Shown: in pieces, positions 1-30,209 of the stretch
Position numbering within the stretch: the first letter of the stretch is position 1
Layout of the letters: each line of letters opens with the position of its first letter
Assembly (NCBI GenBank): GCA_937949615.1
Contig: CALEDQ010000018.1
Location: 140,161 to 170,369, forward strand
Length of the DNA: 30,209 nucleotides
Direction: 5' to 3'
Source: an uncultured bacterium
GTDB lineage: Bacteria > Muiribacteriota > Ozemobacteria > Ozemobacterales > Ozemobacteraceae
The notes under the pieces: model-generated
Told to the model about the DNA's origin: nothing
What the model saw: only the letters and a program-made list of their open reading frames with translations
Databases searched by the model: none
Translations under genes and position numbers: made by a program

Positions 1-553
1 GCCACAGACCGTGTTTTCGTGCGATATCGATGACGCCCTGCCAGCTGGCGCGATCGAAAAGATAGCCGGTCGGATTGTGCGGCGTACAGATGAGAATCGC
101 CTTTGTTTTGGAGTTGATCAGGCTTTCGAGCTGATTCAGGTCGGGTGCCCAGCCATTCTTCGAGTTGCCCGGCCAGCGTGTCACGTTGATATTACGTGAT
201 TCAGCAACCGCATAATGCGACTGATACCCCGGAAAATGCACAATCAGATGGTCGCCCGGATTGAGAACCGCATGCATGAAGGCAAAAATCGGTTCTTCGG
301 CGCCGGTAAACACGAGAATCTGACCGGCATCGACCTTTTCATAATGCCGGGCGATTTCAGCACGCAGGGCTGGGTCACCAAGGCTTTCGGTATAACCGAG
401 CCAGACTTTTTTGAATTCTTCTTCGGCGCCCGGTTCAAATGCGAGCAGATCGCCGACACTCATGGCCTCAGGGTCTGAAGACCCCAGCAGATAGCGCGCC
501 GAGAACTCATGCCGGGCAAAATATCTTTCAAGCGCAAAAGGTCGAATCTGCAT
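1..553 (-). CDS. PLP-dependent aminotransferase, class I/II; N-terminal about 184 aa in window, gene continues past the left edge
   Basis: Hand translation of the minus strand from ATG at 553-551 gives MQIRPFALERYFARHEFSARYLLGSSDPEAMSVGDLLAFEPG...ILICTPHNPTGYLFD. The TPHNPTG motif is the class I aminotransferase signature. An AAGGAA Shine-Dalgarno lies 7 nt upstream. The frame is open to position 1. It is absent from the ORF track only because it has no in-window stop. Confidence 0.7.
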   Translation of the reverse strand, partial: MQIRPFALERYFARHEFSARYLLGSSDPEAMSVGDLLAFEPGAEEEFKKVWLGYTESLGDPALRAEIARHYEKVDAGQILVFTGAEEPIFAFMHAVLNPGDHLIVHFPGYQSHYAVAESRNINVTRWPGNSKNGWAPDLNQLESLINSKTKAILICTPHNPTGYLFDRASWQGVIDIARKHGLW

Positions 554-640
554 GATCTGGTTCCTTTCATTATGCCGACAGCTTCGCCGCACCGGCGTCA
601 ACAGTAATTATACCCGCTGTCATATACAAAAACCACATAG

Positions 641-1321
641 ACTATTCTGAAGCTGCTCGGCGAAAAAGGCAGCTGGTATGAAGTTGAGGCGCAGGTGTGT
701 CAGCATTCCGGCTTTATCGAACGCACGGTCTTTTATCTGGCGGGACTGTATTCTGACCAGGGTCGCAAAGGCCAGGATTTTGCTGAGCTGAGACCGGCGA
801 TCGGCATTTCATTGCTTGGCTTCAATCTTTTTAAAAGTTCAGAACGGGTTCAGGAAATTTTTGCGTTGCGGAACACAGATAATTCAATTGTTCTGACCGA
901 TACCCTGATGCTGCATTATATCGATTTGAAGCGCTATCGGCGCAAAAAGCCTTTTGAAAAGCAGACTCCGTTTGAGAAATGGCTGCACCTGCTGAAATTT
1001 TCGAAGGCTTATGCTAGAATGGGGTTGAAGAGCACTGCGGTGTTTCCTGATGAGGAGGAACTGGCCATGGCCCTTGAAGAACATGTAAAACTTAACGCCG
1101 ACGCGGCGATGCGCCTGCGCATGGAAGACCGCGAGCGAGAACGCATCGAAGAGATAATCAAGCGCAGCGCCGCAATCAAAGAAGGCCGCGCCATCGGTAG
1201 CGAAGAAGGCAGAAACGCAGAAAAGCTCGAAATAGCCAGAAAGCTTAAAGCCGAAGGCATGTCAGACGCCATGATTCAAAAAACCACCGGCCTTGGCAAA
1301 GCTGATTTAGATAGGCTGTAA
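641..1321 (+). pseudogene. Rpn/YhgA-family recombination-promoting nuclease / putative transposase (PDDEXK, Transposase_31-like), 5'-truncated fragment
   Basis: The ORF (track 695..1321, open in frame back to 641) matches the middle and C-terminal parts of E. coli RpnA-type proteins. It has the E-x-Q core (YEVEAQ), the TPFEKWLHLL block and the C-terminal GSEEGRNAEKLEIARKLKAEGMSDAMIQKTTGL repeat. Only about 18 codons precede the E-x-Q motif, where intact members have 60-80 residues carrying the catalytic Asp residues. There is no ATG or SD at the 5' end; the track start is GTG. Confidence 0.6.
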
Positions 1322-1350
1322 ACTGGCAAATCTTTAAAGAAGCCATATTT

Positions 1351-2406
1351 TTATTTATTCTGCAGCCTGTTTGCAGCAAATTCAGACAAAACAGGCGCAG
1401 AAGCATATCCCTGGCGTTTTCCCAGCCTGATTATCCGGCCGTCCCAGAATTTGCTGAAGTTGTCATAGCTGACAGTAACAAGGCCACGAAGCGGGTCGGC
1501 CAAATACAGGGTTCTGTTGCTGCTTTTCCAGCCGATTACCGCGATTGCATGCTCAACATTGTAAAAACCTCCATCGACGGTTATCAGAAATGGCAGGTTC
1601 TCTTCGAGCGCAGACGCAAAATCTTTTGAGCTGTAAGCCGCTTCAGTAAAACCGAGATTGCGGCAACCAGCCACCGAGTGCCCGGTCAGCGAACCGATCA
1701 GCAGTGTCTTAACCTTTTTTACCGTCTCATACTCACTGGTTGCTTCACCATAAAGCCGGCAGATGCTTGTCAAAGCTGCCGGAACACAGGTAACCTGCAA
1801 GGTCTGCAACGTCACCCCATGAGAATCGAATTTTTCAGGGCCGACAAAGGGTGCCGCCGGCATGATTATTATCAGTTCTGCAACTGTAGAGCCAAGAAAC
1901 ACAAGAGCCAGAAGAAACTTTGAAATCCGGCGGAAGCCGTCGTCAACGCAGGAATAAGTGCGGTTCGTCAGATAGCCGAGCAGCAGAAGTTTCAGCATAC
2001 AGACGATTAACCAGGCGGGCAGAGCCGGGTCATATTCGATCGCCCGGCTGAAAAAGCCATTTTGCGAAGCAATAAAGCTGGCGATAAAAAAAACGAATGC
2101 CAGAACAGCGGGTAACTTAAGTCGTTCGAGGGAGTTGGAAGCAGCTGCAGCATTGTGAAACAATGCCCGACGCCGCACAAAAAGCATGGTCAGAGCGGCG
2201 ACAGTCAAGCCCAGCAAAGCCTTCAGCCAGAATTCAATATACATGCAGTGATTATAGCACGAAAAGCCGCAAATCATGCAGCAATAAACAATGGTTCCGA
2301 GAGAAAGTGCAGGCAGCGAACCTGCTTCACTACGCGAAAATTGTCTCAAACAGCAGAGACAACTCGAAGATAGCCAGGTCAAAGCTTCGGCAAGTGAGGC
2401 GCCCAT
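1351..2406 (-). CDS. Cys-rich polytopic membrane protein with a possible C-terminal papain-like (C39-like) cysteine peptidase domain
   Basis: A 351-aa ORF. Its N-terminal region is cysteine-dense (CLCCL, YCCMICGFSCYNHC) and embedded in hydrophobic segments. Four or five predicted TM helices follow. The C-terminal about 150 aa contains GHSVAGCRNLGF ... HAIAVIGW ... D spacing reminiscent of a Cys/His papain-fold peptidase. The start codon is not supported by an SD. Confidence 0.5.
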   Translation of the reverse strand: MGASLAEALTWLSSSCLCCLRQFSRSEAGSLPALSLGTIVYCCMICGFSCYNHCMYIEFWLKALLGLTVAALTMLFVRRRALFHNAAAASNSLERLKLPAVLAFVFFIASFIASQNGFFSRAIEYDPALPAWLIVCMLKLLLLGYLTNRTYSCVDDGFRRISKFLLALVFLGSTVAELIIIMPAAPFVGPEKFDSHGVTLQTLQVTCVPAALTSICRLYGEATSEYETVKKVKTLLIGSLTGHSVAGCRNLGFTEAAYSSKDFASALEENLPFLITVDGGFYNVEHAIAVIGWKSSNRTLYLADPLRGLVTVSYDNFSKFWDGRIIRLGKRQGYASAPVLSEFAANRLQNK

Positions 2407-2502
2407 TTTTTGCCGGGCGATAATAATTTGCGCTTACAGCAAAAGCAAAAAGCACTGTTGATGCTCGCAAAAAACTTTTTTGAAAAAATATTTAAAAAAG
2501 TC

Positions 2503-2531
2503 TTGACACTTTGCAGCAAATTGACGATAAT
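2503..2531 (+). promoter_or_regulatory. Near-consensus sigma70-type promoter for the phasin-like gene
   Basis: TTGACA at 2503-2508, a 17-nt spacer, and GATAAT at 2526-2531, in an AT-rich divergent intergenic region. The phasin-like start is at 2612 with an AGGAG SD 9 nt upstream. Confidence 0.6.
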
Positions 2532-2611
2532 AATTTTGCAACGCAGCAATAAGTTAAAACAAAACGACCGCAAAGTCCTAAATTTTTAATCTGAAAACAG
2601 GAGTTTTTAAA

Positions 2612-2926
2612 ATGAACAAATGGATGGAATTTTCAAACGAATACACTCAGCTCATGAAAGACAATTTCCAGGTCATGACCAAATTCTGGCGCGCCAGCAT
2701 GGACCAGACCTCTGGCTACACCAAGAAGAACATGGAACTTTTCTTCGACCACATGAACCGCAATGTCGAATTCATGCACGAAATGTACAACAACACCGCT
2801 GCCTCGAACGAAGAGCTCAAAAAACTCTATCGCGAAAATATTGAAAAATTCAACACCCGCTTCCAGAAGGTTTATGAAGAAACCATCAAGGCCATGACTC
2901 CGAAGCACATGAACGCTGAAAAGTAA
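2612..2926 (+). CDS. Small phasin-like / PHA-granule-associated protein (tentative)
   Basis: A 104-aa ORF with a strong SD and strong promoter. The protein is hydrophilic, helical and Met/Phe/Tyr/Lys-rich, with an N-terminal W-x-x-F/W motif resembling the PhaE/phasin N-terminus. It sits immediately upstream of the phaB-phaC-phaE-phaC-phaA cluster. The assignment is by context and composition only. Confidence 0.5.
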   Translation: MNKWMEFSNEYTQLMKDNFQVMTKFWRASMDQTSGYTKKNMELFFDHMNRNVEFMHEMYNNTAASNEELKKLYRENIEKFNTRFQKVYEETIKAMTPKHMNAEK

Positions 2927-2943
2927 GGTCTGCAGCAAGCCAG

Positions 2944-2982
2944 GGGCCGTTCTGAACACGGCCAGTCCGCCAGGACGGCCCC
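2944..2982 (+). terminator. GC-rich hairpin downstream of the phasin-like gene (terminator-like; no clean U-tract)
   Basis: GGGGCCGTtCTG (2944-2955) pairs with CAGgACGGCCCC (2971-2982) around a 15-nt loop. Weak T-runs follow farther downstream (gcgttttt at about 3020). Confidence 0.35.
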
Positions 2983-3348
2983 GGTTGCAGACTTTGCAAA
3001 GCAGCAAAGCCGCGCCGCGTTTTTCCCCTGATCTGGAGCCTGAGACTGAAACTTGAAAAAGCAGGCCCGCCGCAAGTGAGAAATTTCACAATCGAGATTG
3101 ATCGCAAAGTAAAGTTGATCGCAAGCAGGGCGGTTCTGAGAAAAATTGCGGGGGCGCAGGGTGACAAAGTGGGCGGAAACGTAGAAGTTACAGGCAATTG
3201 CAGGATGAACGACAGAAGGGGCCGGAAACAACAGCAGACGGCCCGCAGGCGCAGGTGCCGCAGTTTTTATCGCGGCAATGCAGAAACAAGAATTTAATCG
3301 AAACGACTTAAAACAGCCGCCGAGAGGTGGCCAGACAGGAGAAACACA

Positions 3349-4098
3349 ATGAAACGAATGACAGGTAAAGTAGCTCTCATCACTGGTGGTGCCGCAGGTA
3401 TCGGTCTCAAGGCCGCAACTATTTTTGCCGAAGAAGGCGCAACCGTTTATGCTCTCGATATCAGCGACAAGGCTCTTGCAGGCCTGGCCGACGTTAAACT
3501 TTCGCCCGAAGCCACCGGCAAAATCATCGGCAAGAAGGTCGATGTATCGAGCCACGCCGACGTTAACAAAGTCGTCGATGAAATTCACGCTGCCGAAGGC
3601 AAAATCGATTGTCTCGTCAACAACGCCGGCATCACTGCTGACGCTACCCTGATGAAGATGACCGAAGAACAGTTCGACCGCGTCATCAAAGTTAACCTCA
3701 AAGGCGTATTTCTGATGGCTCAGGCCTGTGCCGCCAAGATGACCGCAGCCGGCAAAGGCTCGATCGTCAATACTTCCTCGATCGTCGGCGTTCAGGGCAA
3801 CTTTGGCCAGACCAACTATTCTGCTGCCAAAGCCGGCGTCATCGGCATGACCTACACCTGGTCACGCGAACTCGGCCGCAAGGGCGTGCGTGTTAATGCC
3901 GTCGCTCCCGGTTACACCTGGACCGAAATGCTCGCCACCGTTCCCGAAAAGGTTATCAAGATGCTCGAAGAAAAGACCCCGATGCAGCGCCTTGGCCAGC
4001 CCGAAGAAGTTGCCAAGCTTTATCTGTTCCTGGCAAGCGACGAAAGCTCATACATCACCGGTCAGGTTATCGGCGTCGACGGCGGCCTGAAACTCTGA
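3349..4098 (+). CDS. phaB: Acetoacetyl-CoA reductase / 3-oxoacyl reductase, SDR family (PhaB-like by context)
   Basis: 249 aa. Has the TGGAAGIG Rossmann motif, NNAG, the catalytic S...YSAAK triad spacing and the PG motif. An AGGAGA SD lies 6 nt upstream. It is embedded in the PHA cluster. Confidence 0.85.
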   Translation: MKRMTGKVALITGGAAGIGLKAATIFAEEGATVYALDISDKALAGLADVKLSPEATGKIIGKKVDVSSHADVNKVVDEIHAAEGKIDCLVNNAGITADATLMKMTEEQFDRVIKVNLKGVFLMAQACAAKMTAAGKGSIVNTSSIVGVQGNFGQTNYSAAKAGVIGMTYTWSRELGRKGVRVNAVAPGYTWTEMLATVPEKVIKMLEEKTPMQRLGQPEEVAKLYLFLASDESSYITGQVIGVDGGLKL

Positions 4099-4126
4099 TA
4101 AACTAGCCTAGAAAGGTCGGAAGCAA

Positions 4127-5152
4127 ATGATAGCAAACATGGACACCATCGCTCAGCAACTCGATGCGATCAGCGAGCATTACCTGCGTCAGACCGCAGG
4201 CGAGCTCGATACGTATCCGCGCGGCGTCACCCCCAGAGAAGAAGTCTGGCGCGCCGGCAATGTTTCGCTGCTGCGCTTCGAAAGCCCCGAAGGCGTCGAA
4301 GGCCAGCCGATTCTCATTGTCCCGTCACTGATCAACCGCTGGTATGTTCTCGACATCACCGAAGAAGTCAGCTTCATTCGCGAATTTGCCCAGAAACGCC
4401 CGGTTTATCTCATCGACTGGGGTTACCCCGGCGCCGAAGTCGGCCATCTGCCGCTCAGCCACTATTATCACCGCTCGATCAGACGCGCTGTGCGCTTCAT
4501 GTGTCGCGAACACGGCTGTGAAAAGGTCGACATGCTCGGTTACTGCATCGGCGGCACCATGGCATACGCTTTCAGCTGCCTCGAACCAGATATGGTCGAT
4601 CATCTCGTGCTTCTGACCGCCCCGATCGACTTCAGAGATTCCGGCATCTTCGGCACTTACGCCGACCATTTCCCGACTGAAGAATTCAAGCAAAGCATGG
4701 ATTTCATGCCCGGCTGGCTGCTCGCCTTCTCTTTCAATTTCGTGCAGCCGATGGGAACCTGGCAGAAAACGAAAATGTTCAAGGAAAAATTCGAAAGCAA
4801 AGGTTTCATGAAGCTTTACAACGCCATGGAACGCTGGATCGCTGATCCGGTAAGTTACCCCGGCAAAGCTTATTACCACATGCTTACCGAACTTTATAAA
4901 GAAAACCTGCTGAGTCAGGGCAAACTGACGACCGCCGAAGGCCTGCTCGTAGACCCGGCCGCGCGCCGTTCAAAAGCCCTGATTCTCAACGCCGGCAAAG
5001 ATCATATTGCGCCGTTGTGCACCACACAGCTGCCGCAGAGCGACAAGGCACCGGTCAAACAGGTAACGATTCCCTCAGGCCACATCGGCATAACCACCGG
5101 GCGCAACAGCAGAGATGCCAGCAAAAGCGCGCTCGAATTCATAATGAACTAA
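4127..5152 (+). CDS. phaC: Class III-type poly(3-hydroxyalkanoate) synthase catalytic subunit PhaC (paralog 1)
   Basis: 341 aa. Has the lipase box G-Y-C-I-G-G (MLGYCIGGTMAYAF) and the conserved LIVPSLINRWYVLD...VYLIDWGYP block of class III/IV PhaC. Downstream Asp (AGKDHIAP) and His (SGHIGI) candidates are present. Confidence 0.85.
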   Translation: MIANMDTIAQQLDAISEHYLRQTAGELDTYPRGVTPREEVWRAGNVSLLRFESPEGVEGQPILIVPSLINRWYVLDITEEVSFIREFAQKRPVYLIDWGYPGAEVGHLPLSHYYHRSIRRAVRFMCREHGCEKVDMLGYCIGGTMAYAFSCLEPDMVDHLVLLTAPIDFRDSGIFGTYADHFPTEEFKQSMDFMPGWLLAFSFNFVQPMGTWQKTKMFKEKFESKGFMKLYNAMERWIADPVSYPGKAYYHMLTELYKENLLSQGKLTTAEGLLVDPAARRSKALILNAGKDHIAPLCTTQLPQSDKAPVKQVTIPSGHIGITTGRNSRDASKSALEFIMN

Positions 5153-5165
5153 GGAGACTGTAACA

Positions 5166-5522
5166 ATGTTCACCATGGGCGAAGATATGATGAAACAATG
5201 GGCTGAAAACTGGGAAAAGCTGATGGGCGACCAGCTCGAAAAGCTTGTGACCAACGAAAAATTCATCAGTGAAATGTCAAAATCGCTTGCTGCCACCATG
5301 ACCGGCAAAGCGGTTTATTCAAAGATGCTCGACGAACAGATGGCAGCGATGAACCTGCCCTCACGCACCGACATCGTTAAGATCATGCAGAAGCTCACCG
5401 ATATCGAAGAACGCCTCGTCGACCTCACCGAGAAGTTCGAAGATTACGTTGACGCCCAGGGCGACAAGCCGGCTGCCGCAGCCGCCAGCCACGAAGGAAA
5501 AAGCAAAAAACATAAAAAATAG
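5166..5522 (+). CDS. phaE: Minimal PhaE/PhaR-like PHA synthase subunit (118 aa)
   Basis: The N-terminal W-x3-W-x-K motif (MKQWAENWEKLM) and the C-terminal NLPSRTDIVKIMQKLTDIEERLVDL match the conserved N- and C-terminal blocks of PhaE (A. vinosum-type). The roughly 200-aa middle region of canonical PhaE is absent. An AAGGAG SD is present. Confidence 0.6.
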   Translation: MFTMGEDMMKQWAENWEKLMGDQLEKLVTNEKFISEMSKSLAATMTGKAVYSKMLDEQMAAMNLPSRTDIVKIMQKLTDIEERLVDLTEKFEDYVDAQGDKPAAAAASHEGKSKKHKK

Positions 5523-5542
5523 TTCTCTGCTGGACTAAAGCG

Positions 5543-5602
5543 CCTGTCGGTTTTAAAATCGTCATACAGGCAGAACCTGAATAAAATTTTAAAACCGACA
5601 GG
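5543..5602 (+). promoter_or_regulatory. Perfect 17-bp inverted repeat (26-nt spacer) immediately upstream of the phaC2 RBS
   Basis: CCTGTCGGTTTTAAAAT (5543-5559) and ATTTTAAAACCGACAGG (5586-5602) are exact reverse complements. The loop contains a nested CAGG...CCTG mini-stem. The phaC2 SD GAAAGAGAG follows directly at 5603. Confidence 0.5.
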
Positions 5603-5614
5603 AAAGAGAGAACT

Positions 5615-6682
5615 ATGGCCAAAGCAAAAGAGCTCAAAGAGATGCCCGAAGAATACCGCGAGATCGTATCGCGCTCTGTTCTCAAAAGCTATACCGAAGC
5701 TGACCGTCGTCGACTCGGCATGGAACCGACCCGCAAGACCCCGGTTTTCAGACAGGCATCCTGGACCCTCTATCGCTGCGGCGATGACTTTAAATCCGAT
5801 TACAACCCGGTAGTCGTGGTGCCGTCGCTGATCAACCGCAACTATATCATGGACCTGCTGCCGACCCACTCGCTGATCGAACAGCTGAAAGCCTCCGGGC
5901 TCGACGTTTTTCTCATCGACTGGGGCGACCCCGATGCCGGAATGGGCCAGTGCGGCTTCGACCACTACGTCAGCGTCTGGGTGCGCCGCGCCATCCGCCA
6001 GGTTAAACGCCTGACCGGCTGCAAAAAGGTTCAGCTCGCCGGCCAGTGTATCGGCGGCATGATGGCAACGATGTATGCCGCTCACCCCGAGCTGCGCAAA
6101 GACCTCAGCAGCCTGTTTCTGCTGACAGCGCCGATCGATCTCGCCGACTCCGGCCTTCTCGCCACCTGGACCGGTACCGAAGGCTTCGACGTCGAAAAGA
6201 TGACCGCCGCCTATCAGGGCCTCGTGCCCGCCAAGTTCTTTCACGCATCGTTTCCGCTGCTCGACCCGAAAAAGCAGCTGAGCAAATACCGCGGTCTGCT
6301 CGAAAACTTCGAAATGCCGGGCTTCAAACAGATCTGGGAAGCATTAGATATCTGGGGCAGCGACAACGTCGACTTCACCAGACAGGCTTTCATCGAGCTG
6401 ATCAGCACGTTCTATCAGGAAAACGCTTTTTACAAAGCCGAATATACTATCATGGGCCAGCCGGTCGATTTCCGCGATATCGATATTCCGGTGTTGAGCC
6501 TGGTAGCGAGAGACGATCATGTTTTCAATGAAAAGGCCGCCAAAGCCATTCATGAATGCAAGGCCGCGAAAAAAGGAAAATTGGATTACCACGTGATCCC
6601 CGCCGGGCATGTGTCGCTGATTGCGGCCCACCCCGTCAGAATTACGACCTTTGCTCTGATCAAAGAATTTTTGACCAGATAA
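5615..6682 (+). CDS. phaC: Class III-type poly(3-hydroxyalkanoate) synthase catalytic subunit PhaC (paralog 2)
   Basis: 355 aa. Has the lipase box LAGQCIGGMMATMY and the block VVVPSLINRNYIMDL...VFLIDWGDP. Asp/His candidates are RDDHVF and PAGHVSL. It aligns colinearly with paralog 1 by eye but is clearly diverged. Confidence 0.85.
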   Translation: MAKAKELKEMPEEYREIVSRSVLKSYTEADRRRLGMEPTRKTPVFRQASWTLYRCGDDFKSDYNPVVVVPSLINRNYIMDLLPTHSLIEQLKASGLDVFLIDWGDPDAGMGQCGFDHYVSVWVRRAIRQVKRLTGCKKVQLAGQCIGGMMATMYAAHPELRKDLSSLFLLTAPIDLADSGLLATWTGTEGFDVEKMTAAYQGLVPAKFFHASFPLLDPKKQLSKYRGLLENFEMPGFKQIWEALDIWGSDNVDFTRQAFIELISTFYQENAFYKAEYTIMGQPVDFRDIDIPVLSLVARDDHVFNEKAAKAIHECKAAKKGKLDYHVIPAGHVSLIAAHPVRITTFALIKEFLTR

Positions 6683-6703
6683 TACATTCACAAGGAGCAG
6701 AAA

Positions 6704-7888
6704 ATGACTGAAGTATTTATCGTTGGTGCAGCAAGAACCGCAATCGGCGCCCTCATGGGCACTCTCAAGGGCGTTCCCGCCCACAAACTGGGCAGCGTCG
6801 TCATCAAGGCCGCTCTCGAACGCGCCGGTGTGAAGCCCGATCAGATAGATGAAGTAATCATGGGTAACGTGCTGATGGCCGGTCAGGGCCAGGGTCCGGG
6901 CCGCCAGGCTGCCATGGGCGCCGGGATTCCCGAAACCGTTCCTGCCTGGGCAATCAACCAGCTTTGCGGTTCAGGTCTCAAAACCATCGCTCTCGCTGTT
7001 GACGCCATCAGAACCGGTGAGTCTCAGTGTATCGTCGCCGGCGGCATGGAAAGCATGAGCAGCGCCCCTCACCTCGCCAATCTGCGCAACGGCACCGCTC
7101 TCGGCAACGTAAATTTCATAGACTCGACCGTCTGGGACGGCCTGACCGACGTTTTCTCAGGCGAACACATGGGCATGACCGCTGAATGGCTTGCCGATGA
7201 ACTCAAAATCAGCCGCGAAGAAATGGACAAGTTCTCTGCTGAAAGCCAGAAACGCGTTGCCGATGCCTGGGAAGCCGGAAAATTCGATGACGAAATCGTT
7301 CCGGTCGAAATTCCGCAGCGCAAGGGCGACCCGATCATGTTCAAGAAAGACGAACATTTCCGCGTCGGTACAACTTTTGAAACCCTGAGCAAACTGAAGC
7401 CCGCCTTCAAAAAAGACGGCAGCGTCACCGCCGGTAACGCTTCAGGCATCAACGACGGCGCCGCCGCTGTTGTCGTCGCCTCAGCCGAATTTGTTAAAAA
7501 ACACAACCTTAAACCGATCGCCAGAATCGCCGCGCACGCGACCACTGGTCTGAATCCTTCAAGAATGGGTCTTGGCCCGGTTTCTGCAACGCAGAAAGCC
7601 CTTGCCAAAGCCGGCTGGAAAGTCAGCGATCTTGACCGCGTCGAAGCCAACGAAGCTTTCGCCGTTCAGTCGCTCGGCGTCATCAAACAGCTCGGTCTCG
7701 ACCCGGCAAAAACGAATGTCAACGGCGGAGCCATCGCTCTCGGTCACCCCATCGGTGCTTCCGGGGCCCGCGTGCTGGTAACGCTGCTGTATGAAATGAT
7801 GCGTGTAAACGCTGGCAAAGGCCTCGCTACCCTCTGTGTAGGCGGCGGCATGGGTGTTGCCATGGCAGTCGAACGCGTCAAGGCTTGA
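6704..7888 (+). CDS. phaA: Acetyl-CoA C-acetyltransferase (biosynthetic thiolase)
   Basis: 394 aa. Has the thiolase active-site Cys in NQLCGSGLK, the C-terminal [19 protein letters not shown] and [15 protein letters not shown] signatures. An AAGGAG SD lies 6 nt upstream. Confidence 0.9.
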
Positions 7889-7904
7889 TTCCTTTCCTTG
7901 CCTC

Positions 7905-7950
7905 TGTGCGGCGTCATTAACCGCACAGACCTTCCGGGCCTGGGGATTCT
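7905..7950 (+). terminator. Rho-independent terminator after phaA
   Basis: An imperfect GC stem (GAC..CCGGG / CCCGG..GTC) at about 7908-7943 is followed by T8 (7943-7950). Confidence 0.5.
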
Positions 7951-8175
7951 TTCCCGGGCTGTCTTTTTTTTAGAGCGATTCATTGATTGACCAATTAGCA
8001 ATTGCGCTTAACTGGTTATCTTTTTAAGGGGCAGCTTCGGCCTATCAGCCGGGTTGCTTTTTCTTCAGCGATTCGCTTCGCTCACAAGCTTCCGAAAAAG
8101 CAATCCCGTCTTCTCGCCTCGCAATTTTGTAATTGAGGATCTCTATATTTAACCAAAGAGTTGTTACTTTTTAGC

Positions 8176-8232
8176 TTGACTTTAAATTCATGTTAAATAG
8201 TTTAATATTAAAGTATTTAATTTTGAATCGAG
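8176..8232 (+). promoter_or_regulatory. AT-rich promoter region with overlapping palindromes upstream of the MarR gene (candidate MarR operator)
   Basis: TTGACT at 8176. TTAAAtagTTTAA (8193-8205) and the perfect 10-bp palindrome TTAATATTAA (8202-8211) lie directly upstream of the MarR-family gene. MarR proteins typically autoregulate via palindromes in their own promoter. Confidence 0.4.
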
Positions 8233-8244
8233 TTGAACTTAAAA

Positions 8245-8712
8245 ATGAGTACTCACTACAAAGGCACAAAGGAAGAGGTCAGCGCCCTCGACTGCTTTAT
8301 CAAGCTGCTGCGCGCCTCTGAATCGGTCAATGCCGCCGCAGTGAGGCAGATTCAGTCATATGGTCTGACCGAAAGCCAGTTCGGGGTTCTTGAAGCACTG
8401 CTGCATCTCGGCACCCTCAATCAGAACCAGCTGGCCGGCAAGATTCTCAAAAGCGGCGGCAATATCACGCTGGTCATCGACAACCTGCTCAAGCACGGGC
8501 TGGTCGTCAAAGAAAAACGCAGTGATGACCGCCGCTGCTACTGGATCAGCCTCAGCGCCCGCGGGAAAGAACTTATCAGCCGAATTTTTCCGGAACATGT
8601 TAGAATAATTACCGGGAGATTTGCGGCACTTAATTCAGAAGAACAAAAACAGCTGGCGATGCTCTGCCGCAAACTGGGTACCGCCGCAAAAAATCAGGAG
8701 GAAGAAAAATGA
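8245..8712 (+). CDS. MarR-family transcriptional regulator
   Basis: A winged-HTH MarR pattern (LTESQFGVLEALLHLGTLNQNQLAGKILKSGGNITLVIDNLLKHGLVVKEKRSDDRR). The track ORF begins at a TTG (8233). ATG at 8245 is preferred as the start, though no strong SD supports either. The stop overlaps the azoR start (ATGA). Confidence 0.75.
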   Translation: MSTHYKGTKEEVSALDCFIKLLRASESVNAAAVRQIQSYGLTESQFGVLEALLHLGTLNQNQLAGKILKSGGNITLVIDNLLKHGLVVKEKRSDDRRCYWISLSARGKELISRIFPEHVRIITGRFAALNSEEQKQLAMLCRKLGTAAKNQEEEK

Positions 8713-9335
8713 AAAAGGTACTTCACATTGTTGCCAGTCCGAGAGGTGCATCGTCTCGCACCCTGCGTATAGCAGATGCGTTGATAAAGAAAATCAGAAA
8801 GCAGTTTCCCAGTGCAGCAATCGACACGCTCGACGTTTTTGCTGAAAAGCTGCCCGAAATGAATATTACCCGCGTCAAAGGCAAATACATGCTGATGAGC
8901 GGCCAGGAACTCAGCGGTGATGCCGTCGCCGCCTGGGAAGAAATCAAAGCCCACATTGCCCGTTTTCTCGCTGCCGATATCATCGTCATCTCGACCCCGA
9001 TGTGGAACTTCGGTATTCCCTACCGGCTGAAACACTACATTGACGTGGTCTGGCAGCCCGGTTTCATGTTCAAATACACCGAAAACGGCCCCGTCGGCCT
9101 CGCTGCCGGCCGCAAGGTCTTCGTCGTGTCGACCCGCGGCGGCGATTACACACCAGGCACCCCGGCTGAACCCTACGACCAGATCACGCCCTACCTCAAA
9201 ACCGTTCTCGGCTGGGCCGGCATCACTGACCCGACCTTCATCAGCGGCCAGCCAATGGATGCCAACACCGAAGACGGCCGCGAAGCCAAAATCAAAGAAG
9301 CCATCGCCAGCATCGACTCTCTCGCCCTCGCCTGA
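8709..9335 (+). CDS. azoR: FMN-dependent NADH-azoreductase / flavodoxin-like NAD(P)H quinone oxidoreductase (AzoR/AcpD family)
   Basis: 208 aa. Has the N-terminal MKKVLHIVASPRG, the PMWNFGIPYRLKHYIDVV motif and GQPMD. A strong AGGAGG SD lies 7 nt upstream. A MarR-plus-azoreductase pairing is common. Confidence 0.8.
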   Translation: MKKVLHIVASPRGASSRTLRIADALIKKIRKQFPSAAIDTLDVFAEKLPEMNITRVKGKYMLMSGQELSGDAVAAWEEIKAHIARFLAADIIVISTPMWNFGIPYRLKHYIDVVWQPGFMFKYTENGPVGLAAGRKVFVVSTRGGDYTPGTPAEPYDQITPYLKTVLGWAGITDPTFISGQPMDANTEDGREAKIKEAIASIDSLALA

Positions 9336-9349
9336 TCTCTAAAGAAAAC

Positions 9350-9390
9350 CCGGGTATGCCATCAACCGACGGCATACCCGGTTCTTTTAT
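9350..9390 (+). terminator. Rho-independent terminator after azoR
   Basis: A perfect 11-bp stem CCGGGTATGCC (9350-9360) / GGCATACCCGG (9371-9381) with a 10-nt loop, followed by TTCTTTTAT. Confidence 0.7.
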
Positions 9391-9463
9391 CAAGGCAGAC
9401 AGATCAAGGAATCTGCCACTGCTGATTTTGCGAATGTGAAGGCCGCTGCCACAACTGGGCTTG

Positions 9464-10306
9464 ATGTGCTATCATAATGAAGATCAGAACCTAAAGACGG
9501 GGCATGAGCGTCGAAACTTAAAAATTTTCTCTGCCAGACAAATTGCAGGATTGATGGGAGAAATGATTACGGATAAATACCACGCACAATTGCAGGAATC
9601 AGTCAAAGATGAAGTCTTATTCAAGCTTTTGAAAGCTTTCGTAAAGGCTGTTTATTTTTTGCTTCTGATGATTCTTATCGTTCCGGCCGGCTTATTAGCA
9701 ATCATTGCAACTGTTTTTGCTTATCCTATTTTGCTTTATGGTGGCTTGCTAGGTGGTATCTGGACCTTTCTTATAGCTTTGCTTCTTCCGCCGGTTTTTA
9801 TCGTGCTGGTGGTTCCTTTGCTGGTTTGTATCGCACCATTTTTTCTGATCTATGGAGCTTTTACCGGAGATATTTGGCCAGATTCAAAGCCGGAAGAACC
9901 AGATCCGAAGGCGCAAAAAATTGCCGAGCAGGTTGAGGCTTTCAACGTCAAATGGGAGCTGATTAAAGACTTGCCTCCGTTCCAGTTGTCAGATGAAGCC
10001 GCCAGAAATTTTGAGATGGCCAGAGACAAGCTTAAGGGTTCAACCTCTGAGTTCGCCGACAATTGCCCCGGAGAAGGCAAGTATCTGTTAGGAATCGCGG
10101 CCGATTACATCAAAGATGAGGGCGAGTTTGGCAGAGAACTCGTAGAACTTATAGATATGGCTATCGTGCATTCCTTTAACTATAACGAAGGAGAATCACA
10201 ATCTGCCTTGCATAAAATGATCTGGGATTGCGCCAGACTCATTACGCTACGACTCGAAAGCGTGGAGCCGAAAACCGGCATTCAAAAACTTTCTTTCGAC
10301 AGGTGA
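9464..10306 (+). CDS. Hypothetical membrane protein (about 4 TM helices plus a soluble acidic C-terminal domain), no recognisable family
   Basis: A long ORF with a hydrophobic core (LLLMILIVPAGLLAIIATVFAYPILLYGGLLGGIWTFLIALLLPPVFIVLVVPLLVCIAPFFLIYGAF) followed by a roughly 140-aa hydrophilic tail. GC content is visibly lower than in the flanks. The start is uncertain: a TTG at 9461 and ATGs at 9464, 9554 and 9563 are possible, and none has a good SD. Confidence 0.5.
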   Translation: MCYHNEDQNLKTGHERRNLKIFSARQIAGLMGEMITDKYHAQLQESVKDEVLFKLLKAFVKAVYFLLLMILIVPAGLLAIIATVFAYPILLYGGLLGGIWTFLIALLLPPVFIVLVVPLLVCIAPFFLIYGAFTGDIWPDSKPEEPDPKAQKIAEQVEAFNVKWELIKDLPPFQLSDEAARNFEMARDKLKGSTSEFADNCPGEGKYLLGIAADYIKDEGEFGRELVELIDMAIVHSFNYNEGESQSALHKMIWDCARLITLRLESVEPKTGIQKLSFDR

Positions 10307-10343
10307 TAATATTACCGCATTACTCCTGCAGGTTTGCGAACTC

Positions 10344-10366
10344 ACCGGAAGTCTCCGGTTATTTAA
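10344..10366 (+). terminator. Short hairpin terminator between the convergent membrane-protein and radC genes
   Basis: ACCGGA agtc TCCGGT (10344-10359) followed by TATTTAA. Confidence 0.35.
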
Positions 10367-11024
10367 GGCGCCCTGATTCAAGAAAGCTGAAGTAATCTGT
10401 TTTATTGAAAATAATATGGTCAAGCAGGTGAAGCCCGATTATATCGCCCGCACCCTTGAGTTGCGCGGTAATGTCGATATCGGCCACCGAAGGTTCGAGG
10501 CTGCCGGCAGGGTGGTTGTGAGCAACGATTATCGCCGATGCCCTGTCGGTCAGGGCGTCAGCAAAAACCTCGCGCGGATGCACCGGAGCGCGGTCAATCA
10601 GCCCGATCGAAACAACTCTGATGTTTAAAATTTCATTGGCACCGTTGATGCTGGCGCATAAAAAATGTTCCTGCTTCCGGTCGGCGTAATGCCTGATATG
10701 GGGTAAAAGATCAGCTGGGGTCGTAATTCTAGCGCCCTCTGGCTTGATGCGGCGGCGGGCAAATTCAAGCGCAGCGATTATCAGTGCCGATTTCGCATCG
10801 CCGACACCGGCAAACTCCTGCAGATCCTGGGTTTGAACGCCAAGACCTTTTGCATCGATGACCTTCACAAGTCTGGCAGCCAGCTGCAGCACATCCATGC
10901 CAGGGGTGCCCTTACCGAGCAGTATCGCCAGCAGTTCCTGGTCGCTCAGAGCGGCTGCACCTTTTCGAAGAAGCTTTTCGCGCGGGCGATCTTCCTGTGG
11001 AATGTCTCGGATATTCTCTCTCAT
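10359..11024 (-). CDS. radC: RadC-like JAB/MPN-domain protein (UPF0758)
   Basis: 221 aa. Has the N-terminal HhH-like region (REKLLRKGAAALSDQELLAILLGKG) and a JAMM core with E...HNHPAG...S...D (IIVAHNHPAGSLEPSVAD). Its start lies 4 nt downstream of the hsdR-fragment stop, so the two are probably translationally coupled. Confidence 0.8.
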   Translation of the reverse strand: MRENIRDIPQEDRPREKLLRKGAAALSDQELLAILLGKGTPGMDVLQLAARLVKVIDAKGLGVQTQDLQEFAGVGDAKSALIIAALEFARRRIKPEGARITTPADLLPHIRHYADRKQEHFLCASINGANEILNIRVVSIGLIDRAPVHPREVFADALTDRASAIIVAHNHPAGSLEPSVADIDITAQLKGAGDIIGLHLLDHIIFNKTDYFSFLESGRLK

Positions 11025-11028
11025 GGTT

Positions 11029-12887
11029 TCATGCCGCCTGCAGATGTGTTTGAATAACGGTTATGGCCATAATATCAAAAATGCCTCCCTGATCGGTATA
11101 TTTTGGGTCAGCCAGTTCGTCATAACGGCCCAGATCTGTATAACAGACCTGTATTTCGCCGTTCACCTGGCCACGGTATGCCCCTTCAAGGAAATGGTGA
11201 TCTTCGCGATGAACGATGACGGTTGCCCGTATCGACTGGTCGGCAATTTTGGTTTCCATCACTTCTTTGATCTTAATAGCTTCTGTATCGCTTATAGGAA
11301 ATTTACCTTTGATTTCATCAATCATTTCCTGTACCGAAACCTTTTTAATCGGCGCACCCGAGCCTTTTTTCCCACCGCCGGCCTTCAGCTTTACAGTGCC
11401 GGAAACAGCTTTAACCACGCCAAGATGTTCGACCGAAGCTTTAATAACCTCTGTGTGGCGAATCTGCTGCATCAGTTCAGAAATGGTGCCCTGCTTGATC
11501 AGCTGAGGACCAACCAGCTCGGCAAAGGCAGCAAACTCACGTATTTCATCGTCAAGGGTCGCAAAGCAGGTTAAAAAATGAAAACTCTTTACCAGCCTGG
11601 CCAATAGATAAACAAATGATTTTCTTTCATCCGGAGTCGGCATTTTCGCCTGAAAACGCACACGGAGGCCATTGACCAGATACTGCACCTGCGCATCTGT
11701 GCCGGCAGTCGCCGTCGTTATGAAATCACGGGCGTCGGCCTGCGTGAAGATGCCAAACGAAAGAATTTTGTCGAGAATCTGCCGGCAGAGATCGGGATCT
11801 GGCAGGTCTGGCTCAAAAGGCGTGCCTTTGCGGTATTTTGCAAACGCTTTCATGATGGCTGCAGCATTATTGGTAAAATCAACGACCAGAACTTCGCTTT
11901 TTCCTTTATGACAGCGGTTAAGGCGCGAAACAGTCTGAACGGCGTTGCGGCCAGAAACGACCTTATCGAGAAACATGCCGGCAAGCAATGGCTGATCAAA
12001 ACCGGTCTGAAATTTGTTGGCAACTACCATGATCCGGTAATCATCGCCTTCGAAGCGGTCCTCTATCAATTCGCCGTCATTCAGGCCATTTATCGCATGC
12101 TCACTTATCGCGACATTTGTTTCAGGGTGTACAAAATCAGAAAAAGCGTAGAGAGCTTTGTAAGCAGCACCCTTTTCTTTAAGCTTTTCTCTGATGATGT
12201 CGAAGTAACGCAGCCCGGCGATTCGTGAAGTTGTAACGATCATGGCCTTGGCCCGCCCACCGATAAGTGGCTTGACGTCGTTTTCGAAAATTCGCAGCAT
12301 GACTTCGGCTTTATATTGAATCAGCCCTTCATCCTGATAGGCCACGTTCTGCAACGCTTTGGCAACCACACCTTTGGGATAAAATTTTTCGTCGGTATCT
12401 TTCGGAATAACCGGGCAGTGCAGATTATACAGGGTTTTATAAGAAATGATGCTCGCGGCCACATCGACGATATAGCCCTCGGCAATGGCTTCAGCTTCGC
12501 TGTAAGTGTCGAACGTGGCCCCGAAAAGGCTTACCGTGGCAGGGGCGGGCGTTGCGGTAAAAGCTACGAACAGCTGATTGCGGTCATGTTCTTTGATGAT
12601 CTGTGCAATCTTTTCTTCTTCTTCAATTTCATTTTGCCCGGTATCATCAGTATCGGCTTCATCGGGTTTGCGAAAGGGCACGCGGATCGCGGCGCCCATG
12701 CGGCCTTCCTGAGAACGGTGCGCCTCATCGATCAAAAATGCAACCCGAAGCTTCTTTAATTCTGGCTGTTTTTCGAGCTGTTCGAGCACCCAGACGAATT
12801 TCTGCTGGGTAGTGACGACAATCGGCCGACGTTTTTTCAAAAAAAGAGGCAGATCGTCTGCTTTGCGTGCCAGACCGACCAGGTCTT
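11029..12887 (-). pseudogene. hsdR: Type I restriction enzyme R subunit (HsdR), C-terminal about 2/3 only: helicase motifs I-VI and a DUF3387-like C-terminal domain; the N-terminal nuclease domain is absent
   Basis: The 603-aa ORF has IVVTTQQKF, FLIDEAHRSQ (motif II), FTATP (III), DTYS..AIAEGY, VVANKFQTGFDQPLL (V) and AVQTVSRLNR (VI). The track start is a TTG. Extending the same frame upstream to the nearest stop (12887) adds GTGKTCLKDLVGLARKADDLPLFLKK, which is the Walker A motif I. Only about 23 aa separate motif I from the IVVTT block, so motif Ia is missing. There is no room for the roughly 300-400 aa nuclease domain. Confidence 0.65.
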
Positions 12888-13121
12888 TCAGACAAGTTTT
12901 GCCAGTTCCTCATCGGTAATGTTCGGCCTTTTGCCTCTAACTTCGGCAGCTTTTTCTTCGCGCCATTTGATCAATACACATTCGAGGCGACGAATGACAA
13001 TTATGGGCAGAATAACACCCTGGTATTCATAGGATTTGAACTTGCCGCGCAGCCTTTCGGCAGATTTCCAGATGTCAGAGGTGAGGTTGTCGAGTTTCGG
13101 TTTGTTGAGAGCGAGCGACAT
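12888..13121 (-). pseudogene. hsdM: Type I R-M methyltransferase subunit (HsdM) N-terminal fragment (HsdM_N-like), truncated after about 77 aa
   Basis: MSLALNKPKLDNLTSDIWKSAERLRGKFKSYEYQGVILPIIVIRRLECVL matches the conserved HsdM N-terminal helix (W-x2-A-x2-LRG...EY...ILP...LRRLECVL). A GAGAGG SD lies 9 nt upstream of this ATG; the track start at 13169 is farther upstream. The ORF stops at 12888 and overlaps, in another frame, the GTGKT of the hsdR fragment. No hsdS or MTase catalytic domain is present. Confidence 0.55.
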
Positions 13122-13373
13122 TGGCGAATTCCTCTCGTTTGCTGCGTCATTCAGATGCTGCACAAGCATTATGTTTACAACTTAACAGTTAAAGTTTATC
13201 TACCACAGCAAAATTAGTCAACAATTGAAACCGCAGAGTTCAATATGAGTTGGCATTCAAAGCACATTTGCCGACAAATCCGCAGGAGGGTAGAAACTCC
13301 ATCTATCGGACAGAGAATATGAAACTCTGGCTATAATCCAAAATCTCAGTTGGTCACTCAAGCGTTGCATAAA

Positions 13374-13414
13374 AGAGATATTTTGCTGACAAATATCTCT
13401 TTTTTTGGTATATT
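13374..13414 (+). promoter_or_regulatory. Perfect 10-bp inverted repeat plus T-tract overlapping the -35/-10 of the toxin-antitoxin promoter (candidate autoregulatory operator and upstream transcriptional insulator)
   Basis: AGAGATATTT (13374-13383) and AAATATCTCT (13391-13400) are exact reverse complements with a 7-nt loop, followed by T6. The -35 CTGACA (13386-13391) lies in the loop and right arm. A 17-nt spacer leads to the -10 TATATT (13409-13414). The toxin ATG is at 13444. Confidence 0.55.
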
Positions 13415-13443
13415 TATTATAGGAACTGCTGAAAGGGCTGCAA

Positions 13444-13731
13444 ATGCCGGTAAAGATTCAACCGCTCAATAAAAAGCTTACAGCGGGCTTAACTCGACTG
13501 CCGAAGCGGGTCGTCGATTCTCTTTACGCACTGATGACCATGATTGAATTGATGGGGCCGGTGCGCGGTGACTGGCCGAACTACAGCAAACTGGCAAAAG
13601 GTGTTCATCACTGTCACCTCAAAAAAGGCAACCCGACCTACGTAGCAGTCTGGAAAGAATGTGCCGATGGCTCTGTCGAAGTTCTTTACGTTGGCACTCA
13701 CGAAAAGGTTGATTACAAAAGGTTTTCTTAA
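13444..13731 (+). CDS. RelE/ParE-superfamily toxin (HigB/YafQ-like mRNA interferase)
   Basis: 95 aa. GDWPNYSKLAKGVHHCHLKKGNPTYVAVWKECADGSVEVLYVGTHEKV fits the RelE/YafQ pattern G-x-W...CH-[IL]...[DP]...L[IV]Y......[VL]..[VL]..G[ST]H. The toxin-first order matches HigBA-type modules. Confidence 0.7.
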   Translation: MPVKIQPLNKKLTAGLTRLPKRVVDSLYALMTMIELMGPVRGDWPNYSKLAKGVHHCHLKKGNPTYVAVWKECADGSVEVLYVGTHEKVDYKRFS

Positions 13732-13757
13732 GCTGGCTGTCCAGCAAGGAGCGTTGT

Positions 13758-14096
13758 ATGTTGCATACTGACAAGAAAAGCGAAAAGGTAGCGGTCTGCT
13801 TTCAGGTGCCGGTTGACAAGCTTGAAGATATCAAGCGCATTGTTGCCTGCCTCGGCGGCAATGAAGCCGAAGCATCGACAGAAAACTGGCGCGACAGCTT
13901 CCCTGAAAGGCACCCCGGCATCGTTTTGCGCGGTCTGCGAACCCGTGACGACCTCACGCAGGCTGAACTTGCAAAAAAAACCGGTATGCTCCAGAGCCAC
14001 ATTTCCGAAATGGAAAACGGCAGTCGCTCTATCGGCAAAACCATTGCCAAAAAGTTCGCGCAGGTATTCAACACCGATTACAAGGTTTTCTTATAA
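13758..14096 (+). CDS. XRE-family HTH antitoxin (HigA-like)
   Basis: 112 aa. The C-terminal HTH is LTQAELAKKTGMLQSHISEMENGSRSIGKTIAKKFAQVF. A strong AAGGAG SD lies 6 nt upstream. It sits immediately downstream of the RelE-like toxin. Confidence 0.7.
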   Translation: MLHTDKKSEKVAVCFQVPVDKLEDIKRIVACLGGNEAEASTENWRDSFPERHPGIVLRGLRTRDDLTQAELAKKTGMLQSHISEMENGSRSIGKTIAKKFAQVFNTDYKVFL

Positions 14097-14163
14097 ATAC
14101 CATCAACCTGAATGTGTCTGCCAACGCACAGGAACTAGAACAGTTCCGCGAACATTCACCGAG

Positions 14164-14964
14164 TTAAAAAACAGCTTCCCATAATTTCAGCAGATGCTGG
14201 CGGGTCTGCATGAGAATATCCGGCGGATCCGGCCACTGTTCCATGACGACCGAGCCTGAGAAATTCCGCATTTTGAGAATCTTTACGAGATGGCAGAGTT
14301 TTGCCTCGTCGCCATTACGAAAAGCATGAAACAGAGGCAGATGACTGTCGGCATTACCATGGTTGCAGTGTGCGTGCCAGTGAATAATCGGTACATGTGA
14401 CGCGAGACGCTCAACATATTCCGGATAATTTTCCCGCGTTGCCGGAAATATATTGGCATGGCCCATGTCGAGACATAACCCGAACCTGTCACTGCCAGCG
14501 TTCTCTGCTAAAAGAGAAAAAACAGCATTTATGCTTTCCGGGGAAGTCGCCGGAGTGTTCTCGCAGCTGATTCTGACCCCGGCACGACCGGCAGGCTCCG
14601 CCAGCTTCATTACCGCCGCTGCATATATTTCCGGTGGATAATCAAACAGGTGGATATTTACCAGAGCGGCCCCGATATCACCGGCAAACTCGATGCTGCG
14701 AAGAATTGCCTGCTCCCCTTCCGCTGTTGTCGGATCTGCTGTCCAGGGGGCGTGCACGCTGAACCTGATGTTTTTTTCGAGACCAGTATTTTTTATCGCA
14801 AGGCGTTTTCCAGCATCGAAATCATTTTCATTCCAGCCGAAAGGGCCAGGATCGCTGAACCATTCAAACGCGTCGAAACCCTTGTCAACCGCAAATTCGA
14901 AAGTGACATTGGGAGAAATCCGACAACAGGTCTGATTTCCGATGCGGATAAAGTTTTTGTTCAC
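14164..14964 (-). CDS. Sugar phosphate isomerase/epimerase (xylose-isomerase-like TIM barrel, AP endonuclease family 2 fold)
   Basis: 266 aa. Has metal-ligand-like motifs typical of the family (FEW, HAP, E...D...H spacing) and WHAHCNHGNADSHLP. GTG start with a GAAAGG SD. Confidence 0.65.
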   Translation of the reverse strand: MNKNFIRIGNQTCCRISPNVTFEFAVDKGFDAFEWFSDPGPFGWNENDFDAGKRLAIKNTGLEKNIRFSVHAPWTADPTTAEGEQAILRSIEFAGDIGAALVNIHLFDYPPEIYAAAVMKLAEPAGRAGVRISCENTPATSPESINAVFSLLAENAGSDRFGLCLDMGHANIFPATRENYPEYVERLASHVPIIHWHAHCNHGNADSHLPLFHAFRNGDEAKLCHLVKILKMRNFSGSVVMEQWPDPPDILMQTRQHLLKLWEAVF

Positions 14965-15041
14965 AGCAGATGCCTTTCTCAGACTGACGAAGTTCAGACC
15001 TAAACCGTGCAGAGGTAATAACGGACGGGCAAGTTTAATTA

Positions 15042-17741
15042 TCAGTAAGACTGGTTTTCAACGGGGAGGTAGAGGCGCATGATGCGGCAGGAAGTGGCGA
15101 GCCAGAGATTGCTCTGGTCGAAAAGCAGGTAGTGCACGCCGGGGCGTGACAGGCGTTCCCATTTTTTGCCATCGTAGAGCATGACACAGCTGCCACTTAT
15201 CGCGGGGTTGATGACGCGCAGTCGATAGGGACTGTCGCTGCCCCTTTTGATCATGGGCGGTACATCTGAGGATTTGAAGAACTTCTGTTCCAGCGAGAAT
15301 TTTTCGTCGCAGGCGACGGCAATGACGAACGGGTATTTCGCGTCGTCAGGGGCGGCCGCCACTGAAGTTATGCGGTTCGAATCGAAACCTTCGATCTTCG
15401 TCGGAACATCGCGAATAATAAGCTCTGGAGTGATATAGAGCAGCCCGCTCATGGCGCCGAGCCAGAGACGGTTGAAGCGGTCGGCCGCCATGCTGGTGTA
15501 GCGACGCTTCGGCACGTCGATGCGGGTGACCTGCTGGCCGTCGTAAATGGTCAGGCCTTCTTCCTGGAGAATGGCGACAACTCTGCCGGTTGCGGTTTCC
15601 CAGTTGCAGCAGTCGATGATGTCGGTAGTGACAGCGAGTTCCTTGTTTTCGAGACCGACCTCGACGCGTTTCCAGTTTTCGGGTGTGATGGTTGCCGGGT
15701 CGAGCAGATGCGCCCGCGGTAATATAAACAGCCCCGAGGCTTTGGTTCCGATTGCGATATCGCCGCCCAGCTTCTTGACGCACAGCAGCTTTTCATCTTT
15801 CGGCCATGGCAACTGACCTTCATCGATCTGGGTCCATTCGTGGCCGAGCTCAGCGCCCCAGTGCATACCAATACTGGTGTAGGCGGTCGTACTGTTGAGC
15901 ACCGCCAGATTCTTTGCATCAAAAATCATCCAGACACGCTCGTCGAAATCGAGGTCGTAATCGGTTATCTGCCCTCTGATGATCGGGTGCAGCGGCGCCC
16001 GCACCAGCTGACTGCGAATAGTGTAAAGCTGACGACCGTCGCGGGTAAAACGCCCGTTTGGGGTGCTGATTACCGGGTGAATACGATAGGGCGGCGATGC
16101 AGTGCCGTTAACTCCAGCAGTTGCCGAAGCAGCCACGGCAAGAGCGTTGTTGATCTGCTGCGGCGTCACGCTGCTTACCGAACCTGCTTCGATCAGCGCC
16201 TGATTTGCCGGCCCGATGAGCAGGCGCTGGTCGAGCGTCGAATAGATATGGTCGACGGTATCGGGCGGCAGGTCTGGCGGGCCCTCGACGCAGTAGTGAT
16301 GCCACTGACTTTCGCCATGACCTGGCATCGGGCGACTTCGAGCCACGGTGTTGTCTTCGATCTGAAGGTTTTTGACCGGGTCATTTTCGGGGTTTTCATA
16401 GCGACCGGCGAGTTTCTGGTTCATGCCGAGAATGCCAAGCATCGCCGCCGAAGGAAAAGCGTAACGCGACAGTCCGCGTTCATGCGAGATCCAGAGGTCT
16501 TTGCCCTGAATGATCTTGAAATACGAGATAAACGGCTCGACCGGATAGTCGTGCTGACTCGGGTAACCGTAGATATACGGCCCCCAGTGCAGCATGAACG
16601 GCCAGAAAGTTTTGGCATACGACGGGTTGCTGCCACGGTATTGAAACTCGTCATACTGGTATTCGTCGGTGATTCCGAGCATGGTGACGCCCGCATCGCT
16701 GAGCACGGCGATTTTCTTGACCGCAGCGAGGTAATAGACACGATTGATGTTGTCTGAGGGCAAGGGGCTGTCGTTGGTGGTAAAGTTGTACCAGCGGCCC
16801 TCTTCGAACTTCCAGAGGCCGCGCCCCTGAGTGCCGACCCACAAAATTCTTTTGCCAAGCAGGTCGGCGAGCAAAGCATCATCTTTGCTCATTTTCTGTT
16901 TGATGACATCGGTTTCTTCGTCGGGGCTGACGGCAATGCTGGTGATCCAGAGATCGGGGGCGGGCAGTTTCGTAACTCCGACCAGACCGCCGTTCTGAAT
17001 CAGGTTCAGCTTGTCCTGGGTGACAGCGATGATATTGTTCGACTTGCCCTGCGACAGGCCCTGAAAATCGTTAACCCAGTCGCTCCCGAGCTCGACGACC
17101 TGCTGTCCATCGTCGGCACGCAGCAGCCCTTTCCCTTTCGTCGAATAAATGCCGCCGCCCGGGTAATCCATGGCCATCGCGGTGATGCCGACCGAAATGA
17201 TGCGGTGCTGCTCTTCGCTGCCCATGCCCATCGAGTTGACCGGCAGAAAGTTGCCACCGCCGGCCTTCTGAAAGATCGTCGATTTAAAAAGCCAGCCGCC
17301 GAAGCAGCCGACATAAAGCGTGTTGTCGACAATCTGCAGCACTTCGGTGTCGATGGTCGACAGGCCCTGCTCGGTGCCAAAATGCACGAAAGTCATGGGC
17401 CTTTCAGGGAAATCTTCAAGATCGATACAGAACAGTCCGGCGGGCGTCGCGGCCCAGATGTTGCCCCAGGCGTCAAAGTCGATCGACCTGACTGCCATGT
17501 CTTTGAGCGGTTCCAGGTGATTGCCGATGTCAAACCAGTTCGCCTGATCTTCGAGAAACAGGCCGATGCCGCGGTCGGTACCCACGGCGAGGCGGCCTTT
17601 GGCGATGGCCATGCAGATCGCATTATTGCCGGGAAGCCCCGAGCGCTGGTTCCAGGTCACCCAGGTCTGCGCGGCCGAAAGCATGCCAGCAGTCGTAAGC
17701 AGCAACCATAAAATGAAAAGCTTCAGGACGTTTCTTTTCAT
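15042..17741 (-). CDS. Secreted 899-aa beta-propeller protein with two-component-regulator-propeller-like repeats; no kinase or effector domain
   Basis: Has the signal peptide MKRNVLKLFILWLLLTTAGMLSAAQ. The N-terminal region has repeated GxW..T..GL blades (WGNIWAATPAGLFCIDL, NTLYVGCFGGWLF, RILWVGTQGRGLWKF). The long C-terminal region has no recognised motifs. A GAGGA SD lies 7 nt upstream. Confidence 0.7.
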   Translation of the reverse strand: MKRNVLKLFILWLLLTTAGMLSAAQTWVTWNQRSGLPGNNAICMAIAKGRLAVGTDRGIGLFLEDQANWFDIGNHLEPLKDMAVRSIDFDAWGNIWAATPAGLFCIDLEDFPERPMTFVHFGTEQGLSTIDTEVLQIVDNTLYVGCFGGWLFKSTIFQKAGGGNFLPVNSMGMGSEEQHRIISVGITAMAMDYPGGGIYSTKGKGLLRADDGQQVVELGSDWVNDFQGLSQGKSNNIIAVTQDKLNLIQNGGLVGVTKLPAPDLWITSIAVSPDEETDVIKQKMSKDDALLADLLGKRILWVGTQGRGLWKFEEGRWYNFTTNDSPLPSDNINRVYYLAAVKKIAVLSDAGVTMLGITDEYQYDEFQYRGSNPSYAKTFWPFMLHWGPYIYGYPSQHDYPVEPFISYFKIIQGKDLWISHERGLSRYAFPSAAMLGILGMNQKLAGRYENPENDPVKNLQIEDNTVARSRPMPGHGESQWHHYCVEGPPDLPPDTVDHIYSTLDQRLLIGPANQALIEAGSVSSVTPQQINNALAVAASATAGVNGTASPPYRIHPVISTPNGRFTRDGRQLYTIRSQLVRAPLHPIIRGQITDYDLDFDERVWMIFDAKNLAVLNSTTAYTSIGMHWGAELGHEWTQIDEGQLPWPKDEKLLCVKKLGGDIAIGTKASGLFILPRAHLLDPATITPENWKRVEVGLENKELAVTTDIIDCCNWETATGRVVAILQEEGLTIYDGQQVTRIDVPKRRYTSMAADRFNRLWLGAMSGLLYITPELIIRDVPTKIEGFDSNRITSVAAAPDDAKYPFVIAVACDEKFSLEQKFFKSSDVPPMIKRGSDSPYRLRVINPAISGSCVMLYDGKKWERLSRPGVHYLLFDQSNLWLATSCRIMRLYLPVENQSY

Positions 17742-17888
17742 GCTGTATCCTCGTTGTTTTGCGTATCTTAATCTTATTGCATGCCGGCCGGTGAGTCAAA
17801 CCCCGTGGCGGCAAAATTGGCAGAAACTATTAGCCCTGATGTGCGGTATGGGGTATATTGAATTTATAAAACCCTGAAAGACAGATTC

Positions 17889-19817
17889 ATGTACCCTTTT
17901 CGCAACCTTTCTTTAAAGCTGCGCAGCCTGCAGATGCTGCTGCCACGCCGCGATTTCATCACCGCAACGGCGGTCTGGCTGGTCATTTCGGCGCTGCTGG
18001 TAATTTTCAACAGTCTGACGACGCCGTTCGACAACCGACTCAAAGATCTTAAAATCAGGTTCAACGCCGGTTACGTCAAGGCGACGATTCCGGCGGATAT
18101 TCTGCTGCTGTCGATCGACAGCGAAACGCTGGCCACCGCGCCGCACAAATGGCCATGGCCGCAGTCATACTGGGCAAAGCTGCTGCGCCGCATCAACGAC
18201 GAAGGTCAGCCCAAGGCGTTGATTATCGACGTTTATTTTCAGACGCCGGAAGCAGACGACGACACCGAGCTGAAAGTGTTCGCCGAAACGATCGGCGAGA
18301 ACGGCCGCACCGGGCTGGTCGCCCTTTATGAAGAGGTCGTCACCAATTTCGGCCGGCAGCTCAAATTTGTGCCACCACACAAACTGCTGCGCCGCAACGC
18401 CGCCTTTTCCGGGCTGTCGCAGCAGCCGATCGACGAAGACGGCAAAATCAGATCATTTCTGCTGCGCGACATGCGTATCGACTGCCGCCACATCGCCTGG
18501 GAACTCCTCGACAAAATCGGCATGCCGGTCGCCCACAAACAGGAAATCATGCACCGCGACAAAGCGGTCGCCCTTCTCGATTTCGCGACTTCCGAAACCG
18601 GGGTTTCGCAGTTGAGCATCAAGCAACTGCTCGAAGACGACCTGAATTTTGAATACCTCAAAGACCGCATCGTGGTTATCGGCGCCACGGCACCGGTTCT
18701 GCACGACTATCACCAGACGCCGCTCGGGCTGATCACCGGCCCCGAAATCATCTGCAACTGCATCGTGACTCTCGGCGCCGGGCATTTCCAGCTGCTGGGT
18801 GACTCGATGACCAGCCGCCTGTTTTATTATCTGGCCGGCACACTGCTGGCGGTGCTGATTTTTTCTGACTTTTTCAAAGACAATGTCAGGCAGATGGTTC
18901 TTTTATGGCTGGCGTTACCGGTTCTATTGTTCTTTCTATCGTTTCTACCGCTCGAACATCCGCCGGTCATTCTGACCTGGTTCGGCTATACGGTCGCAGG
19001 CAGCATCATTTTCATTCTGCTGCGTTTTCTCGAAATCTCAGAACTGCGTCAGCAGCTGCTCGAAGCCGAAATCTGCGGCACGATTCAGAAGAATTTCTTT
19101 CCGGCTGAGAATCTTGTCGATCCGCGCGGCCTGACCTGCTACGGCCGCTGTATTCCGCAGAAGGATGCGGGCGGCGACTTTTACGACTTTTTCAAACTCG
19201 CTGACGGCAAGGTCTTTTTCATGCTTGGCGACGTTACCGGCCACGGCATTTCGGCGAGTATGATCACCACCGCCGCCAAAACCGTCGTCATTCTCGAATC
19301 CGAAAAAGAGAATTTCGATCTGCAGAATCTGCTGCAGGAAATCGGCTACACCATCTTCAGCATGACCAACAAGCGCCGCATGATGTCGGCAGTAGCAGGC
19401 ATCATCGACCTCGAAAACCGTAAGCTGACGCTTGCTTCCGCTGGCCATCTTCCGAGTGTCATGAAGCTGGGAGCAACGGCGACTGAACACCCGCTGCCCG
19501 GGCTGCCGCTTGGGGTTGCCAAAAAGAAGCGGCCGATGTCGATCAAGGAAATTTCGATTCCGGAAAATGGAAAACTTTTTATCTATTCTGATGGTATTAT
19601 TGAAGGGTTGAACTGGTCGAACGAGATGCTCGGCTATGATACCTTCTACAAAATGGTGGCCGAGCTGCCTGACGGGCAGAGTTGCGAGAAAGACGTCGAC
19701 GATCTTCTGGCGCAGCTCAAGGTACACGCTCAGGGCCGGAATTTTGAAGACGATGTGACGTTGCTTGTATTAGATTTTGCAAAAGGGGAACCAGAAAAAA
19801 ATGAAGAGAAAGCTTAA
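17889..19817 (+). CDS. CHASE2 sensor domain - PP2C/SpoIIE-type serine phosphatase (RsbU-like)
   Basis: 642 aa. Has an N-terminal TM helix and a periplasmic CHASE2 block (LLLSIDSETL...WPWPQSYWAKLL...IIDVYF), then 3 or 4 TM helices. The C-terminal PP2C domain has GGDFYDF, GDVTGHGISAS and DGIIE motifs. Confidence 0.85.
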   Translation: MYPFRNLSLKLRSLQMLLPRRDFITATAVWLVISALLVIFNSLTTPFDNRLKDLKIRFNAGYVKATIPADILLLSIDSETLATAPHKWPWPQSYWAKLLRRINDEGQPKALIIDVYFQTPEADDDTELKVFAETIGENGRTGLVALYEEVVTNFGRQLKFVPPHKLLRRNAAFSGLSQQPIDEDGKIRSFLLRDMRIDCRHIAWELLDKIGMPVAHKQEIMHRDKAVALLDFATSETGVSQLSIKQLLEDDLNFEYLKDRIVVIGATAPVLHDYHQTPLGLITGPEIICNCIVTLGAGHFQLLGDSMTSRLFYYLAGTLLAVLIFSDFFKDNVRQMVLLWLALPVLLFFLSFLPLEHPPVILTWFGYTVAGSIIFILLRFLEISELRQQLLEAEICGTIQKNFFPAENLVDPRGLTCYGRCIPQKDAGGDFYDFFKLADGKVFFMLGDVTGHGISASMITTAAKTVVILESEKENFDLQNLLQEIGYTIFSMTNKRRMMSAVAGIIDLENRKLTLASAGHLPSVMKLGATATEHPLPGLPLGVAKKKRPMSIKEISIPENGKLFIYSDGIIEGLNWSNEMLGYDTFYKMVAELPDGQSCEKDVDDLLAQLKVHAQGRNFEDDVTLLVLDFAKGEPEKNEEKA

Positions 19818-20415
19818 AGTTTTTGCAGTTATGTTTGTGGGTTTGCTGGCAGCGCTGACCGGTTGTGGTGGGCAGGGCGACCCGGTCGCGAAGATTACCA
19901 CCGTCAAGGGCGCGGTTTCGACCAAACTGGCGGGCGCGACTGATTTTGCCACGGCCGCGGCTGAACAGATGCTGCGCTCAGGCGATGCCATAAAAACCGG
20001 CGACGATGCCGATGCCGACCTCGAAATCATCTCTGACAAAAGCCAGATAAGGCTCAGCAGCAATACTTTTCTCGAAATAAAGAATTTTACAGAAAAAGAG
20101 CTCAGACAGATCAGCGGCATTGCCATTTACAATGTGACGCCGCAGGACCGCAAACTCAAAATTCAGACGCCACAGGGCATGGCAACCGTTCTTGGTACCA
20201 TACTGCGCATTGACGCTTCGGATACCGAAACCGTCGTCAGCGTCGAAAAAGGCAAAGTCGGTTTCTCGAAGAAGGCCGGGCATGAAGTTATCATTGAAAG
20301 CGGCATGAAATACTCGACCAGCTTCACCGAAGATGCGGCTCAGCCGATCGACCCGTTCGAACTCGAAAAGACTTTCCATGGCGATGACCTCAAACCGGTG
20401 ATAAATCCAAGATAA
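19801..20415 (+). CDS. FecR-domain lipoprotein
   Basis: Has the signal peptide with lipobox MKRKLKVFAVMFVGLLAALTG-C. The FecR-type fold signature is LRSGDAIKTGDDADADLEIISDKSQIRLSSNTFLEI. It overlaps the CHASE2-phosphatase 3' end by 17 nt. The track ORF begins at a TTG at 19777; ATG 19801 is preferred. Confidence 0.75.
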   Translation: MKRKLKVFAVMFVGLLAALTGCGGQGDPVAKITTVKGAVSTKLAGATDFATAAAEQMLRSGDAIKTGDDADADLEIISDKSQIRLSSNTFLEIKNFTEKELRQISGIAIYNVTPQDRKLKIQTPQGMATVLGTILRIDASDTETVVSVEKGKVGFSKKAGHEVIIESGMKYSTSFTEDAAQPIDPFELEKTFHGDDLKPVINPR

Positions 20416-20428
20416 AAGATTATCAAGA

Positions 20429-20467
20429 CAGCTGCAGACTTATTTTATCTGCAGCTGTTTTTTTTTT
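20429..20467 (+). terminator. Strong rho-independent terminator after the FecR-lipoprotein gene
   Basis: A perfect 10-bp stem CAGCTGCAGA (20429-20438) / TCTGCAGCTG (20448-20457) with a 9-nt loop, followed by T10. Confidence 0.8.
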
Positions 20468-20516
20468 GCCGGCTTAAGGTTATAATTTGCGGTAATTAAA
20501 CTGGAGGCTGTGGCGA

Positions 20517-21389
20517 GTGACATTGAGAACTTTTCTGTTACTGCTGTTCACCGGCATTTTTCTGGTCGGGCCGGTAATTGCCGACTCGGAAACCCGCCCG
20601 GCAACACCGGCTGAAAAGGGGTTCTACGAGAAGGTCATCACAGCCTGCACCGGGTCAGTCGCTGGCATCAGCCTGTGGCAGAAAATCGACGAATCCGGGC
20701 ACGAAAAGGCCGAATATGAAAACGTTGTGCCAGGCACTGAAAACATGCCGCTTGTCTACCATTATTACGCCGAATGGGCTGACCAGCAAGTGCTCGAAAA
20801 GGCAAGCAACGAAATCAGCGCGGCCCTGGCCGAAAAAATGCCAGAAGTGCCAGAGACCTCTGAAAGTCAGGATGTAAGAGAACTGGAGGAACTGTCTGAG
20901 CAGATTGCTGCAGCTGCAGCAGCTGGTAATATGACAGAGGTCGAGCGTCTCAACAGCATGGCCGAAGAAATTTCGGCGAAAAGCGAGGCCATTTTTGCCG
21001 AATCTGACCGACAGTTCCGCGAAGTAATCGAAAAACTGGCGGCCCGCGATGCCAGAGCGGTTGTCAGAATCGGGGTAAATCAGTTTTATCAGGGCTTCGA
21101 CGGCGAACCGGTTGCCGGCAGGCTCAGTGACGGTACCGAGATTTTCCGGGTTGAAAATGGCCGCATGTATAATGAAACCTGGGTCGAAGGTACAACCTAC
21201 GTGATCCTCGGCAAAGACTGGAAAACGCAGCATGATGAAGCTGGTGCCAGCATGGAAAAACCGGAAAACCCGGAAATTAAAAACGACCGGGTTCAGTCGG
21301 TGGTAATTGCGGTTGAAGCTGAGCAGAAGAGAGCATTGCAGATACTTGAAGCAATGAATCTTAAATTAATCAAAAATTTATTGGACTGA
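20517..21389 (+). CDS. Secreted hypothetical protein, Glu/Ala-rich coiled-coil middle region
   Basis: 290 aa. GTG start 9 nt after a GGAGG SD. The signal peptide is MTLRTFLLLLFTGIFLVGPVIADSE. No recognisable catalytic motifs. Confidence 0.55.
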   Translation: MTLRTFLLLLFTGIFLVGPVIADSETRPATPAEKGFYEKVITACTGSVAGISLWQKIDESGHEKAEYENVVPGTENMPLVYHYYAEWADQQVLEKASNEISAALAEKMPEVPETSESQDVRELEELSEQIAAAAAAGNMTEVERLNSMAEEISAKSEAIFAESDRQFREVIEKLAARDARAVVRIGVNQFYQGFDGEPVAGRLSDGTEIFRVENGRMYNETWVEGTTYVILGKDWKTQHDEAGASMEKPENPEIKNDRVQSVVIAVEAEQKRALQILEAMNLKLIKNLLD

Positions 21390-21400
21390 CGGTCGCAAGC

Positions 21401-22216
21401 ATGGGGAAATCAATATACTGGGATGAATCTTTAAGTGTCGGCTGCGATCTGATCGACGGCCAGCACAAAGAACTGATCAATCTGGTCACCGAGCTTGAAG
21501 AATCGGCGCACACCGGGCTGACCAACGAGCAGCTCGCCCGTGCCCTCAAGTTCATCGTCAGCTATACGCGTCATCATTTTCTGGCTGAAGAAGAGTTGAT
21601 GAAGTCGATCGGATTCAATGAACTGCATCACCACAGAGAATTACACAACGAGCTCGTTCACAAAGTCACTGAAATATTGCTGAAAATGAAGGAAGGTAAG
21701 GATCCAGAAGTTCCCAGTCTTATTCAGTTCTTTATTGAATGGGTAAAAAAGCACGTCAATGAAGAAGACAGAAAAATTGGAACTTACTGGCGAGCGTGGA
21801 GTAGTGGAGTAAAGGTTATGGATTGTAAGGTTAAATCGGTATCAGAACGGCGGGCTGCGATTATTCCGCGGCTCGACAAACTCAAGGAACTTTTCAGAAT
21901 CAAACTGATCGAGATCGATGATTTTAAAGCCAAAAAGCAGAGTCTTTTCGAAGGTCTTTTCGTCGAACTTGGCCCCAATAAGATTGCCGAAGGGCTTTCT
22001 GATCTCGATCATTTTCTTAAAGCCGACATTATCGGCAATAAAGAACGCGATCTGATCATTGAAGGCTATCTGCGCAAGCTCAACCCCGAAGCGGATCTAG
22101 AGATAATTACCGAGATCGAGGACAAGCTGATTTTCGTCAGACTGCTGCGCGAACGCGAACTGATCACCGAAGAAAAGTTCAACCAGCTGAAAACCAGGAT
22201 TCTCGAAGCAATCTGA
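21401..22216 (+). CDS. Bacteriohemerythrin-domain protein with about 140-aa C-terminal extension of unknown function
   Basis: The N-terminal 130 aa carry the hemerythrin HHE metal-ligand pattern: W-x-ESLSVG...ID.QHK.L, H..HF..EE..M, H..H, and HV..ED at the end. The C-terminal half (RAWSSGVKVMD...LKTRILEAI) has no recognisable family. Confidence 0.75.
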   Translation: MGKSIYWDESLSVGCDLIDGQHKELINLVTELEESAHTGLTNEQLARALKFIVSYTRHHFLAEEELMKSIGFNELHHHRELHNELVHKVTEILLKMKEGKDPEVPSLIQFFIEWVKKHVNEEDRKIGTYWRAWSSGVKVMDCKVKSVSERRAAIIPRLDKLKELFRIKLIEIDDFKAKKQSLFEGLFVELGPNKIAEGLSDLDHFLKADIIGNKERDLIIEGYLRKLNPEADLEIITEIEDKLIFVRLLRERELITEEKFNQLKTRILEAI

Positions 22217-22283
22217 AAAAAAAGAAACGCTGACGCGACTCCCGGCCTTCCTGGCCTTTCGCGGCATTCCATTTGTGGCACAT

Positions 22284-22312
22284 AAAAAGGCCGCCTGCGT
22301 GAGCAGGCGGTG
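22284..22312 (-). terminator. Terminator hairpin between convergent genes, with the U-tract on the minus strand (serves the rubrerythrin-like gene)
   Basis: CCGCCTGC gtga GCAGGCGG (22291-22310), preceded on the plus strand by AAAAA (22284-22288). This reads as a T-run after the stem on the minus strand. Confidence 0.55.
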
Positions 22313-22361
22313 TAATATATGGCAAGCATCTTGATGATGCTTCGAGAACATCAGGAGGGCA

Positions 22362-22868
22362 TCAAAATGGCCAGAAATTGTTGTCGTTCCAGATGCGTTC
22401 GCTGATAACGCGATCGATCTCGAGCAACTGGTGCAGGTGCGCTCTTTCCCAGCGGGTCAGCCAGCTGTAGAGCTTTTTCTCTTCATCGTCGGTGGCCGAT
22501 TCTGCCCGTTCGGAATAAACCTTCACGGCTCTTTCTTCCATGGAGATTGCAGCAGAAATAGCAGCCGATTCATAGTCCGCGCCATTAATGAGCTTGATGA
22601 TTTCGTTAGTAAGAACCTGATCGGCAGTCTGCCGGATATCAATGCTCTCGTCAAAACTGCCGGCCTCGAAGCGGCCGCGTTCCTTCATTGCCTTGTACTG
22701 TTTGAGCAGGGCATGAATGTGATTCTGCTCCTCTTCGGCCATCAGCTGAAAAAATTCCCGTACAGAAGAATGCTGAGTGTGTTCGGCAACTTTGCTGTAA
22801 AATGACTTGCCACGTTTTTCGAGCAGCAGAGCCTGTTTAATGATTTCAAGTGAACGTTCGACGGTCAT
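22362..22868 (-). CDS. Rubrerythrin/ferritin-like diiron-carboxylate protein (no rubredoxin domain)
   Basis: 168 aa. Has two E-x(28-33)-E-x2-H half-motifs: EKRGKSFY...EEEQNHIHAL and EERAVKVY...ERAHLHQL. Confidence 0.75.
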   Translation of the reverse strand: MTVERSLEIIKQALLLEKRGKSFYSKVAEHTQHSSVREFFQLMAEEEQNHIHALLKQYKAMKERGRFEAGSFDESIDIRQTADQVLTNEIIKLINGADYESAAISAAISMEERAVKVYSERAESATDDEEKKLYSWLTRWERAHLHQLLEIDRVISERIWNDNNFWPF

Positions 22869-22940
22869 TGGCGCCTCCCTGAATTTTACTATCGCTTTTT
22901 ACTAATAATATAAAGCTCCGGCATAAACGCAAACAATATT

Positions 22941-23231
22941 TTAAAGCATTTCTTTGAGCGCAAGAGAGAAGAGTTTGATACCCTCGCGGGTTTTCAGCAG
23001 ACGGTATGATTCTACCCAGTCTTTAACGGCTTTATATTGCTGCGATTCGAGAGCGAGTGCATACATTACGTTCATTCCCGGCCATACTTCGGTATCGAGA
23101 CGGGTACCACCGCCACGGCCCGAACCATAAACCGTAGGCAGCAATGTATAACCGGTAATCAGATTCTTTTTAAACAGCTTTTCAAGGTCTTCCTGCAGGG
23201 TTGCGCTGCAGACAAGCATGACAAATTCCAT
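22941..23231 (-). CDS. Small PII-fold (GlnB-like) protein encoded at the 3' end of the RND efflux operon
   Basis: 96 aa. The pattern MEFVMLVCS...LITGYTLLPTVYGSGRGGG is colinear with the GlnB GITGMTVTEVKGFGRQKG core. An AGGAGA SD lies 7 nt upstream. It is on the same strand as, and 88 nt downstream of, the RND permease gene. Confidence 0.55.
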   Translation of the reverse strand: MEFVMLVCSATLQEDLEKLFKKNLITGYTLLPTVYGSGRGGGTRLDTEVWPGMNVMYALALESQQYKAVKDWVESYRLLKTREGIKLFSLALKEML

Positions 23232-23319
23232 TTTTCATTCTCCTGTGTTCGCGATGGCAGGCCAGGGCAGATGCAGCAGGCTTGTTTTCGGCACCCGGAA
23301 TGGCGCAGCCCGTTTCCCT

Positions 23320-26300
23320 TCACTGGCGCTGGTCTTCGGGCACGAGCCAGCGGCGCATCAGATGGTAAATTACCGGCATCAGAATCAGCGTCATGATCGT
23401 TGAAACGAACAAACCGCCGATAACGCTCAGACCGATCGGCACCCAGACTTCTGAACCGTCGCCGGTAGACATGGCCATCGGTACCATACCGAGAGCGGTA
23501 GTGCAGGTAGTCGACAGCACCGGGCGCAGACGGTTTTTACCGGCGTCAATGAGAGCCTGACTGAGATGCACGCCGCGGCGGATCAGCATATTGATGTAGC
23601 TGATCAGAACGATACCGTTGTTAACGACGATGCCGATGAGAATTATGAAACCGAGCAGTGACACGACCGAAATACGGTTACCGGTAATTACCAGCAGCTG
23701 AATCGCGCCCATGAAACCGAACGGAATACTGAGAAAGATGATGAACGGTGCCAGCAGCGACTCGAACTGCGAAGCCATGACCATGTAAACGAGAATCATG
23801 CCGAGCACGGCAGCCTGCAGCATCAGCAGAAAGGATTCGACGCGTTCTTTTTCGTTGCCGCTGAACTCCCAGCTGAACCCCGGGGGCACCGGAACGGTCT
23901 TCATGATTTCGGCGGCCCTGGCGATGACGGTACCCGGGTCGGTGTTGAACACCTGACCGCTGATTTTGATGTAGCGCTGCTGCTCTGAGCGCTCGATACG
24001 GGTCGGACCAATCGTCTGTATAATGTTGGCCAGATTGCTCAATCTAACAGGCTCGTTAGTCGGGGTCAGCATGCTTACCTGATCGAGATCCTTGAGGTTC
24101 AGGCGGTCTTCGGCGCGCAGTCGCACTTCGACGTCGTATTCCTCACCGCCTTCGCGGTATTTGACGGTTTTGTCACCGCTGAAATAAAGCTCGATCGCCC
24201 GCGCCACATCGGTAACATTGAGGCCGAGAGACGAGACTTTTTCGCGATCGACTTTTACCTGCAGCTCAGGTTTCGCCAGTTTCTGGCTTATTTCGATATC
24301 TTTCAGGTTTTCGATCTGGCCGAGAGCCTTGACGATACTGCGGGCGAAGGTTACGCCCTGGTCGAGATCATGCCCGAAAATGTCGATCGAAAAATCTGAG
24401 CTGGCACCCATGATCATCTCACCGATCGGGTCAGAGGTGGTAAACCTGATGATCGCACCAGGAATTTTGTCGGTATATGGCCTGACCCGGCTGATAATGT
24501 CTTTAGCACTGGCAGCACGGGTATTTTTCGAAGTCAGCACCATCTCAACCTTACCGGTATTAGAGGCTTTCTTCGGGTTGAACATTACCTGCTCAGCCGA
24601 TTCGCCAACGCCGAAGGTGATGACGCATGATTTCATTTCGGGAACGTGCTCTTTGAGAATGTCATAAATCTGCATGCAGACGTTGCGGGTCTCTTCAAAG
24701 CGTGTACCGGTCGGCAGTTCGACCTCCATAAAAAGGAAACCCTGGTCCTGTTGCGGCATATATTCGACGCCGACGAGAGGAATCAGGGCCAGCGAAAATA
24801 TGAACAGCGCAACCAGCCCGGCGAGCACTTTCCAGCGATTGCGCAGCGCTTTTTTAAGGAAACTGCCGTAAGCCTCTTCGAGTCTTTCAAGCAGACGCCC
24901 GGAAACCGCAAAAGGCTTGTATTCGCGCAGATCACCGGTTCTGAGGAATTTAGAACACAACATTGGTGTCAGAAGCAATGCCGAAAACAGCGATGCAATC
25001 AGAGCCATGGTCACGATGGTAGCCAGCTGCCCGAAAATAATTTTGGTGATACCGGTGGTGAAAATAATCGGCAGGAAAATGGCAACCGTGGTCAGCGTCG
25101 AGGCGACAACTGCCGAACCCATCTCAGCCGCGCCCCAGATTGCGCTTTCGCGTGGGGTTACCCCTCTTTCGGCATAGCGTTTGACGTTGTCAAGAATGAC
25201 GATCGAGTTGTCAACGACCATGCCGACCGCAATCGCCAGACTCGACATCGAAATCTGATTGATTGTGTAATCGTTGAGATACATCAGCAGAAAGGTGATG
25301 ATCAACGAAGTTGGCACCGAGACACTGATGATCAGACTGGCGCGCAGATCTCTGATAAAGAAAAGAATTACGAAGAAAACGCCGATGCCGCCCATGAACA
25401 GAGCACTTTTCAGGTTATCCACGGTACTTCTGATAAAATTGGCCGAATCGAAAAACTCATGGATCTTTACGTCTGCAGGCAGTTGCGCCTGAATGGCGGG
25501 CAAAGCCTCTTTTACGGCCCGTGAAACTGCGACGGTGTTGCCACCCGACTGCTTCTGCACGATAACGCCGATTGCCGGCTTGCCGTTCATGAGAAAATCT
25601 TCGGTTTTTTCGCCAAAACTGTCTTCGACAGTGGCAATATCTTTTAAACGCACGATGCCGGCGTGTTTTGCAATTACGACGTTGCCGATTTCCTCGACCG
25701 AAGAAAATTCGCCCGGGGTGCGGATCAGAAAATCCATGCTGCCTGATTTGATATGACCACCAGGGTTGCTGAGATTATGCAGATGCAGGGCCTGCACGAT
25801 CTGCTGTCCGGTAATGCCGGTAGCCTTGAGACGCTCACGGTTGAGCTGCACTCTGATCATGCGTTTCAGGCCACCTTCAGCAAGGGCAGTCGCGACGCCC
25901 GGCAGTCTTTTAAGGTTGTCGACAATCTTTTTGTCGACGATACGGTCGAGTTTTTCCCAGCTTTCGTTGGCGGTAACCCCGAGAACGACTACCGGAATCA
26001 TGCTCATATCGAACTTCATGATCACCGGGTCTTCGGCATTATCGGGCAGACGCTTGCGGATCAGGTCGATCTGTTCACGAATGTCGTTGGTGGCTTCAGC
26101 CAGATCGGTGCCCCAATCGAATTTAACGCTGATCAGCGATATGCCTTCCATCGACGCAGACGTCACCTTGTCGACGTTCTGAACCGTCGAAACGCGTTCT
26201 TCGATGAGTTCGGTGATGCGGGTCTCGATTTCCTGCGGGCCGGCCCCGGAATAGGCAGTAATAACCGAAACGACCGGAATATCCATCTCAGGCATCAGAT

Positions 26301-26403
26301 CGATGCCGACGCGGGTATATGAAAAGGCCCCGAGAATGACGATAGCAATGAAGATCATGCTGGTCGTTACCGGCCAGCGAACCCCGAATTCAGAGAGTTT
26401 CAT
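23320..26403 (-). CDS. RND-superfamily efflux transporter permease (AcrB/CzcA-type, 12 TM, two large periplasmic loops)
   Basis: 1027 aa. Has characteristic blocks PVVSVITAYSGAGPQEIE, AIAVGMVVDNSIVILDNVKR and the C-terminal repeat of the same fold. The start overlaps the MFP stop (ATGA). Confidence 0.9.
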   Translation of the reverse strand: MKLSEFGVRWPVTTSMIFIAIVILGAFSYTRVGIDLMPEMDIPVVSVITAYSGAGPQEIETRITELIEERVSTVQNVDKVTSASMEGISLISVKFDWGTDLAEATNDIREQIDLIRKRLPDNAEDPVIMKFDMSMIPVVVLGVTANESWEKLDRIVDKKIVDNLKRLPGVATALAEGGLKRMIRVQLNRERLKATGITGQQIVQALHLHNLSNPGGHIKSGSMDFLIRTPGEFSSVEEIGNVVIAKHAGIVRLKDIATVEDSFGEKTEDFLMNGKPAIGVIVQKQSGGNTVAVSRAVKEALPAIQAQLPADVKIHEFFDSANFIRSTVDNLKSALFMGGIGVFFVILFFIRDLRASLIISVSVPTSLIITFLLMYLNDYTINQISMSSLAIAVGMVVDNSIVILDNVKRYAERGVTPRESAIWGAAEMGSAVVASTLTTVAIFLPIIFTTGITKIIFGQLATIVTMALIASLFSALLLTPMLCSKFLRTGDLREYKPFAVSGRLLERLEEAYGSFLKKALRNRWKVLAGLVALFIFSLALIPLVGVEYMPQQDQGFLFMEVELPTGTRFEETRNVCMQIYDILKEHVPEMKSCVITFGVGESAEQVMFNPKKASNTGKVEMVLTSKNTRAASAKDIISRVRPYTDKIPGAIIRFTTSDPIGEMIMGASSDFSIDIFGHDLDQGVTFARSIVKALGQIENLKDIEISQKLAKPELQVKVDREKVSSLGLNVTDVARAIELYFSGDKTVKYREGGEEYDVEVRLRAEDRLNLKDLDQVSMLTPTNEPVRLSNLANIIQTIGPTRIERSEQQRYIKISGQVFNTDPGTVIARAAEIMKTVPVPPGFSWEFSGNEKERVESFLLMLQAAVLGMILVYMVMASQFESLLAPFIIFLSIPFGFMGAIQLLVITGNRISVVSLLGFIILIGIVVNNGIVLISYINMLIRRGVHLSQALIDAGKNRLRPVLSTTCTTALGMVPMAMSTGDGSEVWVPIGLSVIGGLFVSTIMTLILMPVIYHLMRRWLVPEDQRQ

Positions 26404-27689
26404 TTATTGCCGTCTCCTTCAGAAACCTTGACGGCGCTGCCTTCGCGAATGAATTCAAGACCCTTGGCAATGATCAGGTCACCGGGCTGCAGACCTTCGA
26501 CGACTTCGACCCGATCTTCGTCGATAATTCCTACTTTTACCTGACGCTTAACAGCGTGCCCGTTCTCAATAAGATAGGCGTAGTAATTGTTTTCGTATTT
26601 AAGCAGGGCATCACGACCGATCACCGGTTTATTCTCGCTGGTATTGATCAACAGGCTGATTTTGGCAAACATGCCGCTGCGCAGTCGCAGCTCCGGGTTC
26701 TGCAGCAGAATCTCGATGCGACCGGTACGACTGGTACTGTCTATTGCCGGGTAGATGCGCGAAACGATGCCGCGAGATTCTTCTCTTATGGCATCGACGG
26801 TTATTATCGCCGGTGTTCTGTCAGCTTCAATCAGGTAAAGGTCTTTTTCAATGATGGTTCCGATAATTTTGACGGGATTGATCTGCTCGATTCTGAAAAG
26901 AGGCGCAGTCGGGCCGGCCATGGCGCCCGGGTCGGCGTGTCTTGCAGTAATTACGCCGTCGAACGGAGCTCTGACCAGAGTATTGTCGAGCAGCACCTGC
27001 ACGGAGTTCAGATTGGCAGTTGCCTGAATCAGTTCGGCCCGGCGCATTTCGAGGGTCATTTTTGCCGATTGAATAGCATCGCCAGCACGTTTTTCTTCTG
27101 ATTTTGCAGCGGTCAAACGGGCTGTTGCCGAGTCATGCTGAGCAACGATGTCGTCGAGCTGCTGCCGTGAAATTGCACCTTCAGAGAACAGCTTTTCTAG
27201 ACGTTCTCTGGTTACCGCCAGATTTTTCAACTGAGATTCAGCAGCTTCAACACCTGCTTTTGCAGCAACGAGAGCGGATTGAGTCGTTTCAACCATAACC
27301 TTCTGCATTTCGATAGCAGCCTTTGAAACGGTCACGGCAGCCTGAGCCTGCTGCTGTTGGGCTTTCTGCACGTCGTTGTAAATCTGAGCGAGTTCCTGCC
27401 CTTTTTTCACCTTCGAACCGACATCGACGAAAATTTCGGTAATGCGCCCGGCGGCTTCGGGGTGTACATTGACGCCGAGCAACGGCAGAATGTCACCTGA
27501 GGTTTCGATACGGCGATTTATGATGCCGGTAGCCACTTTTTCTGCAAAAACAGGAACTTCCATGCCATTTTCGTTCTGGGCAGACAGGTTGGCTGGCATC
27601 AGCAAAGAGAGTGCCGCCCAAAAAAGAAGTTGCCGACACAGTTTTTTGACACCTGACTTTGAATGGTGCAATTGTTTGTTCAACATCAT
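26400..27689 (-). CDS. Efflux RND periplasmic adaptor (membrane fusion protein, HlyD-like)
   Basis: 429 aa. Has a signal/anchor at the N-terminus, a long coiled-coil hairpin region (QKAQQQQAQAAV...), beta-barrel/lipoyl motifs (VRAPFDGVITAR) and a C-terminal membrane-proximal domain. The start overlaps the OMF stop. Confidence 0.85.
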   Translation of the reverse strand: MMLNKQLHHSKSGVKKLCRQLLFWAALSLLMPANLSAQNENGMEVPVFAEKVATGIINRRIETSGDILPLLGVNVHPEAAGRITEIFVDVGSKVKKGQELAQIYNDVQKAQQQQAQAAVTVSKAAIEMQKVMVETTQSALVAAKAGVEAAESQLKNLAVTRERLEKLFSEGAISRQQLDDIVAQHDSATARLTAAKSEEKRAGDAIQSAKMTLEMRRAELIQATANLNSVQVLLDNTLVRAPFDGVITARHADPGAMAGPTAPLFRIEQINPVKIIGTIIEKDLYLIEADRTPAIITVDAIREESRGIVSRIYPAIDSTSRTGRIEILLQNPELRLRSGMFAKISLLINTSENKPVIGRDALLKYENNYYAYLIENGHAVKRQVKVGIIDEDRVEVVEGLQPGDLIIAKGLEFIREGSAVKVSEGDGNK

Positions 27690-29092
27690 CTGCTGTTCCT
27701 TTCGCCGCTGCTGTCGGCAATGAGCTCGCGGCCAAGCCGGCCGGTAGCCAGAAGATACGACAGTCTGGCCTGATGGTGCAGAAATACAGACTGAATATAC
27801 ATGAGCCTGGCGTTCGACCAGGCGGTTTCAGCGTCAAACAGGTCGACCTGGGTGAACATGCCGTTTTCGTAGCGGACTTTGGCCAGGCGCATCGTTTCTT
27901 CAGCCTGTTTAACATTCTCTTTCTGGGCGTTAACAATCTGTTCAGAGGTATTCAGGCTGAGAATCGCTTTGCGAATTTCAAGCTGCGCCTGTTCGAGGCT
28001 GTCGGCATAGCCGGTTTCGCTCTGTTTCAGACTTGATTTTGCCTCAAGAACTCTGCCTGAGCTGAAACCGGCATCAAGAACCGGCAGATTAACGGAGACA
28101 CCGGCGAGCCAGTAGCTTTTGCGTTCAAGTGAGCCGAAACCTGATTTTGAAGAGGGATCTTCGCTGCCAAACTGGCCAAAGAGAGCGACAGTCGGCTGTT
28201 TTTCGCCGCGGGCGGCAACCACAGTCTGGTTGGCGAGGCGCTTCTCATCGCGCTTTATTTTCAGATCTTCACGCAGCTGTTCGGCCTGAGCAAGGTCTGA
28301 CTCAAGATCGGGCTTAAGAATTTCGGCTTCAAGGCGGCAGCTGGTATCGAGCGCCGTTCCGAGTGGCAACGCCAGCATTTTCAGCAGTTCGAGCCGGGCA
28401 AGCTGGGCATCGTTCTGGTCTTTGAGAAAGGCGCTCTGTGTCTGCACCAGCCTGACTTCGGCACGCAGCAGTTCATATTTCGATGCCTGCTCGGCCCCGA
28501 AGCGCTTTTTAACCAGATCATAGTGTGCCTGCGCCAGTTCGAGATTCATACGTCCGACATCTTCGACTTCACGAGCATACAGCCACGAATAATAACCGAT
28601 GCTGGCAGCAAGAATCGTCTGCTGACGGGTCAGAGTGTATGATGAACCGGCAATATCGCGACCAAGTCGCGATGACCTGATGGCGGCACGATCTTTCTGA
28701 CCGAGGAAAAGCGGCTGTGAAAGCTCAAGCCAGATTTTCTGGTTATCGAGTTTGCTTAAGGCGACATTCTGACCGCCAAAATTCGCGCTAGTTATTTCGT
28801 CGAGGCGGGTCTGGGTAAGGTTGGCGCCAAGCTTCATGCCGGCAAGCGAGCGGGCCTGACGCACCTGCCCGTCGGCCTTTTCAACTGCAAAAGCCGCGTT
28901 CTGAATCGTGTGATTGTCGCGCAGAGCAATTTCAATGGCGTTTTCCAGTCTGAAGTTGCCGGTCTCAAAGGTGGCCGAGGCGGCCGGCAATGGCTTCAAG
29001 TCAGGTCCGAGCGCCTGAATTTCAGGCTGAACGGCATGTGATCCGACTGTTACAGCTACAAAAAGCGGCAGAAGCGAAGCAACCCGGCGCAT
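27686..29092 (-). CDS. Outer membrane efflux factor (TolC family)
   Basis: 468 aa. Has a signal peptide and two tandem OEP repeats with characteristic helical heptads. Its start codon shares one nucleotide with the tetR stop (TAATG). Confidence 0.85.
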   Translation of the reverse strand: MRRVASLLPLFVAVTVGSHAVQPEIQALGPDLKPLPAASATFETGNFRLENAIEIALRDNHTIQNAAFAVEKADGQVRQARSLAGMKLGANLTQTRLDEITSANFGGQNVALSKLDNQKIWLELSQPLFLGQKDRAAIRSSRLGRDIAGSSYTLTRQQTILAASIGYYSWLYAREVEDVGRMNLELAQAHYDLVKKRFGAEQASKYELLRAEVRLVQTQSAFLKDQNDAQLARLELLKMLALPLGTALDTSCRLEAEILKPDLESDLAQAEQLREDLKIKRDEKRLANQTVVAARGEKQPTVALFGQFGSEDPSSKSGFGSLERKSYWLAGVSVNLPVLDAGFSSGRVLEAKSSLKQSETGYADSLEQAQLEIRKAILSLNTSEQIVNAQKENVKQAEETMRLAKVRYENGMFTQVDLFDAETAWSNARLMYIQSVFLHHQARLSYLLATGRLGRELIADSSGERNSR

Positions 29093-29682
29093 TACTTTTC
29101 ACCTTCCCGGCTCAGAATCTTCATGATACAGGCAAGCACATCTTCAGGTCGCAGAGCCGGTTCTTGAAAATACGACATGGCGACGTTAAGATCGAACAGT
29201 CCCTGAAACATCAATGCCATCTGTCCGGAAGTAAACCGCGAAGTGAGGATTCCCTGTTTTCTCCAGTTTTCGAAAAAACGTGCCAGGCGGGCAACTGCTT
29301 TTTCAAACAGGCTGGTAAGGTGCTTGAACTGGAGATCATTGAGCTTGAGCTGCGGCCCGAGTGCCATGAACTGTTTTACCAGAGGGCCTTTTTTCTCGGC
29401 AAATTCTGCCTGCAGGGCAATAAGCTTCTTCAGACCATTTTCAAACGACAGATCAGCAGCGATAACCTTTTCGACCCTCTCTTCATAAACAGGGGCATCG
29501 TGCACCAGGCATTGAACGAAAAGCTCTTCCTTACTTCTGAAATAGGTGTAAATGGTGCCCTTGCCGACATCAGCCGCGACGGCGACTTCATCGAGTTTTA
29601 CATCATGAAAGCTTTTTTCAGAAAAAAGAGCTGTGGCAGCTTCGAGAACCGCAAGTCGTCTGTCTGGTTTTTTTCGTTGCAT
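29092..29682 (-). CDS. TetR/AcrR-family transcriptional repressor, first gene of the efflux operon
   Basis: The N-terminal HTH is RLAVLEAATALFSEKSFHDVKLDEVAVAADVGKGTIYTYFRSKEELF. A GGAGG SD lies 6 nt upstream of the ATG. Confidence 0.85.
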   Translation of the reverse strand: MQRKKPDRRLAVLEAATALFSEKSFHDVKLDEVAVAADVGKGTIYTYFRSKEELFVQCLVHDAPVYEERVEKVIAADLSFENGLKKLIALQAEFAEKKGPLVKQFMALGPQLKLNDLQFKHLTSLFEKAVARLARFFENWRKQGILTSRFTSGQMALMFQGLFDLNVAMSYFQEPALRPEDVLACIMKILSREGEK

Positions 29683-29760
29683 CAGGCGCCTCCGAAGTGT
29701 TATCAGTCAGCCAGCTGAAAAGGGAATCAACCGAACTGACCAGTCAGTCGACCTTATCTT
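29683..29760 (-). promoter_or_regulatory. tetR-operon promoter region with candidate operator: inverted repeat ACTGAC-ca-GTCAGT plus a second CTGACTG copy
   Basis: ACTGACcaGTCAGT at 29745-29758 and CAGTCAG at 29704-29710. Read on the minus strand, the IR lies just upstream of a TTGATT -35-like hexamer. The second motif overlaps the -10 region, about 25-35 nt before the SD. Confidence 0.4.
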
Positions 29761-29844
29761 TTACCCCGGCGAAAGTCAAGCTACAAAATAAATTGAAGCG
29801 CTTTATCAGTGTTCTCGCATAGCAAGTATCAAGAAATTCTGGGC

Positions 29845-30209
29845 TCAGTATGAAAAAGAAATTGAATTAGAGCTTCCAGATGGCGTGATTACAATAACAC
29901 TGACAACTCCGGAGCCGGCCGGGACGACCGCGGTTATGCTCGTTGCCGAGTTAACGGTTATAGATGTCGCGGCCGTACCGCCGAAAGTGACCGAAGTCGC
30001 ACCGGTAAAACCGGTGCCGGTAATCGTTACCGAAGCGCCAGGCGCGGCACTGCCGGGCGAGATAGAAGCAATAGCAGGTGCGGGGTAGCTGAACATCGCG
30101 GCATTCGATGTGCCCGACGGTGTAGTTACAACGACATTCAGATTAGTCCCCGAACCGGCCGGAACAACCGCGGTTATGCTCGTTGCCGAGTTAACGGTTA
30201 TAGATGTCG
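29845..30209 (-). CDS. C-terminal end of a cell-surface protein built of tandem IPT/TIG (Ig-like) domains; the gene continues beyond the right edge
   Basis: The minus-strand frame is open from 30209 to the stop at 29845. Translation gives consecutive 80-aa units (...TSITVNSATSITAVVPAGSGTNLNVVVTTPSGTSNAAMFSY / PAPAIASISPGSAAPGASVTITGTGFTGATSVTFGGTAATSITVNSATSITAVVPAGSGVVSVIVITPSGSSNSISFSY*), matching the IPT/TIG consensus. The track ORF 29845..30096 is only its last unit. Confidence 0.65.
   Translation of the reverse strand, partial: TSITVNSATSITAVVPAGSGTNLNVVVTTPSGTSNAAMFSYPAPAIASISPGSAAPGASVTITGTGFTGATSVTFGGTAATSITVNSATSITAVVPAGSGVVSVIVITPSGSSNSISFSY
29883..30209. repeat. Tandem direct repeat, 240-bp period (one IPT/TIG domain per unit), nearly identical at DNA level
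   Basis: 30123-30209 matches 29883-29969. The last 55 nt (CCGGCCGG.ACgACCGCGGTTATGCTCGTTGCCGAGTTAACGGTTATAGATGTCG) are identical apart from 2 mismatches. The repeat continues off the window. Confidence 0.8.

Follow-up and report, generated by a model that had tools for sequence, protein, structure and literature searches.

A PHA synthase operon with two diverged short PhaC genes flanking a 118-aa PhaE/PhaR-like gene in an uncultured bacterium

The window analyzed here, a 30,209-nucleotide stretch of DNA from the genome of an uncultured Riflebacteria bacterium, contains an operon in which genes for 2 short PHA synthase catalytic subunits, PhaC1 and PhaC2, flank a gene for a 118-aa protein, mini-PhaE. 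We favor, with moderate confidence, the reading that this is a working PHA operon with class III/IV-like synthases, and that the minimal partner was ancestrally that of PhaC2 and is probably shared with PhaC1. The operon genes are all on the + strand in the order phasin-like, phaB, phaC1, mini-phaE, phaC2, and phaA. The features of the locus are as follows.

2503..2531, + strand: promoter-like site (TTGACA, 17 nt, GATAAT; 11 of 12 matches), a consensus match only
2612..2926, + strand: phasin-like protein, candidate granule coat protein, 104 aa; weak match to PF09361 (Phasin_2)
3349..4098, + strand: phaB-like short-chain dehydrogenase (acetoacetyl-CoA/3-oxoacyl reductase); PF13561, E 6e-68
4127..5152, + strand: PhaC1, short PHA synthase catalytic subunit, 341 aa; TIGR01836, 190 bits
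5166..5522, + strand: mini-PhaE, 118 aa, acidic three-helix PhaE/PhaR core plus basic tail; PF09712, 26.8 bits
5519..5616, + strand: nested RNA stem-loop in the mini-phaE/phaC2 spacer; inverted repeat plus predicted folding
5615..6682, + strand: PhaC2, short PHA synthase catalytic subunit, 355 aa; TIGR01836, 195 bits
6704..7888, + strand: phaA-like acetyl-CoA acetyltransferase (thiolase); PF00108, PF02803, TIGR01930
7937..7970, + strand: terminator-like hairpin and T run 3' of phaA, a consensus match only
8233..9335, + strand: MarR-family regulator and FMN azoreductase-like gene; profile matches

Judging from the enzyme families, PhaA would condense acetyl-CoA, PhaB would convert acetoacetyl-CoA to (R)-3-hydroxybutyryl-CoA, and PhaC1 and PhaC2 would polymerize the latter; the polymer is most likely of the short-chain PHB type. 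The 118-aa protein may be a minimal form of PhaE/PhaR, the non-catalytic subunit on which short PhaCs depend, apparently reduced to the conserved three-helix LPSR-box core and a disordered basic tail.

Spacers within the operon are 13-92 nt, and a Shine-Dalgarno sequence lies ahead of every gene. A sequence-only reading of this DNA had placed a C-E-C locus at 4127-6682, and the 3 + strand ORFs of that interval (341, 118, and 355 aa) agree with it exactly. Mini-phaE is co-oriented with both short phaC genes; it starts 13 nt past the phaC1 stop codon, with an AGGAG Shine-Dalgarno sequence 8 nt upstream of its start, and ends 92 nt before phaC2. The phaA-like gene is conserved and begins 21 nt downstream of phaC2, and its product exceeds the TIGR01930 cut-off at 472 bits. 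The phaB-like gene is a conserved operon member in related loci; its product scored 244 bits against TIGR01829 (acetoacetyl-CoA reductase), below the cut-off of 302. The phasin-like protein scored 18.1 bits against PF09361, under the gathering score of 24.9. In 15 of the 17 Riflebacteria loci, phaB is preceded by a full-length copy with 77-100% identity; the copy in L016 is cut by a contig end (61%), and L009 has no upstream flank. Wallbacteria-type loci have 2 to 3 weaker phasin-like paralogs. The promoter-like site is upstream of the phasin-like gene, and the terminator-like hairpin, in which 6 of the 10 base pairs of the stem are GC, precedes GTCTTTTTTT.

PhaC1 and PhaC2 both align to PhaC over their full length. 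Class III was the top-scoring model for both (TIGR01836; 190.2 bits, E 5e-56 for PhaC1 and 195.1 bits, E 2e-57 for PhaC2), compared to 109 and 140 bits, respectively, for class I and 41 and 74 bits for class II, although each reached only about half of the curated TIGR01836 cut-off of 365.3 bits. The earlier label of "class III-type" is therefore the nearest one available, but these scores and a position outside the canonical class III group in trees show that it does not fit fully. The class III motif given in PMC7137286 is R-M-E-x-W-I-x-D-x-x-D; reading the translations directly, PhaC1 has A-M-E-R-W-I-A-D-P-V-S (5 of 7 fixed positions) and PhaC2 has A-L-D-I-W-G-S-D-N-V-D (3 of 7), with the Trp kept in both.

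The catalytic triad consists of the lipase box G138-Y-C140-I-G-G, D292, and H319 in PhaC1, and G143-Q-C145-I-G-G, D301, and H332 in PhaC2. When aligned to PDB 5hz2 (C. necator PhaC; E 1e-21 for PhaC1 and 3e-25 for PhaC2), the Cys, Asp, His, and conserved Trp of both proteins corresponded to the GFCVGG, EDH, GH, and FWNGD motifs of the template. The Cys, Asp, and His were invariant across all intact PhaC orthologs, down to about 50% identity, and the PhaC2 triad was unchanged in 20 of 20 orthologs. The G-x-C-x-G-G box and Asp/His candidates on which the sequence-only reading depended thus hold on proper alignment. Values of dN/dS were 0.08-0.16 for PhaC1, 0.02-0.15 for PhaC2, and 0.02-0.11 for the mini-PhaE core, with similar values for phaA and phaB; both PhaCs evolve under strong purifying selection. 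Both look catalytically competent from these residues. The AF2 model of PhaC1 (pLDDT 91.7) had PhaC structures 9knl, 5t6o, and 5xav as its top fold matches, with E-values of 5e-20 to 1e-17 for PhaC structures versus about 1e-10 for PHB depolymerase.

It is conceivable, but very improbable in our judgment, that one of the PhaCs does not polymerize and instead mobilizes PHA by thiolytic or hydrolytic cleavage, or regulates the other PhaC. In principle, thiolysis could be catalyzed by a Cys-Asp-His triad, the basis for this being the intracellular depolymerase PhaZa1. No recognizable PHA depolymerase or PhaR regulator was found within the 30-kb window, whereas a Lipase_2/DUF7379 gene and PhaR are carried by Wallbacteria-type loci. 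However, those same loci retain both PhaCs despite the candidate lipase/depolymerase, both paralogs are full-length and PhaC-like with the G-x-C-x-G-G box, DH motif, and Trp kept, and the PhaC1 model fits PhaC structures far better than PhaZ.

PhaC1 and PhaC2 are 30% identical to each other. Neighbor-joining trees separated them into 2 clades with bootstraps of 99-100 each, and these were sister clades in only 0-8% of bootstrap replicates. In a search of 5.8 billion proteins, identity fell sharply to 36% or less outside each protein's own clade. These data indicate that the 2 proteins, already described as diverged in the earlier reading, are old paralogs that separated long ago and not the product of a recent duplication. 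Trees had been suggested as a check on that reading, and they resolved distinct C1 and C2 clades but did not group either with the canonical class III references (a Rhizobium plasmid class III PhaC, the L024 PhaC that lies beside a 338-aa PhaE, and Haloferax PhaC), with the deep nodes being poorly supported. PhaC2 fell within a wider clade of GQC-box PhaCs (bootstrap 76), and a mini-PhaE gene lies ahead of the gene for every member. The GYC-type partner PhaCs from different loci did not form a single clade, and therefore there is no consistent alpha/beta pairing across loci.

Clusters with a divergent pair of short PhaCs were found in several unrelated lineages (the window, L018-L022, L025, L029-L032, and one further locus). 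All of the paired PhaCs for which the sequence was read keep the Cys box and the His; PhaC376 of L030 has DS in place of DH, and a pattern search found no DH-type motif in PhaC350 of L032. PhaC1 and PhaC2 themselves have been retained together across about 50% to 99% identity under similar selection. This recurrence and co-retention, along with the dimers in solved PhaC structures (PMC7214940), would suit an obligate mixed complex in which PhaC1 and PhaC2 form a heterodimer or hetero-oligomer that mini-PhaE holds or activates, with active sites that differ in role (such as priming versus elongation) or in monomers. We consider such a complex unlikely. Different substrate ranges would explain the co-retention equally well, the GYC-type PhaCs lack a consistent pairing, and one locus with a mini-PhaE (L033) apparently has a single PhaC nearby.

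The 118-aa protein scored 26.8 bits against the PhaE model PF09712, narrowly passing that model's gathering score (25.7). It also matched the PhaR model TIGR02132 (24.2 bits, E 2.7e-5; cut-off 148.4) and the PhaE model TIGR01834 (19.5 bits, E 5.8e-4; cut-off 154.95), each below the cut-off. Models for PhaR and PhaE were matched by 109 and 92 of 144 relatives, respectively, with a best PhaR-model E-value among them of 5.5e-23. Its proposed kinship with PhaE/PhaR is upheld by these matches, although the assignment is a weak one as judged by the scores of the protein itself. The proposal that it keeps both an N-terminal and a C-terminal block of PhaE was wrong. Residues 10-93 lie as one continuous piece on the C-terminal region of the PhaE profiles only (positions 236-307 of 311 in PF09712 and 235-318 of 324 in TIGR01834) and on the N-terminal half of the PhaR model (positions 18-111 of 189). 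The AF2 model (pLDDT 89) has helices at residues 4-29, 31-61, and 67-99. An acidic core (residues 1-99, net charge -6) includes an NLPSR box at 63-67 and is followed by a basic, A/P/K-rich tail (100-118); this tail is about 20 residues here, and longer and variable in orthologs.

Full-length PhaE is about 300-400 aa in bacteria and about 180-200 aa in haloarchaea and some plasmids (338 aa in L024 and 201 aa for the Rhizobium plasmid), and the 118-aa protein falls short of that architecture. Its orthologs formed 80 clusters, every one from Riflebacteria-type MAGs, and were mostly 112-165 aa, aside from a few fragments. A profile search recovered a wider family of about 177 clusters (29-241 aa, median 136 aa), mostly unnamed. 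The best 150 matches reached at most 241 aa and included no canonical PhaE of 300 aa or more. Every sampled member was beside or near short PhaC genes, often 2 of them, which gives comparative support to the earlier idea of a minimal-partner subclass. Mini-PhaE is also homologous over its full length (hhalign probability 96%) to a 96-aa ORF located one gene away from a PhaC in a Kofleriaceae locus (L023).

Among the same 144 relatives, 44 matched PF05597 and 62 matched TIGR01837, which are PhaF/PhaI-type models, so a granule-binding, non-activating role is possible. In that case the 118-aa protein would not be a synthase subunit but would resemble PhaM, PhaF, or PhaI in function, either as a phasin-like protein of the granule or as a tether between granule and nucleoid. 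Its acidic helical core and basic tail agree with such a role, and K+R content was at least 24% in the last 25 residues of 96 of 144 relatives, compared to a median of 13% for the rest of the protein. The tail resembles the basic tails by which PhaM and PhaF tether granules to DNA (PMC9049629). We nevertheless regard this as doubtful. The window protein matched the PhaE and PhaR models but neither PF05597 nor TIGR01837 at E <= 0.1, and the separate conserved phasin-like gene at 2612-2926 makes it less likely that the small protein is the sole granule coat of the locus. Genes of the family directly adjoin phaC and in many cases run into its start, which is the classical phaE-phaC arrangement. 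One protein may also fill both roles, as PhaM does by activating PhaC1 and by binding DNA, through which it connects granules with the nucleoid (PMC9049629, PMC3556143). If mini-PhaE is like PhaM and PhaF in this respect, its basic tail could, speculatively, keep the initiation complex or the granule on the nucleoid.

All 17 Riflebacteria species loci had the order phaC1-mini-phaE-phaC2, as did the Wallbacteria-type contigs L018-L022, where identity was about 50-58%. This three-gene layout is conserved across 2 candidate phyla and is not due to chance. PhaC1 and mini-PhaE were never apart in the 22 loci spanning the region. In L030, L031, L032, and L033, a mini-PhaE gene is directly upstream of a GQC-box PhaC, and in L033 no second PhaC was found in the upstream 5.2 kb. 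Identity of the window's mini-PhaE was 27-34% to the E proteins before GQC PhaCs and to E149 of L029, which follows a likely sister of the GQC clade, and 16-29% to E proteins beside the other PhaC. Since nodes in the E-protein tree had bootstraps of only 12-34, the argument for E with PhaC2 relies on identity values and gene order. Taken together, these comparative data indicate that the ancestral unit was mini-phaE-phaC2.

These results are consistent with more than one scenario for PhaC1. The 2 PhaCs may be independent synthases, with mini-PhaE serving PhaC2 only and PhaC1 being an alternative enzyme, used for other monomers or under other conditions, that either needs no partner or has an unlinked one; we think this possible, although rather unlikely. 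It agrees with the closeness of the window's E to those upstream of GQC-type PhaCs (L031, L032, and L033), with the presence of an E for each PhaC in related loci, with the lone E-GQC PhaC pair of L033, and with the strong hairpin between mini-phaE and phaC2, which hints at separate control of phaC2. However, mini-phaE is more tightly placed to phaC1 (13 nt, strong Shine-Dalgarno) than to phaC2 (92 nt), PhaC1 and E are together in all 22 loci, and characterized short PhaCs need a partner (PMC2939530, PMC7137286). In addition, the AF2 model of PhaC1 retains a helix at the N-terminus (residues 2-29), and a helix of this kind has been proposed as a contact with PhaE (PMC12863089). PhaC1 might still work without any partner. 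In the reading we favor, a single mini-PhaE would serve both PhaC1 and PhaC2, as 2 separate C-E enzymes or in one mixed complex. We infer sharing because related lineages have a second mini-PhaE for the second PhaC and this operon has only one. In Haloferax, several PhaC paralogs are activated by one PhaE (PMC2939530, PMC12863089). L029 and L030, from "Riflebacteria" and "Wallbacteria" MAGs, have a different layout with 2 E genes, so the sharing model would apply to particular lineages.

As read from its genes, the operon does not fit any of the 4 textbook PHA synthase classes. A close known system is class III PhaEC (Allochromatium vinosum and Synechocystis, with a haloarchaeal subtype in Haloarcula and Haloferax). 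Shared with it are short PhaCs (about 340-360 aa) with the G-x-C-x-G-G box and Cys-Asp-His triad, an adjoining gene for a non-catalytic helical partner with an LP(S/T)R "PhaE box" region, clustering with phaA and phaB, and, from Haloferax, the ability of one PhaE to serve several PhaC paralogs (PMC2939530). In contrast, both PhaCs here reach only about half of the TIGR01836 cut-off and fall outside the canonical group in trees, and the partner, at about 13 kDa and one third of the usual size, is smaller than its bacterial (about 40 kDa) and haloarchaeal (about 20 kDa) counterparts (PMC2939530). The partner also spans only the C-terminal 72-84 positions of PhaE profiles and is flanked by 2 PhaC genes in a single operon, and PhaC2 has a GQC box where the canonical references compared have G[VI]CQGG.

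Class IV PhaRC (Bacillus megaterium and B. cereus) likewise pairs a short PhaC with a small partner, and the PhaR matches of mini-PhaE and its relatives point in the same direction. However, the match scores 24 bits where the cut-off is 148, the length of the partner is about 60% that of the PhaR model (Bacillus-type PhaR is about 160-200 aa), there are 2 PhaCs, and the lineage is Riflebacteria and not Bacilli. PhaM of Cupriavidus necator and PhaF of Pseudomonas putida have a helical part that binds granules or the synthase and, after it, a basic tail rich in lysine, alanine, and proline, a layout like that of mini-PhaE. However, the window protein had no sequence match to these families at E <= 0.1, and its tail amounts to only some 20 residues.

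More than one synthase per genome is also known from Pseudomonas and from Haloferax mediterranei (phaC, C1, C2, and C3), and class II phaC1-phaZ-phaC2 of Pseudomonas has a third pha gene between 2 phaC genes (PMC9049629). That middle gene, however, is a depolymerase, and the Pseudomonas PhaCs are long, class II, and partner-independent; the extra phaC genes of Haloferax are scattered and stayed silent in the first set of conditions examined (PMC2939530). Here, both short PhaCs are in one operon with the partner gene in between. Uncharacterized clusters (L023 of Kofleriaceae, L025, and L029-L033) also have a mini-PhaE (93-194 aa, often with a basic tail) adjoining short PhaCs, frequently 2 PhaCs, and the GQC-box clade in common with PhaC2. 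Those clusters usually have one mini-PhaE per PhaC or an intervening acyl-CoA ligase gene, unlike the single E between 2 PhaCs in the window's lineage.

A wider and, in our estimate, improbable reading is that GYC-box and GQC-box PhaCs form an obligate complex with a nucleoid-anchoring 13-kDa PhaE-core subunit, as a fifth kind of PHA synthase. If true, this would be an enzyme with 2 active sites of divided roles or monomer preferences, with the basic tail anchoring the initiation complex. Many uncultured anaerobes would then have it, among them Riflebacteria, Wallbacteria, and further lineages in which paired PhaCs occur with mini-PhaEs.

The stem-loop between mini-phaE and phaC2 consists of a perfect 17-bp inverted repeat and an outer stem of 10 bp that spans the phaC2 ribosome-binding region and start codon (MFE -40.1 kcal/mol, z = -7.25). 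It was found in the closest relatives only, and whether it is part of the function of the PHA system is uncertain.

The MarR-family and azoreductase-like genes are conserved downstream neighbors, although their link with the PHA genes is uncertain. Both follow phaA in L006, L007, L008, L011, L013, and L017, and a Flavodoxin_2 gene likewise follows phaA in the Wallbacteria-type locus L018.

Three plus-strand open reading frames matched the coordinates of the sequence-only reading exactly. They lie in a tight row of genes.

Features of the gene row in the window
2612-2926, phasin-like gene, upstream in the row
3349-4098, phaB-like reductase
4127-5152, plus strand, PhaC1, GYC-box type, 341 aa
5166-5522, plus strand, mini-PhaE (mini-E, or E), 118 aa
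5463-5519, basic tail of mini-E, residues 100-118, after the acidic helical core
5615-6682, plus strand, PhaC2, GQC-box type, 355 aa
6704-7888, phaA-like thiolase
8233-8712, MarR regulator, after phaA
8709-9335, azoreductase-like gene, after the MarR gene

The spacers from phaB through phaC1, E, and phaC2 to phaA were 28, 13, 92, and 21 nt. A purine-rich ribosome-binding site precedes every gene, with AGGAG located 8 nt ahead of the mini-E ATG. By consensus match only, a promoter-like site was present ahead of the phasin-like gene (11/12 matches) and a terminator-like hairpin after phaA. No phaR, phaZ, canonical phaE, or other pha gene was found in the remainder of the 30-kb window.

Both PhaCs had been read as looking catalytically competent, and alignment to the C. 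necator template motifs agrees with this: the lipase-box Cys, the DH Asp, the GH His, and the conserved Trp are all kept. The catalytic residues are C140, D292, and H319 in PhaC1 and C145, D301, and H332 in PhaC2. The C. necator PhaC catalytic domain was aligned by both proteins (E = 1e-21 for PhaC1 and 3e-25 for PhaC2). The AlphaFold2 model of PhaC1 (pLDDT 91.7) has an N-terminal helix (residues 2-29) followed by an alpha/beta-hydrolase core, and its top fold matches in the PDB were the PhaC structures 9knl, 5t6o, and 5xav (E = 5e-20 to 1e-17), with a PHB depolymerase well behind them at about 1e-10. A role for one PhaC in mobilisation, rather than synthesis, is the least likely of the rival readings, since both paralogs are PhaC-like over their whole length. 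The Cys, Asp, and His were invariant in all intact orthologs of both paralogs, the sole exception being the split phaC1 of one Riflebacteria locus (L009). The ratio dN/dS (Nei-Gojobori, against six relatives) was 0.08-0.16 for phaC1, 0.02-0.11 for the E core, and 0.02-0.15 for phaC2, resembling the values for phaA and phaB. The invariant triads and the dN/dS range of 0.02-0.16 rule out that one PhaC is a decayed copy. In L009, a frameshift splits phaC1 into two overlapping ORFs of 251 and 125 aa (155-1179), while mini-E, phaC2, and phaA are intact; the frameshift probably reflects misassembly or a pseudogene confined to this MAG.

The description of the PhaCs as class III-type held only in part. 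The class III model TIGR01836 was the top model for both, but the scores of 190 bits (PhaC1) and 195 bits (PhaC2) were about half of the curated cut-off of 365, and both proteins fell outside the canonical group in trees whose deep nodes are weak. These trees were distance-based (neighbour-joining, about 317 columns, 100 bootstraps), with class III PhaCs annotated in Haloferax and on a Rhizobium plasmid, together with the PhaC adjoining a 338-aa PhaE, as references, and the class I PhaC of Aeromonas caviae as outgroup. The PhaC1 clade had a bootstrap of 100 and the PhaC2 clade 99-100, and the pair were sisters in 0-8% of replicates. Their identity to each other is 30%. Recent tandem duplication of phaC is ruled out by these two results. 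A wider clade with a G-Q-C-[LI]-G-G box takes in PhaC2 (bootstrap 76) along with PhaCs of other uncultured lineages (L030, L031, and L032); the L031 member shares 67% identity with the PhaC of a further metagenome locus, L033.

The 118-aa protein had been thought to retain both ends of PhaE. Its profile matches correspond instead to a core shared by PhaE and PhaR. It passed the Pfam PhaE threshold marginally (26.8 bits versus 25.7), covering only positions 236-307 of 311, and aligned far under cut-off to positions 235-318 of 324 in TIGR01834 and positions 18-111 of 189 in the Bacillus PhaR model. Because the matches are confined to these stretches, we consider mini-E to be the core common to both subunits. 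When its alignment was compared by hhalign with a single 338-aa PhaE, the right region was found with a probability of only 23%, and comparison with a 201-aa PhaE gave nothing useful. The AlphaFold2 model (pLDDT 89) has helices at 4-29, 31-61, and 67-99 and a disordered tail, with an invariant N-L-P-S-R turn between the last two helices. Sequence and fold searches of the PDB found no related solved structure, the fold search giving no match better than E = 10. Across orthologs, an acidic core of about 98 residues is strongly conserved and the tails, rich in A, P, and K, vary in length. The ORF is not a chance one: it has orthologs in 80 clusters, is preceded by a strong Shine-Dalgarno sequence, and evolves under purifying selection.

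The mini-E family comprised 177 clusters at E <= 1e-3 when 1.84 billion representatives were searched exhaustively with a profile. The best 150 matches were 29-241 aa long (median 136) and included no canonical PhaE of 300 aa or more. Among 144 relatives, 109 matched the PhaR model, 92 matched TIGR01834 (PhaE), and 89 matched Pfam PhaE; PhaF/PhaI-type phasin models were matched by 44 (PF05597) and 62 (TIGR01837). A rival reading is that E is a granule protein only. A basic C-terminal tail, with at least 24% K+R over the last 25 residues, was present in 96 of the 144, and by analogy only it recalls the tails through which PhaM and PhaF bind DNA. Those two proteins tether granules to the nucleoid, and PhaM is in addition an activator of PhaC1 (PMC9049629, PMC3556143). 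The tails of some orthologs (e.g., P0074) carry long AKK/TKK repeats. Ten family members were looked up, and all named entries among them were labelled "hypothetical protein."

Homologs of the small ORF all came from Riflebacteria, Rifleibacteriota, or Ozemobacter MAGs, with two exceptions by label. These were an "Erysipelotrichia bacterium" MAG (L001, SABV01000245.1) and a "Clostridiales bacterium" protein (P0067), in which the operon is 73-90% identical to that of the window at the protein level; taxonomically, these bins are probably mislabelled. When one genome was scanned for each species, 17 loci emerged with PhaCs at 66-99% protein identity, and in 17/17 the order phasin-like, phaB, phaC1, E, phaC2, phaA was the same as far as the contigs reach. 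In a large protein search, relatives ran from 100% to 49% identity for PhaC1 and from 99% to 54% for PhaC2 before falling to 36% or less. The members at 49-58% identity were on Wallbacteria-type contigs, again arranged as PhaC, E (128-147 aa), PhaC. Their neighbours there are a regulator of the PhaR type, a Lipase_2/DUF7379 gene, a number of small phasin-like ORFs, and in some cases an acyl-CoA ligase.

About ten non-orthologous neighbourhoods of distant mini-E relatives were sampled. In every one, the mini-E gene was beside or near short PhaC genes, usually two.

Gene order at loci of distant mini-E relatives (numbers after a protein type are lengths in aa)
L023, Kofleriaceae: E96, acyl-CoA ligase, PhaC
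L025, metagenome: PhaC363, ligase, E93; plus a second PhaC
L029, another "Riflebacteria" MAG: PhaC368, E149, E'143, PhaC389
L030, another Wallbacteria MAG: PhaR, E119, phasin-like, PhaC376, phaB, E131, PhaC360
L031, metagenome: PhaC367, phaB, E151, phaA, E112, PhaC355
L032, metagenome: PhaC350, E'162, E194, PhaC365
L033, metagenome (single locus from a scan with a narrower mini-E alignment): E, then GQC-type PhaC
Further metagenome locus: E149, then two Abhydrolase_1 genes and a ligase

Four of these clusters hold two short PhaCs and two mini-E genes (L029 4867-8591, L030 6001-10394, L031 823-6403, and L032 3318-6679). A mini-E gene directly precedes the GQC-type PhaC in L030 through L033. The window E is 27-34% identical to the Es upstream of these GQC PhaCs and to E149 of L029, which follows a likely sister of the GQC clade, and it shares 16-29% identity with the Es located next to the other PhaC. 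Orthology of the Es rests on these identities and on gene order because bootstraps in the mini-E tree were only 12-34. The ancestral pair would thus have been mini-phaE followed by phaC2; the window lineage keeps a second, equally old PhaC (PhaC1) with only one mini-E in the operon.

These data allow more than one scenario for the partner, all judged from sequence and gene context. E could partner PhaC2 only, or PhaC1, PhaC2, and E could form an obligate complex. We favour a single mini-E that would serve both synthases, because its gene lies 13 nt after phaC1 and was never apart from either PhaC in the examined loci. There is precedent in Haloferax, where a single PhaE activates PhaC, PhaC1, and PhaC3; among haloarchaea with several PhaCs, most have just one phaE (PMC2939530, PMC12863089). 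Overall, the data are explained most economically by a synthase system resembling classes III and IV. As far as genes and their context tell, its working appears closest to that of these two classes, yet the curated scores, partner size, and tree position do not fit either of them.

Papers from 2021-2026 still use four PHA synthase classes based on subunit make-up (PMC8312272, PMC13020758). That scheme does not accommodate loci with two old, intact, short PhaCs and one 13-kDa partner. Our literature search found no paper that describes these genes or how PHA synthase genes are organised in Riflebacteria or Wallbacteria, no "class V" or fifth class of PHA synthase, and no structure of PhaE or PhaEC. 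The window system belongs to a broader, unnamed family whose mini-PhaE/PhaR proteins are encoded next to short PhaCs; it is uncharacterised and taxonomically widespread, yet assembled from known parts. Should the small protein suffice for activation of a short PhaC, it would represent the smallest functional portion of PhaE/PhaR, a subunit whose role is poorly understood. The two PhaC clades are also candidate sources of polymerases, whose monomer ranges may differ. In current annotation pipelines, "alpha/beta fold hydrolase" is the label given to most of these PhaCs and "hypothetical protein" that given to most partners; therefore, genome surveys of PHA capacity probably undercount these phyla.

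The 92-nt spacer between mini-phaE and phaC2 folds into a very stable nested RNA hairpin (5519-5616; MFE -40.1 kcal/mol, z = -7.25) with no U tract. Its inner stem is a perfect 17 bp (5543-5559 with 5586-5602), and its 10-bp outer stem (5519-5528 with 5607-5616) pairs the region of the mini-E stop codon with the ribosome-binding region and start codon of phaC2. The hairpin, with a changed interior, occurs in the closest relatives only (L001-L006 and L008), among which one G:C pair at the foot of the stem is replaced by A:U, and it is absent from more distant orthologous loci. It may tune phaC2 expression, but it does not belong to the conserved parts of the PHA synthase system.

Many related PhaC/mini-E clusters contain an AMP-binding acyl-CoA ligase gene (8798-10429 in L019 and 8683-10329 in L021, both Wallbacteria-type; 3413-4996 in L023; 1968-3557 in L025), which may activate free hydroxy acids for polymerisation. 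The window cluster is without one. The MarR gene and the FMN-dependent azoreductase-like (Flavodoxin_2) gene, at 8233-9335 in the window, come after phaA in most of the Riflebacteria loci whose contigs extend far enough (L006, L007, L008, L011, L013, and L017), and Wallbacteria-type L018 has a Flavodoxin_2 gene after phaA on the opposite strand (10971-11585). Elsewhere in the window, at 10359-12840 on the minus strand, a RadC-like JAB gene lies beside a 603-aa ORF starting at TTG. The similarity of this ORF to type I/III restriction helicase domains is confined to their later part, entering the SWI2_SNF2 profile at position 91, and the ORF may encode a restriction subunit that has been truncated. 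On the plus strand, 695-1321 holds a PD-(D/E)XK transposase-like ORF.

Follow-up and report, generated by a model that had tools for sequence, protein, structure and literature searches.

Natural inactivation of type I restriction-modification (R-M) systems has been described before, in Staphylococcus aureus JSNZ through deletion of hsdR (PMC12554148) and in group A streptococci through a phage insertion (PMC8597746). The locus described here, located in a window of 30,209 nucleotides (the whole stretch of DNA analysed) from an uncultured bacterium, is an ordinary pseudogenised type I R-M locus. As in those two cases, a single structural mutation has affected a system that is intact in other strains; unlike in them, the deletion spans three genes and joins an hsdM stub to an hsdR tail, and the loss of methylation and restriction is deduced from sequence. 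Both fragments in the window are unambiguous homologues of the canonical system (TIGR00348; EcoR124I HsdR, PDB 2W00 and 4BEB), although they are mutually out of frame and encode no functional subunit, and intact type I versions occupy the same chromosomal site, with 92% amino-acid identity (P0001) or approximately 95-96% nucleotide identity (L017 and L021). Stand-alone SF2/SWI2-SNF2 helicases have the DEAH box and the second RecA-like domain in common with the hsdR remnant, whereas the remnant lacks motifs I and Ia, is colinear with HsdR residues 355-974 and does not contain two complete RecA-like domains plus a P-loop. It is very probable that a canonical hsdM-hsdS-hsdR(-radC) operon lost its function in place through one recent, illegitimate deletion of ~4.3 kb. 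The features of the locus are the following:

10359..11024, minus strand: radC, intact, 221 aa (Pfam RadC, E=3.9e-37)
11029..12891, minus strand: hsdR remnant, codons 355-974 plus stop
11239..11316, minus strand: divergent patch of ~75 nt, hsdR codons ~880-903
12891..12892, minus strand: deletion junction (12892, last hsdM-derived base; 12891, first hsdR-derived base)
12888..13121, minus strand: hsdM stub, codons 1-77 of a 658-codon hsdM, then TGA (12890-12888)
12895..12909, minus strand: spurious GTGKT (the hsdR-frame reading of hsdM codons ...EELAKL...)
13193..13221, minus strand: promoter-like TTGACT-17-TAAACT site 5' to the hsdM stub (consensus scan only)

The stub ORF has a Pfam HsdM_N hit (E=1.2e-10) covering positions 1-53 of the 135 in the profile, and 75 of its 77 residues are identical to the HsdM N-termini of the intact loci L001 and L007, which bears out the 77-aa HsdM N-terminus on the minus strand, with a stop at 12888, of the original prediction. 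Counted from another ATG further upstream, at 13169, the ORF has 93 aa (12888-13169, minus strand) and is HsdM-like as well by its HsdM_N match, but the true start is likely to be the ATG at 13121, giving the 77 aa also chosen by gene callers on identical contigs. According to the alignment to relatives, 13269-12892 (minus strand) comprises the hsdM promoter region and codons 1-77. Within it, the promoter-like site falls in a stretch conserved with L001 and may be a retained promoter-like site of the operon, with a presumed function.

On the other side of the junction, the hsdR remnant retains motif Ib (IVVTTQQKF), motif II (DEAH, 12729-12718) and the remaining motifs up to VI, together with the second RecA-like domain and the helical and C-terminal domains, and its 620 codons without a stop agree with the more than 600 open codons initially reported. 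It is colinear with residues 355-974 of the 974-aa P0001, ~95% identical in nucleotides to the intact L021 (beginning exactly at 12891) and 88% identical to L001 and L007. Its first canonical start, a TTG at 12840, gives a 603-aa ORF (11029-12840, minus strand) that matches positions 344-670 of the 674 in TIGR00348 with a bit score of 98.5 (cut-off 284.55); among Pfam profiles, SWI2_SNF2 (positions 91-188 of 221) and T1R_D3-like domains are found, and the ResIII match begins at position 98 of 164. This ORF is, in consequence of the domain search, HsdR-derived and not a complete non-HsdR helicase. Annotators call a shorter, 556-aa product from an internal ATG at 12699, preceded at 4 nt by an SD-like AGGAAGG. 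A terminator-like hairpin at 12861-12849 is at chance level (4 found, 4.4 expected). The ORFs of 77/93 aa and 556/603 aa both deserve pseudogene flags as fragments of one deleted operon, which otherwise risks being mis-annotated as a small HsdM-like protein plus a helicase.

The absence of hsdS and of the nuclease domain, already noticed from the letters, was corroborated by the ORF list and the Pfam search, in which neither hsdS nor the HSDR_N and N6_Mtase domains appear at the locus, and no ORF with Methylase_S target-recognition domains lies between the stub and the remnant. N6_Mtase spans residues 165-470 of the intact sister HsdM, of which only codons 1-77 are left; hsdS falls entirely within the deleted interval; and HSDR_N, which covers residues 131-199 in P0001 and 123-199 in the HsdR of L017, precedes residue 355, where the remnant begins. 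In the intact HsdR, the true motif I reads AGSGKT (residues 301-306, opposite GSGKT of EcoR124I HsdR in the alignment) and the true motif Ia TDRKAL (residues 336-341), and both lie within the deleted part. Since the deletion took these motifs as well as the nuclease domain, the hsdR fragment that is left is predicted to be incapable of ATPase activity.

Where, then, does the GTGKT string come from? The letters, preceded in the hsdR frame by a TGA stop, are real, as originally described, but their identification as HsdR motif I did not hold: they lie on the hsdM side (12909-12895), upstream of the junction at 12892|12891, and L001 has GADKT in the same frame. Judged by frame and position, GTGKT is out-of-frame hsdM DNA and not a Walker A motif, and no P-loop was found in the hsdR-derived sequence of the window. 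The stub does not abut motif I, as had been proposed, since the hsdR breakpoint is past motif Ia, at codon 354/355. Similarly, of the gap of ~23 aa between motifs I and Ib, the absence of motif Ia was confirmed, while the short spacing is illusory, because GTGKT is not the HsdR motif I and the true motifs I and Ia are deleted. As a caution on method, out-of-frame coding DNA can yield a perfect-looking Walker A string, which here misled an argument based on motif spacing.

Comparison with syntenic loci in relatives revealed the intact operon, hsdM(658 aa)-hsdS(441)-hsdR(974)-radC, in sister strains in the same genomic context; these strains are probably Candidatus Rifleibacterium, an assignment based on the names attached to a neighbouring cluster of 899-aa proteins. 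L001 and L007 carry, in order, the 899-aa gene, hsdM(658), a small ORF or YhcG, hsdS, hsdR(974) and radC, whereas L017 and L021, which together represent a closer sister lineage, have an HTH gene, hsdM(658), hsdS(441), hsdR(974), radC, a 280-aa ORF and a flavodoxin gene, with N6_Mtase, Methylase_S and HSDR_N all found by Pfam (hsdS encodes 441 aa in L017 and L021, and 436 aa in L001). That close relatives carry an intact hsdR orthologue at this locus marks the remnant as an HsdR pseudogene by descent. Furthermore, in L011-L016, the closest loci by flanking genes, the whole block including radC is missing, with 61 bp in place of window positions 13326-10275, and the side of the R-M genes on which a toxin-antitoxin module lies varies between strains. 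The island has a lower GC content than the rest of the window (0.483 vs 0.524), so that the low-GC islet of the original prediction exists, but the contrast is only modest. Overall, the locus illustrates cleanly, on a small scale, how a defence system can be present in some strains and absent from others within a hypervariable island of an uncultured lineage.

The former operon ends with radC (NCBIfam PRK00024, 195.8 bits, cut-off 180), which shows zero nonsynonymous changes on the window branch. It starts 4 nt past the hsdR stop, as it does in L001, L007 and L021; the proposed coupling of the hsdR remnant to radC concerns genes that are tightly spaced but do not overlap. Transcription of radC would continue from the retained hsd promoter region. 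As to whether radC is a conserved partner of the HsdR family, this was rejected, as the distant L018 (Candidatus Manganitrophus), L019 and L020 have hsdM-hsdS-hsdR without radC.

The exact breakpoints were mapped by blastn and hand alignments to 12892|12891, with 0-1 nt of microhomology, and all four intact references (L001, L007, L017 and L021) lead to the same breakpoints. On the hsdM side, L017 and the window are identical over 69 of 69 nt up to the junction and unrelated beyond it; from 12891/12892 on, the window corresponds to hsdR codon 355 through radC. The missing sequence amounts to 4,329 bp relative to L017, the closest intact relative, 4,247 bp relative to L001 and 5,045 bp relative to L007. 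No repeats were seen by eye in the alignments at the deletion ends or at the borders of the 3-kb block. Together with the intact syntenic loci, this base-level mapping directly bears out the core reading as a collapsed hsdM-hsdS-hsdR operon, which is correct; one or two deletions had been envisaged, and a single one accounts for the locus, with no second lesion. Two other arrangements were discarded. For a programmed -1 frameshift joining the stub and the hsdR tail, there is no X XXY YYZ heptamer in the overlap (12909-12891), and the deletion explains the arrangement; for a family of fused HsdM_N-helicase genes with a frameshift, all full-length homologues begin with HSDR_N and not with HsdM_N, and the fact that hsdM and hsdR are separate genes in the intact neighbours also counts against it.

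The proposed history is a single deletion from hsdM codon 77 to hsdR codon 354, in which the methyltransferase catalytic domain, the small ORF, all of hsdS, the PD-(D/E)xK nuclease domain of HsdR and SF2 motifs I and Ia were lost. Across the join the registers of hsdM and hsdR differ by one base; the HsdM stub accordingly terminates at a TGA (12890-12888) made by the junction itself, and the 620 leftover hsdR codons form an orphan reading frame devoid of Walker A. Neither fragment should be able to methylate, recognise, translocate or cut DNA, and the strain is therefore likely to be without the restriction and modification by this system that its sister strains keep. No evidence contradicting the deletion itself was found.

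Of the two alternatives initially considered for the long open frame, very recent decay is favoured. The dN/dS of the hsdR remnant against L001 is 0.082, like that of the flanking genes (0.02-0.09); once polarised by 84 outgroups, 13 amino-acid changes fall on the window lineage and 15 on that of L001; and the 620 hsdR codons contain neither a stop nor a frameshift, although 3.4% of point mutations would introduce a stop codon. On the branch that follows the divergence from L021, 27 codon changes are synonymous and only 11 nonsynonymous, the latter against a neutral expectation of ~90. The substitution patterns of the remnant hence show no measurable neutral decay, and by this measure the deletion is evolutionarily very recent; the long frame would survive because of this recency and not because of selection. 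An open frame is also expected under selection for the product, and the 556-aa product could be made from the ATG at 12699.

The window branch carries 11 nonsynonymous changes, vs 1 on the sister branch (Fisher p=0.02), an excess that is a point against a purely neutral relic and that could reflect early relaxation. Seven of the 11, however, fall within the 75-nt patch, so most of the excess looks like one clustered patch resembling recombination. With 28 nt differences from the sister strain over a background of ~4%, this patch turns the family-invariant DEEALYIKQV into DTEAIKIKEV, and we read it as a short tract left by recombination or gene conversion. A search of viral contigs yielded no donor, and among the fetched homologues the patch motif is absent except from the window's own product (P0002, P0121).

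Could selection be keeping the truncated HsdR fragment (half of RecA1, RecA2, the helical domain and the C-terminal domain), either because it serves another type I system of the genome as a scaffold or decoy without catalytic activity, or because its translation is needed to express radC? The 620 open codons and the low overall dN/dS are compatible with it, as are the SD-like sequence before the internal ATG, the proximity of a strongly constrained radC and the retention of the promoter-like region. Nevertheless, this explanation is very unlikely: the low dN/dS is fully explained by the functional time before the deletion, the post-split branch being short; the partners HsdM and HsdS are lost, as are Walker A and motif Ia, without which there is no ATPase; the absence of the whole block from L011-L016 implies that it is dispensable; the truncated form turned up only in a single group of nearly clonal contigs (identity of 100% or 99.98% in the part that they share); and a family-invariant C-terminal motif has been overwritten. 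The earlier idea of a nuclease-less helicase retained for another role is weakened accordingly, as the Walker A needed for ATP hydrolysis is also missing. In its most specific form, a motor-dead HsdR tail (residues ~402-974, from the ATG at 12699) would be expressed from the hsd promoter and selected, either as a translational leader for radC or as a dominant-negative or decoy partner of another type I methyltransferase complex of the cell, an idea that we regard as highly improbable and that, if true, would turn the relic into a domesticated restriction-subunit fragment.

There is little room, and still less than for selection, for an assembly or sequencing artefact (a chimeric join or a collapsed contig) masking an intact operon. 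These are metagenome assemblies, the window's contig has ~10x coverage going by its name, and in the same island L008 is identical to L007 for 16,970 bases and then departs from it abruptly, a switch that a mis-join could explain. Yet the identical junction string recurs in L002-L006 (samples ERZ724087, ERZ724082, SRR3330202, SRR3330204 and SRR3330206), and two independent pipelines (ENA and Logan assemblies) recovered it, with the 556-aa product on 16 contigs from at least five samples, all of which may stem from one study or population. There is, moreover, no breakpoint repeat to mislead an assembler, and both flanks are collinear with relatives, so that the assembly error once suspected at the junction is improbable. 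Neither the exact 45-nt junction nor a 30-nt string from the hsdM side has a match in the species-representative genomes; the single JGI metagenome match to this 30-mer, a query that would match the deletion allele too, has an intact hsdM. What can be read directly from the data are the breakpoints, the lost domains, the reproducibility across assemblies and the absence of accumulated damage.

Finally, that the block arrived already truncated by horizontal transfer or recombination, as the highly mosaic island, the differing side of the toxin-antitoxin module and the lack of any R-M block in L011-L016 might suggest, is scarcely credible, given that the left context (HTH/TA to hsdM) is common to the window and L017 and the right one (radC, 280-aa ORF, flavodoxin) to the window and L021, both at ~92-96% identity, that no donor element with the same truncated junction was found in species-representative genomes, and that in-place deletion within the sister-lineage arrangement is the simplest history. 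Whether by transfer or in place, the lesion is the same single deletion.

A type I R-M operon has undergone ordinary, recent pseudogenisation in this locus through one deletion, whose junction lies at 12892|12891 and around which the following minus-strand features are found (the ORFs according to the ORF listing):

13221-13193, minus strand: promoter-like TTGACT-17-TAAACT, retained upstream of the hsdM stub
12888-13169, minus strand: 93-aa ORF, the hsdM stub; Pfam HsdM_N, E=1.2e-10, profile positions 1-53 of 135
11029-12840, minus strand: 603-aa ORF, the hsdR remnant; Pfam and NCBIfam matches
11316-11239, minus strand: divergent patch of ~75 nt (hsdR codons ~880-903), with 28 nt differences from L021, a locus of the close sister lineage
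10359-11024, minus strand: 221-aa ORF, RadC by Pfam and NCBIfam

The domain assignments of the original prediction, namely an HsdM-like short ORF and an HsdR-like long one, are upheld. The long ORF matches SWI2_SNF2 (profile positions 91-188 of 221), ResIII (98-162 of 164) and T1R_D3-like in Pfam, and positions 344-670 of the 674 of the NCBIfam hsdR model TIGR00348 with 98.5 bits, far under the full-length cut-off of 284.55. In the three-frame translation, the hsdM frame reads MSLALNKPKLDNLTSDIWKSAERLRGKF...ITDEELAKLV up to a TGA at 12890-12888 made of the first hsdR-derived bases, so that translation of the stub stops after exactly 77 residues and does not run on into a fusion protein. The hsdR frame shows a TGA followed by GTGKTCLKDLVGLARKADDLPLFLKKRRPIVVTTQQKF... 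and is open as far as 11029; its first canonical start, the TTG at 12840, lacks an obvious SD, and the internal ATG at 12699, preceded by AGGAAGG, is the start picked by gene callers.

Homologues of the 603-aa product number in the thousands, and almost all have ~975 aa and the architecture HSDR_N + ResIII/SWI2_SNF2 + T1R_D3-like; a family of fused HsdM_N-helicase genes was rejected, since HsdM_N starts none of these homologues. The intact HsdR P0001 (974 aa) is 92% identical across the whole 603-aa query, while P0002 (556 aa, 100% identity) is the same truncated gene according to other annotators and occurs on 16 contigs. P0001 is encoded on L001, where the order is the 899-aa gene, hsdM (658 aa), a 48-aa ORF, hsdS (436), hsdR (974) and radC, with flavodoxin, MarR, thiolase and PHA synthase genes farther along, as also flank the locus in the window. 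The same order is found at the related locus L007, where hsdM and hsdS are separated by a YhcG/DUF1016 gene. Clustering at 90% identity places the 899-aa neighbour with proteins that, where named, nearly all come from "Candidatus Rifleibacterium sp.", the likely organism here.

By blastn against L001, window 13269-12892 corresponds to 2823-3200 (the hsdM upstream region and the first 77 codons) and window 12892-10364 to 7448-9976 (hsdR codon 354/355 through radC), and L007 gives identical window breakpoints. In a hand alignment, the hsdM match ends with ...AAACTTGT and the hsdR match begins with CTGAAAGACC..., with at most one T common to both. The locus before the deletion is reconstructed from the close sister lineage. 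A 30-mer taken from the hsdM side matched one JGI metagenome contig, L017, where 69 nt 100% identical to the window run on into an intact hsdM (658 aa; N6_Mtase), and which also carries hsdS (441 aa; Methylase_S) and hsdR (HSDR_N + SWI2_SNF2). L021, reached via a radC variant 99.5% identical to that of the window, carries hsdS, hsdR (974), radC, a 280-aa ORF and, farther on, flavodoxin; its overlap with L017 is 99.6% identical, and its match to the window, at 95%, begins exactly at 12891. The window is thus without 4,329 bp of L017 (2177-6505), corresponding to 4,247 bp in L001 and 5,045 bp in L007. This is a single deletion whose ends share 0-1 nt of microhomology, and hence a case of illegitimate recombination. 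The collapse of an hsdM-hsdS-hsdR operon had been correctly foreseen, and the option of two deletions raised with it finds no support. An artefactual junction is unlikely: each of the five loci fetched for P0002 (ENA ERZ724087 and ERZ724082; Logan SRR3330202, SRR3330204 and SRR3330206) contains the junction string and, where it overlaps the window, agrees with it at 100% save one SNP in L006 at 9978, and no repeat able to cause a mis-join was found at the breakpoints.

The GTGKT read in the original prediction as the Walker A box of HsdR is not one. Its codons (12909-12895) lie upstream of the junction and are therefore hsdM DNA, reading E-E-L-A-K-L in the hsdM frame, and the same nucleotides of L001 give GADKT in the hsdR frame. 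In the intact HsdR, motif I is AGSGKT (residues 301-306) and motif Ia TDRKAL (336-341), both aligning with those of EcoR124I HsdR (PDB 4BEB, 2W00); IVVTTQQKF (378-386) is motif Ib and DEAH (409-412; window 12729-12718) motif II. With this, the odd 23-residue spacing from motif I to Ib vanishes. Since the breakpoint falls after H354, beyond motifs I and Ia, the remnant has neither the nuclease domain, as had been predicted, nor the ATP-binding P-loop.

The length of the open frame had been ascribed either to very recent decay or to retention of the helicase for another role. Over the 620 surviving codons, pairwise dN/dS against L001 or L007 is 0.082-0.083 (dS ~0.55), inside the range of the flanking genes (radC 0.035; the 899-aa gene 0.06-0.07; four others 0.02-0.09). 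Polarised with 84 outgroup HsdR proteins, 13 amino-acid changes fall to the window lineage and 15 to that of L001, and neither stop nor frameshift occurs in the 1,860 nt of the remnant, where 3.4% of point mutations would create a stop. On the window branch, taking L021 as sister and L001 as outgroup, codon changes are synonymous in 27 cases and nonsynonymous in 11, versus 25 and 1 on the sister branch (Fisher p=0.02); neutrality along the whole branch would predict ~90 nonsynonymous changes, so that at most ~20% of this short branch can have been neutral. The low dN/dS, the few changes and the unbroken frame show that the deletion is recent, in line with the first option, and no further reason is required for the frame to look intact; retention as a helicase is not supported, given the loss of the P-loop. 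Seven of the 11 nonsynonymous changes fall in the divergent patch, set in a background divergence from L021 of ~4%, and without it the excess is 4 vs 1. In the patch, DTEAIKIKEV takes the place of DEEALYIKQV, from which the other family members fetched depart little or not at all (a few have IRQV), and the frame is kept. This is the pattern of a recombination tract, not of scattered decay, and resembles short gene conversion from a divergent hsdR donor.

HsdR is inactive without the M2S1 core of the type I enzyme, so a single event that takes away M and S together with the catalytic parts of R leaves no restriction-competent complex, which would fit with tolerance of the deletion. Type I systems are well known to be inactivated naturally by deletions or insertions; S. 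aureus JSNZ (PMC12554148), in which hsdR is deleted, and group A streptococci (PMC8597746), with a phage insertion, are examples.

In all the Rifleibacterium loci (window, L001, L007, L021), radC starts 4 nt after the hsdR stop, like a fourth operon gene; it is absent from the hsdM-hsdS-hsdR operons of distant HsdR-family members in other phyla (L018, L019). It is plausible that radC is still transcribed from the TTGACT-17-TAAACT candidate promoter. Just downstream of the junction there is a weak hairpin (GCAGA...TCTGC, 12849-12861, minus strand) and then a seven-T run, longer than that of L017 by a synonymous G-to-T change; hairpin-type sites in the region are no more frequent than by chance (4 found vs 4.4 expected). 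The hsdM-hsdS slot is variable, holding a 393-aa YhcG/DUF1016 nuclease-like gene (L007-L010, ~14845-16026) or a 48- or 68-aa ORF (L001 4944-5090; L021 505-711). L008 equals L007 at 100% over 16,970 nt and switches abruptly from ~16971, within hsdS, to a RecQ-containing region without hsdR or radC, reflecting either an independent hsdR loss in another strain or a chimeric assembly.

The locus sits within a hypervariable island from the 899-aa gene to the flavodoxin gene (window ~9399-15041), with a GC of 0.483 vs 0.524 in the rest of the window, so that the predicted low-GC islet is a modest one. Across the window, L001, L007, L011-L017 and L021, the island has hsdM-hsdS-hsdR-radC intact, has it in the deleted form or lacks R-M altogether, and strains also differ in AP_endonuc_2, PIN, HepT/MNT, Ank-repeat and 912-aa genes. 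A two-gene module (a 95-aa gene with no Pfam match, 13444-13731, and a 112-aa HTH_3/XRE gene, 13758-14096, both on the plus strand) behaves like a toxin-antitoxin cassette mobile within the island. In the window and in L017 (where most of the 95-aa gene is absent) this pair lies upstream of hsdM, and in L001, where R-M directly follows the 899-aa gene, it lies downstream of radC, a difference resembling a circular permutation. The whole R-M/radC block is missing from the strains nearest in their flanking genes (899-aa protein 98.7-99%): L011-L014 have 61 bp in place of window 13326-10275, and in L015 and L016 the pair is gone as well. An ORF at 9461-10306 (plus strand; 247-281 aa), with a hydrophobic middle part and no significant Pfam match, is kept beside radC or the pair in L011, L012 and L021, at a length of 237-280 aa.
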